From positions 85,672-149,671 of the forward strand of contig JAGSHC010000001.1 of NCBI GenBank assembly GCA_023954745.1: a stretch of DNA of 64,000 bases, read 5' to 3'. The DNA is from Deltaproteobacteria bacterium (GTDB lineage Bacteria > Myxococcota_A > UBA796 > UBA9615). The position numbers were made by a program, and so were the translations under genes. Shown here one piece after another: positions 1 through 64,000 of the stretch (its first letter is position 1; every line of letters begins with the position of its first letter). The notes beneath the pieces are model-generated. The model saw nothing but the letters and a program-made list of their open reading frames with translations, was not told the origin of the DNA and did not search any database.

Positions 1-197
1 TTGGACTTCTTCTTCGGCGCGACGGACTGGCGCGGCGCCACAGGGGGAGCCGGCGGAGCCTTGCCGCTGGACTCACCCTCCTCGGGAGAGCCGGCCAGAG
101 CGCTGGACGTCGGCGCGGCGGGGAGACCCAGCGCCAACACCAGCGCCCAGACCCGGAGGTCCTTGACGAGGTGCCGACTGGTCCTTTTCCACGACAT
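1..197 (-). CDS. Partial (5' end only) secreted protein, runs off the window edge
   Basis: Read by hand, not in the ORF track: ATG at 197 gives MSWKRTSRHLVKDLRVWALVLALGLPAAPTSSALA|GSPEE..., a Sec-type signal peptide followed by a Pro-rich stretch; open to position 1. Confidence 0.65.
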   Translation of the reverse strand, partial: MSWKRTSRHLVKDLRVWALVLALGLPAAPTSSALAGSPEEGESSGKAPPAPPVAPRQSVAPKKKS

Positions 198-311
198 TGG
201 CGCCGATATTGTCACATTTTCCCCTGAACCGTGTTCCCAAAAAACCCGGCTCCAGCCTGTGTTACTGATCGGCGCCTGCTCGCAAGGGGTGAGGACGAGC
301 AGGCGGATTCC

Positions 312-1442
312 ATGCTTTCTGACGACGCTCGCGTCCGGTTGATCGACCACCTGCCGGACGGGTTGCTCCTCGTTCGCCAGGAAGTCGTCGTGTTTGCGAG
401 CGTGCGCGCTTCCGAAATCATGGGAATCTCTCCCAGGCGGATCCAGGGGGAACCGATCCACGTCCTCGGCGACGACGCAGTCCACGTCGTGCAGCGGGTC
501 CTCGCGGGTTCAGCGGTCTGCACGGCGCGCGATCTCCCCTGGTCCCGCCCGGGCGGGACCCGGCGCATCACCTTCGTCGGGAGCCCCGGAGAGCACGCCG
601 GCGAAGTCCTTCTCGTCGTCCGCGAAGCCATCGCCCAATCGGACCCCACAGAGCGCGATTCGTTCCGCCGACGCCTCCTTTGGCTCGACGGTCTTGCTGC
701 GGGCATGGCACACGAGGTCCGTAACCCACTCGGTGGAATCCGTGGCGCGGCGCAGCTGCTTCGCCGGTCCCCGGACCCTGCAGACGTAGACGAGCTCACG
801 GGTCTGATTATTCGAGAGACCGACCGAATCAACGCCATCGTGGAGCAGTTGATGCTGTTCTCACGTCCGCGTGCCCTGCGTCGTGACGCGGTCCAACTCA
901 ATCGCCTGCTCCACGACGAGGTCGCGCTCCTCCGGGCTCAGTCGGCGGGCCCCGGCGCAGAGTCGGGCCCCGAAGGCGCACCGACGATCGACGTAGTGCT
1001 CGACCTCGACCCATCGCTTCCACCAGTGGAGGGGGACCCCGACCGTCTTCGAGAGGCGGTGGGCAACCTGTTGAGGAACGCCTGGGAAGCTGCGCGCGCA
1101 CGCGTGCACGTGAGCACCCGCGTGGACCCAGAGTCGCGCGTACGTGAAGGGGGCCTCGACCGGGGCCTGGGGATCCGGGTCTCGGTGGGCGACGACGGCG
1201 AGGGCATTGATCCCGAGCGACTCCCGCAGCTCTTCGCCCCGTTCGCGACCACCAAGACCGACGGGAGCGGCCTCGGACTCTTCGTCACGCGTCTCGCCGT
1301 GGATGCACATGCTGGCAAGCTCGACGTACAACCGGGCCCTGGCCAGGGAGCGCGGTTCGACCTCACCTTGTGGGAGCGGCTGCCAGACGACGTCCCTACG
1401 GTGACCTCTACCGACTCGCCCCTTGTGGAGAGACCCCTGTGA
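312..1442 (+). CDS. PAS-domain sensor histidine kinase, NtrB/GlnL-like
   Basis: PAS-like N-terminus; H-box AGMAHEVRNPLGGIRGAAQLL (NtrB-type); N-box NLLRNA; DDGEG, F-box and GSGLGL; GTGA overlap with the response regulator; ATG 312 chosen as start. Confidence 0.88.
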   Translation: MLSDDARVRLIDHLPDGLLLVRQEVVVFASVRASEIMGISPRRIQGEPIHVLGDDAVHVVQRVLAGSAVCTARDLPWSRPGGTRRITFVGSPGEHAGEVLLVVREAIAQSDPTERDSFRRRLLWLDGLAAGMAHEVRNPLGGIRGAAQLLRRSPDPADVDELTGLIIRETDRINAIVEQLMLFSRPRALRRDAVQLNRLLHDEVALLRAQSAGPGAESGPEGAPTIDVVLDLDPSLPPVEGDPDRLREAVGNLLRNAWEAARARVHVSTRVDPESRVREGGLDRGLGIRVSVGDDGEGIDPERLPQLFAPFATTKTDGSGLGLFVTRLAVDAHAGKLDVQPGPGQGARFDLTLWERLPDDVPTVTSTDSPLVERPL

Positions 1443-2896
1443 GTGCCCGCGTCCTGATCGCTGAAGACGACCGAAGCCTGCGCACGGTCATGGGCAAGGT
1501 GTTGGCCGGTCAGGGCTTTGTCGTGCACGAGGCCGGAGATGGACAAGAAGCACTGGAGCGGCTGTCGGGTGAGCGGTTCGATGTCGCGATCGTGGACATC
1601 AAGATGCCGACCCTGTCGGGCCTCGATCTGCTGGAGAAGGTGCGGGCTCTCCCCGACCCTCCCCACGTCATCGTGATCACCGCGCAGAACACGATGCAGA
1701 ACGCCATCGAGGCGATGAAGCGGGGCGCCTACGAGTACCTGACCAAGCCCTTCGACATCGATCTCTTCGAGGAGCTCGTGCTCCGGGCCGCTGGCGATCG
1801 CGTGGGGAGGACGGCCCCCTCCAGCACTCTGGACGATGGGCCGGTCGACTCACCGGACACCCGCACGCTCTTCGGGGAGAGCCCTGCGATGCAGCGGGTC
1901 TTCAAGGCCATTGGCCGGGCCGCTCGCAGCCCACATGCTGTGCTGATCAGCGGAGAGAGCGGGACCGGCAAGGAGCTCGTCGCGCGCATCCTTCACCAGT
2001 CGAGCGATCGGTCCACTGGCCCCTTCGTGGCGGTGAACGCCGCTGCGATTCCATCGGAGCTGCTCGAAGCGACCCTCTTTGGGCACGCCAGGGGTGCGTT
2101 CACTGGCGCGACGGAGGCGAACCCCGGCAAGTTCCAGGCGGCTGACGGCGGAACCCTCTTCCTCGACGAGGTCGGCGAGATGCCGCTGGCGCTCCAGGCC
2201 AAGCTCTTGCGGGTCCTCCAGGAGAAGGAGTTCTATCCGTTGGGGGCGGCGCGGCAGGTCCGAGTGGATGTGCGCATCGTCGCTGCGACCAACCGCGACC
2301 TCCTCGAAGAGGTGCGTGCCAGCCGGTTCCGAAGCGACCTCTTCTACCGTCTCGACGTGCTCGCCATCGAGCTGCCCCCTCTGCGCGACCGCAAGGACGA
2401 CATCCCGAGTCTCGCGCAGTGGTTGCTCGACCGGCACGCCTCGAGTGGCACCGTTCCTCGCCGCACCCTCTCCCACGAGGCCATCGCGTGGCTGTCCCGG
2501 TACACGTTCCCGGGCAATGTGCGGGAGCTCGAGAACATGCTTGTCCGGGCCGCCACGTTCGCGACCGGGGAGACGATCCGCGTCGAGGATCTGCTCGGCC
2601 CCACCGGCCAGGGGCGGCGGGAGACGGGCAATCAGGAAGAGTCCATCGAGGACTTGCTGCGACGGCGCCTCGGGCCCGTGGTGCGCAACTTCGCGGAGCC
2701 GCCGCGAGGGCGGAAGTCGGATCTGCACTCCCTGGTGGTGGGCATGACGGAGCGGGTCCTGATCGAGCTGGCCTTGGAGCGGACGCGGGGCAACCAGGTG
2801 CAAGCTGCCAAGCTGCTCGGGATCAACCGCAATACGCTGCGTCGCAAGCTGGATGACTTCGACCTGGACCCAGACGACGCGAGGAGCCGTCGATGA
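1439..2896 (+). CDS. Sigma54-dependent response regulator, NtrC-like (REC-AAA+-HTH)
   Basis: VLIAEDD...DIKMP receiver; GESGTGKE; GAFTGA; LFLDEVGEM; PGNVRELEN; Fis-type HTH GNQVQAAKLLGINRNTLRRK; GTG start overlaps the kinase stop. Confidence 0.92.
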   Translation: MSARVLIAEDDRSLRTVMGKVLAGQGFVVHEAGDGQEALERLSGERFDVAIVDIKMPTLSGLDLLEKVRALPDPPHVIVITAQNTMQNAIEAMKRGAYEYLTKPFDIDLFEELVLRAAGDRVGRTAPSSTLDDGPVDSPDTRTLFGESPAMQRVFKAIGRAARSPHAVLISGESGTGKELVARILHQSSDRSTGPFVAVNAAAIPSELLEATLFGHARGAFTGATEANPGKFQAADGGTLFLDEVGEMPLALQAKLLRVLQEKEFYPLGAARQVRVDVRIVAATNRDLLEEVRASRFRSDLFYRLDVLAIELPPLRDRKDDIPSLAQWLLDRHASSGTVPRRTLSHEAIAWLSRYTFPGNVRELENMLVRAATFATGETIRVEDLLGPTGQGRRETGNQEESIEDLLRRRLGPVVRNFAEPPRGRKSDLHSLVVGMTERVLIELALERTRGNQVQAAKLLGINRNTLRRKLDDFDLDPDDARSRR

Positions 2897-3561
2897 GCAC
2901 ATCGCCGATTCGAGGCCTGTACGGCATCGCTGATGTCAGCGGGGCGCCCGGACGCACGGAGCTGGAGGTTGGCCGCGCCTTCCTCGATGCAGGCGTCACG
3001 GTGCTTCAGCTCCGCATGAAGGGAAAGCCACGGGACGAGGTGCGAGCAGCGCTCTTGGACCTTCGCCCCCTGGCAGCAGAAGCCGGCTGCGCGCTGTTGG
3101 TGAACGACGATGTCGACCTGGCTGCCGAGTTCGATGACGTGGGGGTGCACCTGGGACAAGGCGACCTGAACCCCCGCGCTGCGCGCGCTCGCCTCGGCCC
3201 GGAGGTGATCATCGGGTGGTCCACGCACGACGCTTCGCAAGTACGCCTCGCCGCAGACCTGCCGGTGGACTACGTGGGCTTCGGCCCCGTCTTCTCGGCG
3301 GCGGGCAAGCACCTCGCTCCAACCGACACCCGGACCCCCATGGAGGCGGTGGGCCTGGCTTCCTTGTCCGGGGTCGTGGCCGAAGCTACCGTCCCGGTGG
3401 TCGCGATCGGCGGCATCGACGAGGCCCGTATCGGCTCGGTCATGCAGGCGGGCGCTGCCGCTGCGGCGGTGATCTCCGCAGTAGCCTGCGCAGAGAACCC
3501 AGCGTCCGCTGCCCGGGATCTCGCCTCGCTGATTCGGGACCGCTCGGAAGGACTTCGATGA
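2893..3561 (+). CDS. thiE: Thiamine-phosphate synthase
   Basis: QLRMK, LLVNDDVDLA, GVHLGQGD, IGWSTH, DYVGFGPVF and VAIGGI motifs; ATGA overlap. Confidence 0.92.
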   Translation: MSTSPIRGLYGIADVSGAPGRTELEVGRAFLDAGVTVLQLRMKGKPRDEVRAALLDLRPLAAEAGCALLVNDDVDLAAEFDDVGVHLGQGDLNPRAARARLGPEVIIGWSTHDASQVRLAADLPVDYVGFGPVFSAAGKHLAPTDTRTPMEAVGLASLSGVVAEATVPVVAIGGIDEARIGSVMQAGAAAAAVISAVACAENPASAARDLASLIRDRSEGLR

Positions 3562-4490
3562 GACGAACAACCGCCCTTCTCCTCGGAGCGTCCCTCGTGG
3601 GCGGTGCCTTTGCTGGATGCCGCACCTCGGACCCGGACGCCTTCCCGCGTGACGGCTACGTCGACCCCCACGGAGACGACGACGACGACTCCACCGAGGT
3701 GGACCCCAATGACCCCGAGGGTGGGGATCGCATCGCGTTTCTCGATGTGATCCAGCACTCGACGTTTGGCGGGGGCGTCGTGACCTACGAGGCCCGCGCC
3801 TCGTTTTTCGACCCGGAACCACTCCCCGTGCCGCAGCCCGGAGTCGAGGAGTGCTTCGCCAACGGGACCGATCTGGACCCCTGGAACCCCGCTCCATCGA
3901 GCGAGGAGTTCGGAGCTCCCGTCATCACGCTGGACGGGGACCCCTGGGAACTCGAGATGTTCGGCACCGACTACTGGCGCCGGAGCCTGCCCGAGCGCAT
4001 CTGGACCGACGGCGACGACGCAAACGTGCTCCTGCCCGAGACCGAGCTGGGCCCTGTCCAGTACGACGACGTCGTCTCGCTGCCTGCCGCTCTGGTCGGG
4101 ACGAGCATGACCCTCGAGCGCGAGGTGGGGATCGTGGTCGAGTGGGAGTCCGACGTGGACGCCAACCAGCTCTTGCTGGTCGTGAAGGGCGACGACTCCG
4201 GTCGTACGGAGTATGTGGTCTGTGCGCCCCTCGACGACGGCGAGTTCGTCATCCCCGCGAGCCTGTTCGACAACTACCCCGCCGGCAGCGTCGAGCTGCT
4301 CCTCCGTCGCGAGCGTGTCAACGACCGCTGGGTCATCGGTCCTCAAGGCTGGGGCCGCACCGTGGGCGTCTCCCAGGTGCGGGCTCAGTTCCTCATCGAG
4401 GAGGGGGCCTTCGACCCCGAAGGGGACGACGACGACTCCGCAGGGGACGACGACGACTCCGCAGGGGACGACGACGACTCGTCCAACTGA
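3558..4490 (+). CDS. Acidic lipoprotein of unknown function with a GDDDDSA-repeat tail
   Basis: MRRTTALLLGASLVGGAFAGC lipobox; ATGA overlap with thiE. Confidence 0.8.
   Translation: MRRTTALLLGASLVGGAFAGCRTSDPDAFPRDGYVDPHGDDDDDSTEVDPNDPEGGDRIAFLDVIQHSTFGGGVVTYEARASFFDPEPLPVPQPGVEECFANGTDLDPWNPAPSSEEFGAPVITLDGDPWELEMFGTDYWRRSLPERIWTDGDDANVLLPETELGPVQYDDVVSLPAALVGTSMTLEREVGIVVEWESDVDANQLLLVVKGDDSGRTEYVVCAPLDDGEFVIPASLFDNYPAGSVELLLRRERVNDRWVIGPQGWGRTVGVSQVRAQFLIEEGAFDPEGDDDDSAGDDDDSAGDDDDSSN
4421..4480 (+). repeat. 21-bp tandem repeat (about 2.9 copies) encoding GDDDDSA
   Basis: Unit aggggacgacgacgactccgc at 4421, 4442 and 4463 (partial). Confidence 0.9.
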
Positions 4491-4502
4491 GCAGGACCGA
4501 CG

Positions 4503-5894
4503 TTGACTCCCTTGGTCGAGCGCCCAGGCGCTCTGTGGTTGGACACCGGAACGCCCGAAGGCACCGCAGCCGGGACCAGCTATGTCGCGGCCGAGCCTGC
4601 GCTGTGGCTCCGTGGTCGTGGCGACACCCTCGAGATCCTCCCGGGACCCTTGGGGGATCGGGGCTGGGGGGCCCGCGTCGCGGCGATGGACCCAGGGGTT
4701 GGTGAGGCATTCGATCGGCTGAAGGCCATCGCCCGAGGTCTGACGACGCCCATGCTTCAGGCTGTGGGCGAAGCGAGGTTCCCCGGCGGGCTGGCGGGCT
4801 TCTTCTCCTACGATCTGGGCCGGCGCTTCGAAGAGGTGCCGGCCACGATCGCGCCGCACTCGGCCGACGTGCCCTGGGACTTCGTCTTGGGGCTCTACGA
4901 CGAAGTGCTCTCGCTGGACGGCCGCACCGGTGTGCGGCGGGTGCATCGTCTCCCCGGCTCCGCGCGGCGTCTCGAGCGGCACACCCCGCTGCTTCCCTCG
5001 CGTCTGCCCGACGTGCCCGGTGCGGCCGTCCTACCCCAGCCGGAGATGACCCGCGCGGAGCACGCCGAGGCGGTGCGCTCCATTCGCGAGCACATCAGCG
5101 CCGGGACCATCTACCAGGCGAACCTCACCCTGCGGTTTCGGGCGCCGTCGACCCACCCGCGAGCCCCCCTGGCGACCTTTCTGCGCCTGCAGGCATCGAA
5201 CCCCGCACCCTTTGCGGCGTACCTCGATCTGCCAGGAATGGCCGTCGTGTCGACCAGCCCCGAGTGCTTCTTGAGCCTGTCCGCGGACCGGCGCGCGCTG
5301 TCCCGTCCCATCAAGGGCACGGCACCTCGCGGAGCGGACCCTGTCTCCGACGCGAGCTTCCGTCAGGGGCTCCTGGCCTCTTTCAAGGACCGCGCCGAGC
5401 TCACGATGATCGTGGACCTCGTGCGCAACGACCTCGGCCGTGTCTGCGCTCTGGGCACGGTCTCTCGCGCGCCGGAGCTCCGCTGCGAGGCACACCCCAC
5501 GGTCTGGCATCTCGTGGCGGACGTGCAGGGACGACTTCGGGATGGGGTGGACGGGCTCGACCTGCTGCGGGCGAGTTTTCCGCCCGGGTCGTGCATCGGG
5601 GCTCCCAAGATCCGGGCGATGGCGATCATCGAGGAGCTGGAGCGATCGCGACGGGGCCCCTACACCGGAGCGATTGGCTGGGTCAGCGCAGATGGTGGCC
5701 TCGGGCTGTCGGTGGCGATCCGGACCCTGGTCTTCCGGGAGGGCGAAGTGTCCTACGGAGTGGGCGGGGGGATCGTCTACGACAGCGACCCGGATCGGGA
5801 ATGGGAGGAGGCTCTTCTCAAGGGCCGGGCCCTCGCAAATGCCCTGGCTAGCTCGTCCCTGCCCTTGACTTCCCACGCGCGTGCGGGAAACTGA
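4503..5894 (+). CDS. pabB: Aminodeoxychorismate synthase component I / anthranilate synthase component I family
   Basis: GGLAGFFSYDLG, IYQANL, NPAPFAAY, SPECF, SRPIKGT (PIKGT is PabB-type), KDRAELTMIVDLVRNDLGR, GAPKIRAM, GGGIVYDS. Confidence 0.85.
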   Translation: MTPLVERPGALWLDTGTPEGTAAGTSYVAAEPALWLRGRGDTLEILPGPLGDRGWGARVAAMDPGVGEAFDRLKAIARGLTTPMLQAVGEARFPGGLAGFFSYDLGRRFEEVPATIAPHSADVPWDFVLGLYDEVLSLDGRTGVRRVHRLPGSARRLERHTPLLPSRLPDVPGAAVLPQPEMTRAEHAEAVRSIREHISAGTIYQANLTLRFRAPSTHPRAPLATFLRLQASNPAPFAAYLDLPGMAVVSTSPECFLSLSADRRALSRPIKGTAPRGADPVSDASFRQGLLASFKDRAELTMIVDLVRNDLGRVCALGTVSRAPELRCEAHPTVWHLVADVQGRLRDGVDGLDLLRASFPPGSCIGAPKIRAMAIIEELERSRRGPYTGAIGWVSADGGLGLSVAIRTLVFREGEVSYGVGGGIVYDSDPDREWEEALLKGRALANALASSSLPLTSHARAGN

Positions 5895-5910
5895 CGAACT
5901 GAGGTCGTCT

Positions 5911-5938
5911 GCTTTCTAGGAAGGAAAGCGATCTTTTT
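5911..5938 (+). terminator. Weak intrinsic terminator-like hairpin after pabB
   Basis: gctttc-N7-gaaagc followed shortly by ttttt. Confidence 0.35.
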
Positions 5939-6024
5939 GTTCCCCACCTCGGGGTGCATCGGTTTCGTGGATCGACGGGCCGCCTGTGCAAAGGCTCGCT
6001 GTATCTGACTGGGAGGTCACAAAC

Positions 6025-7701
6025 GTGCGCATCACTTCTCTGACTCGCGGACTCGGTATCGGTCTCGCCATCGCGTCGCTCGGCGCCATGGTCGGCTGCT
6101 CCGAGACCGTCCTGATCTCGAACCCCGAGTCGGCCCCGCCGACCCGGGTCAACGCCATCATCGAGGTCACCTCCGACAACCCGGACAACCCACTCCTCGT
6201 GGACTTCGGCGAAGTGGTCGCCGGTGAGTTCCGGGACAAGGAAGTCACGGTTCGGAACATCGGCACCGACACCCTGCAGCTGCAGGACTTCGTGCTGAGC
6301 AACAGCGCATCGTTCGAGCTGCTGAACCTCGAAGAGCTGGTTCCGCTGCTCGTACCCGACGGCGCATGGGTCCTCCAGGTCCGGTACCGCCCGGCCCAGG
6401 ACGAGACGATCCAGGCCACCCTCATCGTCGCTTCGAACGACCGCGAGAACCCTGAGGTTCCCGTGTCGCTGCGCGCCGAGGGTCTCGCCCCCGCCATCGA
6501 CATCGACCCGGACAGCTTCGACTTCGGCAACCGCGAGCTCGGCTGCGTCGGCTCCCTCAACGTGCAGATCGCCAACGTCGGTCGCGCGCCGCTGAGCCTC
6601 GACGAGATTTCGTTCGAGGACCTCTCCGGCAACGGTGAGATGACCGTGCAGCACAGCATCCCGCCTGGGGACACCCTCGAGCCGAGCGAGACCCGCACGG
6701 TCGAGATCTTCTACGCGCCCTCGGACGTGCAGCCCGACACCGGCACCCTCACGGTGACCAGCAACGACCCGCTGCGCCCCGAGGCGACCGCCACTCAGTT
6801 CGGCATCGCGCACCTCGGTGAGAGCAACATCGACCAGTTCGCTCAGGACGGGAACAACTCCACCGACATCCTCTGGGTGGTGGACCACTCCTGCTCCATG
6901 GGTGACGAGCAGAGCTCGCTGGCCGTGAACTTCGCGTCCTTCGTCCAGATCGTCGAGGCACTCGACATGGACTTCCAGATCGGCGTGACCACCATGGACA
7001 TCGGCGACAACGGCCTGCTGGAGGGCACCACGCCCATCATCACGCCCAACACGCCGGACCCGGCCGGCACCTTTGCCGCCAACGTCAACCTCGGCACCGC
7101 CGGCTCCGGCATCGAGAAGGGCTTCGACGGCTCCTACCTCGCGCTGTCGTCCCCGAACATCGACCCCGGTGGCGCCAACGCCGCGTTCCTCCGCGACGAG
7201 GCTGGTCTCCGGATCATCTACGTGTCTGACGAGCCCGAGCAGTCCACCACCCTCGGTGGCGGTGACCCGCAGGCCTACGTGACCTACTTCGAGGGTCTCA
7301 AGGCCAACCCCGAGCACGTCGTGCTCTCGGACATCAGTGGCGGCCTGACCGGTTGCTCCGGCGGCGGCGGCAGCGCCTCCAACGGTGTGGACTACGTCCA
7401 GGCCACCATCCTGACCGGCGGCATCTCGGCCAGCATCTGCGACCCCAACTGGGTGAGCACGCTGTCGGCCCTCGCTTGGCTCGCCCAGTCCTTCGCGGAC
7501 ACCTTCGAGCTGAGCAAGACGCCGGTGCCTGACACCATCGAGGTCCGGCTCTCGACGGACGGCATCAACTACGTGCCGATCTACGTGGGCTGGGTCTTCG
7601 ACCAGGCGCTCAACGCCATCGTGTTCGATCTCGATCACATCCCGGACAACGGGGACATCATCGAGGTCGAGTACACCGTGCTCGGCGACTGCGAGGACTA
7701 G
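6025..7701 (+). CDS. Lipoprotein with two Ig-like (choice-of-anchor D/ASH-like) domains and a vWA domain
   Basis: GGAGG at 6012-6016 then GTG; lipobox AMVGC; repeated (V/F)DFG...N(I/V)G...L...SND modules; MIDAS-like DILWVVDHSCSM; IIYVSDE. Confidence 0.8.
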   Translation: MRITSLTRGLGIGLAIASLGAMVGCSETVLISNPESAPPTRVNAIIEVTSDNPDNPLLVDFGEVVAGEFRDKEVTVRNIGTDTLQLQDFVLSNSASFELLNLEELVPLLVPDGAWVLQVRYRPAQDETIQATLIVASNDRENPEVPVSLRAEGLAPAIDIDPDSFDFGNRELGCVGSLNVQIANVGRAPLSLDEISFEDLSGNGEMTVQHSIPPGDTLEPSETRTVEIFYAPSDVQPDTGTLTVTSNDPLRPEATATQFGIAHLGESNIDQFAQDGNNSTDILWVVDHSCSMGDEQSSLAVNFASFVQIVEALDMDFQIGVTTMDIGDNGLLEGTTPIITPNTPDPAGTFAANVNLGTAGSGIEKGFDGSYLALSSPNIDPGGANAAFLRDEAGLRIIYVSDEPEQSTTLGGGDPQAYVTYFEGLKANPEHVVLSDISGGLTGCSGGGGSASNGVDYVQATILTGGISASICDPNWVSTLSALAWLAQSFADTFELSKTPVPDTIEVRLSTDGINYVPIYVGWVFDQALNAIVFDLDHIPDNGDIIEVEYTVLGDCED

Positions 7702-7785
7702 ACGCCTCGGGCGTCTGAGCCCAGATACAGTGACACTCCCTGAGCGGCCTCGAACTTCGGTTCGGGGCCGCTCTGCTTGGAGCCC

Positions 7786-8019
7786 ATGCCCATCACCGAG
7801 ATCGTTCGCATCCTGGCTCGCGCTTCCTTTCCCGGGGGGACGTACGAGCTGCTCTACGACGTGACCGGGGAGATGCTTCCCGACGAGGAGACCCTGGGCT
7901 GGCCCGCGTTCTGGCTCCGGGAGCTCGATGGGGACACCGTGCTCCAGCGAGTGCACGGTCCATGGGAGACCGAGGACGAGGCCATCGAGTGGGCCGAAGC
8001 CTGCGGCGCCGTCTGGTAG
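7786..8019 (+). CDS. Small hypothetical protein (77 aa)
   Basis: Coding-like composition, fills the intergenic gap; C-terminal HGPWETEDEAIEWA. Confidence 0.65.
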   Translation: MPITEIVRILARASFPGGTYELLYDVTGEMLPDEETLGWPAFWLRELDGDTVLQRVHGPWETEDEAIEWAEACGAVW

Positions 8020-8038
8020 GGCACTCCAGCGGCGGGGA

Positions 8039-9640
8039 TCAGCCGCCCGCGGCGGCCATGCGAGCGATGCGGTCCTTGGTCAGTGACCGATCTGGCCAAC
8101 GGGAGCGCATGTGGTCGAGCACCTCTCGCGCTCGCTCCAGTCGTTGACGCTGAAGAAGTACATCGAAGGCCAGAGCGACGAATGGCAGGTCGTCGGGCTC
8201 GAGAAGGAGCATCCGCTCGGCCATTTGTTCGCGATCTGCTGCCAGCGCGCGCCCCTCTCCCAAGTGCAGCTCCAGCCAGAGTCGCCAGTAGAGGACCTCT
8301 GAAGCATCCGGCTCGGAGACCTCGAGCTCGGCGAGCAGGCCTTCGGCCTCCTCGCGCTGACCCAGCCGAGCCAGCGTCGCCGCGAGAGCGAGGCGGGAGC
8401 TGTTGTCCCCCTCCACCAAGGCACTGCGTGCCTGGCGCACCGCGTCCGTCTCCGTGAGGGAGAGGGAGGTGAAGGCTCGCTGTCGCACCCTCTTGTACGC
8501 ACCCCAGTGCTCGATGGGGTGCACGAACTGAAGAGTGGTGACGTGGGCGCCCCGGACGCACCCGAGGTCGAGAGACCGCAGCAGATCGCCATCGACGACC
8601 AGATCCGCTTCCATCGTGAAGCAGCCCTCCAAGGACTCGGGCATGCGAGGCGCGAGGGCCATGTCCCGCGGGGAGACCACCGCGCCTCCGCGCTCCAGCG
8701 ACGCGACCCAGGCGGCCTTCACCGATGCTCGGGATGGTGGCTCGTGCTCCTCGACCCAGGCGCTGCTCGTGAGCCGCGCCGCGCCGGTCGGAGAGCGCCA
8801 GCTCGGAGCTCCATCGGCTTGCTCGCTGATCCACGTGCGGGGCGGTGCCAGTCGGTACCCCGCCTGGGGGAACTCCACCGGGTCTCCCGGGCTGACCGTG
8901 CCGATGAAGTCCAGGCCCCAGGCAGCAGGCATGAGGACGCCGGCGCCGAACAACACGCCCGCGGCGGCGGCGGCGCGCATGGGGGCCCTCCAGCTCTCCG
9001 CCGGCGTCTCGACGTGGGCCGAGGGCAACGTCATTCCCAGGGCGCCGCCCGCCATCAGACCGCCGAGGTGGCAGAAGTTGTCGACCCAGTCGGACCACAT
9101 GGCCCCGAATGCCAGGAAGTAGACGACGAAGGGGAAGACCGACCACCCGAAGCGCGCTGCGGTGCGCGGGGGCAGCCACTCGCCGTAGCGCCAGCCCAAG
9201 GCCACCGCGGCGCCGAAGAGCCCGAAGGTGACGCCCGACGCGCCGACCGTAGGAAGCGGGGTCGCCACGCTGGAGACGATCATCGAAGCGACAGCTGAGC
9301 CCACGACAACGAGCAGCGTGCCGGTGCGGCCCAGCAGGGACTCCACGTTCCAGCCGACATACAGAACGTAGAGAAGGTTGGGGATGAGGTGGGTCCACCC
9401 TGCGTGCAGAGCGGAGGCCGTGACGAGCCGCCACCACTGACCGAGCTCTACCTGGTGGGGGAGGGACTTCGCGCCCTGCTCGATGAGGACGGCGCTCGTG
9501 AGGGTCCCAGCGCGGAGCTGCCAGGCAAACACGACGATCAGGATCGCGGCGCCGGCCAGAGTGACCCAGGGGATCTGGCGCAGGGAGAAGGCCGCCAGGA
9601 AACGGGCCTGCTCGTCGCTGGGCTCGTCGAGGTAGTCCAG
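8039..9640 (-). CDS. Rhomboid intramembrane serine protease with a C-terminal soluble domain and TPR-like helices (start uncertain: CTG 9640 or GTG 9532)
   Basis: PWVT, WWRLVT, HAGWTHLIPN, catalytic GASG and NFCHLGGL; the frame stays open upstream of the called GTG. Confidence 0.85.
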   Translation of the reverse strand: MDYLDEPSDEQARFLAAFSLRQIPWVTLAGAAILIVVFAWQLRAGTLTSAVLIEQGAKSLPHQVELGQWWRLVTASALHAGWTHLIPNLLYVLYVGWNVESLLGRTGTLLVVVGSAVASMIVSSVATPLPTVGASGVTFGLFGAAVALGWRYGEWLPPRTAARFGWSVFPFVVYFLAFGAMWSDWVDNFCHLGGLMAGGALGMTLPSAHVETPAESWRAPMRAAAAAGVLFGAGVLMPAAWGLDFIGTVSPGDPVEFPQAGYRLAPPRTWISEQADGAPSWRSPTGAARLTSSAWVEEHEPPSRASVKAAWVASLERGGAVVSPRDMALAPRMPESLEGCFTMEADLVVDGDLLRSLDLGCVRGAHVTTLQFVHPIEHWGAYKRVRQRAFTSLSLTETDAVRQARSALVEGDNSSRLALAATLARLGQREEAEGLLAELEVSEPDASEVLYWRLWLELHLGEGRALAADREQMAERMLLLEPDDLPFVALAFDVLLQRQRLERAREVLDHMRSRWPDRSLTKDRIARMAAAGG

Positions 9641-9644
9641 GACG

Positions 9645-11369
9645 TCAGCCTCCGAGAAGGAAAGCGGGACCGTCTCCGGGCAGGGGCGTCAGGTGCGTCC
9701 CTCGCGCGTTGCCCACACCCAGGAGCGCCTCGGCGAGCGAGTGGTGCCGGGCCTGGTCCGTGGGGTCCGCCTGGAGGAGCGCCTGGAGCAGCTTCGCGCG
9801 CACCGCAGCCCTCCGCTCCTCGGGAGGACGCGCGGGGCTCCCCGCTGGCTCGTCGACGGCCGCCTGGTGCACGTGCCCGCCGTGAAGGAGGACGCGAACC
9901 CTCGCGGGGAAGACCACATGAAGTCCTTCGAGGGACTGCTCTGCGAGGTCGAACTCGTCGGAGCGTCGAGGGGTCACTGCCGCGGGCAGCAACCGCTCCA
10001 GACCGCGCGCCGCGAAGTCGGTCAGCTTGCTCAGGCCCCGGCCGAACAGCGCAGGGAGCTCGTCGGGGGGGACGCCTTGCAGTCGATCACCTGCGATGGC
10101 CAGAGGGAGCTCGGTCAACGACAGCCCGGCTTCCAGACCGCCGCCCCGGCCGAGGGCGGAGAGCAGCGGCCCAGGCCCCACCTCGGTGAGCAGACGCTGC
10201 ACTCCCGTTCCCCGCAGGGCGTTCCAGCTGGCGAGCGAGAGCCGCCAGTCGTGATGGACGCGGATCTTCTCGGCGAGGGAGTCGATGGCCTCGGAGTGGT
10301 CGGCGACCCAGGCGCGGGTCAGCTGCTGGGGGCCCAACTCTCCGGCGATGAGGAGCACCGCGATGGACCGGCGGACCGAGTAGTTGACCGCGGAAGGGCT
10401 CAGCTCCAGGCCTCCTACCACCCGCTCCATGGCGCTGGTGAGCGCTCCACAGTCGACGTCGACGCGGAGGATGTCGTCGGGTCCGAGCACGCGATCGTCG
10501 GCGGTCCGTACCTCCTCGAGGACCTGCTAGGTCGCCTCGACGGCTGCCGTCAGGTAGTCGCAGCCAGGGACGCACTTGACGGTGAGAGACCAGGTCAGCC
10601 ACGCCGTCCCGGAGGGATCTTCGACCGGGAGTCCACTGAACCAGCCGCGGACCGGACGCCCGCCAGCGAAGACCGAGGTGAACTCGGAGTCCTCGTCGAG
10701 CAGACCCACCGGTCCGGTGACTCCCTCCTCTACGAGCTCGGCCACACGCCAGCCATCGAGCAACGGGCGAGCGGCCATCAGGGTCTTCCCCGGGCCCGAG
10801 AACAATCGCCAGTCCACGTGGGAGGCCTGCGCGAGGGTCAAGGCCATTCCGGACGCGAGCTGCTCCGGCGAGTGTCCGCGCAGGAGACCACCGACCAGCG
10901 CTCCACCGACCCCGTGCAGAAACGACCAACTCTGGCCGTTCTGCCGTCCGGGGAGGCAGTAACCGCCCAGCCGCGCGAGGATCTCGTTGGCCACGATCTG
11001 CGCGCGCAGCGCCGCATCCCAGCCGAGGCCGAGCTCTGCTGCTCCGACCCAGGCGGCCCAGACCGCGCTGTGGCTCGGGTGCGCGCAGAGCATCCAGTCG
11101 TCGTAGTCGTGCGCCATCGACAAGGAGGCGCCTGCGAAGAGAGCGCCCTCCATCGTCAGGCCGTCCACGCCGGGGGCGATGCGGTGCGAGCCCGCACCCA
11201 TGCGCCGCGCCACGGTCAGGGCGATCTGCGCGTCCTCGGAGTGCACCCCGGCCGCTGCGGCAGCCAGCGTGGACGCTGCTTGAAGTCGGAGTCGCTCGCG
11301 TAGGGCGGGCGGTACATCGGCGATGGAGACCGAGTGAGCCCACCGAGCCATGTGGAGCAGCGTGCTCAT
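9645..11369 (-). pseudogene. MmgE/PrpD-family protein interrupted by one in-frame TAG at 10527-10529 (pseudogene, base error or readthrough)
   Basis: SMAHDYDD...AHPSHSAV, NEILARLG, KCVPGCDYL motifs; ORFs 10527..11552 and 9645..10490 share a frame, and the sequence reads AVEAT*QVLEEVRTADDRVLGPDDILRVDV. Confidence 0.8.
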
Positions 11370-12670
11370 CCGGCGGTCGCCTCGTCGCTGGGGGTCATGG
11401 TGTCCGCTGGCTCCGCCGCGCCCCAGCGGCCTCCGCCCCACCAGGCCTTCTCGGCGGGAACGGTGACGAAGGTCTTCTCCGGCCAGCGCATGGCGCAGAG
11501 GTCCCCGCCGAACACGACGCCGAGATCGATGTCTGCGACTCGGTTCCGCCATTGCGGAAGCCGAACGGGGACATGGCCGTGGGCGACGTAGGCCGCGCCT
11601 TCATAGTCGGCGGCCCAGTCGAGTCTCTCGGGGTACCCGTCGATCACCTTGCCCGTCGTCTTCCCGAACAAGCAGAACGCCGAGACCGCGTCGCCGGTGC
11701 GCCCGTGATCCCTCTCCTCGAGACCCGCGTGGGAGACGAGGAGACGACCCCCGTCCAGCCACAGGTAGTGCGGAGCCTCTTTCATGACCGCGAGGAAGCG
11801 CCGTCGCAGGAGTCGCTCCTCGGGGGCGCTCAACTGCTGCCACTCGCCCACGGTGGTCGCAAGCCCGCCCGTCACCTTGACGGCGCGTCCATGCAGCCAG
11901 CGAGCCAGCTTGTCGTCGTGGTTCCCGGGGACGAACAGGGCTCGCCCTTGCTCCACCCAGGGCAACACGCGTCGAAGGACCCCCACCGAGTCGGGCCCAC
12001 GGTCTACGAGATCACCGACGAAGACCAGGCGGCGCCCTTCGGGATGCTCACCGTCCTCGTCGTAGCCCAGCTCTCGCACCAGGGTGTCGAGCTCGGACAG
12101 GCATCCGTGCACGTCACCCACCACATCGAAGGGGCCCTCCTCCTCGAAGCGAACGGGGGGCAGCGTGGTTCGCACCACCTCCGCGGACTCGAGCTGTTGG
12201 GCATCGATGCGGTCGATGCGCCCCCAGCGCTCCTTCTCGAGGGCGGCATCGAGGTGCTCGACCATGTGCAGGTGACCGCGCAAGACGCCGTCATCGACGC
12301 GTCGGTCTCGCCGCTGATTGCGCTCGCGGATGGTCTCGAGGTCGGCCGAGATCACGATCAGGTGAGACGGAAGACGCGCGCGCCGGGCCAGCTGGCGAAG
12401 TGGCAGTCGCGCGGATGCTTCGAGGTTCGTGGCGTCGATCACCGTCAGACGCCCGTTCGCGAGCCGTAGCTCGGCGATGCGGTGCAAGACCTCGAAGACG
12501 CTCTCGTTGATCCCTTGCTCCGCGGGGTTGTCGCAGAGCCAGCCGCGCACGGTGTCGGCGCAGAGGACCTCGGTCTCCCGGAACCAGCGCGCGGCGAACG
12601 TGCTCTTCCCGCAGCCTGCGGGTCCGCAGAGCACGACGAGAGAGGGTTCCTGGACGGCGAGGACAGTCAC
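11366..12670 (-). CDS. Polynucleotide kinase-phosphatase-like protein (P-loop kinase + calcineurin-like phosphoesterase; no ligase domain)
   Basis: LVVLCGPAGCGKSTFA, TVIDATNL; GDVHGC, GDLVDRGPDS, GNHD, SHAG, HGHVP; ends after the phosphoesterase domain. Confidence 0.88.
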   Translation of the reverse strand: MTVLAVQEPSLVVLCGPAGCGKSTFAARWFRETEVLCADTVRGWLCDNPAEQGINESVFEVLHRIAELRLANGRLTVIDATNLEASARLPLRQLARRARLPSHLIVISADLETIRERNQRRDRRVDDGVLRGHLHMVEHLDAALEKERWGRIDRIDAQQLESAEVVRTTLPPVRFEEEGPFDVVGDVHGCLSELDTLVRELGYDEDGEHPEGRRLVFVGDLVDRGPDSVGVLRRVLPWVEQGRALFVPGNHDDKLARWLHGRAVKVTGGLATTVGEWQQLSAPEERLLRRRFLAVMKEAPHYLWLDGGRLLVSHAGLEERDHGRTGDAVSAFCLFGKTTGKVIDGYPERLDWAADYEGAAYVAHGHVPVRLPQWRNRVADIDLGVVFGGDLCAMRWPEKTFVTVPAEKAWWGGGRWGAAEPADTMTPSDEATAG

Positions 12671-12722
12671 AGAGCTCGGTGATAGCAGGGCAGCGGCGCG
12701 ATCGCGCCGGTGGGGTGTGCGA

Positions 12723-13982
12723 TCACGGCACAGGAGCAGGCAGCCGAAAGCTGTCCGCGGGCGCGGAGAGGCCCAGAACGCCTGCGAGCCCGGGCCGTGA
12801 CGCCGCGAGGGCGCTGCGCAGAGCAGTGCTGTCGTGGGCGGCGAGGGCATCGCCGATGTCGGTGTCCGCGAGGGCCCCAATGAGGACGGGAGATTCCCAG
12901 TGAGGCTTCGCATCGCTCCCGGGGGAGCCCACGACCTGTGCCGAGTACCGCACGATGAGGTCGTCACTCAAGTGTGATCCGCCTCCAGGCAGGTCTGCGT
13001 TGGGGCTTGCCGGGAGGAGCAGCACCGCCTCGGGCGCGGGCGTCAACATCGTGGGGTCGAGGAACGACGCCTGATGCACCCGCACCGGGACCGACTCCCA
13101 ACCCGTCGTCCATCGCGCGGCGAGGTCGCCTACGAGATAGAGGGCGGAGAGCTTCGTCACCGGGGTCGCGAGGTCCTGCAAGGGAAGGCCAGCGGCGAGG
13201 GCTCCCACGGTCCCGCTCCTGCCGAAGACGAGTGTGTGGCGGACCTCCGAAGGCCATCGCTCCTCGGCGTGGTCCGCTCGCCGTCGCTCGACGAGAACTC
13301 CGCGGGCCTCGAGTGACGCCACGACCTCGCCGAACAGGGGCTGATCGCCGTCGCTCACCAGCAGCGCCCGGTCCCCCGGAGAGAGCTCCACCGACGACGC
13401 GCTGCTGCTGGCGTGCCCGAGGGCGGCCCGTGCCGCGCGACGCAGTGTGCGCTCGCCCGCGGGGACGGCGAGGTCGATCAGGGGAACCTCGGTGCTCTCT
13501 CTCCGCTCGCGCCGCCGCTCCATGCGGTCTGCGAAGCGCGCGAGCTGGAAGAGAGTCTCCAGGTCGAGACCGTGCGGATCGACCCGCAGGCCCCACCGCG
13601 CCTCTGCGCGCTCGTCCCGAAACCGGGCCGCGGCGAGGTTCGTCGCGTCGGCCCAGGAGATGGGGTGGAAGCCGTCACTGCCTCGGCGAATCATCGGGCG
13701 CGGGATGCGGCCGAGCCCTCGGAGTGCCCGCGCGGAGAGCCCTCGCAAGGAGCCTGGGTGCTCGAGCAATCCGGGCGAGAAGGCAGGCGCGGTCTCGCGT
13801 GAGAGCCGATCGAGCCGGCGGCCGCACAGGTGTCTCCCCGGCACGACCCCGGTCAGGCCAGAGCTTCCCAGCGAGCAGTCGGCGCACGCGCCATGGCGCA
13901 GCACGTCCCACGCAAAGGACAGCTTGCTTCGATGAGTCCACAGCGCCCCCAGAGCGGGCGCGACGAGTCGGTCGGGTCGCAC
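12723..13982 (-). CDS. Degenerate, shortened FdhF/YdeP-family molybdopterin oxidoreductase homologue (about 420 aa)
   Basis: N-terminus WDVLRHGACADCSLG...HLC...LGRIPRPMIRR...ISWADA resembles YdeP-type proteins; later VHQASFLDPTML and VLLLPA; divergent from fdhD. Confidence 0.7.
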   Translation of the reverse strand: MRPDRLVAPALGALWTHRSKLSFAWDVLRHGACADCSLGSSGLTGVVPGRHLCGRRLDRLSRETAPAFSPGLLEHPGSLRGLSARALRGLGRIPRPMIRRGSDGFHPISWADATNLAAARFRDERAEARWGLRVDPHGLDLETLFQLARFADRMERRRERRESTEVPLIDLAVPAGERTLRRAARAALGHASSSASSVELSPGDRALLVSDGDQPLFGEVVASLEARGVLVERRRADHAEERWPSEVRHTLVFGRSGTVGALAAGLPLQDLATPVTKLSALYLVGDLAARWTTGWESVPVRVHQASFLDPTMLTPAPEAVLLLPASPNADLPGGGSHLSDDLIVRYSAQVVGSPGSDAKPHWESPVLIGALADTDIGDALAAHDSTALRSALAASRPGLAGVLGLSAPADSFRLPAPVP

Positions 13983-14006
13983 GGGGGTGATGCTATATCG
14001 CCGGCC

Positions 14007-14834
14007 ATGAGTGGGCCCGGGCCAACGCGGCGCGAACCGGTCGCTGCACGCGTGCTTCAGCGCTTCAGCGGCGGGTCGTCCGAGCATCGAGAAGACGAGC
14101 TGGTCGTCGAGGAACCCCTCGAGATCCGTCTCGGCGACGACCCGTTGGCGGTGCTGATGCGCACTCCCGGTCACGACATGGACCTTGCGGTGGGGTTTCT
14201 GTTCAGCGAAGGGGTTCTGAGGGATCCGGCCCAGCTCTTGCTCGTCGAGTACTGCGCCGACATCACGGACGACGCCCGGGGGAACATCGTCCGCGTGCGC
14301 GCGGAGGGGGCCGATCCCAAGGCAGCCGAGGCCGCGCGACGCGAGGTGTACGCCTCGTCCTCTTGCGGGCTCTGTGGAAAGACGACCCTGGCGACCGTCC
14401 GGCTGCTCGCGCCGGACCTCACTCCTCCGCCATCCCTCGCCGCCTCTCTCCTGCGCTCCTTGCCGGCCCGCCTCTTGGAGTCGCAGTCGCTGTTCGCTCG
14501 CACCGGAGGCCTTCACGCCGCCGGACTCTTCGATCAGCAAGGCAATGTCGAGCTCGTCCGCGAGGACATCGGGCGCCACAACGCCGTCGACAAGGTGCTC
14601 GGGGCCATGGCCCGCGATGAGGTGTGGCCGCTGTCGGGTCGGATCCTCGTGTTGTCGGGGCGTGCTTCCTTCGAGATGGTTCAGAAGGCCGCCATGGCCG
14701 GGATCGGAGCTGTGGTCTCGGTCTCTGCTCCGAGTTCTCTCGCCGTCGACTACGCTCGGGAGGCCGGCATGACGCTGGCGGGCTTCGTCCGCGAAGACAG
14801 GCTCAACGTGTACTCCGGTGAGGTGGTTCCATGA
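14007..14834 (+). CDS. fdhD: Formate dehydrogenase accessory sulfurtransferase
   Basis: EEPLEI, MRTPG, GFLFSEG, SSSCGLCG, TGGLHAA, REDIGRHNAVDK, SGRASFEMVQKA, SAPSSLA. Confidence 0.93.
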   Translation: MSGPGPTRREPVAARVLQRFSGGSSEHREDELVVEEPLEIRLGDDPLAVLMRTPGHDMDLAVGFLFSEGVLRDPAQLLLVEYCADITDDARGNIVRVRAEGADPKAAEAARREVYASSSCGLCGKTTLATVRLLAPDLTPPPSLAASLLRSLPARLLESQSLFARTGGLHAAGLFDQQGNVELVREDIGRHNAVDKVLGAMARDEVWPLSGRILVLSGRASFEMVQKAAMAGIGAVVSVSAPSSLAVDYAREAGMTLAGFVREDRLNVYSGEVVP

Positions 14835-15205
14835 GCGACGAGCGTCTCCAGTCCTTCGAGGAGTTCTGGCCCTTCTACGTGGGCGAGCATCGTCTGCCCT
14901 CGTGCCGCGCCGTGCACTACGTGGGGAGCTTCGCCGCTCCCGCGACGCTCGCCTGGGTCATCGCCACCGGGAGTTGGCTGTTCCTGCCGTTGGTCCTCGT
15001 GGCGGGCTACGGGCCGGCCTGGGTCGGTCACTTCATCATCGAGAAGAACCGCCCGGCGACCTTCACCTACCCCGTTTGGTCGCTGATCGGCGACTACAAG
15101 ATGCTCAGCTATGCGCTGCGCGGGAAGATGGCCGACGAGGTCACGCGGCTCTACGGATCGGCGTCACCGGCGAAGGATGCACCTCTGCTCGTCGACGCCG
15201 CCTGA
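14831..15205 (+). CDS. DUF962/Mpo1-like small membrane protein
   Basis: FEEFWPFYVGEH...HYVG...GYGPAWVGHFIIEKNRPATFTYP; ATGA overlap with fdhD. Confidence 0.85.
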   Translation: MSDERLQSFEEFWPFYVGEHRLPSCRAVHYVGSFAAPATLAWVIATGSWLFLPLVLVAGYGPAWVGHFIIEKNRPATFTYPVWSLIGDYKMLSYALRGKMADEVTRLYGSASPAKDAPLLVDAA

Positions 15206-16310
15206 GCCCGAACGCCGCCAGCGCGAAGGCGCCGAGAACCCAACCGGTAGAAGCGTCATCGGCGGAGGCGGAGCAGCCACCGCACCCAGCCATCCCGTCG
15301 CAGTGTCCGTTCTCCATGACCTGGACCTCTTCCGGCGTCAGCCACGCAGAGCGGACCATGGGTCCATCCGGGGTGTCGAGGCGCGCGACGACGCAGATCT
15401 CGGCCGTGGCGTATCGGTCGAGCTGATCCTCCCGAAGGAAGAGCAGGCGCAGCCCCTCGCGGTCTGGCTCCTCGGCGACCTGCCCGATCTCACCGATGCC
15501 CCGCCCTGACCACTCCACCGGGGCTCTCAAGATCCGTTCGCCCTCCCCATCGGTCACCGTGGCCATGAAGTAGGCGAGGGTCTGGCTTCCTCCTTCGCCC
15601 CCTTCGACGGCGGCTGGGTCCCGCGCAGGCTGCCAGGCGGCCAGGTCGAGGGTCGCCCCCGTGAGGTCGTCGACCGCTACGACGTCGGTCCTCAGCAACT
15701 CGGAGCTGTCTTCGTGGTGCACGGTCACCAGGCCGGCGCCCGGAATGAGGGGCTGCCCCTCCTGCAAGGTCACCCCCGACAGGTTCAGGGCCCCCATGCT
15801 GTACGCGAGGTCACGGCCATCAGCGTCCGCCACCGTGACCTTCACCGCCACCGCCTGTCCCTCCCAGACCTGGATGGGGTCTCCCAGATCTCCCGGAGGG
15901 ATCGCTCCCGCCGTCTCTCCTTCGGGCGCCTCCGCGAGGAGATCGATGGCGAAGAGGCGATAGGGGTCGTCGAGAGTCGCGGACGCGGCTTGCACCACCT
16001 CCCAGGCGATGCGGTCGCTCTCGCCGGTGTCGAGGGTGACGGAGACCTCGACGGTGCCCGGGGCGTATGCGTGCACGGTCCAATCGCCTGCGAACCCCGT
16101 GACCTCGAGAACGGAGGGATCCGTCGTGGTCCACACGCCATCGGTCTCTTCGGCACCCTCGATGTCCAAGCCGAAGGCGCTCCCCGCCATCAGAGGTCGT
16201 TCCAGGTCTTCGCATCCATTGAAGGTGAGCACGCCATCGAGGCCCTCGAACATGGGACAGGGGCATCCAGCGAGGAGCAGCGCTGCAGACAAGGAGAGGA
16301 GGTGTCGCAT
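15141..16310 (-). CDS. Lipoprotein with a MYXO-CTERM-like C-terminal sorting signal
   Basis: LLLAGC lipobox; tail GCGGCSAS...WVLGAFALAAFGLRRRRR. Confidence 0.75.
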   Translation of the reverse strand: MRHLLSLSAALLLAGCPCPMFEGLDGVLTFNGCEDLERPLMAGSAFGLDIEGAEETDGVWTTTDPSVLEVTGFAGDWTVHAYAPGTVEVSVTLDTGESDRIAWEVVQAASATLDDPYRLFAIDLLAEAPEGETAGAIPPGDLGDPIQVWEGQAVAVKVTVADADGRDLAYSMGALNLSGVTLQEGQPLIPGAGLVTVHHEDSSELLRTDVVAVDDLTGATLDLAAWQPARDPAAVEGGEGGSQTLAYFMATVTDGEGERILRAPVEWSGRGIGEIGQVAEEPDREGLRLLFLREDQLDRYATAEICVVARLDTPDGPMVRSAWLTPEEVQVMENGHCDGMAGCGGCSASADDASTGWVLGAFALAAFGLRRRRRAEVHPSPVTPIRRAA

Positions 16311-16371
16311 GTCTCCTCAGCCTGCGCGCTTCGTACCCATCGAAGGGGCAATGCGCGTCCCGGGGTCGCCC

Positions 16372-17385
16372 TCAACCGCCGATTTGGATCATCTCCCCCT
16401 CGAAGGGGTTGCTCATGTCTTCGCCGGTGATGTGGGCGAGGGGCTTGCGGAGGATCGCGGCGCGGATTGCCACTTCGAGGTCGTCGTCGGTGCCGCCGCT
16501 TCGCATGACGTCGCGTAGGGAGACCATCTGGGGCTCGTAGGCGAGGCAGTTCTTCAGGCGCCCATCGGAGGTGATCCGCACCCGGTTGCACGCCTCGCAG
16601 AACTGACGGGAGAGTGCACCGATGGCGCCCACCACCACGGCGGTACCGGCGACGGACCAGTAGTTGGCCGGCCCGCTGCCGTCCGGCCCGGCCGCGGGGA
16701 CGAGGGTGTAGCGCTCCTCGAGTCGTGCGCGGGTCCTCGACCAGGGCACGAGCTCGAAGCGGCTCTCGCCGAAGGGCATGTACTCGATGAACCGGATGGT
16801 GACCGGGAGGTGAGCGAAGCGGTCGACGAACGTCGCCACCTCGTCCTCGTTCATGCCGTCGCAGACCACCACGTTGAGCTTCAGCGGCAGCCAGTCCATG
16901 GCGACCACGGCCTCGATTCCGGCGAGCACATCGTCGAGCCGATCGACCCGGGCGAGGTCGATGAACCGCTGGCGGTCCAGGGTGTCGATGGAGATGTTCA
17001 CCCGCGTGAGGCCCGCGGCCTTCAGGTCGGGCCCGATCTTCGCGAGGTTCCAGCCGTTGGTGGTCATCGCGAGGTCGTTGAGCATCGGCAGGGAACCGAG
17101 TCGGCGCACGAGCTCGATGATGTCTCGGCGGACCGTGGGCTCCCCACCCGTCAGGCGAATGCGGTCGACCCCCATCTCGCTCAGGACACGTCCCAACTGC
17201 TCGATCTCCTCGAAGGTCATGAGCTCGTCGCGCTGGGTGAACTCGACGCCTTCCTCTGGCATGCAGTACACGCAGCGGAAGTTGCATCGGTCCGTCACCG
17301 ACATCCGCACGTAGTGGATGCGCCGCCCGAAGGGGTCGATGATGGGCCCGCGGGGCGGGTTCTTTGGGGGAAGGGAGCGCGCCAT
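16372..17385 (-). CDS. moaA: GTP 3',8-cyclase
   Basis: SVTDRCNFRCVYCMP, LTGGEP, C-terminal FCEACNRVR...NCL, terminal IGG. Confidence 0.96.
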   Translation of the reverse strand: MARSLPPKNPPRGPIIDPFGRRIHYVRMSVTDRCNFRCVYCMPEEGVEFTQRDELMTFEEIEQLGRVLSEMGVDRIRLTGGEPTVRRDIIELVRRLGSLPMLNDLAMTTNGWNLAKIGPDLKAAGLTRVNISIDTLDRQRFIDLARVDRLDDVLAGIEAVVAMDWLPLKLNVVVCDGMNEDEVATFVDRFAHLPVTIRFIEYMPFGESRFELVPWSRTRARLEERYTLVPAAGPDGSGPANYWSVAGTAVVVGAIGALSRQFCEACNRVRITSDGRLKNCLAYEPQMVSLRDVMRSGGTDDDLEVAIRAAILRKPLAHITGEDMSNPFEGEMIQIGG

Positions 17386-17420
17386 GTGCCTCGAGGGATA
17401 GCCCGGATCGAGGGTCGAAG

Positions 17421-18563
17421 CTACCGCGTCGAGCCCAATGCCTCGACGCGAGCGAGGTCCTCGGGGGTGTTCACATTGAGGAACGAGGTGCCGTCGGGGT
17501 GCACCGTGCGCCACAGGTCTTCGGGGACTCGCTCCACACGGACCGAGCCGAGCCAGGTGCCCATGCCCAACTCACCCGAGAGCACGGCCTGCTTGATCGC
17601 ACCGAGGCAGCGGGCCCCGTAGACGGCATGGGTGGGCTCGGCGTGTCCGTCCCGCATGGGCAGGATGACGTCGGCGTGCCGCCCCGGGTGGCTCGCGAGC
17701 CAGGTCACGAATGTGGGATCGAGCAGCGGAAGGTCGCACGCTGCGAGGAAGACGAACGGTGTGGGAGCGGCCGCGAGTCCGGTCAGGAGGCCGCCGAGGG
17801 GACCGAGATCGGGCAGCAGGTCCTGCACGACCGTCACCCCCGACGGCAGGGGAGGTAGCTCCTGCCCTTCTCGCCGCACCACCACGACGTGCTCCGAGCA
17901 GCTCTGGAGCCGGGCGATCAGGCGGGGGAGAAGCGGCTCACCTCCAAAGGTGAGATCGGCCTTGTCGGAGCCCATGCGCACTGAGTGCCCCCCGGCGAGC
18001 AGGACTCCCGTGAGGGCGCGACGTGGGCTCGCATGTCGCCCAAGCATCTCCAGGATCAAGTCGGCGCATGGCGCGGGGTCGTGGAGGGGAAGTCGAGGCA
18101 GGGCGGAGTAGCGCGCAGGCAGTTCGGCGGGATGGTCGGCCACGATCCCCACCAGGTTGTCCATGGCCTCGATGGCGCCGGGCTTCCAGGGACGGCGGGG
18201 CGTGGCGCCCTCTCGAGCGACCAGGAGCTTCGGCATCGACGAGCTTCGGTAGCCCTCGGTGATGACGAGGTCGACCCCGTGCCCATGGCGCTCCACGAGC
18301 TCCCGGAGGGGAATCTCACCGTCGGCGGAGCCCATGAGGGCGAGCTTGCGCCGGTTGGTGATGAGCACGCGGTGGGCCCCGGCCTGGGTGAAGCGCCACG
18401 TGTCCTTGCCCTCGTGGTCTACATCGAAGCGGTGCACGTCGTGCTTCACGACCATCACGCGCACGCCACGGTCGCGAAGGGCAGGGATGAGCTTCTCGAG
18501 GAACGTGGTCTTTCCGGTGCCCGAGGGAGCGACGAACGAGATGGTGGCTGGCAGATCGCTCAC
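17421..18563 (-). CDS. mobB: MobB-MobA fusion (MGD biosynthesis adaptor + Mo cofactor guanylyltransferase)
   Basis: N-terminal SGTGKTT, VKHDVHRF, GKDTWR; C-terminal LAGGHSVRMGSDKA, GPLGG, ACDLP, NVNTPEDL; GTGA overlap with moeA. Confidence 0.92.
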   Translation of the reverse strand: MSDLPATISFVAPSGTGKTTFLEKLIPALRDRGVRVMVVKHDVHRFDVDHEGKDTWRFTQAGAHRVLITNRRKLALMGSADGEIPLRELVERHGHGVDLVITEGYRSSSMPKLLVAREGATPRRPWKPGAIEAMDNLVGIVADHPAELPARYSALPRLPLHDPAPCADLILEMLGRHASPRRALTGVLLAGGHSVRMGSDKADLTFGGEPLLPRLIARLQSCSEHVVVVRREGQELPPLPSGVTVVQDLLPDLGPLGGLLTGLAAAPTPFVFLAACDLPLLDPTFVTWLASHPGRHADVILPMRDGHAEPTHAVYGARCLGAIKQAVLSGELGMGTWLGSVRVERVPEDLWRTVHPDGTSFLNVNTPEDLARVEALGSTR

Positions 18564-19792
18564 GGACGCCGGACTCCAAGGGCTGCCTGCCCGACCTCGC
18601 CCGGAAGCATCACGATCCGGACGCGGCTGCCTTGTCGCAGCATCTCCGACTCCTCGGGGGCCACGATGAGGCACGTGGCCTTGGCCATGGAGCTCTGGAT
18701 TCCCGAGCCTTGAGGCCCAGTGGTCCGGACCATCAGGTCCCCGGCGTCATCGGGGTGATGAACCCCTCGAAAGAGGATGAGGAAGCCAACTCGCTTGCGC
18801 AGGTCGTGCTCCAGTCGCGCCTCCCGCGTGGGAAGGAAGTGGTGGGCGTGCCCTTGCATCGCCCGAAGCGCGGGTCGGACGTACATCAAGAAGGAGACGT
18901 CGCAGGAGACCGGGTTCCCCGGCAGTCCGAACCAGCGCACGTCCCCGATCCTGCCGAACGCGTTGGGCTTGCCGGGGCGTACCTTGACCTTCCAGAAGCG
19001 CTGTTCGCCACCCCGGGCGGCGATGGCCTCCTTCACGAAGTCCAGCTCGCCCACGGAGACGCCGCCGATGGTGAGCAGGACGTCGGCGCCCGTGATCCCG
19101 TCCAGCGCTGCGTCGAGCGACGCACGGTCGTCCCGCGCGATCCCGAGGTATCGGGGGATTCCACCGGCCTCCTGCACCCGGGCGGCGAGGGCCCAGGAGT
19201 TGCTGCTGACGATGTGTCCGCGGGGGAGCGGGTCCCCCGGTTCGTGGACCTCGTCCCCCGTGGAGAGGATGGCGACGACCGGCCTGCGCACGACGTCGAC
19301 CCAGGTAAGACCTTGCCCAGCGAGCAGTCCGATGAGCCCCGGCGTGAGGGACTGGCCCACCTGGCCGATGGAGTCCCCTGGCATCACATCCTCGCCGGCG
19401 CGGCGGATGTTCGCTCCCAGCGTCTCGGGCTTCACGATGCGTACGGGCCCGTCACCGTCTCGCTCAGTGCGCTCCTGAGCCACCACGGTGTCGGCGCCTT
19501 CGGGCACCGGCGCCCCCGTGAAGATGCGCGCTGCCTCCCCGGATCCGAGCGTCCTCTCGGGCCACGAGCCCGCCGCGATGAACATGGGCACCGGCAAGGC
19601 GGCTCCCTGGTCCGCGTGCTTCAGCGCGTATCCGTCCATGGCCGAGTTGTCGGCGGGAGGGACGGCGCGTCGGGCGATCACGGGTCGGGCGAGCACGCGA
19701 CCGAGACCATCTGCCAGCGTGATTCGCTCGCTGCCGAGGCTCTGGATGCCTGACAGGACGGTATGAATGGCTTCCTCGAAGGGGATCAGCAT
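18560..19792 (-). CDS. moeA: Molybdopterin molybdenumtransferase
   Basis: NSAMDGYA, IFTGAPVPEGAD, STGDE, GGVSVG, PGKP, LPGNPVS. Confidence 0.95.
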   Translation of the reverse strand: MLIPFEEAIHTVLSGIQSLGSERITLADGLGRVLARPVIARRAVPPADNSAMDGYALKHADQGAALPVPMFIAAGSWPERTLGSGEAARIFTGAPVPEGADTVVAQERTERDGDGPVRIVKPETLGANIRRAGEDVMPGDSIGQVGQSLTPGLIGLLAGQGLTWVDVVRRPVVAILSTGDEVHEPGDPLPRGHIVSSNSWALAARVQEAGGIPRYLGIARDDRASLDAALDGITGADVLLTIGGVSVGELDFVKEAIAARGGEQRFWKVKVRPGKPNAFGRIGDVRWFGLPGNPVSCDVSFLMYVRPALRAMQGHAHHFLPTREARLEHDLRKRVGFLILFRGVHHPDDAGDLMVRTTGPQGSGIQSSMAKATCLIVAPEESEMLRQGSRVRIVMLPGEVGQAALGVRRP

Positions 19793-19851
19793 GGCCGCGG
19801 AGCTTACTCTCGTTTGCGACCTTCGGCCGGCCCCTGCGACAATGGCGGCCG

Positions 19852-20712
19852 GTGTCTCGATTCCTCCTCTTCTCGATGCTCTTCGTGCTGCTGCTTCCAG
19901 CCAGCGCAATGGCAGCTCCCCCCTACGACATCGCCGTCGTGGGGCTCGAGAAGATTGAGCCGTCCCGGCGGCAGGCGCGCTTCGACTTCGTCGCCCGGGA
20001 GCTGGCTCTCACCATCTCGGGTCCCCCGGGATACGCCGCAGCGGCCCTGGGAATGTACGAGGCTGAGCTCGCATTCGAGAATCGGGTCTCATTCATTCAC
20101 GCCGCGGCGGATACTGGCGAATCGTCCTCTCCGTGGGACGACCTGACCGAGAGTGGAGAGGCGGACTCCGTCGCGTTTCTCCCGGGAGTGATGATCCGCA
20201 AGGGCCTGCCCTTCTCGTTCGAGGTCGGCGGGCGCATGTCGTGGTTCACGGGCAGTCGCCAGTTCGTCGTTGGCGGGTTCGGTCGCTGGGTGCCCTTTGG
20301 CAACTGGGACAAGGTCCCGGACATCTCCATTGGCATGGGATACGACGGGCTGGTCGGGAACGATCAGCTCGAGCTGGGTACGTTCCACCTCGACCTGTCG
20401 CTGGGATACAGCTTCAAGCTGAACCTGCGCGGCACCCGTCCGGGGACGCGCTTCTCACCGTTCGCCGGCTACCAGTTCCTGCAGTCCCACGCGCGGCCCG
20501 GAGTCAGCGTCGACCAGGTGGGCGCGGTCACGGGCTGGGCCGAGAACGCGGCACCTGGTGTCGACCCGCGCTCGTTCCGGTACCACCGGGGCTTCGTGGG
20601 GATGGAGGTCCGGGGCGGCGGCTTCGCCTTCCGGTTTGCGTTTGACGCCGGCTTTCCCCGGAGTGCCCCCATCGTGGCGGGTCTGAACGTCACCCTCGCG
20701 CTCCGCTTCTGA
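19852..20712 (+). CDS. Putative outer-membrane beta-barrel protein
   Basis: Signal peptide ending AMA; amphipathic beta-strands; C-terminal Phe (LALRF). Confidence 0.7.
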   Translation: MSRFLLFSMLFVLLLPASAMAAPPYDIAVVGLEKIEPSRRQARFDFVARELALTISGPPGYAAAALGMYEAELAFENRVSFIHAAADTGESSSPWDDLTESGEADSVAFLPGVMIRKGLPFSFEVGGRMSWFTGSRQFVVGGFGRWVPFGNWDKVPDISIGMGYDGLVGNDQLELGTFHLDLSLGYSFKLNLRGTRPGTRFSPFAGYQFLQSHARPGVSVDQVGAVTGWAENAAPGVDPRSFRYHRGFVGMEVRGGGFAFRFAFDAGFPRSAPIVAGLNVTLALRF

Positions 20713-20740
20713 GCGGGCGCAGAGCTCGAGCTCCGGCCCC

Positions 20741-21598
20741 TCAGGCTCCCGAAACCGCCCGTCCTGCAAAGGGGTCGACGTCGTCGAGGACCCGCAGCGC
20801 GACATCGGGGAAGTCGGTGATGAGCGAGTTGACCCGCATTCCCACGAGCTCCCGCATCCGGATCTCCTCATTGACCGTCCACGTGTTCACCGCCAGGCCA
20901 CGCAGATGCGCCTTGCGGACCATCTCCGGCGTGACCACCCTGTGGCTCGGATGGAGCGCGTACACAGACAACAGGGGAGCCGCCCAGGGACGGCGCAGGA
21001 TGCGCTCCCTCAGCTGCATTCCATCGGTGGGGTAGACGAGAGCGAGGGGGGCGTCGCAGTGCAGCTTCACCCGCAGCAGCGCCATGGGGTTGAAGCTGCT
21101 CACGATGCAGTCCGAGTAGAGGCCAGTCCGACGAATGAACTCCGCCACCGCGAGGGCGGTTCCGTCGCCTCGCGTTTGGTCCTCCTTGATCTCGATGTTG
21201 AAGCGCACCTGTCCTCGAAAGGTCTGCACGACCTCGTCGAGCAGGGGTACGGGCTCGCCAGCGAACTGCGGCCCGAAGTGGGAGCCGACGTCGATCTCCT
21301 TGAGCCTCGACCAGGACATCTTCGTGACGTCGTCGGTGATCCCAGTGAGCCGCTCGGGCGTACGGTCATGGTGAACCACGAGCTCACCGGTGCCGCAGCG
21401 GCGCACGTCGAACTCGAACCAGGGAACGCCCATGTCCGCCGCGTTGCGAAATGCAGCCATCGTGTTCTCGGGGGCGAGCCCGGCGCCGCCACGATGAGCC
21501 TGGACCTGGACATAGGCCGCGCGCTTGGGCGCCTCCTTGTGGGTCTTGCTGGACGCGCGCCCAGGCGCGCGTGGGATCTCGGATGGGGTGTCGGACAC
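20741..21598 (-). CDS. Glycerophosphodiester phosphodiesterase
   Basis: AHRGG...APENT, EFDV, VHHD, NIEIK, SSF, WTVN, ITDFP. Confidence 0.92.
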   Translation of the reverse strand: MSDTPSEIPRAPGRASSKTHKEAPKRAAYVQVQAHRGGAGLAPENTMAAFRNAADMGVPWFEFDVRRCGTGELVVHHDRTPERLTGITDDVTKMSWSRLKEIDVGSHFGPQFAGEPVPLLDEVVQTFRGQVRFNIEIKEDQTRGDGTALAVAEFIRRTGLYSDCIVSSFNPMALLRVKLHCDAPLALVYPTDGMQLRERILRRPWAAPLLSVYALHPSHRVVTPEMVRKAHLRGLAVNTWTVNEEIRMRELVGMRVNSLITDFPDVALRVLDDVDPFAGRAVSGA

Positions 21599-21625
21599 GG
21601 CGCTCACCCTACAGTCATCGTCTTC

Positions 21626-24379
21626 GTGTTGGCGTTCCTGGGAGCGGCGCTCCCGTCTGCCGCCGCCGAGGAGCTTCCGAACTGGAGTGTGGAGATCGAC
21701 GCCACCGTTCAGGGGGACGACGGCACCATCGCCGGACGCGCCCATCTGACGGTGTGGAACCCCACCCAACAGCCCCTCTCCTCGATCCGTCTGTTCCTGT
21801 ACCCGGAGCACTACCGCGCGAAGCCAGCTCTGGACGACATCCTCTGGGAGCGGGTGTATCCGGGGATCTGGGAGCCGGGCGGCATGTCCCTGGGGTTCGT
21901 AAGGCACCTTCGTGAGGACGGTGGCACCAGCGGACTCACATGGCGCCGCATCGAGGATGGCCCGCCCATGGCAGAGGTCGACCTCCCCGGGCCGCTGCTC
22001 CCCGGCGAGTCGACCACCCTGGAGATCCCGTTCCTCACCCAGGTCCCGCGCAAGTACGGCACCTTCGGGCGCGCGCGCGGAATTTTGACCGCCTCGGGCG
22101 GCTGGCATCCGATGCCGGTCACCCTGACCCCAGAGGGCGAATGGGTGGCCGATGCCGCCCCACCCCCGGCGGACTACTCGATTCAGCTGACGACGTCGTC
22201 AGCGCACGCGGTCGTGCTCGGGGACGCGGTGGACGTGCCCCGGTCCCGCACTCGGCTGGGAGCAGACTTCGTACCCACTGCCGCACCGTTGGGTGGATCC
22301 TCGACCGTCACCCTGGATGGCGACGCGCGACGCACCCACTGGTCAGGCAAGGCTCGGTGGGTCGGCGTCACCGTGCATCGACGGGCGACCCAGCGCGACA
22401 TTCCTCTGGAGGACGGCTCTACGGTCACATGGGTCGGGCGTCCCCTGAGCAAGCCGCAGGTGCGCTGGATCCGACGCGCTGCCCACGCAGTTCGGCGGAC
22501 CGAGGTGGAGCTTGGCCTCGAGGTGGAGCCGCGCGATGTCCTGCTGCTCGAGGCCCCCCTGCGGCGCCGGCTGGTCGAAGAGTGGGAGGGCGCCCTCTTC
22601 GTCTCCGACCGCTATCTGGAGGCTGAGGCCCCGTTCTGGCGCTACCACGACGTGCACCTCGCTCGGGCCCTGCTGGCCCACGACATGGAGAGTCTCATCC
22701 AGGGGGCGGAGCCGCCGCGCATGGCCCCCTTCGTCCTCGAAGCGCTCTCCTGGGAGCTCGTGGGGGACTATCTCCAGACCCGCTGGAAGAACCACGTGGG
22801 CCTGCGGAACCTCCTCCAACGCTTCTCCTTCTTCCCCCAGGTGGAGACGCTCCTCGAGACGCCGGCGTTTCCCTTCGCGGACCAGATCTTCGACAACCCC
22901 TGGATCGTCGATCCGCTCTCGGCCGACATCCGGCGGTTCAACCGGCCGCTCCGCTCCGGGCGAACGCTTTCGCTTCGGCTGGATGACCGCGTCGGCACCG
23001 CGAGCAAGCGCCAGTCAATGCTTCGGTACCTCCGGGGGCAGACCTCACGACCGCTCTTCGTCGCGATGGCAGCAGACGCAGGCCAGGAGATCGACGAGCT
23101 GGCGAACAGCTGGTTGGGCTCGGTGCCGCGGGTGGACTTCCAGCTCGAGACCATCGAGCGCGATCGGACCGAAGGGGGCCTGCATCGCACCACGGTCACC
23201 GCGCGCCGGGTGGAGCTGGAGGGGGTCTCCCCCGATGAGGTGGTCGAGGTTCGCCTCTCGCCGGGTCATGGACGCACCAAGGGCAGGGTGACGCTTCGCT
23301 GGACGGGGAGCGAGGAGGTCGCGACTTGGGAGGTCTTGAGCCGACGGCGCATGCACGTGGTGGAGATCGATCCCCAAGCGCGTCTGACGGAGCTGGACGA
23401 GAACGGACTCAACCTCCGGCAGGACAACCGCCGCCCCGGTCTCCTCCGGGTGAGCGGCTTTGGCTACGCCGGGTTGTCGATCACCGGTCGGGGCTTCGAA
23501 GCCTACGGCCTGCTGAACATCCGCCCCCGGCACAGCGCGAGACACCAGGTGAACCTCCGGGCGTTCACGAACGAGCAGTCCCTGGCTGGGGGAGGCGTCA
23601 CCTATGCGCACTACTTCGGCCCGCCCCGTTGGGGACTGAACCTGAAGCACCGCGTGGTCTTCACCGTGGACGTATCGCTCCTGAACCAGAACTTTCGGGA
23701 GACCGACGCGCCGCTGCTCTCGCGGATCTCGGCGGGCTATGTCTACGAGACCCGATCGAACAGCATGATGCCCACGAAGGGGGGGCGGTTCTCCGTCACG
23801 GTCACCGGAGGCCGCGACTTCTCTCTGAAGAAGGAGCAGGCCAGGAGCATCACCGAGGCGGGATTCATCGGGCTGGACGTGCAAGCGATTCGACTGCTGA
23901 AGCTGCACCCTCATCACGTGTTGGCCCTGCGCGGCAAGGCCGGCTTCGTGCTCGGGGAGGTGGAGCACAGTCGCATCACCCTGGGTGGCAACGCAGATCT
24001 CCGGGGGATCCCGGAGCGTGCGGTGCTGACCCCCGCTCGGGTTCTCGGCGTCGTAGAATGGCGTCATCTCTTCTTCAAGGACGCAGACATCCCGCTTCCG
24101 TTCCAGCGCGTGCGTGGACTTCAAGGCGGGCTCTTCATCGAGGGGGCTCTTGCTGCAAAGGGCTTCGACGAGGCCCCCGGCGTGGAGGACCTGCACTTCT
24201 CGGTGGGCTACGGCTTCCGGTGGTTTGTCGACTGGCTCGGGGTCCTGCCTGGCGCCTGGGGAATGGACTTCGCATACACCCCGGGCACGACGCCGGGGCG
24301 ACTCCCCATTGGCTTCTTCCCCGAGGACTGGCCCGAAGTGCCGTTCCAGGTCTACTTCGTGGGCTCGCAGAGCTTCTAG
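21626..24379 (+). CDS. M1-aminopeptidase-like N-terminal region fused to an Omp85/BamA-TamA-type beta-barrel (start uncertain)
   Basis: Signal peptide; GGWHPMP, ADYSIQLT and IDP..RL.E....DN resemble M1-family scaffolds; barrel motifs LGGNADLRG, EWRH, SVGYGFRW, terminal FVGSQSF. Confidence 0.65.
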   Translation: MLAFLGAALPSAAAEELPNWSVEIDATVQGDDGTIAGRAHLTVWNPTQQPLSSIRLFLYPEHYRAKPALDDILWERVYPGIWEPGGMSLGFVRHLREDGGTSGLTWRRIEDGPPMAEVDLPGPLLPGESTTLEIPFLTQVPRKYGTFGRARGILTASGGWHPMPVTLTPEGEWVADAAPPPADYSIQLTTSSAHAVVLGDAVDVPRSRTRLGADFVPTAAPLGGSSTVTLDGDARRTHWSGKARWVGVTVHRRATQRDIPLEDGSTVTWVGRPLSKPQVRWIRRAAHAVRRTEVELGLEVEPRDVLLLEAPLRRRLVEEWEGALFVSDRYLEAEAPFWRYHDVHLARALLAHDMESLIQGAEPPRMAPFVLEALSWELVGDYLQTRWKNHVGLRNLLQRFSFFPQVETLLETPAFPFADQIFDNPWIVDPLSADIRRFNRPLRSGRTLSLRLDDRVGTASKRQSMLRYLRGQTSRPLFVAMAADAGQEIDELANSWLGSVPRVDFQLETIERDRTEGGLHRTTVTARRVELEGVSPDEVVEVRLSPGHGRTKGRVTLRWTGSEEVATWEVLSRRRMHVVEIDPQARLTELDENGLNLRQDNRRPGLLRVSGFGYAGLSITGRGFEAYGLLNIRPRHSARHQVNLRAFTNEQSLAGGGVTYAHYFGPPRWGLNLKHRVVFTVDVSLLNQNFRETDAPLLSRISAGYVYETRSNSMMPTKGGRFSVTVTGGRDFSLKKEQARSITEAGFIGLDVQAIRLLKLHPHHVLALRGKAGFVLGEVEHSRITLGGNADLRGIPERAVLTPARVLGVVEWRHLFFKDADIPLPFQRVRGLQGGLFIEGALAAKGFDEAPGVEDLHFSVGYGFRWFVDWLGVLPGAWGMDFAYTPGTTPGRLPIGFFPEDWPEVPFQVYFVGSQSF

Positions 24380-24398
24380 GACCCTGGCCCTCGGCTTC

Positions 24399-24977
24399 TT
24401 GCTCTGCACCCTGGCTCTCGCTGGGTGTGCCACCACGGGGCGAAGCGGGCGGCCGACCGGCTCGCTGCAGCGGATCCTGGACACGGCCACCTCGCTGCTC
24501 GGCCAGAGCAAGGTCACGGTGAACAAGCGGCCGTACCGCGCCGACTGCTCTGGATTCGTGAAGGCCGCCTTCAGCCCGACGAATGTCCAGCTGATCTCGG
24601 CTTCGGCAAAGGGCGCTTCGGGGACGGAGCTCATCTATCAGACACTGAGGGAGCGAAGGCGCTTGCGCGGGCCAGGGTCGATTCGCCCCGGCGACCTGCT
24701 CTTCTTCCACAACACCTGGGATCGAAACAAGAACCGACTCCGGGACGATCAGTTCACCCACGTGGCGCTCGTCTCTCAGGTGGAGCCGGATGGCACGGTC
24801 AGCTACTTCCACTACGCATCGGGGCGCGTCAAACGCGGGGTCATGAATCTTCGCCATCGGGACGAAGCGCGCGATCCGGACACCGGGAAGACCTGGAACA
24901 GCCCGCTCCGAGTCGGCGGTGGTCGGGTACTCGCAGGGCAGCTCTTTTTTCGGGTTGGGCGGCCGCTCGATCGCTGA
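24399..24977 (+). CDS. NlpC/P60 (CHAP-like) cysteine amidase lipoprotein (start uncertain)
   Basis: LALAGC lipobox; DCSGFV; PGDLLFF; THVALV; FHYASG. Confidence 0.82.
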   Translation: MLCTLALAGCATTGRSGRPTGSLQRILDTATSLLGQSKVTVNKRPYRADCSGFVKAAFSPTNVQLISASAKGASGTELIYQTLRERRRLRGPGSIRPGDLLFFHNTWDRNKNRLRDDQFTHVALVSQVEPDGTVSYFHYASGRVKRGVMNLRHRDEARDPDTGKTWNSPLRVGGGRVLAGQLFFRVGRPLDR

Positions 24978-25010
24978 AGAACCCCGCTTCCAAAGGGTTT
25001 CTTCGTTTCT
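24976..25010 (+). terminator. Putative intrinsic terminator
   Basis: gaagaaccc...gggtttcttc imperfect stem followed by gtttct, directly at the stop codon. Confidence 0.45.
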
Positions 25011-25162
25011 CGAGGTCGGCTAGGGCACCGGAGAGCCCGGTGAGATTGCAGGTCCGCCCTGGATCAAACTTGTCGGCATGGGGTATGACCGCTTCCATTC
25101 CCGGCCCGCGCGCCTGCCCTCAGGGGAGTTGGCTTGCCGCACGAGACCGGATGGAGGATTCA

Positions 25163-28100
25163 ATGGCGTCCTGTTTGCGCTCCCTTATCGCCGCATCTGC
25201 AACTCTCGCGGCTCTGATTCCTGCCTCTGCACTGGCCCAAGGCGGGCCTGACAGCAGCGGATATCTCTGGAGCTCGGCTCCGTACGACTTCGTCGTATTG
25301 GACCCAGCGGCTGGAGGTCTCGGCACCGTCGAGTCGATCACGGGCTCGAGCTTCGAGATCGACGTGGCCCTGCCCTGGGCCGGTGGCTTCTCGTTCTACG
25401 GGAACTCCTACACCGACATCACGGTGTCCGAAGAAGGCGGCATCACCATGGGTGCCGGGGGCAACATGTTCGGGGGCAACGGCTCCCTGCCGGACACGTC
25501 GTCCTCCTCGGCAGACATCGCGGTCTTCTGGGATGAACTCGACGCGTGGGACTTCGGTGCGAGCAGCTCCAATGGCGGGCTGTTCACCTACTACGACTCC
25601 GCTGCGGATCGTTTCATCGTCTCGTGGGAGAACGTCTCCGAGGGCGGGGACGACGCCACGTTGTCGTTCCAGGCGCACCTGTACGGCAACGGTGAGATCA
25701 CGTTCCACTACGCGGACGTCACCAGCGAAGACTTCATCAGCTCCTCCACCGGCGTGGACAACAACAGCTTCGGCAACAGCGCCACGGTAGGGATCCAGGA
25801 CTTCACCGGCGGAACGGCTGCCTCCGGCAACGCGCTGCAGATTTCGTACAACACGCCTTCGCTCGTTGATGGCGTCACTGCCTACAGCATCGTGCAGTGC
25901 GTGGACGTCGACGGCGACGGTGGGTACGCCGAGTCTTGCGGCGGCGACGACTGCGACGACGCCGACCCGCTGATCTTCGCGGGTCAGGCTGAGGTCTGCT
26001 CCGACGGCGTCGACCAGGACTGCAACGGATACGACCAGGTGTCCGACCAGGACCTCGACACGTTCCTCAACCCCGCCTGCGGCGGTGACGACTGCGACGA
26101 CCTCGACCCGCTGCTGAACCCGGCCAGCGACCAGGACGCCGATGGCTCCCTCGGCTGCACCGACTGCGACGACAACGACGCGACGGCGGTCCCCGGCGGC
26201 CTCGAGATCTGCGACGGCGTCGACAACGACTGCGACGGGACCTTCGCCTATGGCCTGACCTTCGGTGACAACGCGAACAGCACCTTCGGGCCGGGCGGAA
26301 ACCGTGGTCGCGGTTCCTGGTGGGACATCACGACGGACGTCACCCTCACCGAGCTCGGCGCCAACATGGGCGTCCCCGCTGGCGAGGACCTCACCTTCGG
26401 CATCTACGAGGGCGTTCAGGGTGGCTCGACCTTCACCCAGGTCTGGACCGGCACGATCACCTCGACGGACGGTGCTCTCGCCGACCGCATGATCCCCGTG
26501 GGCTACCCGCTGACGAGCGGCAACCGGTACTTCTTCGGGTACGTCTGGAGTGCCAGCTCGCTCTACGGCTACAACACCGCTGGTCGCAGCGCGATGCCGA
26601 CCACGCCGTTCGGCACCATGACCGACGGCGCCACCATCAGCGGCAGCAGCCTGCCGACGAACCCCACGAGCACTTCGTCCACCTACTACTCGGCCATCGT
26701 CTCCTTCAGCGACGCGGCCGCCGAGCTGCTCGACTCGGACGCCGACGGCATCTCGGCTTGCCTCGGCGACTGCGACGACTCGGACGCGACGGCAGTTCCC
26801 GGCGGGACCGAGTTCTGCGGTGACGGAGTGGACAACGACTGCTCGGGTGTCGCCGATGACATCGACGCGGACCTCGACGGCGAGATCGCGGCCCTCTGCG
26901 GTGGCACGGACTGCAACGACGCAGACGCGACCATCAACACTGCCGCGGTGGAACTCTGCGACGCCATCGACAGCGACTGCGACGGCCTCGTCGACGCCAA
27001 CGACACGGACGTGGGCACGGTCCTCGACGCGCCGGTGCTTCTCACGGACGCACCGGCTGCGGTGATCGACGGCACCACGCCGATTCAAACGAGCAGCGTG
27101 ACCGTGGCGGGCACCACCAACCCGGTGCTCGACATCAACGTGACGGTGGACGTCACCCACGCCTGGACCGGTGACGTGGACATGAGTCTCACGTCGCCCA
27201 CTGGGACCGTCATCGACCTCGTGACCGGGATCGGAGGCTCCAGCGACAACTTCACGAACACCGTGTTCGATGATCAGGCGTCCGCGACGATCGGGAGCGG
27301 CAGCGCGCCTTACACCGGCTCCTTCATTCCCGAGACCCCCCTCGCGACGTTCAGCGGCGAGGCAGCGGACGGAGTCTGGACCCTCACGGTCGAGGACACC
27401 TTCCCGAGCGCGGACGACGGAGTTCTCAACTCCTGGACCCTCGAGCTCACCACGGGCATCGCCTCCGACATCGACGGTGACGGCTGGGTGGATGCGGTGT
27501 ACTGCGCTGGCGCCGACTGCGACGACACCGATGCGGCCCTGAACCCGGGCGCCGCTGAGATCTGCGGTGATTCGCTGGACCAGGACTGCGACGGCGTCGA
27601 TCTCATCGATGATGTCGACCTCGACACCTTCACCTCGGTGGCTTGCGGCGGCGACGACTGCGACGACACCGACCCCAACGTGTTCAACGGCTCGGACTTC
27701 GACCTCGACCTCGCCCTCGGGTGCCAGGACGACTGCGACGACAACGACGCCACGGCCAACCCCAACGGCGTCGAGGTTTGCAACGACGGCATCGACCAGG
27801 ACTGCAGCGGCGCCGACCTCGTGGGCACCATCGACAACGACCTCGACGGTGAGAACACCTGCACCGACTGCGACGACACCAACCCCGCCATCAACGCGGC
27901 GGCTACCGAGGTGTGCGGCGACGGCATCGACAACAACTGCTCCGGCACCGCGGACGACGTGGACGCGGACGGCGACGGCGACTTCAGCCTCGAGTGCGGC
28001 GGCGGTGACTGCGACGAAGCAGACGCCACCGTGTTCGCAGGGGCGACGGAAGCCTGCGACGGCATCGACGGTGACTGCGACGGTCTCGAGGACGGCCAGG

Positions 28101-31081
28101 ACACGGACCTCCTCCCTGCGGGCAGCGCCGTGAGCGGTACGAACGCTCCTGGCTCGGGGATCAGCAGTACCAACCCGCTGACCACCGACACGATCACCAT
28201 CGCGTCGGGCACCACCGATACGATCATCGACGTCAACCTGACCATCGACATCACCCACACCTGGCTCGACGACCTGGACATCTTCCTCGTCTCGCCGGAT
28301 GGCGTGTCGGTGGAGATCGTGACGGACATCGGAAGCAGCGGCGACGACTTCACCAACACGGTGTTCGACGACCAGGCGGCCACCCCGATTCCCGACTCGT
28401 CGTCCGAGGCGCCCTTCACGGGGACCTACCAGCCTGAGGGGTCCCTCGCGGCCTTCAACGGCGGCACGGTGGACGGTGTCTGGACCCTCGAGATCACGGA
28501 CGACGCCGGCGGTGACAACGGGACTCTCAACAGCTGGACGATCGACCTGCAGTACGGCGCGAGCCCCGATGCGGACGGCGACGGCTGGTACGCCGCGTCC
28601 TTCTGCTCCTTCGGCGACTGCGACGACGACCCGCTCGTGAACGTGGACGCGGCGCTCACCAACCCCGGCGCGGCCGAGGTTTGCGGCGACACCATCGACC
28701 AGGACTGCGACGGCGCGGACCTGGTGGCGGACATCGACCTCGACACCTACAGCTCGGTGGCGTGCGGCGGCGACGACTGCGACGACGCAGACGCGACCGT
28801 CAACGTGGCCGCGACCGAGGTGTGCAACGACACCATCGACAACGACTGCGACGCGCTGACCCTCGACGTGGACGATGTCGACGGCGACGGGTTCGACTGC
28901 ATCGCGGACTGCGACGACAACGACGACCTCTCCTACCCCGGCTTCTACGAGCTCTGCAACGACGGCGCGGACAACGACTGCAACCCGGCGACGCCCGACC
29001 TCAACGACGCCGACGGCGACGGTGACGACTGCACCGTGGACTGCGACGACACGAACCCGCTGTTCGGACCCAGCCAGACCGAGCTGCTCTGCTCCGGCTT
29101 CGATGAGGACTGCGACTTCGGCGTGAGCACCCCGGACATCGACGACGGTGACCTCGACGGGTTCAACTGCGACGAGGAGTGCCTCGACACCGACCCGGCG
29201 GTGAACCCCGCCGCGGTGGAGGTGAACTGCGACGGTCTGGACAACGACTGCGACCCGGCGACCGAAGGCGAGGTCGACGTCGACGGCGACGGTTCCACCT
29301 GCGGATTCGACTGCGACGACAACGAGCCGCTCGCATTCCCCGGCAACGTGGAAGCGTGCAACGACAGCGTCGACAACGACTGCGACCCGACCACGGTCGA
29401 CGACTTCGACATCGACCTCGACGGCGTCACTTGCGTCACCGACTGCGACGACAACGACCCGCTCAGCTTCCCGGGAGCCCCCGAGATTTGCGCGGACGGA
29501 ATCGACCAGGACTGCGACCTGAGCATCGATGAAGTCGCCAACGACGCCTACGACCTGTCGGACGACGACTCGGTGCTCATCGGGCTCTGCGGCATCTCGT
29601 TCCCCTTCTGCGGAACGAACTGGGACACGGTCTACGTCTCGTCCAACGGGCGGATCACCTTCGGCTTCGACTCTGGTGAGCACACGGAGTCGGCGGCGGT
29701 TCTCCTCTCGGAGGCGCCGCAGATTGCGGCCTTCTGGAACGACCTCGACCCCTCCGCGGGCGGCACGGTCGAAGTCCAGGAGACCCCGAACGCTGTGGTG
29801 GTGACCTACACCGACGTCCCGGAGCTCGGCGTCGCCGGCTCGGCCAACACCGCGACGGTGACCCTCTTCGACGACGGTACTGCCAGCTTCGTGTACGGCA
29901 GCCTGAGCATGGGTGACGGACTCGTCGGCTTCTCCTGCGGCACCAGCGGGGACGTCGTCGAGACGGATGTCAGCGAGTACGAGTTCGCCTCCAACCAGTG
30001 GGCCGTCGGGCAGGGCACCGAGTCCGCCGTGTACGAGCTGTTCTCGGGCACCAACCCCAACGACCTCGCGGACTCCACCGTGGACTTCTGCCTCAGTGGC
30101 GGAGACGACGCGGACGGTGACGGCTGGACGGACACCTGCGGTGACTGCGATGACGCGGCCGCCGATGTGTTCCCCGGCGCCGACGATGTCTGCGGTGACA
30201 GCGTCGATCAGGATTGCGACGGCACGGCCGACAACGCCGACCTCGATGGCGACGGTGAGATTGACGTGGCCTGTGGCGGCGTCGACTGCGATGACCTCAA
30301 CGAGGACATCAACACCGGAGCGACGGAGATCTGCAACGGCATCGATGACGACTGCTCGGGTGCTCCCGAGGATGGCGGCGCCGATGACGACGGTGACGGC
30401 TTCCTCATCTGCGGCGGTGACTGCGACGACACCAACGACGCGATCAACCCCGACGCGGCTGAGGTCTGCGACCAGGTCGACAACGACTGCGACGGCGCGC
30501 TCGACAACGGGTTCACCCCCGACTTCGACAACGACGGTCAGGTCTCTGACGACTGCGGTGGCGACGACTGCGACGACACCAACGACGCCGTCTTCGTCGG
30601 CGCGGACGAAATCTGCGACCTCGCGGACAACGACTGCAACGGCGAGATCGACGAGATTGACGTGGATGAGGACACCTTCATCGACGGCAACTGCAACGGC
30701 GACGACTGCAACGACAACGACGCAGCGGTGAACCCCGGCGCGGCCGAGGTGCCCTACGACGGAATCGACAACGACTGCAGCGGCGGCGACGTCGTCGACG
30801 CGGACGGTGACGGCTTCTTCGGTGGAGAGTCCGGCACGGACTGCAACGACGGCGACGCAGCGGTGAACCCCGACGCAGAGGAAATCTGCGACGACGACAT
30901 CGACAACAACTGCAACGGCGGCACCGACCAGGGCGACAAGGACAACGACATCGACGCCGATGCTGTCTGCAGTGACTGCAACTGCAGCTCGTCGCTCATC
31001 GACGATGACGCGCCGACCGGTTCGGCGATGATGCTCCTCGGCCTCGTGGGCCTGATGGGCATGCGCCGTCGCCGCCAGTAG
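25163..31081 (+). CDS. Giant surface protein (1972 aa): nidogen-like domains, about 23 Asp/Cys-rich DCDD (putative metal-binding, MopE-related) repeats, two proprotein-convertase P-domains, MYXO-CTERM-like tail
   Basis: GGAGG at 25153 then ATG; signal peptide ALA|Q; repeats DxDGDG...DCDD...PG.xEIC.DGxDxDC counted by eye; P-domains (THAW/THTW..D....L.SP.G...W.L...D....D.G.LNSW.L); tail CNCSSS...LLGLVGLMGMRRRRQ. Confidence 0.88.
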   Translation: MASCLRSLIAASATLAALIPASALAQGGPDSSGYLWSSAPYDFVVLDPAAGGLGTVESITGSSFEIDVALPWAGGFSFYGNSYTDITVSEEGGITMGAGGNMFGGNGSLPDTSSSSADIAVFWDELDAWDFGASSSNGGLFTYYDSAADRFIVSWENVSEGGDDATLSFQAHLYGNGEITFHYADVTSEDFISSSTGVDNNSFGNSATVGIQDFTGGTAASGNALQISYNTPSLVDGVTAYSIVQCVDVDGDGGYAESCGGDDCDDADPLIFAGQAEVCSDGVDQDCNGYDQVSDQDLDTFLNPACGGDDCDDLDPLLNPASDQDADGSLGCTDCDDNDATAVPGGLEICDGVDNDCDGTFAYGLTFGDNANSTFGPGGNRGRGSWWDITTDVTLTELGANMGVPAGEDLTFGIYEGVQGGSTFTQVWTGTITSTDGALADRMIPVGYPLTSGNRYFFGYVWSASSLYGYNTAGRSAMPTTPFGTMTDGATISGSSLPTNPTSTSSTYYSAIVSFSDAAAELLDSDADGISACLGDCDDSDATAVPGGTEFCGDGVDNDCSGVADDIDADLDGEIAALCGGTDCNDADATINTAAVELCDAIDSDCDGLVDANDTDVGTVLDAPVLLTDAPAAVIDGTTPIQTSSVTVAGTTNPVLDINVTVDVTHAWTGDVDMSLTSPTGTVIDLVTGIGGSSDNFTNTVFDDQASATIGSGSAPYTGSFIPETPLATFSGEAADGVWTLTVEDTFPSADDGVLNSWTLELTTGIASDIDGDGWVDAVYCAGADCDDTDAALNPGAAEICGDSLDQDCDGVDLIDDVDLDTFTSVACGGDDCDDTDPNVFNGSDFDLDLALGCQDDCDDNDATANPNGVEVCNDGIDQDCSGADLVGTIDNDLDGENTCTDCDDTNPAINAAATEVCGDGIDNNCSGTADDVDADGDGDFSLECGGGDCDEADATVFAGATEACDGIDGDCDGLEDGQDTDLLPAGSAVSGTNAPGSGISSTNPLTTDTITIASGTTDTIIDVNLTIDITHTWLDDLDIFLVSPDGVSVEIVTDIGSSGDDFTNTVFDDQAATPIPDSSSEAPFTGTYQPEGSLAAFNGGTVDGVWTLEITDDAGGDNGTLNSWTIDLQYGASPDADGDGWYAASFCSFGDCDDDPLVNVDAALTNPGAAEVCGDTIDQDCDGADLVADIDLDTYSSVACGGDDCDDADATVNVAATEVCNDTIDNDCDALTLDVDDVDGDGFDCIADCDDNDDLSYPGFYELCNDGADNDCNPATPDLNDADGDGDDCTVDCDDTNPLFGPSQTELLCSGFDEDCDFGVSTPDIDDGDLDGFNCDEECLDTDPAVNPAAVEVNCDGLDNDCDPATEGEVDVDGDGSTCGFDCDDNEPLAFPGNVEACNDSVDNDCDPTTVDDFDIDLDGVTCVTDCDDNDPLSFPGAPEICADGIDQDCDLSIDEVANDAYDLSDDDSVLIGLCGISFPFCGTNWDTVYVSSNGRITFGFDSGEHTESAAVLLSEAPQIAAFWNDLDPSAGGTVEVQETPNAVVVTYTDVPELGVAGSANTATVTLFDDGTASFVYGSLSMGDGLVGFSCGTSGDVVETDVSEYEFASNQWAVGQGTESAVYELFSGTNPNDLADSTVDFCLSGGDDADGDGWTDTCGDCDDAAADVFPGADDVCGDSVDQDCDGTADNADLDGDGEIDVACGGVDCDDLNEDINTGATEICNGIDDDCSGAPEDGGADDDGDGFLICGGDCDDTNDAINPDAAEVCDQVDNDCDGALDNGFTPDFDNDGQVSDDCGGDDCDDTNDAVFVGADEICDLADNDCNGEIDEIDVDEDTFIDGNCNGDDCNDNDAAVNPGAAEVPYDGIDNDCSGGDVVDADGDGFFGGESGTDCNDGDAAVNPDAEEICDDDIDNNCNGGTDQGDKDNDIDADAVCSDCNCSSSLIDDDAPTGSAMMLLGLVGLMGMRRRRQ

Positions 31082-31123
31082 CGGACGAGTAGATTGACCG
31101 GGCGAGAGCCCGGGAGATGAATT

Positions 31124-31162
31124 GCGGAAGGGGAGGACCTGAGAGGGTCCTCCCCTTTCTGC
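31124..31162 (+). terminator. Strong intrinsic terminator hairpin between the two giant paralogues
   Basis: 12-bp perfect stem aaggggaggacc/ggtcctcccctt with a 6-nt loop, followed by tct. Confidence 0.8.
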
Positions 31163-31184
31163 TTGGGGCTGCTACAACGCGAAT

Positions 31185-34100
31185 ATGGACCTCAGGCCAC
31201 GTGTCCTTCTGCTGCCGCTCCTCACCCTCCTCCTTCCAGGCGCTGTGCTGGCGCAGGGGGGCCCCGACGCATCGGGATACATCTGGGGGACCACCGCCTA
31301 CGACTACGTGCCTCTGGATGGCTCAGGGGGCGTGACGGGCACCGTCGCGCCGGTGTTCACCAATGGCGCGGTCGACGTCCCTCTTCCCTTCCCTTTCCCC
31401 TGGTACGCCGGGACCTCGAGCCTGGTGTCCGTCTCCGGGAACGGTGCGCTCCGGCTCACCACCGGCGGCCTGGCCGGGGCAATGAACCAGCCCATCCCGA
31501 GCCCTCCGGGCCCCCGCCCCGACATCGCGGTCCTGTGGGACGCCCTGGACCCGTCTTCGGGAGGCGCAGTGCGGTGGTACGACGACGTACCCGGGAATCG
31601 CTTCATCGTCTCCTGGGAAGGCATTCCCCACGCCAGTGGCGTCGGCTCGGTCTCCTTCCAGGCCCACCTGTCGCCCGACGGATCGGTGCGGATGCACTGG
31701 CTGGACACGCAGCTGGGGAACCCGATCTTCGACAACGGGGCGTCGGCCACGGTGGGGATTCAGGACGCCCTCGGTGGGAGCTTGGGTGCAGGGAACGCCC
31801 TGCAGTACTCGTACAACGCCCCAAACATCTTCGACCAGAGCGCGTTGTATCTCGGCCCATGCACCGGAGACGTCGACGGGGACGGCTACGTCAGCAGCGC
31901 ATGTGGCGGCGACGACTGCGACGACTTCGACGCGGCCCTCAGCCCTGGGGCTGTCGAGATCTGCGACGACGGCGACGACCAGGACTGCGATGGCTCGGAC
32001 CAGTCGGCGGACGGCGACGGCGACGGGTATGACTCCGTCGCGTGTGGGGGCGACGACTGTGACGACGACGACCTCAACGTCTCGCCCGGCGCGACCGAGG
32101 TCGCGTGCGACACCATCGACAACGACTGCGAGCCCACCACCCTCGACCTCTCGGACGGCGACGGCGACGGCGACGCCTGCGATGTGGACTGCGACGACAC
32201 CGATCCCACCATCGGTCCCAGCGCGCCCGAGGTTTGCGACGATCTGACGGATCAGGACTGTGACGGCGCCGATCTCGTGTCCGACGCGGACGGCGACACC
32301 TACGCCAACGCCGACTGCGGCGGGCCCGACTGCGATGACCTCGACGCCTCCGTGAACCCGGGGGTCGACGCGGACGGAGACACCTGGAACGCGTGCCTCG
32401 ACTGCGACGACTCGGACTTCACCGCCTACCCCGGCAACGGCGCCGAGGTGTGTGACGGGGTCGACTCCGACTGCGACGGCCTCGAGGACGGACTGGACGC
32501 CGACGTGGGCGCGGACGCCGATGGCGACGGCTGGGTGGACTCCTGCGGGGACTGCGACGGCTCTGATCCGTTGACGTACCCCGACGCACCCGAGATCTGT
32601 GGGGACGGACTCGACCAGGACTGCGACGGCTCCGACCTCGCCGCGGACATCGACGCCGACACCTTCACCAGCGTGGCCTGTGGCGGTGATGACTGCGACG
32701 ACGCGGACCCCGCCGTGAACTCCTCCGTGGCCGAGGTCTGTAACGACGCGATCGACAACGACTGCGATGAGTTGACCCTCGACCTGTTCGACGTCGATGG
32801 GGATGGGTCCGACTGCGCCTCCGATTGCGACGACGCCGACGCGTCGATCGCGCCCGGCGCCCCCGAGGTGTGCGACGACACCATCGACCAGGACTGCGAC
32901 GGCTCGGATCTGGTGGGGGACCTCGACGGGGACGGCGTGAGCGGTGCCGCGTGCGGAGGCACCGACTGCGACGACAACGACGCGTTCGTCTATCCGGGAG
33001 CGAACGAGTTCGTGTGCGACGGAATCGACCAGGCGTGCGATGGCCTTGGGGACGAGGACGACCTCGACGGCGACGGCTACGCCTTATGTGACGACGACTG
33101 CGACGACGGCGACCCTCTCGTTTGGTCTGGCGCACCGGAGCTCTGCGGGGACGGCGTAGACAACGACTGCGACGGAGCTCTCGACGAGTTCGTCGACGAC
33201 GACTACGTCCTGGACGACGACGGCGGCCTCACCTTCAGCATCTGTAGCTTCAGCTTCCCGTTCTGCGGCGAGAGCTTCGACAGCTTCACCTTGCACGCCA
33301 ATGGGCGCGTGACCTTCGGCGACGCCGGAGGCGGTGGATTCAGCGATGGATCGGGCGCCGATGTGACCTCTGCAGGCTCGCTGAGCGACCTGCACGGAGA
33401 GGCGCCGCAGCTCGCGTTTCTCTGGAGCGATCTCGACCCCACGATCTCCGGGACCGTGCACGTCACGGAGGACAGCAACACCGCCAGCATGGTCGTGACC
33501 TACACCAACGTGACCCAGCACCCGGCGTGGCCGGGCGCGGTGCTCGGCGGCAACTCGGTGACCGTGACGTTCGGCGGAGCGGGCTTCGCGACCTACGAGT
33601 ACGGGGCGATCTCCGGCGAGGTCGCCATCGCCGGCTGGTCCTGCGGGAACACCTCGCCCGTCGCCATGGATCTGAGCGATCCCGGGTTGCCTGAGGCCGC
33701 GCCGCGCATCGGGCAGGGCAGCGAGACCGCGATCTTCCAGGTGTTCGAGGGCGCGGCGAGCGGCGGAGACAGCGTCGACCTCGACAATCTCGACGTCTCG
33801 TTCTGCCTGACGGACGGCGTGGACGGCGACGGCGACGGCTGGAGCGACCAGTGCGGCGACTGCGACGACTCGGCCGCGGACGTCTACCCGGGAGCCCCGG
33901 AGCTGTGTGACGGAGTCGATCACGACTGCAACGGCTCGGTGGATGACGCGGACGCGGACGACGATGGGTACACGGCGGTCGCCTGCGGCGGCGCGGACTG
34001 CGACGACGCCGATCCCATCACGAACCCGGAGGCGACCGAGGTCTGCGATGGGCTCGACAATGACTGCGACGGCCTGCCCGAAGCGGGTGGCGAGGACGCG

Positions 34101-34802
34101 GACGCGGACGGCTGGCTGGTCTGTGGCGGCGACTGCGACGACAGCCGCTTCGACGTGAACCCCGGCGCTCTCGAGATCTGCAACGAGGTCGACGACAACT
34201 GCGACACGTTCATCGACGAGGGGTGGAGCTCCGATCAGGACGCCGATGGCACCTTGAACCCCGACTGCGGTGGGGACGACTGCGACGATCTGGATCCGGA
34301 CGTGTCCCCCATCGATGACGAGGTCTGCGACGGCAAGGACAACGACTGCAACGACGTCGTGGACGACCTCGACGCCGACTCGGATGGCTTCGTCGACGTG
34401 GCGTGCGGGGGGGACGACTGCAACGACCTGCGACCCCAGGTGTTCCCCGGCGCAGACGAGGCATGCGATGGCCTCGACACGGACTGCAACGGAGTCGAGA
34501 ACGACGTGGACCTCGATGGCGATGGAGCCATCGACGCCGACTGTGGCGGTGACGACTGCCACGACGGCGACCCTGCGATCGTCCCCGGAGCCGAGGAGAT
34601 CTGCGACGACGGCGAAGACAACGACTGCAACGGAGGGGTGGACCAGGGTGGGGACGACCTCGTCGCCGACCCGGTCTGCACCGGCTGTGCCTGCAGCGCC
34701 TCCGGAACGGCGGACGACAGCCGGGCGGCCTTGGCGATGCTGCTTCTGTGGCCACTCTGTGGCCTGCGGCGGCGGCGAGGCGTCTCTACACTCCGCGGGT
34801 GA
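31185..34802 (+). CDS. Paralogous surface protein (1205 aa): nidogen-like domains, about 16 DCDD repeats, MYXO-CTERM-like tail
   Basis: Same mature N-terminus (AQGGPD.SGY.W...YD.V.LD), same internal and terminal layout; tail GCACSAS...MLLLWPLCGLRRRR. Confidence 0.88.
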   Translation: MDLRPRVLLLPLLTLLLPGAVLAQGGPDASGYIWGTTAYDYVPLDGSGGVTGTVAPVFTNGAVDVPLPFPFPWYAGTSSLVSVSGNGALRLTTGGLAGAMNQPIPSPPGPRPDIAVLWDALDPSSGGAVRWYDDVPGNRFIVSWEGIPHASGVGSVSFQAHLSPDGSVRMHWLDTQLGNPIFDNGASATVGIQDALGGSLGAGNALQYSYNAPNIFDQSALYLGPCTGDVDGDGYVSSACGGDDCDDFDAALSPGAVEICDDGDDQDCDGSDQSADGDGDGYDSVACGGDDCDDDDLNVSPGATEVACDTIDNDCEPTTLDLSDGDGDGDACDVDCDDTDPTIGPSAPEVCDDLTDQDCDGADLVSDADGDTYANADCGGPDCDDLDASVNPGVDADGDTWNACLDCDDSDFTAYPGNGAEVCDGVDSDCDGLEDGLDADVGADADGDGWVDSCGDCDGSDPLTYPDAPEICGDGLDQDCDGSDLAADIDADTFTSVACGGDDCDDADPAVNSSVAEVCNDAIDNDCDELTLDLFDVDGDGSDCASDCDDADASIAPGAPEVCDDTIDQDCDGSDLVGDLDGDGVSGAACGGTDCDDNDAFVYPGANEFVCDGIDQACDGLGDEDDLDGDGYALCDDDCDDGDPLVWSGAPELCGDGVDNDCDGALDEFVDDDYVLDDDGGLTFSICSFSFPFCGESFDSFTLHANGRVTFGDAGGGGFSDGSGADVTSAGSLSDLHGEAPQLAFLWSDLDPTISGTVHVTEDSNTASMVVTYTNVTQHPAWPGAVLGGNSVTVTFGGAGFATYEYGAISGEVAIAGWSCGNTSPVAMDLSDPGLPEAAPRIGQGSETAIFQVFEGAASGGDSVDLDNLDVSFCLTDGVDGDGDGWSDQCGDCDDSAADVYPGAPELCDGVDHDCNGSVDDADADDDGYTAVACGGADCDDADPITNPEATEVCDGLDNDCDGLPEAGGEDADADGWLVCGGDCDDSRFDVNPGALEICNEVDDNCDTFIDEGWSSDQDADGTLNPDCGGDDCDDLDPDVSPIDDEVCDGKDNDCNDVVDDLDADSDGFVDVACGGDDCNDLRPQVFPGADEACDGLDTDCNGVENDVDLDGDGAIDADCGGDDCHDGDPAIVPGAEEICDDGEDNDCNGGVDQGGDDLVADPVCTGCACSASGTADDSRAALAMLLLWPLCGLRRRRGVSTLRG

Positions 34803-35557
34803 CCGCGCCTGAACCTGCCGACTACGACGCGCTCTGGCGTGGCCCCTGGAGAGACGCAGCGGCCCGCGGGCCCGGCTTCCGATCCAGGTACGCGACTCTT
34901 CTGCGTCTCATGGCCCGTCATGGAGCGGCGGGCCGCTTCCTGGAGATCGGCGCCGGCACCGGCGCGTTCCTTCCCATCGTGCAGGCTCGCTTCCCGTGGC
35001 TCGAGGTCTCGGGACACGACGGCTCGTCGGTCGCCCTCGAGGCGCTCCGCGCCCGGGCTGGTCTGGCCGCGGTCTACGGGGGCCAACTCGGGGAGGCCTT
35101 CGACCTGGACCGGGCCTTCGACGTCGTCGTGTGCAGCGAGGTGCTGGAGCACATTGACGATCACGCCGCGGCCCTGGGGGCCATCGTCCGTCATCTCCGG
35201 CCCGGAGGGCGGCTCTACCTCAGCGTGCCCCTGCGCCAGGACCTGTGGACCCAGGTCGACGACGCCGTTGGACATGTGCGCCGGTACGGGCGCGGTGAGC
35301 TGGCGGGGATGTGCAAGGGACTGGGCCTCGACGTGCTGGACGACCTCAGCACGGGGTTTCCCCTCTACAACGCCTACTACCAAGTCCTGGGTCGCAAGAG
35401 CCCCGAGGAGACCGCCTCGGGGGCCCGCAGGAGCCCCGTGGTGTCGCTGGTGACCGGAGTGCTCGCGAAGGCGCTGAGCCTCGAGACGCGGGTCTCCACG
35501 CCCTTTGGCGGTCGTGGCTTCGTGGTCGCCCGGCGTCCCTATCGGACGTCTTCGTGA
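34799..35557 (+). CDS. Class I SAM-dependent methyltransferase
   Basis: LEIGAGTG, FDVVVCSEVLEHI, LRPGG, D...GHVRRY; GTGA overlap. Confidence 0.88.
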   Translation: MTAPEPADYDALWRGPWRDAAARGPGFRSRYATLLRLMARHGAAGRFLEIGAGTGAFLPIVQARFPWLEVSGHDGSSVALEALRARAGLAAVYGGQLGEAFDLDRAFDVVVCSEVLEHIDDHAAALGAIVRHLRPGGRLYLSVPLRQDLWTQVDDAVGHVRRYGRGELAGMCKGLGLDVLDDLSTGFPLYNAYYQVLGRKSPEETASGARRSPVVSLVTGVLAKALSLETRVSTPFGGRGFVVARRPYRTSS

Positions 35558-36462
35558 CGGTGCTTCTCGATGTGCGCGGCGTCGAGAAGTCGTTCCGGAC
35601 GACCCGGGCCGTGGACGGGGTCTCCTTCGGCATCGAGGAGGGAGAGATCTTCGGACTGCTCGGGCCCAACGGCGCCGGCAAGTCGACGCTCATCCGCATG
35701 ATGCTCGACATCTACCGGCCCGACGAAGGCTCGGTGCTGGTGTTCGGGCACCCCATGGAGCGCGAAGATCTCGACCGCATCGGCTACCTGCCGGAGGAGC
35801 GGGGTCTGTACCGAAAGCGCCGGGTGATTCAGGTGCTGCGGTACCTGGGGCAGCTGAAGGGCCTGACGGCAGCGGACGCGACCGCCTCAGCGGATCGGTG
35901 GCTCCTCAGGCTCTCGATGGAGCACTACCGAGACAGCAAGGTCGAGAGCCTGAGCAAGGGCAACCAGCAGAAGATCCAGCTCATCGGCACGCTCCTCGGC
36001 GATCCTCCTCTGCTCGTGTGGGACGAGCCCTTCTCCGGCCTGGATCCGGTGAATGCCAACCAGGTGCGTGACCTGCTCATCGAGCTTCGCGACGCCGGGA
36101 CCACGGTCGTGCTCTCCACCCACCTCATGGCTCAGGCCGAAGCCGTCTGCGATCGGGTGGGCCTCATCCATGGTGGCCGGATGGTCCTCTGCGGCCCCAT
36201 CGGCGAGGTCAGGCAGCAGTTCGGCGCCGACCAGGCAGTGATCATCACCGACGCACCCCTCGCCGAGGGGGACGACTGGCCCGAGCTCGCCAAGGTTCTG
36301 GACGACGTTCCCGAGGACGGCGCTCGGCGCTTCACGGTGTGCGTGCAAGGCAGCCCCGAGGCCTTGGCGCGCCGCATCATCGAGGCGGGCTACGAGCTCA
36401 CCGAGTTCCATCGTCATCGACCCACCCTCGAGGACGTCTTTCTCCAGGCGGTGGCGGGATGA
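35554..36462 (+). CDS. ABC-2 exporter ATP-binding subunit (NatA/YhaQ-like)
   Basis: GPNGAGKS, IGYLPEERGLY, LSKGNQQK, DEPFSGLDPVN, STH. Confidence 0.92.
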   Translation: MTVLLDVRGVEKSFRTTRAVDGVSFGIEEGEIFGLLGPNGAGKSTLIRMMLDIYRPDEGSVLVFGHPMEREDLDRIGYLPEERGLYRKRRVIQVLRYLGQLKGLTAADATASADRWLLRLSMEHYRDSKVESLSKGNQQKIQLIGTLLGDPPLLVWDEPFSGLDPVNANQVRDLLIELRDAGTTVVLSTHLMAQAEAVCDRVGLIHGGRMVLCGPIGEVRQQFGADQAVIITDAPLAEGDDWPELAKVLDDVPEDGARRFTVCVQGSPEALARRIIEAGYELTEFHRHRPTLEDVFLQAVAG

Positions 36463-37865
36463 GCCAGCGCGCATCGCCGAAGCGCATCGCCACCGTCGCG
36501 AAGCGGGAGTTCATCGCGACGGTGAGCCGCAAGGGCTACATCGCGACTCTGCTCTTGCTCCCCCTGCTGATGGCGGGCATCGCGGTCTTGCCGGCCATTG
36601 CCATTGCGTTGGCGGGGGGCACCAGCGAGATCATGGGTCTCCAGCCGCCCGGCGAGATCTCGGTCATTGGAGTGGTCGACGGGACCGGTCGCGACATCGT
36701 CAACGACGAGTTCCTCGCCTGGCACAACGCAGACCAGCGCCACGCCGACGCTCAGGAGCGGCAGCTCCCCGGGGACGAGGAGGTCATCGGGGACAAGCTG
36801 CCCGAGTTCCTCAAGGACAAGCAGCTGACGGACCGCCGGGACTACGGGGGCTTCGACGGAGACTGGCGGCTCGAGCTACGGCGCTACGACGCGGAGGACA
36901 CAGCGCGGGAGGCCATCCTCTCGGGAGAAGCAAAGGCCGTCTACGTGTTCGGCCCCGACTGGGTCGAGACCGGGGCGGTGCTGTCGCTGCTCCCGGAGCG
37001 TGGCGCCATGAGCGTGGCTCTGTACCCCGGCAAGGTGGCGGTGGCGCGGCTGGTGCGGAAGTCCATCGCGGCTCCCACGATGGCCGACAAAGCCATGCTC
37101 GAGCGGATCCTGCGCCTGATGGAGACCACCGAAGAGACCGTGCGCGATCCCAACGCGGAGCCTGAGGACGAAGGCGACAGTGGACTCGACAAGGGCATCG
37201 CGATGGTTCTGCCCGTGCTCTTCGCGAGCTTCTTCTCGCTCTCCATCTTCGTCGCCTCCGGGTACTTGCTCGACGGCATCGGTGAGGAGAAGGAGAACAA
37301 GGTGCTCGAGGTCCTCCTGGCGAGCCTGACCCCCGAGGAGCTCCTGCTGGGCAAGATCGTGGGCCTGGGGGCGGCGGGCCTGTTGCAGACCTCGGTCATG
37401 CTCGTCTTGGGTCTGATCCCCATGCTCGCCATGGGGGCCCTGTCTCTCGGGTTCTGGACCATCGCCGCCATGGCCCTGTGCGCGGCTCTCGGATACATCG
37501 AGTACGCCGCGGTGATGGCAGCCAGCGGGGCCGTGGCGGGCAACCGCCAGGAGGGTCGCCAGATCAGCGCGGTGTTCACGCTGACTGCCTCCAGTCCGAT
37601 GTTCGTACTTCCGGTCTTCATGGCCGCTGCTGACGGCGGGGTGGCGGTGTTTCTGAGCCTGTTCCCCCCGACCGCTCCCATGGCCATGACGATGCGCCTG
37701 GGGCTCGGTGACGTGCCCGGTTGGCAGCTGGCGGTCTCGGTGCTGGGAATGGCCCTGTGTGGATGGCTCTCGTGGCGCCTTGGCTCACGGGTCTTCCGCG
37801 TAGCGATTCTACTCACCGGCGCCCGGCCCCCGCTTCGCCGCATCTTCGAGTGGATGCGCGGCTGA
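36459..37865 (+). CDS. ABC-2 exporter permease (NatB/YhaP-like)
   Basis: VAKREF N-terminus; EEKENKVLEVLL; GKIVG; multiple TM segments. Confidence 0.9.
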   Translation: MSQRASPKRIATVAKREFIATVSRKGYIATLLLLPLLMAGIAVLPAIAIALAGGTSEIMGLQPPGEISVIGVVDGTGRDIVNDEFLAWHNADQRHADAQERQLPGDEEVIGDKLPEFLKDKQLTDRRDYGGFDGDWRLELRRYDAEDTAREAILSGEAKAVYVFGPDWVETGAVLSLLPERGAMSVALYPGKVAVARLVRKSIAAPTMADKAMLERILRLMETTEETVRDPNAEPEDEGDSGLDKGIAMVLPVLFASFFSLSIFVASGYLLDGIGEEKENKVLEVLLASLTPEELLLGKIVGLGAAGLLQTSVMLVLGLIPMLAMGALSLGFWTIAAMALCAALGYIEYAAVMAASGAVAGNRQEGRQISAVFTLTASSPMFVLPVFMAAADGGVAVFLSLFPPTAPMAMTMRLGLGDVPGWQLAVSVLGMALCGWLSWRLGSRVFRVAILLTGARPPLRRIFEWMRG

Positions 37866-37926
37866 TCAGCGGGATCTTGCGCGTCCCCGTCGCGCCGATC
37901 GTTGCGAGGTTCCGTACACTGCCCCC

Positions 37927-39255
37927 GTGGCGTCCGATCCCGACTCGTCGTTCCGACCCGACGACCGCCTCGACAGATTCCGGCTGGAGCGGCTGCTCGG
38001 GCGCGGTGCGTTCGGGCAGGTGTGGTTGGCCGTAGACGAAGGCGGCTTTGGCTTCGAGAAGCGTGTCGCGCTCAAGATCCTCGACGACATGACCAACCAG
38101 CAGCGCGTCGACTCGCTCATCCGGGAGGCGCGCATCTGCGCGGGGTTGAACCACCCCAACGTCATCGATGTCTACGGGGTCGGGCAGGTCGACAAGGCGG
38201 TCTTCATCGTCATGGAGTACGTCGAGGGGGAGACTCTCGCTGCCTTGTGGCGTGACCTCGACTTCCTCGGCGTGGGCTTTCCTCGCTCCATCATCTGCGA
38301 TCTGGGGATCGCGGTGGCTGAAGCGCTCCATCACGCGTGGACCGCGAACGACACCAAGGGACGCCCCCTGGCCATCGTGCACCGGGACCTGAAGCCCGCG
38401 AACATCATGGTGTCCGTGCGGGGCGTCGCCAAGGTCGGCGACTTTGGCGTGGCCAAGGCTCTCCCCGAGCCCACGGACACCGTGTCCGGGCGCTTGAAGG
38501 GCACCCCGTCCTATCTCGCCCCGGAGGTGTGGCAAGGCACCAGGGACTTCAAGCCGACCGTCGACCTGTGGTCCCTGGGCGTCATCCTCTGGGAGCTCGC
38601 CGTCGCGAAGCGTTTCCTGGGCAAGATCAAGGTCCTTCAGATCTTCGACCTGCTGAACAACCGCAGGCCGGAGGACGAAGCGGCGGAAGTGGAGAAGCAC
38701 TTCCCGGAGCTCGCTCCCATCGTGAAGGGCCTCCTCCAGCGTGATCCCGATCAGCGCTTCCAGACCGCCCTCGAGGTGGCCGATGCACTTCGCTCCATTC
38801 GTCAGGGCCTCGGGCCTGGCGGGGACCTGCTCCAGTTCATGCGCCTCGTGCGCGCGGGCCGCGTCGAGCCCGAGCACCGCAACGACAGCCTGCTCGCGTT
38901 CCCCGCGTTGCCCAAGGACGCCAAAGACTGGCTGCCGCTCCTGAAGGTGGCGGCCGAGGAGTACACCGGCGACGCGCCAGCGCCACCGCCGACTCCAGCC
39001 CCCCCGAGCTCGGCGAGCCCCAAGCCGCAGCCGCCGTCTCCTGCCCCTGCTCCTCCTCCCCCCCGGGGCCCCGGGCCGGCTCAGCTCGCTCCTACACCTG
39101 TCCTTCCGGCTCCCGCGCTCAACGACGCAACGGAGCAACTGGTGGACTCCACCATCGACGAGCCCATGAGTACCAACTCCTCCGTGTGGCTCATGGCGGG
39201 AGGGGTGCTGATCCTCATTGGAGTGCTGCTGTGGCTACTGTCCTTGGGAGACTGA
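37927..39255 (+). CDS. Hanks-type Ser/Thr protein kinase with Pro-rich linker and C-terminal membrane anchor
   Basis: LGRGAFG, VALK, HRDLKPAN, DFG, YLAPE, DLWSLG; terminal hydrophobic helix. Confidence 0.93.
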   Translation: MASDPDSSFRPDDRLDRFRLERLLGRGAFGQVWLAVDEGGFGFEKRVALKILDDMTNQQRVDSLIREARICAGLNHPNVIDVYGVGQVDKAVFIVMEYVEGETLAALWRDLDFLGVGFPRSIICDLGIAVAEALHHAWTANDTKGRPLAIVHRDLKPANIMVSVRGVAKVGDFGVAKALPEPTDTVSGRLKGTPSYLAPEVWQGTRDFKPTVDLWSLGVILWELAVAKRFLGKIKVLQIFDLLNNRRPEDEAAEVEKHFPELAPIVKGLLQRDPDQRFQTALEVADALRSIRQGLGPGGDLLQFMRLVRAGRVEPEHRNDSLLAFPALPKDAKDWLPLLKVAAEEYTGDAPAPPPTPAPPSSASPKPQPPSPAPAPPPPRGPGPAQLAPTPVLPAPALNDATEQLVDSTIDEPMSTNSSVWLMAGGVLILIGVLLWLLSLGD

Positions 39256-39269
39256 AGGTGCTCGGCGCC

Positions 39270-41759
39270 ATGCGAGGCCGGCTCTCTCTCCTGGCGGTGA
39301 TGGTGGCGCTGCCGAGCCTCTCGGGGTGCGAGGCCCCAGCGACTCCTTGCGCCATCGTTCCGGTCTTCGAGTCCGGCCGGGACGAGGCAATCCTCTCGGT
39401 GGATCAGTGCACTGGTGGCGCCATCCTCGGGAACGCCGATGACCCGGCGGCCTGGCTCCGTCCCCCTCCCGAAGGCACCCCGGCCATCGCCTGGGCCGAC
39501 GATCAACTCAGCACCTCGATGACCCAGGGTCGTTATGTGTTCGAGGGCGAGTTCGGGGCCTGGGAGGGAGTCGGCGACGGCGACTTTGTGGGCCTGGGCG
39601 CATGGGCGAATCAGCAGGGCGACCACATCGCGCGTCTCGAGTGGACCGCGGGGCCCGAGGGCTCCATCCAGTTGTCTCTCGACGTGTCTGGTGAGCCTTC
39701 GCGCATCTCCCTCGCCTTCGGCTGCAACGACGGGGAGCGCTTCTACGGATTGGGCGCCCGGCCGGACGGTGTGGACCACACCGGCAAGACCCGGATGCTC
39801 TACACGGCTGAGCAGGGCATCGGTCAGCGGGACTATGGCCTGGACGAGCTGGACCCCATCGAAGGACGCACGGGCGACAGCTACTTCCCCGTCCCTTGGA
39901 CCGTGACGGACCAAGGCCTCGGAGTGGGCATGGGCGGCACGGCGGTCGCGCGGATGTACCTGTGCGGGGCGGACGAGCCGGGGGTGCTGCGGTTCGAATC
40001 CTGGGACAGCCGCATGGACCTGTTCCTGTACGCGGCAGGAGACCCGATGGATGCAGTGGGACGTTGGACGCTGTCCTCGGGCACGCCGGCTCCGGCTCCC
40101 GACTGGGCTTACGGCCCCTGGCTCGCCAGCCAACGTGGCACGGAGCGGCTGCTCCAGACTGCCGAGGACGTGCGGCGCCTCGGTATTCCGGCCACGGCCA
40201 TCTGGTCTCAAGACTGGATTGGAGGGCGCGAGAACGCCTTTGGCTATGACCTGAACTACCACTGGGAGTGGGACGAGGAGACCTACCCGGACCTCCCGCA
40301 GGCGATCGACACACTCCACGACCGGGGCTTCGCGTTTCTGGGGTACTTCAACCCCTTCATCACCGAGGGGTTCGACTTCTACGACGAGGCCCTCGCTGCC
40401 GGGTTCATGCCCGAGGATCCGCAAGGCGAGCCCTATCAGTTCAGCATCGTGACCCGCTTTGGCTCGGTCGTGGACTTGCTCGACCCGGCTGCCTGGGACT
40501 GGGCCAAGGACTACATGGAGGCCGCCCCTGCCATGGGCCAGGACGGCTGGATGTGCGACTTTGCTGAGTGGATGCCCTTCGACGCCCAGCTGTTTGGTGG
40601 CGTGCTCGGCCAGGAGAACCACAACGAGTACCCCCTGCTCTGGCAGCGCCTGAACATGGACGTGCTCAACGAGGGTCTGGGAGAGGGGCAGGGCCTGTGC
40701 TTCAACCGCTCGGGGTGGACCGGCAGCTGGACGATCGCGCCGGTGACCTGGGGCGGAGACCAGGAGACGGACTTCTCGCTGGACGACGGCATCGGGACCG
40801 CACGTCACATCGGGGTCGGGCTGGGCCTCAGCGGCGTCGGGCGCTACGGCAGCGACATCGCCGGGTTCTCTTCGCTGTTCGGGGGCGCATCCACCGAGGA
40901 GCTGTACTGGCGGTGGGTCTCCATGAGCGCCTTTGAGCCCGTGATGCGTCTCCACGACGGGTTGCGAGACCAGGCGAACTGGCGATGGGATCGAGACGAC
41001 GCGACCATCGACCACTTCCGGCGATACACCCGCCTGCATCTCCGCATGCTGCCTCTGTGGCGCATCTTGAACCGCGACTACGAGACCCAGGGTCGCCCGT
41101 TCATGCGGCACGGCATCCTCGTGGAGCCCCAGGACAGCCCTGCATTCGAGCTCGTTCGCGACGCCCCTGACCAGCACTTCATCGGGGACGATTTGCTGGT
41201 GGCGCCGGTCGTGACCGAGGGGGCCGTCAATCGTCAGGTGGTTCTCCCGCCGGGGCGTTGGTACGTGTTCCCCGAGGGGCCTGTGGTGGAGGGCGGCGAG
41301 GAGGGCACGGAGCTCCTGGTGGCCGCGCCGCTGTCGGAGATCCCGGTCTATGCACGAGGAGGCTCCATTCTCCCGCTGCTGGACGAGTCGGTGATGACCT
41401 CCTACCGCTCCGACGAGCCAGGGGTGACCGACGACGGGGACCTCGACCACATCCTGGATCTCGTCGTGTTCCACGAACTCGCGGCCGAGGTCGAGTTGGT
41501 GGATGGTCGCCGCTTCACCTGGGCAGCGGAGAGCCGGCAGCGGCTGGAGCCTGGCGTGATCACCCTCGACGGCGTCGAGCTGCCCGAGTGCACCGCCAAC
41601 CGCGAGCACAACTGCTCACGGAGTCACCAGAGCGGTCGTTGGCTCATCGAGGCGAGCTGGGCCACGGACTCGAGCGTGCTCGCAGGCCCTGGCTGGACGC
41701 TGACGGCGTCGGGCGCGGCGGACACGCGCGGCACCATCGAGCTGCGCTTCCCCGAGTAG
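39270..41759 (+). CDS. Glycoside hydrolase family 31 lipoprotein (YihQ-like subgroup)
   Basis: Lipobox LSGC; WSQDW; nucleophile motif GWMCDFAEW; acid/base WGGDQ; SDIAGF; LLVAPV. Confidence 0.88.
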   Translation: MRGRLSLLAVMVALPSLSGCEAPATPCAIVPVFESGRDEAILSVDQCTGGAILGNADDPAAWLRPPPEGTPAIAWADDQLSTSMTQGRYVFEGEFGAWEGVGDGDFVGLGAWANQQGDHIARLEWTAGPEGSIQLSLDVSGEPSRISLAFGCNDGERFYGLGARPDGVDHTGKTRMLYTAEQGIGQRDYGLDELDPIEGRTGDSYFPVPWTVTDQGLGVGMGGTAVARMYLCGADEPGVLRFESWDSRMDLFLYAAGDPMDAVGRWTLSSGTPAPAPDWAYGPWLASQRGTERLLQTAEDVRRLGIPATAIWSQDWIGGRENAFGYDLNYHWEWDEETYPDLPQAIDTLHDRGFAFLGYFNPFITEGFDFYDEALAAGFMPEDPQGEPYQFSIVTRFGSVVDLLDPAAWDWAKDYMEAAPAMGQDGWMCDFAEWMPFDAQLFGGVLGQENHNEYPLLWQRLNMDVLNEGLGEGQGLCFNRSGWTGSWTIAPVTWGGDQETDFSLDDGIGTARHIGVGLGLSGVGRYGSDIAGFSSLFGGASTEELYWRWVSMSAFEPVMRLHDGLRDQANWRWDRDDATIDHFRRYTRLHLRMLPLWRILNRDYETQGRPFMRHGILVEPQDSPAFELVRDAPDQHFIGDDLLVAPVVTEGAVNRQVVLPPGRWYVFPEGPVVEGGEEGTELLVAAPLSEIPVYARGGSILPLLDESVMTSYRSDEPGVTDDGDLDHILDLVVFHELAAEVELVDGRRFTWAAESRQRLEPGVITLDGVELPECTANREHNCSRSHQSGRWLIEASWATDSSVLAGPGWTLTASGAADTRGTIELRFPE

Positions 41760-41800
41760 ACGCGTCGCGGACAGCGCGTCGCGGGTCGCGCGTCGTCCGA

Positions 41801-43447
41801 CTACGGCTCGAAGTCCGGGGGATCCGTGTCGGGGTCCTCCTCCGGAATCGTCGTCGGCTCCTCCACGGGCGCAGCAGCCGGGTCGGTGGGGTTCTCCGGT
41901 GGGGAGTCCTGAGCCTCCTCGGTAGCTGCTGGCCCCTGGGCCACTTGATCCCCGGTGTTCTGGGCCCACCCGTAGCTCTGGAGAGACCGATCGACGGTGC
42001 TCACCCGGATGGGGGGCGCTGGGAGCCACAGGGTGACCTCGAACCCGCCCTCTGGATGATTACGGGCGGAGAGACCGCCTTCATGGAGGGCCAGAACCAG
42101 CCGGGCGACGCGCATCCCGAGTCCGAGGCCCTCGGAGTCGGCCCCCCCCAGCCTCCGAAACGGCTGGAACAGATTGCCGACCTCTTCGAAGGGGACGCCG
42201 GGGCCGGCGTCCCGAATGCGGATCTCCACCTTCGTGTGCGCGCGACTCGCGTGAATCGTGACCGGCCCGCTGCCATGCACGCGCACGTTGTCGAGCAGAG
42301 CGGCGAACACCCCGGCGAGCAGTCGAGAGTCCAGTCTGAGGGTCTCGTCTACGTCCTCGTGGAACTGGATGTCCACGTCGAGACCGGGCGCCCGACGCTC
42401 GACGAAGAGCCGGACGACGTCCCGAACGAGCCGGCGCACCTCGGTGTCGTCGAGGTTTGCCTGGAGTGACCCCGCCTCGAGGGAGTTCCACTGCCACAGG
42501 GCGGACACGGTGCGATGCAGGTTCCCCACATCACGCTCGGCGTCCCCGAGGGCTTCCCGGCGGGCCGCGCTCATTCGCCCCCCTGAGATGCTGGCCAGGT
42601 TCTCTTTCACCCGGCCGATGGGCTCCACGAGGATCTGCCCAAGGGAGCGGAGGACTGCCCGTTGCTGGTTCTCCGCATCCACGGCGCGCTGTCTCAGCCG
42701 GGTCGCCGCGCGAGCGATCCAGCCGATCTCCTTGATCGACGAGCTGCTCTGGTTCCAGGTGCCTCCGCTGGACGCCATGCGTTCCATGGCGATGGCTGCG
42801 TCTTCGAGCGGCCGGGCGAGGCGAAGGGCGATGAGCAGGCTGAACAGAGCCATGACGATGAAGAGAACGAAGAGGGCCGACCGGTAGCCACCGTCCCGGA
42901 GGGGCAGCAGCGACAGGGGGATGAGGCGCAGCGTGATGTTCTTGCCTGCCGGGACCTCGACTGCGTACGGCCAGTCCAATTGCACGCGAACCGCCCGCCC
43001 TCGGATTCGGGGATACCGGTCGGGGTCGGCTGCGTCGCCGAAGGTTGGGACCCATGGGGTTTGGCCGCTGTCGGTGAAGCGTCCTGGGGCGTCCGCGTTC
43101 TTGAGGCGCTTCAGAGCCCGACTGAGAGAGGGGCCATGGGCGACTCCGAGGGGAGCGTCGTCCTCGAGGATCAGCACCAGGGAGACATCGAGGTCGAGGG
43201 AGGCCCGGTGCAGGTACCCCTGGGTCGCCGGCGTGGGCATGCCCTGCGCTGTGAGCGTGCGGTCGAGTTCTGCGGAGACGCGGACGGCCTGGGTGTACGC
43301 CAGGCGAGCCAGCTCGACGTCCGCAGCCCCCCGGCCGGTGCGGGTGTACAGGGACGAAGCGATGAGCAACGTCACCGCGATGGCGACGACCATGCCCGCC
43401 GCGATGCGCTGCCCAAAGGAGGTCCCCTGACGTGCCCGTCCTGCCAT
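41801..43447 (-). CDS. Membrane sensor histidine kinase-like protein lacking the phospho-accepting His
   Basis: Two TM segments, HAMP-like linker, HATPase (DAGPG, LFQPF, GLGLG); H-box position reads SLGQILVEP. Confidence 0.8.
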   Translation of the reverse strand: MAGRARQGTSFGQRIAAGMVVAIAVTLLIASSLYTRTGRGAADVELARLAYTQAVRVSAELDRTLTAQGMPTPATQGYLHRASLDLDVSLVLILEDDAPLGVAHGPSLSRALKRLKNADAPGRFTDSGQTPWVPTFGDAADPDRYPRIRGRAVRVQLDWPYAVEVPAGKNITLRLIPLSLLPLRDGGYRSALFVLFIVMALFSLLIALRLARPLEDAAIAMERMASSGGTWNQSSSSIKEIGWIARAATRLRQRAVDAENQQRAVLRSLGQILVEPIGRVKENLASISGGRMSAARREALGDAERDVGNLHRTVSALWQWNSLEAGSLQANLDDTEVRRLVRDVVRLFVERRAPGLDVDIQFHEDVDETLRLDSRLLAGVFAALLDNVRVHGSGPVTIHASRAHTKVEIRIRDAGPGVPFEEVGNLFQPFRRLGGADSEGLGLGMRVARLVLALHEGGLSARNHPEGGFEVTLWLPAPPIRVSTVDRSLQSYGWAQNTGDQVAQGPAATEEAQDSPPENPTDPAAAPVEEPTTIPEEDPDTDPPDFEP

Positions 43448-43592
43448 GTCCTCCCTGTCCTTGCATCCAGTCTAGAGCACCGGCCCACTCCCTCGTTGGA
43501 GACACCCTTGGACATCCCTCTTGGGTGCCTTCGCTACCATCGGCGGGGGTCGGGGCGTGCCGCACGCTCCACTGCAGGCGGGAGGACGATCG

Positions 43593-44000
43593 ATGAGGGT
43601 TGGTTTCATTGTGCTGGCGACCGCGGGCTTTCTGGTCGTGGGGTGTGGGGACACCAACCGTGGTTCTGGGGTGTCCTACGCTTCGGGCGTGTCCGCGTCC
43701 CTCTCCGCCAACGCGGGCCTGAGCCAGGCGCAGGTCTCGACCTTTCACGCCGACGTGCGCTCCAAGTGGGCTGTGGCGTACGACCCAGCGGTTCCCCCGG
43801 GGTGCGCTCCTGGCGGCCTCGGGACCGGGACGCAAGCGCCTCCCATCGCGGAGCGGCCCTGCAAGGCCTTCGTGCTCGAGCGACTCAAGACGTCGTGGCT
43901 TCTTCGGGCTGTCGGCACGCCCGGTCAGCTGTCTCTGCCGGAGTCGACCCCTACCGACCTGGGGCATCCCGACCGCCTGAGCTACCTCGGCAGCTCCTGA
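43593..44000 (+). CDS. Small hypothetical lipoprotein
   Basis: GGAGG then ATG; MRVGFIVLATAGFLVVGC lipobox. Confidence 0.55.
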   Translation: MRVGFIVLATAGFLVVGCGDTNRGSGVSYASGVSASLSANAGLSQAQVSTFHADVRSKWAVAYDPAVPPGCAPGGLGTGTQAPPIAERPCKAFVLERLKTSWLLRAVGTPGQLSLPESTPTDLGHPDRLSYLGSS

Positions 44001-46145
44001 TCAGTCCTCGCCGCGGTGGGTGAAGCCGGGGTGGGTGGCGATCATGGGGTTGGTCCCCGGAACGGTCTGACCGGACCGTCGAGACTCGAACGCGCGCGCC
44101 AACCCGAGGAGCCGCCGGGCCTCGCTGCTGCAGCCGATTCCCACGTGGGACTTGGCGGCGCGGGCATAGGCATCGGCGGCGCGCCCTGGCTCCCCTGACT
44201 TGTGCCAGTGCTCCGCGGTGCGCTCCGCAGCGAGGCCACCGAACTCTCCGTTGCGCTCGAGCCAACGGGCGGCACGGGCGTGGGTCTCGGACCGGCGGGG
44301 GAGCTCGGCCTTCGACCGGCTGTCCCGGTTGCCGATCTGCATGAACCAACGTCCGCCGACCTCCCGGAACTGGATCACGTCCAGGTCAGCGGCCCAGCGC
44401 AGGGCATCGAGCACCTGGCTCCGGGCCATGGGGAGAGCGGCGAGGGCCAACTCGATCTCCACCCAGCGTCCGAGCTCGTCGATGTAGCCGAGGATCAGGT
44501 CGAGGCGGGGCGGGGGCTCGACGAACTCGTCCGCCGCGGTCGTCCCCTGTTGGGGGATCCAGACCCGACCGCGTCGCCGCAGCTGACCCTTTGTCTCCTT
44601 GTCGAGCATGCTCTGGATGAGCTCGCGAGGGTTCCCGCGGGCGCGCTCCACCTCGCTCGCCACGAGCTCCTCGAGCTCCTCGCGGGCCTCGGGCGTTTCG
44701 ACCTCGGGCCGGAGCATCTCGGAGACCTGCTGAGGGCGCAGGGGGGGCAGCGCGACGTTGAAGAGACGGTCGGCCCCTTCTTGCACAAAGGGCGTCAATC
44801 CCCCGAGCGCTCGCCCGGCGAGCACGATGATCAGCGGCTTCGGCGCCCAGCCGTCGATGGCGATGGCCGCCGCTCGTTGGATGCGCGCCCAGGTGGTGGA
44901 GTCCACCTCCTCCAAGGCGTCGAGCAGCAGGACCGTCGGCTGGTCGAGGCGCTCCATGGCCTGCGCCACGAGGTCGGTCGGCGGAGGTGACTTCGGGTCG
45001 ACGGGCGGGGGGCGGAACCATCGATGCAAGGCGGTGCGTGGGCGCTCCGGGAGGCAGGATGCCGCGAGAACTTGCACCCGGCGGTCCTGACTCGCCTGGC
45101 GGGCCCAGCGTCGGAGCAAGCGGGTCTTGCCGGTGCCGGCTTCGTCGACCACCCGGATCAAGCAGCCCTTGCGGCTTCGCAGGTCGAGCAGTCGCCGACG
45201 AAAGAAGGCGTCGAGAGCTTCGCGACCGACCATGGGAGGGCGAGTGACGGACCAGATCTGAGTGGGAGGATCGACCGCGCTGCATAGCGCGTCACCGAAG
45301 GCGTCCCGCACGTCCGACATGGTGGCGAATCGGGCACTGGGATCCCAACGGAGCAGGCGCTCCACGGCGCGGGCGACGCCGGCGTCGGCTTCGGGGCGCC
45401 ACTCGCCCACCGGCTGCACGCGACCCACGCTGTACGCGCGGTCGAACTCGGCAGGGGTGTGGCCTGGGACGGCCTTCTGCCCGGTGATCAGCTCGTAGAC
45501 GATCGCCCCGAGAGACCACTGGTCGGACCGGCGCGACCCCTTGCCGCCGTCCATCAGCTCGGGGGCCGAGTAGCCCGAGCGCTCCTGGATCTCCGCCATG
45601 GGGCGGGTGTCGATCCCCTCCTTCGCGGGCCAGATGCCGAGATCGACGAGATGCACCTCGCCCGCGCGCCCCACCAGGATGTTGTGAGGCTTCATGTCGA
45701 GATGAGCCGTCTGGCGGGTGTGCATCGCCTCCAGGGCGTCGATCAGTCCAGCCACGATGGGGCCGGCGTGGCGCCAGCGCTCACGGAACGAAGCGTTCTG
45801 CCCCAAGGGAAGACACGTCCACCACTCCAGCAGCCCGCGGCCAGGGCAGTGCTCACACACGAGCCAGGCGTCGGCGCGCGCCTCCACGAGCTCCCGGGTG
45901 CCCATCACCTTGGGGTTGTTCAGCCCCGACAGGACTTTGTGCACCGTGCGGAGTCGGGTGATGTCTTCCTGGGACGGCTCGAACACGCGCTTCAGGACGA
46001 CGTCTTGTCCCTCGCGGTTGTCACTCGCAACGACCACGTCACCCCGCTGGCCGCGATGCAGCACTCGGATGACTCGATACTGGCCTCGGATGAGCGCGGG
46101 TCGATAGACCTCGGCGTCGTCGGGAGCACTGTCCCAGGGATTCAA
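44001..46145 (-). CDS. Ser/Thr kinase fused to a P-loop (STAND-like) ATPase and short TPR-like tail
   Basis: GGAGG-N6-TTG start; HLDMKPHN, DLG, YSAPE, DQWSLG; VGRE, EAGTGKT, LLLDALEEVD. Confidence 0.82.
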   Translation of the reverse strand: MNPWDSAPDDAEVYRPALIRGQYRVIRVLHRGQRGDVVVASDNREGQDVVLKRVFEPSQEDITRLRTVHKVLSGLNNPKVMGTRELVEARADAWLVCEHCPGRGLLEWWTCLPLGQNASFRERWRHAGPIVAGLIDALEAMHTRQTAHLDMKPHNILVGRAGEVHLVDLGIWPAKEGIDTRPMAEIQERSGYSAPELMDGGKGSRRSDQWSLGAIVYELITGQKAVPGHTPAEFDRAYSVGRVQPVGEWRPEADAGVARAVERLLRWDPSARFATMSDVRDAFGDALCSAVDPPTQIWSVTRPPMVGREALDAFFRRRLLDLRSRKGCLIRVVDEAGTGKTRLLRRWARQASQDRRVQVLAASCLPERPRTALHRWFRPPPVDPKSPPPTDLVAQAMERLDQPTVLLLDALEEVDSTTWARIQRAAAIAIDGWAPKPLIIVLAGRALGGLTPFVQEGADRLFNVALPPLRPQQVSEMLRPEVETPEAREELEELVASEVERARGNPRELIQSMLDKETKGQLRRRGRVWIPQQGTTAADEFVEPPPRLDLILGYIDELGRWVEIELALAALPMARSQVLDALRWAADLDVIQFREVGGRWFMQIGNRDSRSKAELPRRSETHARAARWLERNGEFGGLAAERTAEHWHKSGEPGRAADAYARAAKSHVGIGCSSEARRLLGLARAFESRRSGQTVPGTNPMIATHPGFTHRGED

Positions 46146-46193
46146 CCACTACCTCCGTAGCCGCACGGTCGCCCACCGTGGAGTCGGCCCATT

Positions 46194-47033
46194 CTAGCGG
46201 ATCCCGCGACGTGCTCCGATGAGGGCGAACGCGCCGGCTCCGGCCGCGAGTGAGACGAGGAGCCACGGAGCCGTGGCGGGTTCGTCCCAACCCGCGAGGA
46301 TGGTTGTGGCAGCGAGGCCGTTGTTCAAGACGTGCACGGCGACACAGGGGATCAAGCTCCCACTGCGCCAGCGAAGAACTCCAAGAAAGACTGCGAGAGG
46401 GAGCACGCCCACGGACTGGATGGGGTCGAAGTGCCACAGAGCGAAGATCAGGGAGGTGGTGATGATGGCCCCGACGGGGTGTGCGTCTCCGTCCATGACT
46501 CGCCAGAGGAACCCGCGGAACACCAGCTCTTCGAAGAGAGGTCCCACGAGCACGACCACCGCGGCGAACACGGCGCGCTCGACCATGGGGCCGGTCCTCA
46601 ACGACTCGGCGATCGCCGCGAGGTTGTCCAACGGGAGGCGCCATCCGAACGTGGAGCTGACCAGGTCCCACACGCCCGTCCCGAGGGCTTCGCCGACGAC
46701 TCCGAGGAAGACCGCCCCCAAGGCGGCTCCGAGCCAGAGCGGCGCCCCCCAGCTCCCTCGGATCAGCCCCCAGGTCTCGCCAGGCGACCAGGTCTGCAGG
46801 CGCCGTGCGACCTCGGCGATCGCAAAGGCGCCGCCGGACATGCCCACCGCGCTCACCGCCAGGGCGAGGGGCGAGGCGAGTCCGTCCTCGCCGAAGAGCA
46901 ACAGCAGCAGGGGGACCACCACCACCACGGTCCAGACGACGCACGTCACCACGTAGAGCAACGCGAAGCCCAAACGAGGACGGGGTAACGATTGGAGAGG
47001 CACGATGACTCCAGGAGGCTGTCTGGCGGCCAA
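46194..47033 (-). CDS. CPBP (CAAX protease/Abi) family intramembrane metalloprotease
   Basis: EELVFRG, FALWH, HVLNN motifs; multi-TM; exact start uncertain. Confidence 0.9.
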   Translation of the reverse strand: MAARQPPGVIVPLQSLPRPRLGFALLYVVTCVVWTVVVVVPLLLLLFGEDGLASPLALAVSAVGMSGGAFAIAEVARRLQTWSPGETWGLIRGSWGAPLWLGAALGAVFLGVVGEALGTGVWDLVSSTFGWRLPLDNLAAIAESLRTGPMVERAVFAAVVVLVGPLFEELVFRGFLWRVMDGDAHPVGAIITTSLIFALWHFDPIQSVGVLPLAVFLGVLRWRSGSLIPCVAVHVLNNGLAATTILAGWDEPATAPWLLVSLAAGAGAFALIGARRGIR

Positions 47034-47115
47034 TGGTCGCAGTGGCTATACCTGACGGCCCCTCAGCGCGGAACCGCGGGAGGGTTGCGGGGCTCCGCCC
47101 GCGAGGACTCGACCC

Positions 47116-48072
47116 GTGCATTCTGCCCTTCCCATTCCGTCTGCTCCATCTCGTCACCCCTTCGAAGGTGCGGCGGGGATCCTCGAGAGGGTGGGGAACA
47201 CTCCGCTCGTGCGGCTCTGTCACGTGGCCGAGGGACTGCCCGACGACGTCGAGGTCTGGGCGAAGCTCGAGAGCGCGAATCCCGGGGGCTCCGTGAAGGA
47301 CCGACCGGCCCTCGCCATCGTGTTGGACGCCATCCGTACGGGCCGGCTCAAGCGCGGTCAGCGGATCCTCGATGCGAGCTCGGGGAACACTGGGATCGCC
47401 TACGCGATGATCGGGGCGAACCTGGGCTTCGAGCTCACCCTGTGCCTGCCGAAGAATGCCAACGCGGAGCGAAAGCAGATCCTCTCGGCGTACGGGGTCG
47501 AAGTCGTCGAGACAGATCCGCTGGAGGGGAGTGACGGCGCGATCCGCAAGGCGCGCGAGCTCGCCGTGGACACCGAGCGCTACGCCTACCTCGACCAGTA
47601 CAGCAACGACAACAACTGGCGGGCTCACTACGGGTCCACCGGGCCCGAGATCGTCGCCCAGACCGGCGGGGGCGTGACCCACTTCGTGGCCTCCCTGGGC
47701 ACCAGCGGCACCTTCATGGGCACCACCCGCTTCCTCCGCCAGTGGAGCCCTGCGGTGAAGTGCTACTCGGTGCAGCCGGATTCCCCGTTCCATGGACTCG
47801 AGGGCCTCAAGCACATGGAGACCTCCATCGTGCCGCCCATCTACGACGACACCCTGGCCGATGGAAACATCGAGGCGCCCACCGAAGAGTCGTTCGAGCT
47901 GGTGCGTGATCTCGCCCGCTACGACGGAATTCTCGTCGGTCCCTCCTGCGGCGCAGCATGCTGGGCTGCTCTCCAGGTGGCGCGCACACTGGAGAGCGGA
48001 GTCGTCGTGACGGTGTTTCCCGACAGCGGCGAGCGCTACCTCAGCGAGTCCCACCTCTGGAACGCCCCATGA
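47116..48072 (+). CDS. cysM: PLP-dependent cysteine synthase, CysM (sulfur-carrier-dependent) type by gene context
   Basis: VGNTPL, NPGGSVKDR, SSGNTG, LGTSGT, PDSGERYLS; first gene of the mec-cysO-moeZ operon. Confidence 0.85.
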   Translation: MHSALPIPSAPSRHPFEGAAGILERVGNTPLVRLCHVAEGLPDDVEVWAKLESANPGGSVKDRPALAIVLDAIRTGRLKRGQRILDASSGNTGIAYAMIGANLGFELTLCLPKNANAERKQILSAYGVEVVETDPLEGSDGAIRKARELAVDTERYAYLDQYSNDNNWRAHYGSTGPEIVAQTGGGVTHFVASLGTSGTFMGTTRFLRQWSPAVKCYSVQPDSPFHGLEGLKHMETSIVPPIYDDTLADGNIEAPTEESFELVRDLARYDGILVGPSCGAACWAALQVARTLESGVVVTVFPDSGERYLSESHLWNAP

Positions 48073-48485
48073 CCTTGCACATCATCCCCGAGCAGCTCGC
48101 GATGCTTCATCAGCACGCCGAAGAGGGCTTTCCCCACGAGGTGGTAGGCATCCTCGCCGGTTCGCGGGAGGACTGGAGCGTCACCGAAGTCGTGCCGCTC
48201 ACCAACGAGCGAGCTGACTCCGCGCACAATCGCTACAAGGTCTCGGGCCTGTTGTTGATGCGCGCCGAGCAGGAGCTCGAGTCCCGCGGCCTCGAGGTCG
48301 TCGGCTACTACCATTCCCACCCTGACCACCCCTCGCAGTACAGCGACTACGACCGCGACCACGCCCTGCCGAACATGAGCTACGTCATTGTTTCGGTGAT
48401 GAGCGGGCGGGCCGCGACCACCCAGAGCTGGCGGCTGACCGACGACCGGTCCCGCATGGACGAAGAAGAGCTCCACTCCCTCTGA
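48069..48485 (+). CDS. mec: JAB/MPN (M67) metallopeptidase, Mec-like
   Basis: PHEVVG; YHSHPDHPSQYSDYD (E...HxH...S..D); ATGA overlap. Confidence 0.88.
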   Translation: MTLHIIPEQLAMLHQHAEEGFPHEVVGILAGSREDWSVTEVVPLTNERADSAHNRYKVSGLLLMRAEQELESRGLEVVGYYHSHPDHPSQYSDYDRDHALPNMSYVIVSVMSGRAATTQSWRLTDDRSRMDEEELHSL

Positions 48486-48512
48486 TCAGAGGGTCGAGCT
48501 ACAGGAGAGACC

Positions 48513-48794
48513 ATGAGCGTGTCCGTGATGATTCCCACCGCCCTGCGTTCCTACGCAGAGGGCAACGCGTCCATCACCTGTTCCGGGTCGACCGTGGGCG
48601 AGGCGCTGGCCTCTCTGACGGAGCAGCACCCCGGTCTCGCGAAGCACCTCCGTACGGCGGACGGGAAGCTGCGCAGCTTCGTCAACGTCTACCTGGGTGA
48701 AGAAGACATCCGGTACATGGACGGCGAGGCCACCCCCGTCGCCGAGGGCGCGACGCTGACCATCGTGCCCTCCATCGCTGGAGGAGCCCGATGA
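48513..48794 (+). CDS. cysO: Ubiquitin-like sulfur carrier protein (CysO/MoaD/ThiS family) ending GG-AR
   Basis: IPTALR, FVNVY, DIR, IVPSIAGG followed by two extra residues. Confidence 0.88.
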   Translation: MSVSVMIPTALRSYAEGNASITCSGSTVGEALASLTEQHPGLAKHLRTADGKLRSFVNVYLGEEDIRYMDGEATPVAEGATLTIVPSIAGGAR

Positions 48795-49984
48795 ACGCCC
48801 CCAAGACCGAGCTCCCGGAGCTCAACAACGAAGAGATCGGCCGCTATTCGCGCCACCTCATTCTCCCCAACGTGGGCATGGAGGGGCAGCGCAAGCTCAA
48901 GGGTGCCTCGGTGCTCTGCGTGGGCACCGGGGGGCTCGGCTCACCGCTGGCGCTCTACCTCGCGGCGGCTGGAGTGGGTCGCATCGGGCTCGTGGACTTC
49001 GACGTCGTCGACGCCAGCAACCTGCAGCGGCAGATCATCCACGGCACCTCCTGGGTCGGGAAGAGTAAGGTGGAGAGCGCCAAGGCGCGGATCGCCGACC
49101 TCAACCCCAACGTGCAGGTGGACGTCTACGAGGAGCCACTGACGTCGGACAACGCCCTGGCGATCGTGGAGCCCTACGACGTCATCGTCGACGGCACCGA
49201 CAACTTCCCCACGCGGTACCTCGTCAACGACGCGTGCGTGCTGCTCGGCAAGCCCAACGTGTACGGCTCGATCTTCCGCTTCGAGGGCCAGGCATCGGTG
49301 TTCAACCACGAGGGCGGGCCCTGCTACCGCTGCCTCTATGAGGAGCCGCCGCCTCCAGGCCTCGTGCCCAGCTGCGCCGAAGGCGGCGTGCTCGGGATCC
49401 TCCCCGGCATCATCGGGGTGATCCAGGCCACGGAGATCGTGAAGATCATCCTCGGCGTGGGCGAGACCCTGTCCGGTCGCTTGATGCTCTACGACGCCCT
49501 GGGGATGAACTTCCGTCAGCTCAAGCTGCGCAAGAACCCCAAGTGTGTGATCTGCGGCCCGAACCCGACCGTCACCGAGCTCATCGACTACAACCAGTTC
49601 TGCGGTGTGCCGAGCATGGACGAGGGCGCACGTCCCACGGACGTCTCCCAGACCGACGAGGGGTTCGCCCGGCTGTCCGTGAAGGACATCAAGGCGAAGC
49701 TGGATGCCGGTTGGGCGCCCTTCGTGCTCGACGTGCGCAAGCCGCACGAGGCGGACATCGTGAAGCTCGACTTCGCGGACCTCCTGGTGGCCCACGAGGA
49801 CGTGGCCGCGCACCTGGCGGAGATCCCGAAGGACCGTGACATCCTCGTGCACTGCAAGATGGGTGGACGCTCGGCGAAGGCCAGCAAGGTGCTCGCGGAC
49901 GCTGGCTACGGCAGCGTGACCAACATGGAGGGCGGCATCACGGGGTGGGCGAACGAGATCGACCCCAGCCTGCCCACGTACTGA
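48791..49984 (+). CDS. moeB: ThiF/MoeB adenylyltransferase-rhodanese fusion (MoeZ-type)
   Basis: RYSRH, GTGGLG, SNLQRQ, DGTDNF, CYRC, rhodanese loop HCKMGGRS. Confidence 0.93.
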   Translation: MNAPKTELPELNNEEIGRYSRHLILPNVGMEGQRKLKGASVLCVGTGGLGSPLALYLAAAGVGRIGLVDFDVVDASNLQRQIIHGTSWVGKSKVESAKARIADLNPNVQVDVYEEPLTSDNALAIVEPYDVIVDGTDNFPTRYLVNDACVLLGKPNVYGSIFRFEGQASVFNHEGGPCYRCLYEEPPPPGLVPSCAEGGVLGILPGIIGVIQATEIVKIILGVGETLSGRLMLYDALGMNFRQLKLRKNPKCVICGPNPTVTELIDYNQFCGVPSMDEGARPTDVSQTDEGFARLSVKDIKAKLDAGWAPFVLDVRKPHEADIVKLDFADLLVAHEDVAAHLAEIPKDRDILVHCKMGGRSAKASKVLADAGYGSVTNMEGGITGWANEIDPSLPTY

Positions 49985-50044
49985 GATCGATCGACGGGGC
50001 GCCGTGCCCTAGAGTGCGCGCCCTTCCGGCTCGAGGTTCCTTCC

Positions 50045-50962
50045 ATGTCTGTTCGCTCTGACTTCATCTGGTTCGACGGTGACTTCGTCCCCTATGACGA
50101 CGCCACGGTCCACGTGCTCTCCCACACGCTCCACTACGGCCTGGGAGTCTTCGAGGGCATTCGCGCCTACGAGCAGCCGGACGGTACTGCAGGGATCTGG
50201 CGACTCGAGCCCCACCTGAAGCGGTTCCTCGACTCCCTCAAGATGATGCGCTGGGAGTGTGGCTACACCCACGACCAGCTCCGGGACGCCTGCCTCTCCA
50301 CGCTGCAGCGCAACGGCTTCACCTCGGCCTACCTGCGACCGATCGCGTTTCTCGGGCACGGCGAGATGGGTCTGGGAGCCCGCGGCAACAAGCTGCACAC
50401 CGTGGTCGCTTCATGGAAGTGGGGCGCGTACCTCGGCGCCGAAGGCATGGAGCGCGGCGTGCGGCTCCAGACCAGCTCCTTCACTCGGCATCACCCCAAT
50501 GCAGCGCTGCAGCGCGCGAAGGTCGTCGGTCACTACGTGAACTCGATCCTCGCCCGCTACGAGGCCAACGAGAACGGCTTCGACGAGGCGCTGATGCTCG
50601 ACGGCCACGGGATGGTCGCCGAGGGCACCGGCGAGAACGTGTTCGTCGTGCACGACGGGGTCGTGAGCACGCCGATGGTGACCAACATCCTCCCGGGCAT
50701 CACCCGGGACTCGGTGATGGACATCTGCAAGCACGAAGGCATCGAGGTCCGAGAGACCACCTTCGGGCGCGACGCGTTCTACACCGCCGATGAGGCCTTC
50801 ATGTGCGGCTCAGCCGCCGAGGTGACGCCGGTGCGCGAGCTCGACCGTCGCCAGATCGGCAGCGGCTCCCGCGGCCCGATCACCGAGCGGATCCAGAGCA
50901 TCTACCTCGACGCGGTACGCGGTCGAGTGGACTGGATGAAGGACGACATCACCACCGCGTAG
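50045..50962 (+). CDS. ilvE: Branched-chain amino acid aminotransferase
   Basis: LHYGLGVFEGIRAY, WGAYLG, AK..GHYVNS, EGTGEN, LPGITR, GSAAEVTP. Confidence 0.94.
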   Translation: MSVRSDFIWFDGDFVPYDDATVHVLSHTLHYGLGVFEGIRAYEQPDGTAGIWRLEPHLKRFLDSLKMMRWECGYTHDQLRDACLSTLQRNGFTSAYLRPIAFLGHGEMGLGARGNKLHTVVASWKWGAYLGAEGMERGVRLQTSSFTRHHPNAALQRAKVVGHYVNSILARYEANENGFDEALMLDGHGMVAEGTGENVFVVHDGVVSTPMVTNILPGITRDSVMDICKHEGIEVRETTFGRDAFYTADEAFMCGSAAEVTPVRELDRRQIGSGSRGPITERIQSIYLDAVRGRVDWMKDDITTA

Positions 50963-50994
50963 GAGCCTCGGAACACCTCGGGAGGGGCTGGCCC

Positions 50995-53505
50995 CTAGAA
51001 GCGATAGGTCGCGCTTCCCAGTACCCGAGGGCCCACCACGGTGCCCAGGCAGTGCTCACGGTGGCCGCCAGTGCCGAAGCCGATGAGGTTGTTGCCGCTG
51101 ATCCCCACCTCGAGCTTGTCCTCGAGGAAGCGGAACCCGACGCGGGCGTTGAGCAGCGGGTAGGCGCCGGCCTCGCAGTCATCGACCACCACGTTCCCCG
51201 TGGCGTCGAAGGCCCGCTCGGGCACGTTCACGTTGCTCACGACGTGGAAGTCGACGTTGGCGTCGAGCCCAAAGGGGCTCCGGTAGGTCACACCCACCAT
51301 CCCCATGTGCTGCGGATGACGTCGGTCGAAGTGGTCCGGCGCCGTCAGCCCCGAGTCCTTCTTCTCCTGGTCGATGGTGAGGTTCAAGGAGTAGTTGGCG
51401 CGGATGTCGAGGCCGTCCAGCGGGAACGCGTGTACCTCAGCCTCCCCGCCCAGCGCATGGAAGACGCCGTCGATGTTCTCGAACGTCGAGCTGCCGGCGA
51501 TGAACTGCGAGCCCTGGAGCTCTACGCGGTCCGCGCTCTGCACGCCCCCCAGGGCGATGAGGTTGGAGACGCGCTCGTAGTACGCGTTGACCCCGAAGCT
51601 GATGTAGTCGCTGTCCTCGAAGGTGTAGCCGAGCTCGACACTGAAGATGTTCTCGGGCGCCAGCTCCGTGCTCCCCAGGGACTGCAGGGCCACACCCTTG
51701 ACGTTGGTCGGCACCACGAGGTCCAGGTAGCTCTCCAGGAACGTCGGGGTGCGGAAGGCCGTCCCCGCCGAGACGCGCAGCGACTGGCCGCCAGTGGGCT
51801 TCAGCAGGACCGTGGCTCGGGGCGACGGCGTGAAGCCCACCAGGGGATGCTGGTCGAAGCGGAACCCGAGCACGGCGACCACCTGGGGCACGAAGGTGAT
51901 CCGATCCTCCACGAAGCCGTTGAGGTGTTGCTCGAGGTGGTTCTCGTCGAGGTAGTCCCAGTTGATGGTCTTGAGCCGATAGCCGGCGCCAGCGCTCAGG
52001 TCGTGGCGCACCGGGCCGGTCATGGCGGTGCCGCTGTACAGCGCCTCCACGTCGACGACGTGGCTCTTGACGTCGGTGCCGAGGTCGAGACCTCCCACCG
52101 GCTGCCATGTGGGGCTCGCCTCGGCGTCAAACACGTTCCAGAACGCGCGGACCGACAGGCCCCCGATGTTGATGTCCGTACGTACGTCGGTGATCAGACC
52201 CTGGAGCCAGTAGTCCCGGAACACACCGATGGCGAAGAAGTTGTCGAAGACGTAGGAGAGGCCACCGGACACTCCGATGCTGACGTTCTCCGCCGGCACG
52301 ATGGTCACCCCACCGTTGGCTCGCAGAGCGCGCACCGCGAGGCTGGCGTCCTGGGTCGTCAGCTCGACGTCGGTGCGATCGGGCCCGTACTCCAGCGCAT
52401 ACCGGTCGGTCTGCTCGTAGCCCACGGAGCCCCGCCAACCCACGATCCCCTTGCGACCCGAGAACTGCACATTCCCCTGCAGCGTCTCGCCGGTGCCGCC
52501 GCGAATGGTCACCTGGCCGCCCTGGGAGCTGCCGGCAGCCTTCGTGATGATGTTCACCACGCCGCCAAAGGCGTTTGCGCCGTACAGCGTCGAGCCGGGC
52601 CCCCGGATGACCTCGATGCGCTCGATGTCCGCGAGGTCGATGGAGAGGGTGCGGAAGAAGGTGCCACCGAGGAAGTCGAAGTAGGCCGACCGCCCGTCCA
52701 CGAGCACGAGCAGCTTGTTGGAGATGCGCTGGTTGAAGCCGCGCACCGCGAGGTTCGCGTTCCCCGCCCCCATCGTCAGCGTCGACATGCCAGGCACCCG
52801 CCGCAGGATGTCCGGGATGTTGGTGACTCCGGAGAGACGGATGTCCTCAGCGGTGATGATGGTGATCGCGGACGGCGCGTCGACCGGCGCCGTGGCGGTG
52901 CGCGACGCGGAGACGACCTGCTCTTCGTAGAAGTCGCCCCCCTTCGCCTGAAGCAGCTCGGCCTCGGGTGCATCGGCGAGCACATCGACCTCGGGCTCGG
53001 AGGTGCCCTCGATGCGGTCGGCCAGGGCCTCGAGACGCTCCAGGAGCGCAGCGATCTCAGGAGCCGCGACCATCTTTCCCGATGCCGAGGGGGCTGGAGT
53101 CGTCGTGCCCGTGGGCTCGCTTCCGGGGAGCGTCGGACCCGTCGGTGTGTCCGTGGTGGGGTTGGTCTCGTCCTCCTGCTGACGGAGGAGGACGATCAGC
53201 CGCTCCACAGCCGCGGTGTCGTCCGGTCGCTCGGCGAGGTAGGCCTCGAAGGCCTCGACGGACTTGTCGAACTCCCCGGCATCGGCCCACGCGAGACCAA
53301 TGTTGTAGAGGACCGAAGGGTGCGGGAGCAGGTCGTACGCCTTCTGGAGCAGGAGCGCCCCGTCGGCGTGCGCTCCCTGTTCGATGAGCTCCATCCCCGT
53401 GCGGAAGGCGCGACGCGCGTCATCTCGGGCATCAGCCAGAGCCTGTCCCGGCACGAGCAGGAGCAGGAGCAGGAGGGCGAGCGCACGGAGGGGGCGTGTC
53501 GACAT
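50995..53505 (-). CDS. TonB-dependent receptor with an N-terminal TPR domain
   Basis: Signal peptide ALA|DARDDARRAF; TPR (LLQKAYDLLPHPSVLYNIG); TonB-box-like EQVVSASR; plug ILRRVPG, VRGF, IERIEVIRGPGSTLYGANAFGGVVNIITK; barrel ending ATYRF. Confidence 0.92.
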   Translation of the reverse strand: MSTRPLRALALLLLLLLVPGQALADARDDARRAFRTGMELIEQGAHADGALLLQKAYDLLPHPSVLYNIGLAWADAGEFDKSVEAFEAYLAERPDDTAAVERLIVLLRQQEDETNPTTDTPTGPTLPGSEPTGTTTPAPSASGKMVAAPEIAALLERLEALADRIEGTSEPEVDVLADAPEAELLQAKGGDFYEEQVVSASRTATAPVDAPSAITIITAEDIRLSGVTNIPDILRRVPGMSTLTMGAGNANLAVRGFNQRISNKLLVLVDGRSAYFDFLGGTFFRTLSIDLADIERIEVIRGPGSTLYGANAFGGVVNIITKAAGSSQGGQVTIRGGTGETLQGNVQFSGRKGIVGWRGSVGYEQTDRYALEYGPDRTDVELTTQDASLAVRALRANGGVTIVPAENVSIGVSGGLSYVFDNFFAIGVFRDYWLQGLITDVRTDINIGGLSVRAFWNVFDAEASPTWQPVGGLDLGTDVKSHVVDVEALYSGTAMTGPVRHDLSAGAGYRLKTINWDYLDENHLEQHLNGFVEDRITFVPQVVAVLGFRFDQHPLVGFTPSPRATVLLKPTGGQSLRVSAGTAFRTPTFLESYLDLVVPTNVKGVALQSLGSTELAPENIFSVELGYTFEDSDYISFGVNAYYERVSNLIALGGVQSADRVELQGSQFIAGSSTFENIDGVFHALGGEAEVHAFPLDGLDIRANYSLNLTIDQEKKDSGLTAPDHFDRRHPQHMGMVGVTYRSPFGLDANVDFHVVSNVNVPERAFDATGNVVVDDCEAGAYPLLNARVGFRFLEDKLEVGISGNNLIGFGTGGHREHCLGTVVGPRVLGSATYRF

Positions 53506-55208
53506 CAATAGGGATTGTCCTTGTAGCCCGACGGCACCTTGTCGGGCTTCGCTTCGGGCTTGGGAGTCGGCTTCGCTTCGGGCTTGGGGGTCGGCTTCGC
53601 CTCGGGCTTGAGAGTCGGCTTCGCTTCGGGCTTGGGGGTCGGCTTCACTTCGGGCTGTGGCGCTGCCTTCGCCGCCGGCTCGGTCCGGGGGGTCGGCACC
53701 GCGCTCGGATCGGGTCGGAGGGTCCCCGACCAGCTCAGCGAGCCGTCGTCGGTCGGCAGGTCGACCTCGCGGGTCACGTGGCCGTCGAGGCTGATGCGCA
53801 GTGTCACGCTGTCGGGCTGGTATGGGGCGCGGTACTCGGGGAGGGTGACAGGGGTGGTGCCCAGAGGAACGAACGTCCCGTCGAAGCTGATGTCCACGGT
53901 GGCCCCCGCGGGGTCGCTCGTGACGGAGACAGCGAGAGCGGCGGCGTCCCCTACCTCGATCTCGCCTGGGGCGGCTGCTCCGAGATTCTCTTCGGGGGGC
54001 GGCATCCTGCTGTCCCCGGGCTTGAGCACGAGGAAGGCGATCGCAGCGAGAAGCAGGGCCGCGATTCCGCCGAGGACCGGGAGCACCGGGGAGCGCTTGT
54101 TGCGACGGACCTTCCTTGGCCTCTGGGCGCGGGCTGACGACGTTCCAGGCGCGGCGGCGGGCCGAGGAGCCGGCGGCGGTGGCGCGAGTGGTTCGACCGC
54201 CGGGATGGAGCCGGGCTCCAGATCGAGCTCGAGAGACTCGTTCACCTCGAGGTCGAGGGTCTCGGTGTCTTCCTGTCCAAAGGCGGCGCCCACCGCACGG
54301 AGGGCGATGACGAGCTGCCCCATGGACTGGTAGCGCTTCTCGGCGTCCTTTTCGAGGCACTTCGCCACCAGCTCCTCGAGCTCCGGCGTGGTCTGCGATG
54401 CGGGGTTGAGCTTCCACATCGGCTTGGGCTTCTCGTGCAGATGCGCGTGCAGGACCTGCATGGGATCGCCGTCGAAGGGCGGGTGGCCGGTGATCATGGT
54501 GAACAGCAGGATGCCGAGCGCGTAGATGTCCGCCCGGTGGTCGACCTCCTTGTTCCGATCGAGGGCCTCGGGCGACGTGTAGCGGGGTGAGCCCAGGAAC
54601 TTGCCGGCGAGGGTGATCTCCGAGGCCTCACCGCGAAACTTCACCAGCCCGAAGTCGAGGACCTTCACGAAGTCGAGGTCCTCGTCGCGGTCGACCAGCA
54701 GCACGTTTGCGGGCTTCAGATCCCGGTGGATGATCCCCTTGCGATGCGCCTCGCGCAGCGACTTGCACACCTGCTTGGCCACGTGGATCGCCCGGGCCGG
54801 CGAGAAGGCACCTTCGTGGGAGAGCACCGCGCGGACGTCGTTGCCCTCGAGGTACTCCATGACGATGTAGAGCGCTCCGTCGTCGGCCTGGCCGAAGTCG
54901 TGCACTGTGATCGTGTTGGGGTGTGAGAGTCGAGCCGCCGCGGCTGCTTCGCGTAGAAAGCGCTCGTCGAAGTTCGGATCGTCCTCGAGGGACTCGGGAG
55001 GCTTCAGGATCTTGAGGGCGACCTCGCGGCCGAGAGGCGACTGGTTGGCGAGGTAGACGACGCCCATTCCACCGCGTCCGAGCAGTCGCTGGATGTCGTA
55101 GCGACCTGCGAAGACCTCACCCACGTCGGGCATACGCGTCGGGATCGCGGGGACCTTGCGCAAGGTGTCCGCGAGGGTCCCAAGCCCCTTCGTCCCGTCT
55201 TCAGGCAT
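53505..55208 (-). CDS. Transmembrane Ser/Thr kinase with a periplasmic PEGA domain, KPTPKPEA repeats and a GYKDNPY C-terminus
   Basis: LGRGGMG, VALK, HRDLKPAN, DFG, YTSPE; TM VLPVLGGIAALLLAAIAFLVL; PEGA-like VTSDPAGATV...LGTTP; TGATG overlap with the receptor gene. Confidence 0.93.
   Translation of the reverse strand: MPEDGTKGLGTLADTLRKVPAIPTRMPDVGEVFAGRYDIQRLLGRGGMGVVYLANQSPLGREVALKILKPPESLEDDPNFDERFLREAAAAARLSHPNTITVHDFGQADDGALYIVMEYLEGNDVRAVLSHEGAFSPARAIHVAKQVCKSLREAHRKGIIHRDLKPANVLLVDRDEDLDFVKVLDFGLVKFRGEASEITLAGKFLGSPRYTSPEALDRNKEVDHRADIYALGILLFTMITGHPPFDGDPMQVLHAHLHEKPKPMWKLNPASQTTPELEELVAKCLEKDAEKRYQSMGQLVIALRAVGAAFGQEDTETLDLEVNESLELDLEPGSIPAVEPLAPPPPAPRPAAAPGTSSARAQRPRKVRRNKRSPVLPVLGGIAALLLAAIAFLVLKPGDSRMPPPEENLGAAAPGEIEVGDAAALAVSVTSDPAGATVDISFDGTFVPLGTTPVTLPEYRAPYQPDSVTLRISLDGHVTREVDLPTDDGSLSWSGTLRPDPSAVPTPRTEPAAKAAPQPEVKPTPKPEAKPTLKPEAKPTPKPEAKPTPKPEAKPDKVPSGYKDNPY
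53545..53656 (-). repeat. 24-bp tandem repeat (about 4.7 copies) encoding KPEAKPTP
   Basis: Plus-strand unit ggcttcgcttcgggcttgggrgtc at 53545, 53569, 53593, 53617 and 53641 (partial). Confidence 0.92.
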
Positions 55209-55274
55209 TCAGCCCCGGAGCGGAAGTCAGGCCCACGGTGAATCCGCGCACCCGCCCCACAGCGGTTGATTCTA

Positions 55275-56681
55275 TCAGCGGCGCCGACGCCCAGGCAGCG
55301 CGCGCACGGCCGCGCGTAGGAGGGGGCGTCGTGCCGAGCGCACGAGGCGGCTGGACACCGAGCCGTTGCCTTTGGCTCCGCGGCTGTCCAGCCAACCCAC
55401 GGCGGCGTCGAGAACGGCCGACGGCAGGACGCCGTCCTTCGCTGCACGGTCGGCGACCGGGCCTTCGACCACCCGGGCCCAGTCCTTGCGGAAGAGCGCC
55501 GGGGAGTCGGGGTCGACGCGCGTGACCTCCACCCCATGGGGCTCCACGATGCTCACCATCTGCAAGGTCTGGTCGAGGTCGGCCCGGGTCTCACCGGGGA
55601 GCCCCACGAGGACCTGCAGCCCCAGCTCGATCCCGACAGAGCGCACGGTCGTCGCCGCCCGGTAGACGCTCGCGGGCTCGTAGGACCAGGAGAGCGCCTT
55701 CATCAGGCGAGACGACCCGCTGGCCGCGTCGAGCTCGAGGCGGACGCAGCCAACGCGGGCCAGCCGCTCCACGCTCGCTTCGTCGAGGTTCGCGGGGTGG
55801 GCGCTGGCCTCGAACTCGACCTCGCGGCCGCTCTGCTCGATGGCATCACAGAAGTCGGCGATCCAGGTGGGGTCGAAGAGAAAGACCTCATCGGTGAACA
55901 CGAAACGATCGACGGGGAAGCGATCGAGCAGATCCATCATCTCCGACACGACGTCCGCTGGGGTACGCCGCCGGTAGGGGCGTCCGAACACCGTGTTCGT
56001 ACAGAAGCCGCAGGAGATCGGGCAGCCCCGAGCCGAGCGAATCGCGAGCTGACTCCCGGCGCCGAGGGTGAGCCAGCGATCGAGGTGCACGCGGGTGACC
56101 TCCGGGTCCCGGTAGGGACGCGGGAGCTCTTCGATGGGCACCAACCTCTCGGCGCCGGCGGAGTAGCGCAGGGTCCCGTGCTGATCCATCCAGCAGGTGC
56201 CGGGGATCCGCGAGAGCACGTCGCTGTCGGGGCGGTAGTCGTTGGCGCGGAGGGCCAGCACCAGGTCGAGGGTCGCGTTCTCCCCTTCCCCGAGGACGAC
56301 GGCGTCGGCGCCGGAGCGTAGATAGAGCGAAGGCCGGAGCAGCGCGTCGGGACCAGCTGCGATGACGGTGGCGCCGGCTCGGCGCGCCATGCGGCAGAAC
56401 TGAGTGGCGGTGTCACGGGTCGTGGGGTGGGTGTAGAGCCAGGCAACCCGCGGGCGCAGGCGTGACACTGCCACCTCGAACGCTCCGAGATCGCGCCGGA
56501 AGGTCGAGTCCCAGGTCTCCACCGCTGTAAACGCGCGGTCCGCGATCCAGGCAGCTACTTCGGCGGGCTCCAGTGGGGGCAACGGGTGCACGGCCCCCGG
56601 ACGACGGCGGTCGAGTCCGAGCATGTACGCGTGAGCGAACAGCACCTCGGGCTGGATGACGTACTGGCCGGTCTTGTCCAC
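55275..56681 (-). CDS. B12-binding-domain radical SAM protein
   Basis: RGCPISCGFC (CxxxCxxC); N-terminal cobalamin-binding-like region (AGPD, GEGE); DEVF; GLPGET. Confidence 0.85.
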   Translation of the reverse strand: MDKTGQYVIQPEVLFAHAYMLGLDRRRPGAVHPLPPLEPAEVAAWIADRAFTAVETWDSTFRRDLGAFEVAVSRLRPRVAWLYTHPTTRDTATQFCRMARRAGATVIAAGPDALLRPSLYLRSGADAVVLGEGENATLDLVLALRANDYRPDSDVLSRIPGTCWMDQHGTLRYSAGAERLVPIEELPRPYRDPEVTRVHLDRWLTLGAGSQLAIRSARGCPISCGFCTNTVFGRPYRRRTPADVVSEMMDLLDRFPVDRFVFTDEVFLFDPTWIADFCDAIEQSGREVEFEASAHPANLDEASVERLARVGCVRLELDAASGSSRLMKALSWSYEPASVYRAATTVRSVGIELGLQVLVGLPGETRADLDQTLQMVSIVEPHGVEVTRVDPDSPALFRKDWARVVEGPVADRAAKDGVLPSAVLDAAVGWLDSRGAKGNGSVSSRLVRSARRPLLRAAVRALPGRRRR

Positions 56682-56691
56682 GGAGTGGTGG

Positions 56692-58467
56692 CTACTCCCA
56701 AGGGTCGGGACGCGGGACGCGTACAGCGAAGACGCCGCAGCGATTTGCGACGTACAACGTAGCGGAACCGGACTCCAGGACAACCTGCCTCGGAGGCGCG
56801 CCCACGCTGACCGCGCGTTGGTGCCAGGTGACGTCGAGATCGACCAGGGTCACTGAGGCATCGATCGGGGAGGAGACGTAGGCCGCGCGTCGCTTTGGCG
56901 AGTAGTGCACGGCGCCGGGCCAGACCCCCACGCGCACCGTGTCGGCGCGCCCCGCGAGGGTCTCTCGCACGCGCGCCTCGGGGTCGGAGGCGGAGGCGTG
57001 AAGGGTCGGCACGGGGACGGGTGGCCCCCGCAGCTCCAGGTGGCCAGTGGGGCCTCGCGCGATGAGGAACCGGCCCGGCGAGGAGGCGACGTCCGCGGCC
57101 CAAGGCACGGGACCGCTCGTGGCCACGGCCCCTACTGGGCTCACCACCTGCGCCTGGGCGAGAGGCCCGGGCCCGAGGGTGAGCAAGCCTCCTGACAGCA
57201 CCTCGCGTGGCGTGCCTGGGAGGTCGAGGGGCTGAGTCGCGACTCCGGTGACTCGGACGGTCCGCTCCCCACATCCCAGAAGGAGGTGGGCTCCCTCATC
57301 CAGCGCCCGGTCGGGCCGACAGCCGAGCTCGACGGTCTCCGCGCTCTCCATGAGGAGCCGAGGAACATCCCAGCGCTCGATGAGGGCTCCCTCTTCCTGC
57401 GGCACCACGCGGGTGACGAGTCCTCCCGGCTCGAGGGGGCTCACGAGGAGTCCCCCGGGGGGATCCAGCGCGATGCTGTCTCCGAGGGCCCCCGTCACGG
57501 TCATTCGCCGCAGCGAGGCGCCCTCGTCGGCGAGAAGAGCGAGGTAGCCGAGGTTGCCGGCGGACAGAGCGATGCCGTGCACGTCGCGTGCCTCGAGCAG
57601 GGTCTTCACGGGGGCTTCTTCGGCGACATCCGCGCAGCGCCAGCGTTCTGTGAGGGCGAGCCGTCCCGAGGCGCACGCGCAGACCACCAGGGCGTAGAGC
57701 AGGACCCGCGATCGACCCCGGGCGTCTCGAGGGAGTTGGGGTGGGTAGGCCCCGACGACGGCCCCGAGGACGGCCGCCGAGAGCCAGGCCTGGTCGCTGC
57801 CGAACGTCGCGACGAGGACGAGGGACCCGACGACCCCGCCAAGGATGCTGGCCGCGCCGCGCATGGCCGGACCGGCGAGGAGCGGGATGGCCGCGAGGGG
57901 GAGGAGGACCGCGGCGCCATCTGCCACCAGGGGACGATCGCTGAAGAAGTGCGCCACGAGGTCGAGGGCGTCCTGCGGGACGAGGCCGGGCCCGAAGGGC
58001 CGAGACGTCGCCAGCCCCCACCAGAGAACTGGTAGGGCTGCGATCTCCCAACGCGCGGGACCGGGCTGAGGGCCCCGCTCGGCGTCGGCCGGGGGAGGTG
58101 AGGGGTCCTTGGCTGTGAACCATGCGGCGACGAGGAAGACGGCCGCGATCCACGGGAGTGGGCGGGCCACGGCCGCGACTGGGGCCAGCATGGCCAGCGC
58201 CGCGATCCAAACGACCGGTCGGATGGTCCCAGGGACCCGGGAGTTGGGCCGCGCGAGGCCGATCGCAGTGAGAATCAGACAGATCAGACCCCCCGTCAGG
58301 GGGAATTGAGACGGAATTCGCGCGAGAAACGAACCTGGGATCGAGGCGAGATCGAGCCACTCTGGAGAGGTCCCCGCTCCCCACGAGATGAGGAGCGGAG
58401 CCAACGCCGCTGCGGGGATCAGGGCCCATCGTGAGGACGTTGAAAGCGCTGCGAAACCCTGGCTCAT
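56692..58467 (-). CDS. Multi-pass membrane protein with a C-terminal beta-propeller-like (YncE-like) domain
   Basis: Hydrophobic N-terminal half; C-terminal VRVG..P...AYVS and VSVG..P...LYVAN repeats. Confidence 0.6.
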   Translation of the reverse strand: MSQGFAALSTSSRWALIPAAALAPLLISWGAGTSPEWLDLASIPGSFLARIPSQFPLTGGLICLILTAIGLARPNSRVPGTIRPVVWIAALAMLAPVAAVARPLPWIAAVFLVAAWFTAKDPSPPPADAERGPQPGPARWEIAALPVLWWGLATSRPFGPGLVPQDALDLVAHFFSDRPLVADGAAVLLPLAAIPLLAGPAMRGAASILGGVVGSLVLVATFGSDQAWLSAAVLGAVVGAYPPQLPRDARGRSRVLLYALVVCACASGRLALTERWRCADVAEEAPVKTLLEARDVHGIALSAGNLGYLALLADEGASLRRMTVTGALGDSIALDPPGGLLVSPLEPGGLVTRVVPQEEGALIERWDVPRLLMESAETVELGCRPDRALDEGAHLLLGCGERTVRVTGVATQPLDLPGTPREVLSGGLLTLGPGPLAQAQVVSPVGAVATSGPVPWAADVASSPGRFLIARGPTGHLELRGPPVPVPTLHASASDPEARVRETLAGRADTVRVGVWPGAVHYSPKRRAAYVSSPIDASVTLVDLDVTWHQRAVSVGAPPRQVVLESGSATLYVANRCGVFAVRVPRPDPWE

Positions 58468-58598
58468 CGGCAGGGAGAGTAACGCGACCAGCCTGCCTGA
58501 ATGGACGGGAGGGGCTCGTGAGCCCTATAATCCGGCGTTCGTAGATGGCAGTTTGGAGCGAAGCTCCTTGCGTTCCAGCGAAGTCGAGGCGGACCTGC

Positions 58599-59423
58599 AT
58601 GTCGGATGAGAGCGGGAACACGGGCGAGGGAGAGTCGGAGGACTCCGCCCTCAGCGAGCTGAAGAACCGACTCGCTCCAGCCGTGGGTGGATTGTCGGAC
58701 GTCGGTCGAGTCCGGGAACTAAACGAAGACAACTGGTTCTGGGCTCCCCTGGACGAGGAACTCGTGCTGTACGCGGTTGCGGATGGCATGGGTGGCCACG
58801 ATCGGGGCGAGGTTGCGAGCCAGGTCGCCGTGGAGCAGCTCTTTGTAGCCGCCCGCGCGGGACTCGCCACCCTCACCACGCGGGAGATTCCGGCGCTCCG
58901 CGACATGCTTCGCGAGGCCATGCAGACCGCGAATCGCGCGGTGGTGACGGCCGGCGAGGAGAACGACTCGAACATGGGGACCACGCTGACGTGCTCCCTC
59001 GTCTACAAGGACTCGGACGCAGTGGTCGCCAACGTGGGTGACTCGCGGGCCTACCTGGTGCGAGAGGGGCGACTCAAGCCCATCTCCCAGGATCACAGCC
59101 TTGTGGCCTATCTGGTTCAACTCGGGGAGCTGACTGCCGAAGAGGCACGTACGCACCCCTCGGGGAACATCCTCGTGCGCTCCATCGGTTCGATGCCGGA
59201 GGTCGAAGTCGACGTCTATCACGTCGAGGTGCAGAGGGGAGACCGGATCATGATCTGCAGTGATGGGCTCTGGGGAGAGATCTCCGACGCCGACATTCAG
59301 ACCTTGATGAAGGACAACCCCCTCCCCCAGGACGCCTGTCAGGCCCTGGTGGACCGAGCGAACGACGAGGGAGGCCGTGACAACACGACGCTCATCGTTG
59401 TCGAGGTCGGGGGCGCCGAGTAA
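58599..59423 (+). CDS. PP2C-family Ser/Thr protein phosphatase
   Basis: SDVGRVRELNED, VADGMGGH, MGTT, NVGDSRAY, DHS, CSDGL, GGRDNTT. Confidence 0.94.
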   Translation: MSDESGNTGEGESEDSALSELKNRLAPAVGGLSDVGRVRELNEDNWFWAPLDEELVLYAVADGMGGHDRGEVASQVAVEQLFVAARAGLATLTTREIPALRDMLREAMQTANRAVVTAGEENDSNMGTTLTCSLVYKDSDAVVANVGDSRAYLVREGRLKPISQDHSLVAYLVQLGELTAEEARTHPSGNILVRSIGSMPEVEVDVYHVEVQRGDRIMICSDGLWGEISDADIQTLMKDNPLPQDACQALVDRANDEGGRDNTTLIVVEVGGAE

Positions 59424-59995
59424 TGCGGGCTCTGGTCCTCAGCGCGCTCGCGGCAGCCCTCCTCGTGGCGCCCGCGTCGTACGCGGGCCGGCTCGATCCC
59501 AGCGCGTTGCCCACCATCGGTGGAACGGCGCCCGCCTTCGGACTCGAGGCATTCCGCGCCCGCGGTGAGGAAGAGACCTCGAAGCGGGTCGTGCAGCTCG
59601 ACGACTTCTGCGGGATGCGTCCCGGCTCCACGTCGACGTTGCTGGTCGCATTCGTGAACAACTCGACCGCGGAGGCCGACTTTGCGGCCCTGAACCAGTG
59701 GGCCCGCAAGTACTCCCGCGATGGCTTCGTGTCGATCGCCATCTCCACGGAGTCGAACCAGACCGCGATGTCCGAGTTGGCCATGAAGGGGCGCAAGAGC
59801 TTCCCGATTCTGGACGACAGCTACGGAATCGTGGCCCAGCGGTACGGCATCAACGGAGCGCCATTCTCCCTGCTGCTCGACAATGGCTGCAAGGTGCTCG
59901 GCATGAGCGACCAGGCAGTGAGCGTCGACGCGGATCGGCTGAGCAGCTCGATCGACGAGCGCGCCAAGAACGAGCGGGTCCTCCGCAAGAAGTAG
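59423..59995 (+). CDS. Secreted TlpA/peroxiredoxin-like fold protein without CxxC
   Basis: Signal peptide; IGGTAPAFGL, FPILDD...AQRYGI..AP...LLD; TAATG overlap with the phosphatase. Confidence 0.7.
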   Translation: MRALVLSALAAALLVAPASYAGRLDPSALPTIGGTAPAFGLEAFRARGEEETSKRVVQLDDFCGMRPGSTSTLLVAFVNNSTAEADFAALNQWARKYSRDGFVSIAISTESNQTAMSELAMKGRKSFPILDDSYGIVAQRYGINGAPFSLLLDNGCKVLGMSDQAVSVDADRLSSSIDERAKNERVLRKK

Positions 59996-60064
59996 CCTGG
60001 AGTTCGACGACCGAGCTCCTGAGTCTCGGGCCGTCCAACCGGTGTCTCATCCATGAGATGCCGC

Positions 60065-61771
<1,707 letters not shown>

Positions 61772-61944
61772 CGCTCGGTAATAGACCCGGAGGGTGTTGA
61801 TTTGGTGCGAAGTTGGAACAACCAACGCCTACACAACTTCTCAACATATTCGGCAGGGTCTGCAGTAGGTGCCGATGGTCACTGCGGTGACCGGCTATCG
61901 GCATAAGTAACTACGATTGTTCGTGAATGCGCGATTTACAGATG

Positions 61945-61960
61945 TGGCCCGGAACTTGCT
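61945..61960 (+). promoter_or_regulatory. Sigma54 (-24/-12) promoter of the S8 peptidase gene
   Basis: TGGCCCGGAACTTGCT matches TGGCACG-N4-TTGCW at all but one position; lies between a divergent enhancer-binding protein gene and its likely target. Confidence 0.85.
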
Positions 61961-62005
61961 CTCTTGGGGGACGTCGCTCGGTCAGCGATGGAAAGGACCC
62001 CTTCG

Positions 62006-63664
62006 ATGCGCAGAATCTTCAGCCTCCTCGCGCCCTCTCTCCTCGCCCTCCCCGGTTGTTACGTGGGGGAGGACACCGGGCTCATCGAGTTTTCGGAGCA
62101 CGAGATCGCGGGTGAGTACGTGGTCGGCATCTCGGACGAGGCGTCGGAGGCAGACCTGCAGAGCCTCGCGGAGCGTGAGGGTCTCGACCTCGTGGAGATG
62201 CGGAACTCGGATCGGCTCGCCGTTCTGGTCGATCCCCAAGGCCGCGAGCGCGACGCGCTGCTCGGCACGCTCGACGAAGACCTCGCCACCACGTGGGCCG
62301 AGCCGCAGTTCATCTATCGCCCCTCCTCGATGCCGAACGACTACGGCGAGTACATGTGGGGACTGAACAACACGGGCATGAACGGTGGCACCGCCGGCGC
62401 AGACATTGACGCATTCGGGGCCTGGGACATCACCCGCGGGAGCGGAGTGGTGGTGGCGGTCATCGATACGGGCGTCGACGTCACCCATCCTGACCTGGTG
62501 CCCAACCTCTGGGTGAACCAGGGCGAGATCGCGGGCAACGGCATTGACGACGACGGCAATGGCTACGTCGACGATGTCAACGGCTACGACTTCGTGAACC
62601 GGGACGCCGACCCGAACGACCGGGACGGCCACGGGACCCACGTCGCGGGCTCCGTTGCGGCGAGAGGAGACGACGGCTACGGCGTGCCCGGCGTCGCGTA
62701 CGAGGCCCAGATCATGTCGCTCAAGTTCCTCGATGGGTGGAACGGGGGCCTCTCCTCTCAGGCCGCTGAGGCCATCACCTACGCGGTGAACAACGGCGCG
62801 GACGTCATCAACGCCTCCTGGGGAGGCCCCGGGTACTCGTCGGCGATCCGCAACGCCATCGCCTACGCCCGATCCCGTGGGGTGGTCTTCGTGGCGGCCG
62901 CCGGGAACGAGGGTCGTAACAACGACAGCACCGGGAGCTACCCCGCGAACTACAACCTCGACAACGTCATCGCGGTGGCGGCGACCGATCGCCGAGACCG
63001 TCTCGCGAGCTTCTCCAACTACGGGGCGAGTCGCGTGCACGTCGCGGCTCCCGGGGTCGACATCGTGTCGACGGTGCCCGGGCCCAACTGGGAGTACCAG
63101 GACGGCACGTCGATGGCGTCACCCTACGTGGCGGGTGCGGCGGCGCTGCTTCGCGCGGCCGTCCCGAACCTGACCCCCGCAGGCGTGCGCCAGGCGCTGA
63201 TGGACTCCGCGGTCGATGTCCCTGCCCTGTCGGGTCTCGTTGCCAGCGGACGCATCGACGCCTTCGCCGCCCTCGACCGGGTGGGCGCGGTGGTGGACCC
63301 GGGGCAGGAAGAGCCGGAGGAGCCGGAGGAGCCCGAGCAGCCGCCGCCGGCCGAGTGGACCTTCGAGCCGTTCTCCGTGGCGTCCCCGCATCCGTACTCG
63401 AACAACTTCTCGGGCCAGGTGCAGATTCAGGCGCCCGCGGGGGCGACGGAGCTCCGAGTGCACTTCACCCGCATCGACGTCGAAGCCAACTACGACTTCG
63501 TGGTGGTGCGCGACGCGGCGGGGACCAAGCTCGCCGAGTGGACGGGTGACCTCGGCGCCGTCGTCTCCGAGGCGCTCCCTCACGCCGCCGTCACCGTGCA
63601 CCTCTTCACCGATGGCAGCGTGACCGAGTGGGGCCTGCAGATCGAGGGATACAGCTGGCGCTGA
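62006..63664 (+). CDS. Subtilisin-family (S8) serine peptidase lipoprotein with a C-terminal CUB-like domain
   Basis: Lipobox ALPGC; triad VIDTG, GHGTHVAG, GTSMASP; AAGN; C-terminal SPHPYSNN...VEANYDFV...FTDGSV..WG. Confidence 0.93.
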   Translation: MRRIFSLLAPSLLALPGCYVGEDTGLIEFSEHEIAGEYVVGISDEASEADLQSLAEREGLDLVEMRNSDRLAVLVDPQGRERDALLGTLDEDLATTWAEPQFIYRPSSMPNDYGEYMWGLNNTGMNGGTAGADIDAFGAWDITRGSGVVVAVIDTGVDVTHPDLVPNLWVNQGEIAGNGIDDDGNGYVDDVNGYDFVNRDADPNDRDGHGTHVAGSVAARGDDGYGVPGVAYEAQIMSLKFLDGWNGGLSSQAAEAITYAVNNGADVINASWGGPGYSSAIRNAIAYARSRGVVFVAAAGNEGRNNDSTGSYPANYNLDNVIAVAATDRRDRLASFSNYGASRVHVAAPGVDIVSTVPGPNWEYQDGTSMASPYVAGAAALLRAAVPNLTPAGVRQALMDSAVDVPALSGLVASGRIDAFAALDRVGAVVDPGQEEPEEPEEPEQPPPAEWTFEPFSVASPHPYSNNFSGQVQIQAPAGATELRVHFTRIDVEANYDFVVVRDAAGTKLAEWTGDLGAVVSEALPHAAVTVHLFTDGSVTEWGLQIEGYSWR

Positions 63665-63723
63665 GTCTCAGAGGCTTGGTCGCCGCTTTGTATCGAGCGG
63701 GCGTCCCCGGGTAGCCTCCGGAC

Positions 63724-64000
63724 ATGCGACCTCGACTTCCGCTTCTCCTGTGCCTCGCCTGCCTCGCGGCCTTCGCCGTCTCCTGCAAGAAGAAGGCACC
63801 CGCTCCGCCGCCCGAGTTCGACTCGCCGCAGCGTGCCATGACGGGCAGCACCGCTTTGGAGAACCGAATCTCGGAGGCGGAGCGGCTGGAGCGTCTGACG
63901 GAGGAGGACCTCGTCACCTTGCGCGAGGAGGGGCTCAAGGTCGGCCAGACCAACCTGCTCTCCCAGTACATCGCCGCCCGCACGGGCCGGGGCGAGCTGC
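63724..64000 (+). CDS. Partial lipoprotein, runs off the window edge
   Basis: Read by hand: MRPRLPLLLCLACLAAFAVSCKKKAPAPPPEF...; open to the end. Confidence 0.7.
   Translation, partial: MRPRLPLLLCLACLAAFAVSCKKKAPAPPPEFDSPQRAMTGSTALENRISEAERLERLTEEDLVTLREEGLKVGQTNLLSQYIAARTGRGEL

Follow-up and report, generated by a model that had tools for sequence, protein, structure and literature searches.

A Ser/Thr kinase gene overlapping the gene of a TPR-bearing TonB-dependent receptor: a candidate kinase-based variant of cell-surface signalling

Anatomy of the overlapping kinase and receptor genes

We analysed a 64,000-nucleotide stretch of a Deltaproteobacteria bacterium contig, referred to in its entirety as the window, in which two overlapping genes, with all of the features described for them below, lie on the minus strand. 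The upstream gene (53505..55208) encodes a 567-aa single-pass Hanks-type Ser/Thr kinase (Pkinase E 5e-54), and the downstream gene (50995..53505) an 836-aa TonB-dependent receptor with an N-terminal TPR extension. The kinase stop codon TGA (53507-53505) and the receptor start codon ATG (53505-53503) share bases, confirming the TGATG overlap at 53503-53507 reported in the original prediction for this locus.

The cytoplasmic kinase domain spans residues 37-294 (54327..55100; Pfam PF00069) and contains the GxGxxG, VALK, HRDLKPxN, DFG and SPE motifs. Residues K66, H161-R162-D163, N168, D185-F186-G187 and P213-E214 are invariant in an alignment of 29 orthologues, and the intact catalytic residues predict an active enzyme. 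A hydrophobicity scan identified a single hydrophobic segment, the transmembrane helix at residues 373-395 (54024..54092), immediately preceded by the Arg/Lys-rich stretch RPRKVRRNKR and matched by an equivalent segment in 22 of the 23 kinases scanned. By the positive-inside rule, the N-terminal side would be cytoplasmic and the tail would lie outside, in the periplasm.

Beyond the helix, a PEGA-like beta domain (residues 427-483; 53760..53930) is optional in the family. PF08308 was matched in 13 of 29 kinase orthologues at E <= 0.1 (best E 2e-8) and is missing from the remainder, several of which were aligned; the window kinase itself scores 15.6 bits against a cut-off of 20.8 (E 0.015). It is followed by a KPTPKPEA repeat tether (53545..53656; Tandem Repeats Finder, 24-nt unit x 4.7). 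This low-complexity linker is lineage-specific and, in composition, weakly matches NF008084, the model of the TonB proline-rich spacer (E 3e-4). The linkers of orthologues are unrelated, unalignable sequences of unconserved composition, and the periplasmic part of the kinase is mostly disordered, varying from 91 to 212 residues. Neither the PEGA domain nor the Pro/Lys "rod" belongs to the conserved core of the kinase family; each is a feature of particular lineages. The protein ends in GYKDNPY (residues 561-567; 53508..53528). The anatomy originally predicted for the kinase, namely a Hanks domain, one transmembrane helix, a PEGA domain, a repeat and this terminus, is seen in the protein, with a sub-threshold match for PEGA.

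The receptor starts with a signal peptide (residues 1-24; 53434..53505), read from the sequence, with cleavage between ALA and DARDD; its orthologues align starting at the mature DARDDARR. AlphaFold2 models five helices over mature residues 2-90 (pLDDT 94-98), and the resulting two-repeat TPR with a capping helix occupies precursor residues 25-114 (53164..53433) and carries the signature LPHPxVLYNIG. The top Foldseek match is a designed two-repeat TPR (CTPR2, 1na3; TM 0.82, rmsd 1.9 A), with neighbours that include the Hsp90-peptide complexes 3kd7, 4cgu and 4cgv as well as YbgF (2xev). Pfam TPR matches all fell below their cut-offs (E 1e-4 to 1e-2), and it is the modelled pairing of antiparallel helices that assigns the domain to the TPR fold. 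G13, P37 and N44 (mature numbering) are invariant.

A Pro/Thr-rich disordered linker, variable in length and sequence (residues 115-148; 53062..53163; pLDDT 45-64), leads to a conserved amphipathic helix, PEIAALLERLEALADRIEG, at precursor residues 149-167 (53005..53061; helix 125-143 of the AlphaFold2 model). Mean pLDDT in 10-residue blocks across this helix is 68, 84 and 57, and its L134 is at least 90% conserved. The original prediction did not mention this helix. After a second linker comes EQVVSASR (residues 195-202; 52900..52923), a putative TonB box by its resemblance to the consensus; it is kept in orthologues as [VI]VVSASR or VVVTASR, right behind the N-terminal extension. The predicted order, with a TPR module and a Pro/Thr linker ahead of this putative TonB box, is seen in the protein. 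A Plug domain (residues 208-316; 52558..52884; PF07715, E 3.5e-26) and a 22-strand-type beta-barrel (residues 405-836; 50998..52293; PF00593, E 5.8e-29, match spanning residues 405-807) that ends in the aromatic TYRF provide the Plug and large barrel expected of TonB-dependent receptors.

Conservation of the pair and of the kinase tail

A full-length receptor was found in 30 of 41 related genomes, and in 24 of these 30 relatives' loci a tail-bearing kinase directly precedes the TPR-receptor; the other six comprise two with the kinase at a contig edge, one locus that is cut and three without a kinase. An independent scan of named and unnamed myxobacteria, seeded on the TPR signature of the receptor, returned 79 loci, 66 with a tail-bearing kinase directly upstream and two more with one gene between. 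The upstream Hanks kinase expected from the original prediction is therefore found at most loci of both surveys. Beyond the window's family, adjacency reaches Myxococcus, Corallococcus, Archangium, Polyangium and Sandaracinaceae, and it persists there while the other neighbours differ. Eight loci place a single kinase ahead of two tandem TPR-receptors.

The kinase terminus, for which [LY]K.[ND]P[YF] had been proposed, is conserved in relatives as [YF]Kx[DNSE]P[YF] plus 0-2 further residues, while the preceding linker is free to vary. All of the 23 tails compared have the Y and the P, and at least 90% keep the G. Synonymous codons vary across 76 distinct tails (K, AAG 57 and AAA 19; P, CCC 32, CCG 36, CCT 6 and CCA 2), indicating that selection acts on the peptide and not on the DNA. 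Depending on the locus, the receptor start lies between about -18 and +292 nt from the tail, so that conservation of the tail is no ribosome-binding-site artefact.

In the window genome, tail and receptor also occur one-to-one. It contains the TPR signature once and the tail once, the kinase being the only one of 35,739 open frames (>= 100 aa) to end with the tail pattern. Searched as DNA, the pattern YKx[DN]PY-stop gave a single match per genome in 17 of the 41 relatives, and its reversed control gave 0 matches. In 16 of these 17 genomes the match lies beside the receptor; in the 17th it lies on a separate contig, and the second receptor copy of that genome is cut at a contig end. The pattern was found in none of 11 related genomes lacking the TPR-receptor.

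These data bear on a reading in which the two proteins never touch, being co-transcribed because the kinase regulates use of what the receptor imports, with the tail serving as a stability, processing or protease signal, such as one for a PDZ or C-terminal-processing protease specific for aromatic ends. Most tails do end in an aromatic residue, like the C-termini of outer-membrane proteins, and the receptor itself ends in YRF. However, 21 of the 76 distinct tails carry 1-2 polar residues past the final aromatic, which is awkward for PDZ-type recognition; a tag for general proteolysis should mark several proteins, yet in the window's genome a single one bears the tail; and the tail is missing from the 11 related genomes without the receptor. 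We regard this reading as very unlikely. The same extended tails show that recognition cannot depend on the aromatic being the last residue, and they speak against a strict carboxylate clamp on the final position.

Receptors without a kinase and neighbouring genes

Thirty unique TPRs are not preceded by a canonical tail, and all of them retain the full set of TPR invariants (A, F, G, A, PHP, N). Among their loci are at least eight whose available flank contains no kinase. In five genomes whose TPR-receptor has no canonical tail upstream, the narrow tail pattern gave 0 matches. Only one relative's receptor (L058) lacked LPHPxVLYNIG under the first pattern, and this relative lacks the kinase as well, which speaks for the pairing; a looser pattern recovered a divergent version of the signature there. 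Because the TPR is equally conserved where the kinase is absent, it must have some kinase-independent role or partner. Nor did we find clean covariation of tail variants with TPR positions; the best candidate, Arg8 of the TPR, is substituted in 3 of 75 pairs with a canonical tail as well.

In 24 of 31 loci the gene after the receptor encodes a beta-sandwich lipoprotein (about 380-430 aa), the usual third member. Together with the kinase-independent conservation of the TPR and the second conserved helix between TPR and TonB box, this neighbour favours a reading in which kinase and receptor are partners and the tail binds something other than the TPR. Candidate targets are the co-conserved lipoprotein, the plug or barrel where it faces the periplasm, peptidoglycan and a component of TonB/ExbD. 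On this reading the TPR would have another purpose, such as TonB recruitment, self-association via the conserved helix or lipoprotein docking. In the window's genus, however, the locus no longer contains the lipoprotein gene, while the overlap of kinase and receptor persists. The lipoprotein is retained in the kinase-less loci L056-L058, so that it tracks the receptor and not the kinase. The absence of the tail from the 11 related genomes without a TPR-receptor likewise speaks against this alternative, which we consider rather unlikely.

A PP2C Ser/Thr phosphatase, a possible reset enzyme, lies on the plus strand (58545..59423); it scores 241 bits with the NCBIfam Stp1/IreP model, whose cut-off is 230. 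Its identity agrees with the original prediction, but it starts at 58545 and not 58599, and it is syntenic only within the window's family, standing beside the pair in nine relatives' loci of that family and in none outside it. No ECF/anti-sigma pair was found near the locus, as had been anticipated: the only Sigma70_r2 match of the contig is about 60 kb away, outside the window, and FecR has no match anywhere on the contig. The signalling domain STN was not matched in the receptor (PF07660, E <= 0.1), nor above cut-off genome-wide. The proposal that the TPR replaces the signalling extension of classical receptors is supported as regards its position N-terminal to the TonB box and the lack of STN, ECF and FecR, but is weakened by the conservation of the TPR in kinase-less loci.

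Proposed mechanism and comparison with known systems

TonB-dependent transducers, which mediate cell-surface signalling, include FecA-FecR-FecI, FpvA-FpvR and PupB. Like the FecA type, the window receptor carries an additional domain ahead of its TonB box, on the periplasmic side, and the adjoining gene codes for a single-pass inner-membrane protein that would reach the receptor with its periplasmic end. In contrast to FecA, the extension is a TPR and not an STN domain, a Hanks Ser/Thr kinase takes the place of the anti-sigma factor as partner in the inner membrane, no ECF sigma or FecR gene neighbours the pair, and the end of the partner is a seven-residue peptide on a disordered tether instead of a folded FecR C-domain. 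The pair is best read as a kinase-based variant of TonB-dependent cell-surface signalling.

More specifically, we propose, tentatively and at somewhat less than an even chance, that kinase and receptor are partners in one envelope-spanning signalling module, widespread in myxobacteria, in which the tail docks on the TPR. The receptor is a TonB-dependent outer-membrane transporter whose TPR, on a flexible stalk ahead of the TonB box, would lie in the periplasm; the putatively periplasmic part of the kinase is essentially a variable disordered tether, sometimes with PEGA, tipped by [YF]Kx[DNSE]P[YF]. Ligand occupancy, TonB action at the adjacent TonB box, or both, could change the number of kinases held at the receptor; this may alter clustering and trans-autophosphorylation and, in turn, cytoplasmic Ser/Thr phosphorylation. 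Since a disordered tether offers no obvious allosteric route, the activation step is conjecture. Overall, the original interpretation is partly supported, and its statement that no mechanistic description was known agrees with our finding none of such a kinase-receptor system in print. The conserved pairing, which includes Myxococcus xanthus, points to an undescribed signal route from the outer membrane to the cell interior, and the module is testable in that species (ABF89024.1).

Alternatively, the tail may bind the receptor merely as a passive tether that relays no ligand signal, either holding the kinase under receptor sites or reporting envelope integrity or periplasmic width, with a substrate-independent signal when the tether breaks or stretches. 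The mostly disordered periplasmic part of variable length, Pro-rich linkers that resemble TonB spacers and the loci with one kinase before two tandem receptors all speak for this idea. Yet in every case the partner is a transporter with a TonB box and, right beside that box, the TPR, at the position that moves upon ligand binding in FecA-type transducers; a ruler for the envelope in general could work without any particular transporter. We therefore judge a passive tether to be distinctly unlikely.

The signalling module proposed above shares single features with three further systems. Like the PASTA kinases PknB, PrkC and Stk1, the window kinase combines a cytoplasmic Hanks domain, one transmembrane helix and an extracytoplasmic sensor part, and its best NCBIfam match is the Stk1 PASTA kinase model NF033483 (316.7 bits against a cut-off of 450, residues 30-395 only); unlike them, it has no PASTA match in Pfam, its outside part being a tether and terminal peptide. 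Small TPRs that bind short C-terminal peptides include those of Hop, Tah1 and SGT with Hsp70/90 EEVD and of PEX5 with PTS1, and periplasmic TPRs are known from YbgF/CpoB, NlpI and YfgM. The receptor TPR has the same fold, and the ligand proposed for it is likewise a short C-terminal motif, although the kinase motif is not strictly terminal and the TPR is fused to an outer-membrane barrel. TonB, finally, shares with the kinase of the window lineage a membrane anchor N-terminal to a Pro/Lys/Glu-rich repeat spacer, and meets a TonB-dependent receptor, as the kinase would in the proposed module. The kinase differs in lacking the TonB C-terminal domain (no PF03544 match), in having a kinase as its cytoplasmic end and in a spacer whose composition varies among orthologues; canonical TonB_C genes are located elsewhere in the window genome.

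Anatomy of the kinase and receptor

The kinase gene (window 53505-55208, minus strand, 567 aa) runs directly into the receptor gene (50995-53505, minus strand, 836 aa), the TGA stop of the former and the ATG start of the latter having one base in common within the TGATG at 53503-53507. Kinase residues 37-294 match Pkinase (E 5e-54), and the catalytic residues are invariant across 29 orthologues, suggesting an active-looking enzyme. The protein has a single hydrophobic helix (residues 373-395) with RPRKVRRNKR just before it, a weak PEGA match (residues 427-483, E 0.015), a KPTPKPEA stretch encoded by a 24-nt repeat present 4.7 times, and the C-terminal end GYKDNPY, a tail that the positive-inside rule would place in the periplasm.

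The receptor comprises a signal peptide, sub-threshold TPR matches at residues 36-103, a Plug domain (208-316) and a TonB-dependent barrel (405-807). As a guide to its substrate, NCBIfam offers TOL_0244 as the top-scoring family, below cut-off, with otherwise generic siderophore/haem/B12 plug matches, and these support no assignment. AlphaFold2, given 38 sequences as input, models the first 170 residues of the mature protein with five helices over residues 2-90 (pLDDT 94-98), followed by a disordered Pro/Thr stretch, a further helix (125-143) and another disordered segment reaching EQVVSASR. The nearest solved structure is a designed two-repeat TPR (1na3; TM 0.82, rmsd 1.9 Å), and further structural neighbours include Hsp90-peptide-binding TPRs as well as the periplasmic proteins YbgF, NlpI and YfgM. 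The TPR domain groups structurally with small peptide-binding TPRs, with peptide binding in the present receptor putative. Together, these features reproduce the two-gene anatomy of the original prediction with four amendments: both genes lie on the minus strand; the PEGA domain is present as a match but is marginal in the window protein; the TPR and Pro/Thr linker were correctly described, to which a conserved helix before the TonB box is to be added; and the nearby PP2C gene begins at 58545 rather than 58599.

Phylum-wide linkage of kinase and receptor

Full-length searches recovered the receptor complete with its N-terminal extension in 30 of 41 related genomes. Directly upstream of it, 24 of these 30 loci have either a kinase domain or an open frame bearing the tail. 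Contig ends cut two further loci (L006 and L018), at whose edges tail codons are still visible, another (L012) is cut inside the receptor, and at three (L021, L029 and L030) the kinase is absent upstream. Within the window's family, the gene order is that of a 591-aa open frame, a B12/radical-SAM gene, the kinase and the receptor, with a PP2C and a thioredoxin-like gene divergent; beyond that family only the kinase and receptor stay together, usually with a lipoprotein gene next, so that the pair survives the turnover of all its neighbours.

A second scan, using one genome per species and seeded on the TPR signature PHPx[VT][LI][YF]N[IM][GA], returned 426 relatives, among which the best 79 loci were examined. 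These derive from Corallococcus, Myxococcus, Archangium, Pyxidicoccus, Hyalangium and Polyangium, the remainder being metagenome-assembled genomes (MAGs) labelled Labilithrix, Sandaracinaceae, Kofleriaceae, Polyangiaceae and similar. A tail-bearing open frame directly precedes the TPR-receptor in 66 of the best 79, and in two more (L088 and L104) it is also upstream with one opposite-strand gene intervening. Three loci were uninformative (L089 and L126 are short; L076 lies behind another receptor at a contig end), and in eight the available flank contains no kinase (L077, L090, L100, L109, L120, L121, L132 and L138). The synteny that the original prediction anticipated is thus borne out in both surveys, 24/30 and 66 of the best 79, counts that are not independent because several contigs are common to both. 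Counted by unique TPR sequence, 75 of 105 have a canonical tail, [YF]Kx[DNSE]P[YF] plus 0-2 residues, directly upstream. Alignment of the receptor extension alone gave, among the matches listed, 73 at E <= 2e-30 spread over 64 genomes; a phylum tally from the same alignment at E <= 1e-10 (284/401) was set aside, as generic TPR proteins inflate it.

Several loci depart from the simple pair. One kinase stands ahead of two tandem TPR-receptors, both bearing the TPR signature, in eight of the best 79 loci (L080, L084, L099, L106, L122, L124, L127 and L131, several from Sandaracinaceae-like and others from further MAGs). At L090 and L109, what precedes the TPR-receptor is, in place of a kinase, a further TonB-dependent receptor together with an open frame of 617-670 aa, which may point to an alternative partner. 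At L026/L053 (contig 1 of genome G031), the TPR and plug-barrel parts of the receptor lie in different frames downstream of a GYKANPFD kinase, as could arise through a frameshift, an error in sequencing or splitting of the gene.

The association is also specific within genomes. Only one of 35,739 open frames (>= 100 aa) in the window's own genome ends in [YF]K..P[YF] plus 0-2 residues, namely this kinase, and the TPR signature likewise has a single occurrence there. At the DNA level, YKx[DN]PY-stop was found exactly once in 17 of 41 relatives, with no occurrence in the reversed control and none of the pattern itself in the 11 related genomes without the receptor. It adjoins the receptor in 16 of the 17; in the remaining genome (G019) it is on a different contig, and a contig end truncates the second copy of the receptor. 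This pattern is narrow, overlooking S or E at position 4, F and extra residues, and the 13 receptor-bearing genomes without a match are therefore not counter-examples. It also gave no match in five genomes that lack a kinase next to the TPR-receptor; in one of these (L088) a kinase ending in GYKDSPY is present with a single gene between, a case that marks the limits of the pattern. Gene linkage is tight and phylum-wide, with one-to-one occurrence, and we consider it very probable that kinase and receptor are functional partners.

The kinase tail and its possible docking on the TPR

The original prediction of a conserved kinase terminus was well founded: across 23 aligned tails Y and P never vary and G is conserved to at least 90%, while the linker, a membrane-to-tail stretch of 40-200 residues ranging from Pro/Lys-rich to acidic Thr/Glu-rich, is unalignable among 29 kinases. 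These 29 full-length proteins keep P566 without exception and Y562 at 90% or more. Kinases of most of the window's family end in GYKDNPY and those of the sister family in GYKDDPY; Corallococcus has [AS]YKDDPYQ, Myxococcus spp. KFKDNPY, Archangium GYKDDPY, Polyangium PYKGNPY and Sandaracinaceae-like MAGs GYK[LT]DPY or GYKAEPY, with GYKANPFD or GYKPSPY in others; the most distant class members end in GYLGFPEDF, GYMPLPDDF, GYEGLPKEFWPDQ or GYGPSPRSP. Polyangium spp. (L114, L125, L137, L140 and L142) encode a kinase with a doubled motif, ...NYKPDPYK[GS][ND]PY, separated from the receptor start by a gap of ~141-143 nt with no overlap.

As the codons TAC AAG GAC contain AAGGA, a ribosome-binding site was considered as the source of the conservation and rejected. 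Among 76 distinct tails, of which 21 extend one or two residues past the aromatic, synonymous positions vary (K: AAG 57, AAA 19; P: CCC 32, CCG 36, CCT 6, CCA 2; final Y: TAC 60, TAT 10), and the distance from tail to receptor start ranges from about -18 to +292 nt, arguing that conservation acts on the peptide.

Whether the receptor TPR is what the tail recognizes is a closer matter. Complex prediction with the receptor extension (170 aa) and the last 40 kinase residues scored 0.25 and 0.22 where the mark was 0.32, and was counted neither for nor against contact. In a covariation analysis of the 105 unique TPRs against tails, no column cleanly separated canonical-tail from tail-less TPRs. TPR Arg8, a weak lead from sequence for a tail-linked position, is replaced in a clade whose members lack the kinase or have hydrophobic variants of the tail (FKDVPY, FKEMPY), and also in 3 of 75 canonical-tail pairs. 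The TPR signature is, moreover, fully conserved where no kinase exists, which favors the main alternative, that the partnership is real but the tail has another target and the TPR another job; we regard this as unlikely. A passive tether or envelope ruler is improbable in our view, and a lack of any contact between the two proteins, the linkage reflecting co-regulation or the tail a processing signal, highly improbable. A specific TPR-tail handshake with outside-in signaling we hold to be nearly an even call. In such a handshake, the kinase tail would dock on the receptor TPR, docking would be altered by ligand binding or TonB action beside the TPR, and the docked state would set kinase clustering and hence trans-autophosphorylation. 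By extension, and somewhat tentatively, the module may represent an undescribed form of myxobacterial trans-envelope signaling, in which the TPR captures or releases the C-terminal peptide of a tethered Hanks kinase and so reports substrate binding or TonB-driven unplugging, Ser/Thr phosphorylation replaces the anti-sigma/ECF relay, and one kinase can serve two tandem receptors.

The topology resembles FecA-type cell-surface signaling, the receptor TPR standing exactly where transducers carry their signaling domain, but the module lacks the STN domain and FecR/ECF pair that define that family; no ECF sigma, FecR or STN gene was found at the locus. The enzyme is a Hanks kinase but not one of the PASTA kinases, scoring 317 bits on their model where the cut-off is 450, nor is it a TonB, as it has no TonB C-terminal domain; canonical TonB_C genes are found elsewhere in the genome. 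We class the pair as a kinase-output TonB-dependent transducer. A search of openly accessible main texts found no account of the pair, the tail motif or any coupling of a Ser/Thr kinase to a TonB-dependent receptor with a TPR, and passages of PMC3986340 and PMC12204202 mention neither pair nor motif.

To our knowledge, Hanks kinases are very numerous in myxobacteria and the input signals of nearly all of them are unknown. In the present case, a single orthologous kinase is genetically hard-wired to an outer-membrane partner throughout the phylum, and carries a seven-residue motif open to clean deletion or mutation. The orthologue in M. xanthus DK1622 (ABF89024.1, ending ...PYKDDPYN) is annotated as a serine/threonine protein kinase only; its position next to a receptor gene is extrapolated from the arrangement in four further Myxococcus species (L107, L123, L129 and L130). 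As this strain is genetically tractable, the question is directly testable. The handshake, if true, would link surface nutrient or signal capture to eukaryote-like phosphorylation, add a third output type of TonB-dependent transducers besides ECF sigma factors and two-component-type relays, and offer a portable peptide-TPR pair for periplasmic engineering.

Neighboring genes

In 24 of 31 loci, kinase-less ones included, the receptor is followed on its own strand by a lipoprotein gene (~380-430 aa, with lipobox). Its product has no family in Pfam or NCBIfam, and its protein-atlas matches are hypothetical Myxococcota clusters only. An AlphaFold2 model consists of stacked beta sandwiches (pLDDT 86.7), for which a structure search of the PDB gave matches at TM <= 0.2 and no informative neighbor. 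In the window's genus the gene is missing from the locus; three tandem copies instead occupy one 1128-aa frame on another contig of the same genome, outside the window (C172:200-3370, plus strand, L061-L063), with 40-41% identity to the family-level orthologue.

The PP2C gene starting at 58545, which passes the Stp1/IreP cut-off, is found beside the pair at nine loci, all of them within the window's family. The B12-binding radical SAM protein directly upstream of the kinase (55275-56783, minus strand) best matches the RiPP enzyme ApyD (E 1.5e-30, far below cut-off), and beyond it lies the gene for the 591-aa protein of no family (56692-58467, minus strand); both keep synteny with the pair throughout the window's family, not beyond. 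A sigma-54 enhancer-binding protein (60065-61825, minus strand), whose first ~250 residues have no Pfam match, is syntenic with the PP2C/thioredoxin-like pair in that family. On the plus strand, a JAB/MPN metalloprotease gene followed by a ThiF/MoeB-rhodanese gene (47958-49984) forms a pair of the type seen in prokaryotic ubiquitin-like or sulfur-carrier systems.
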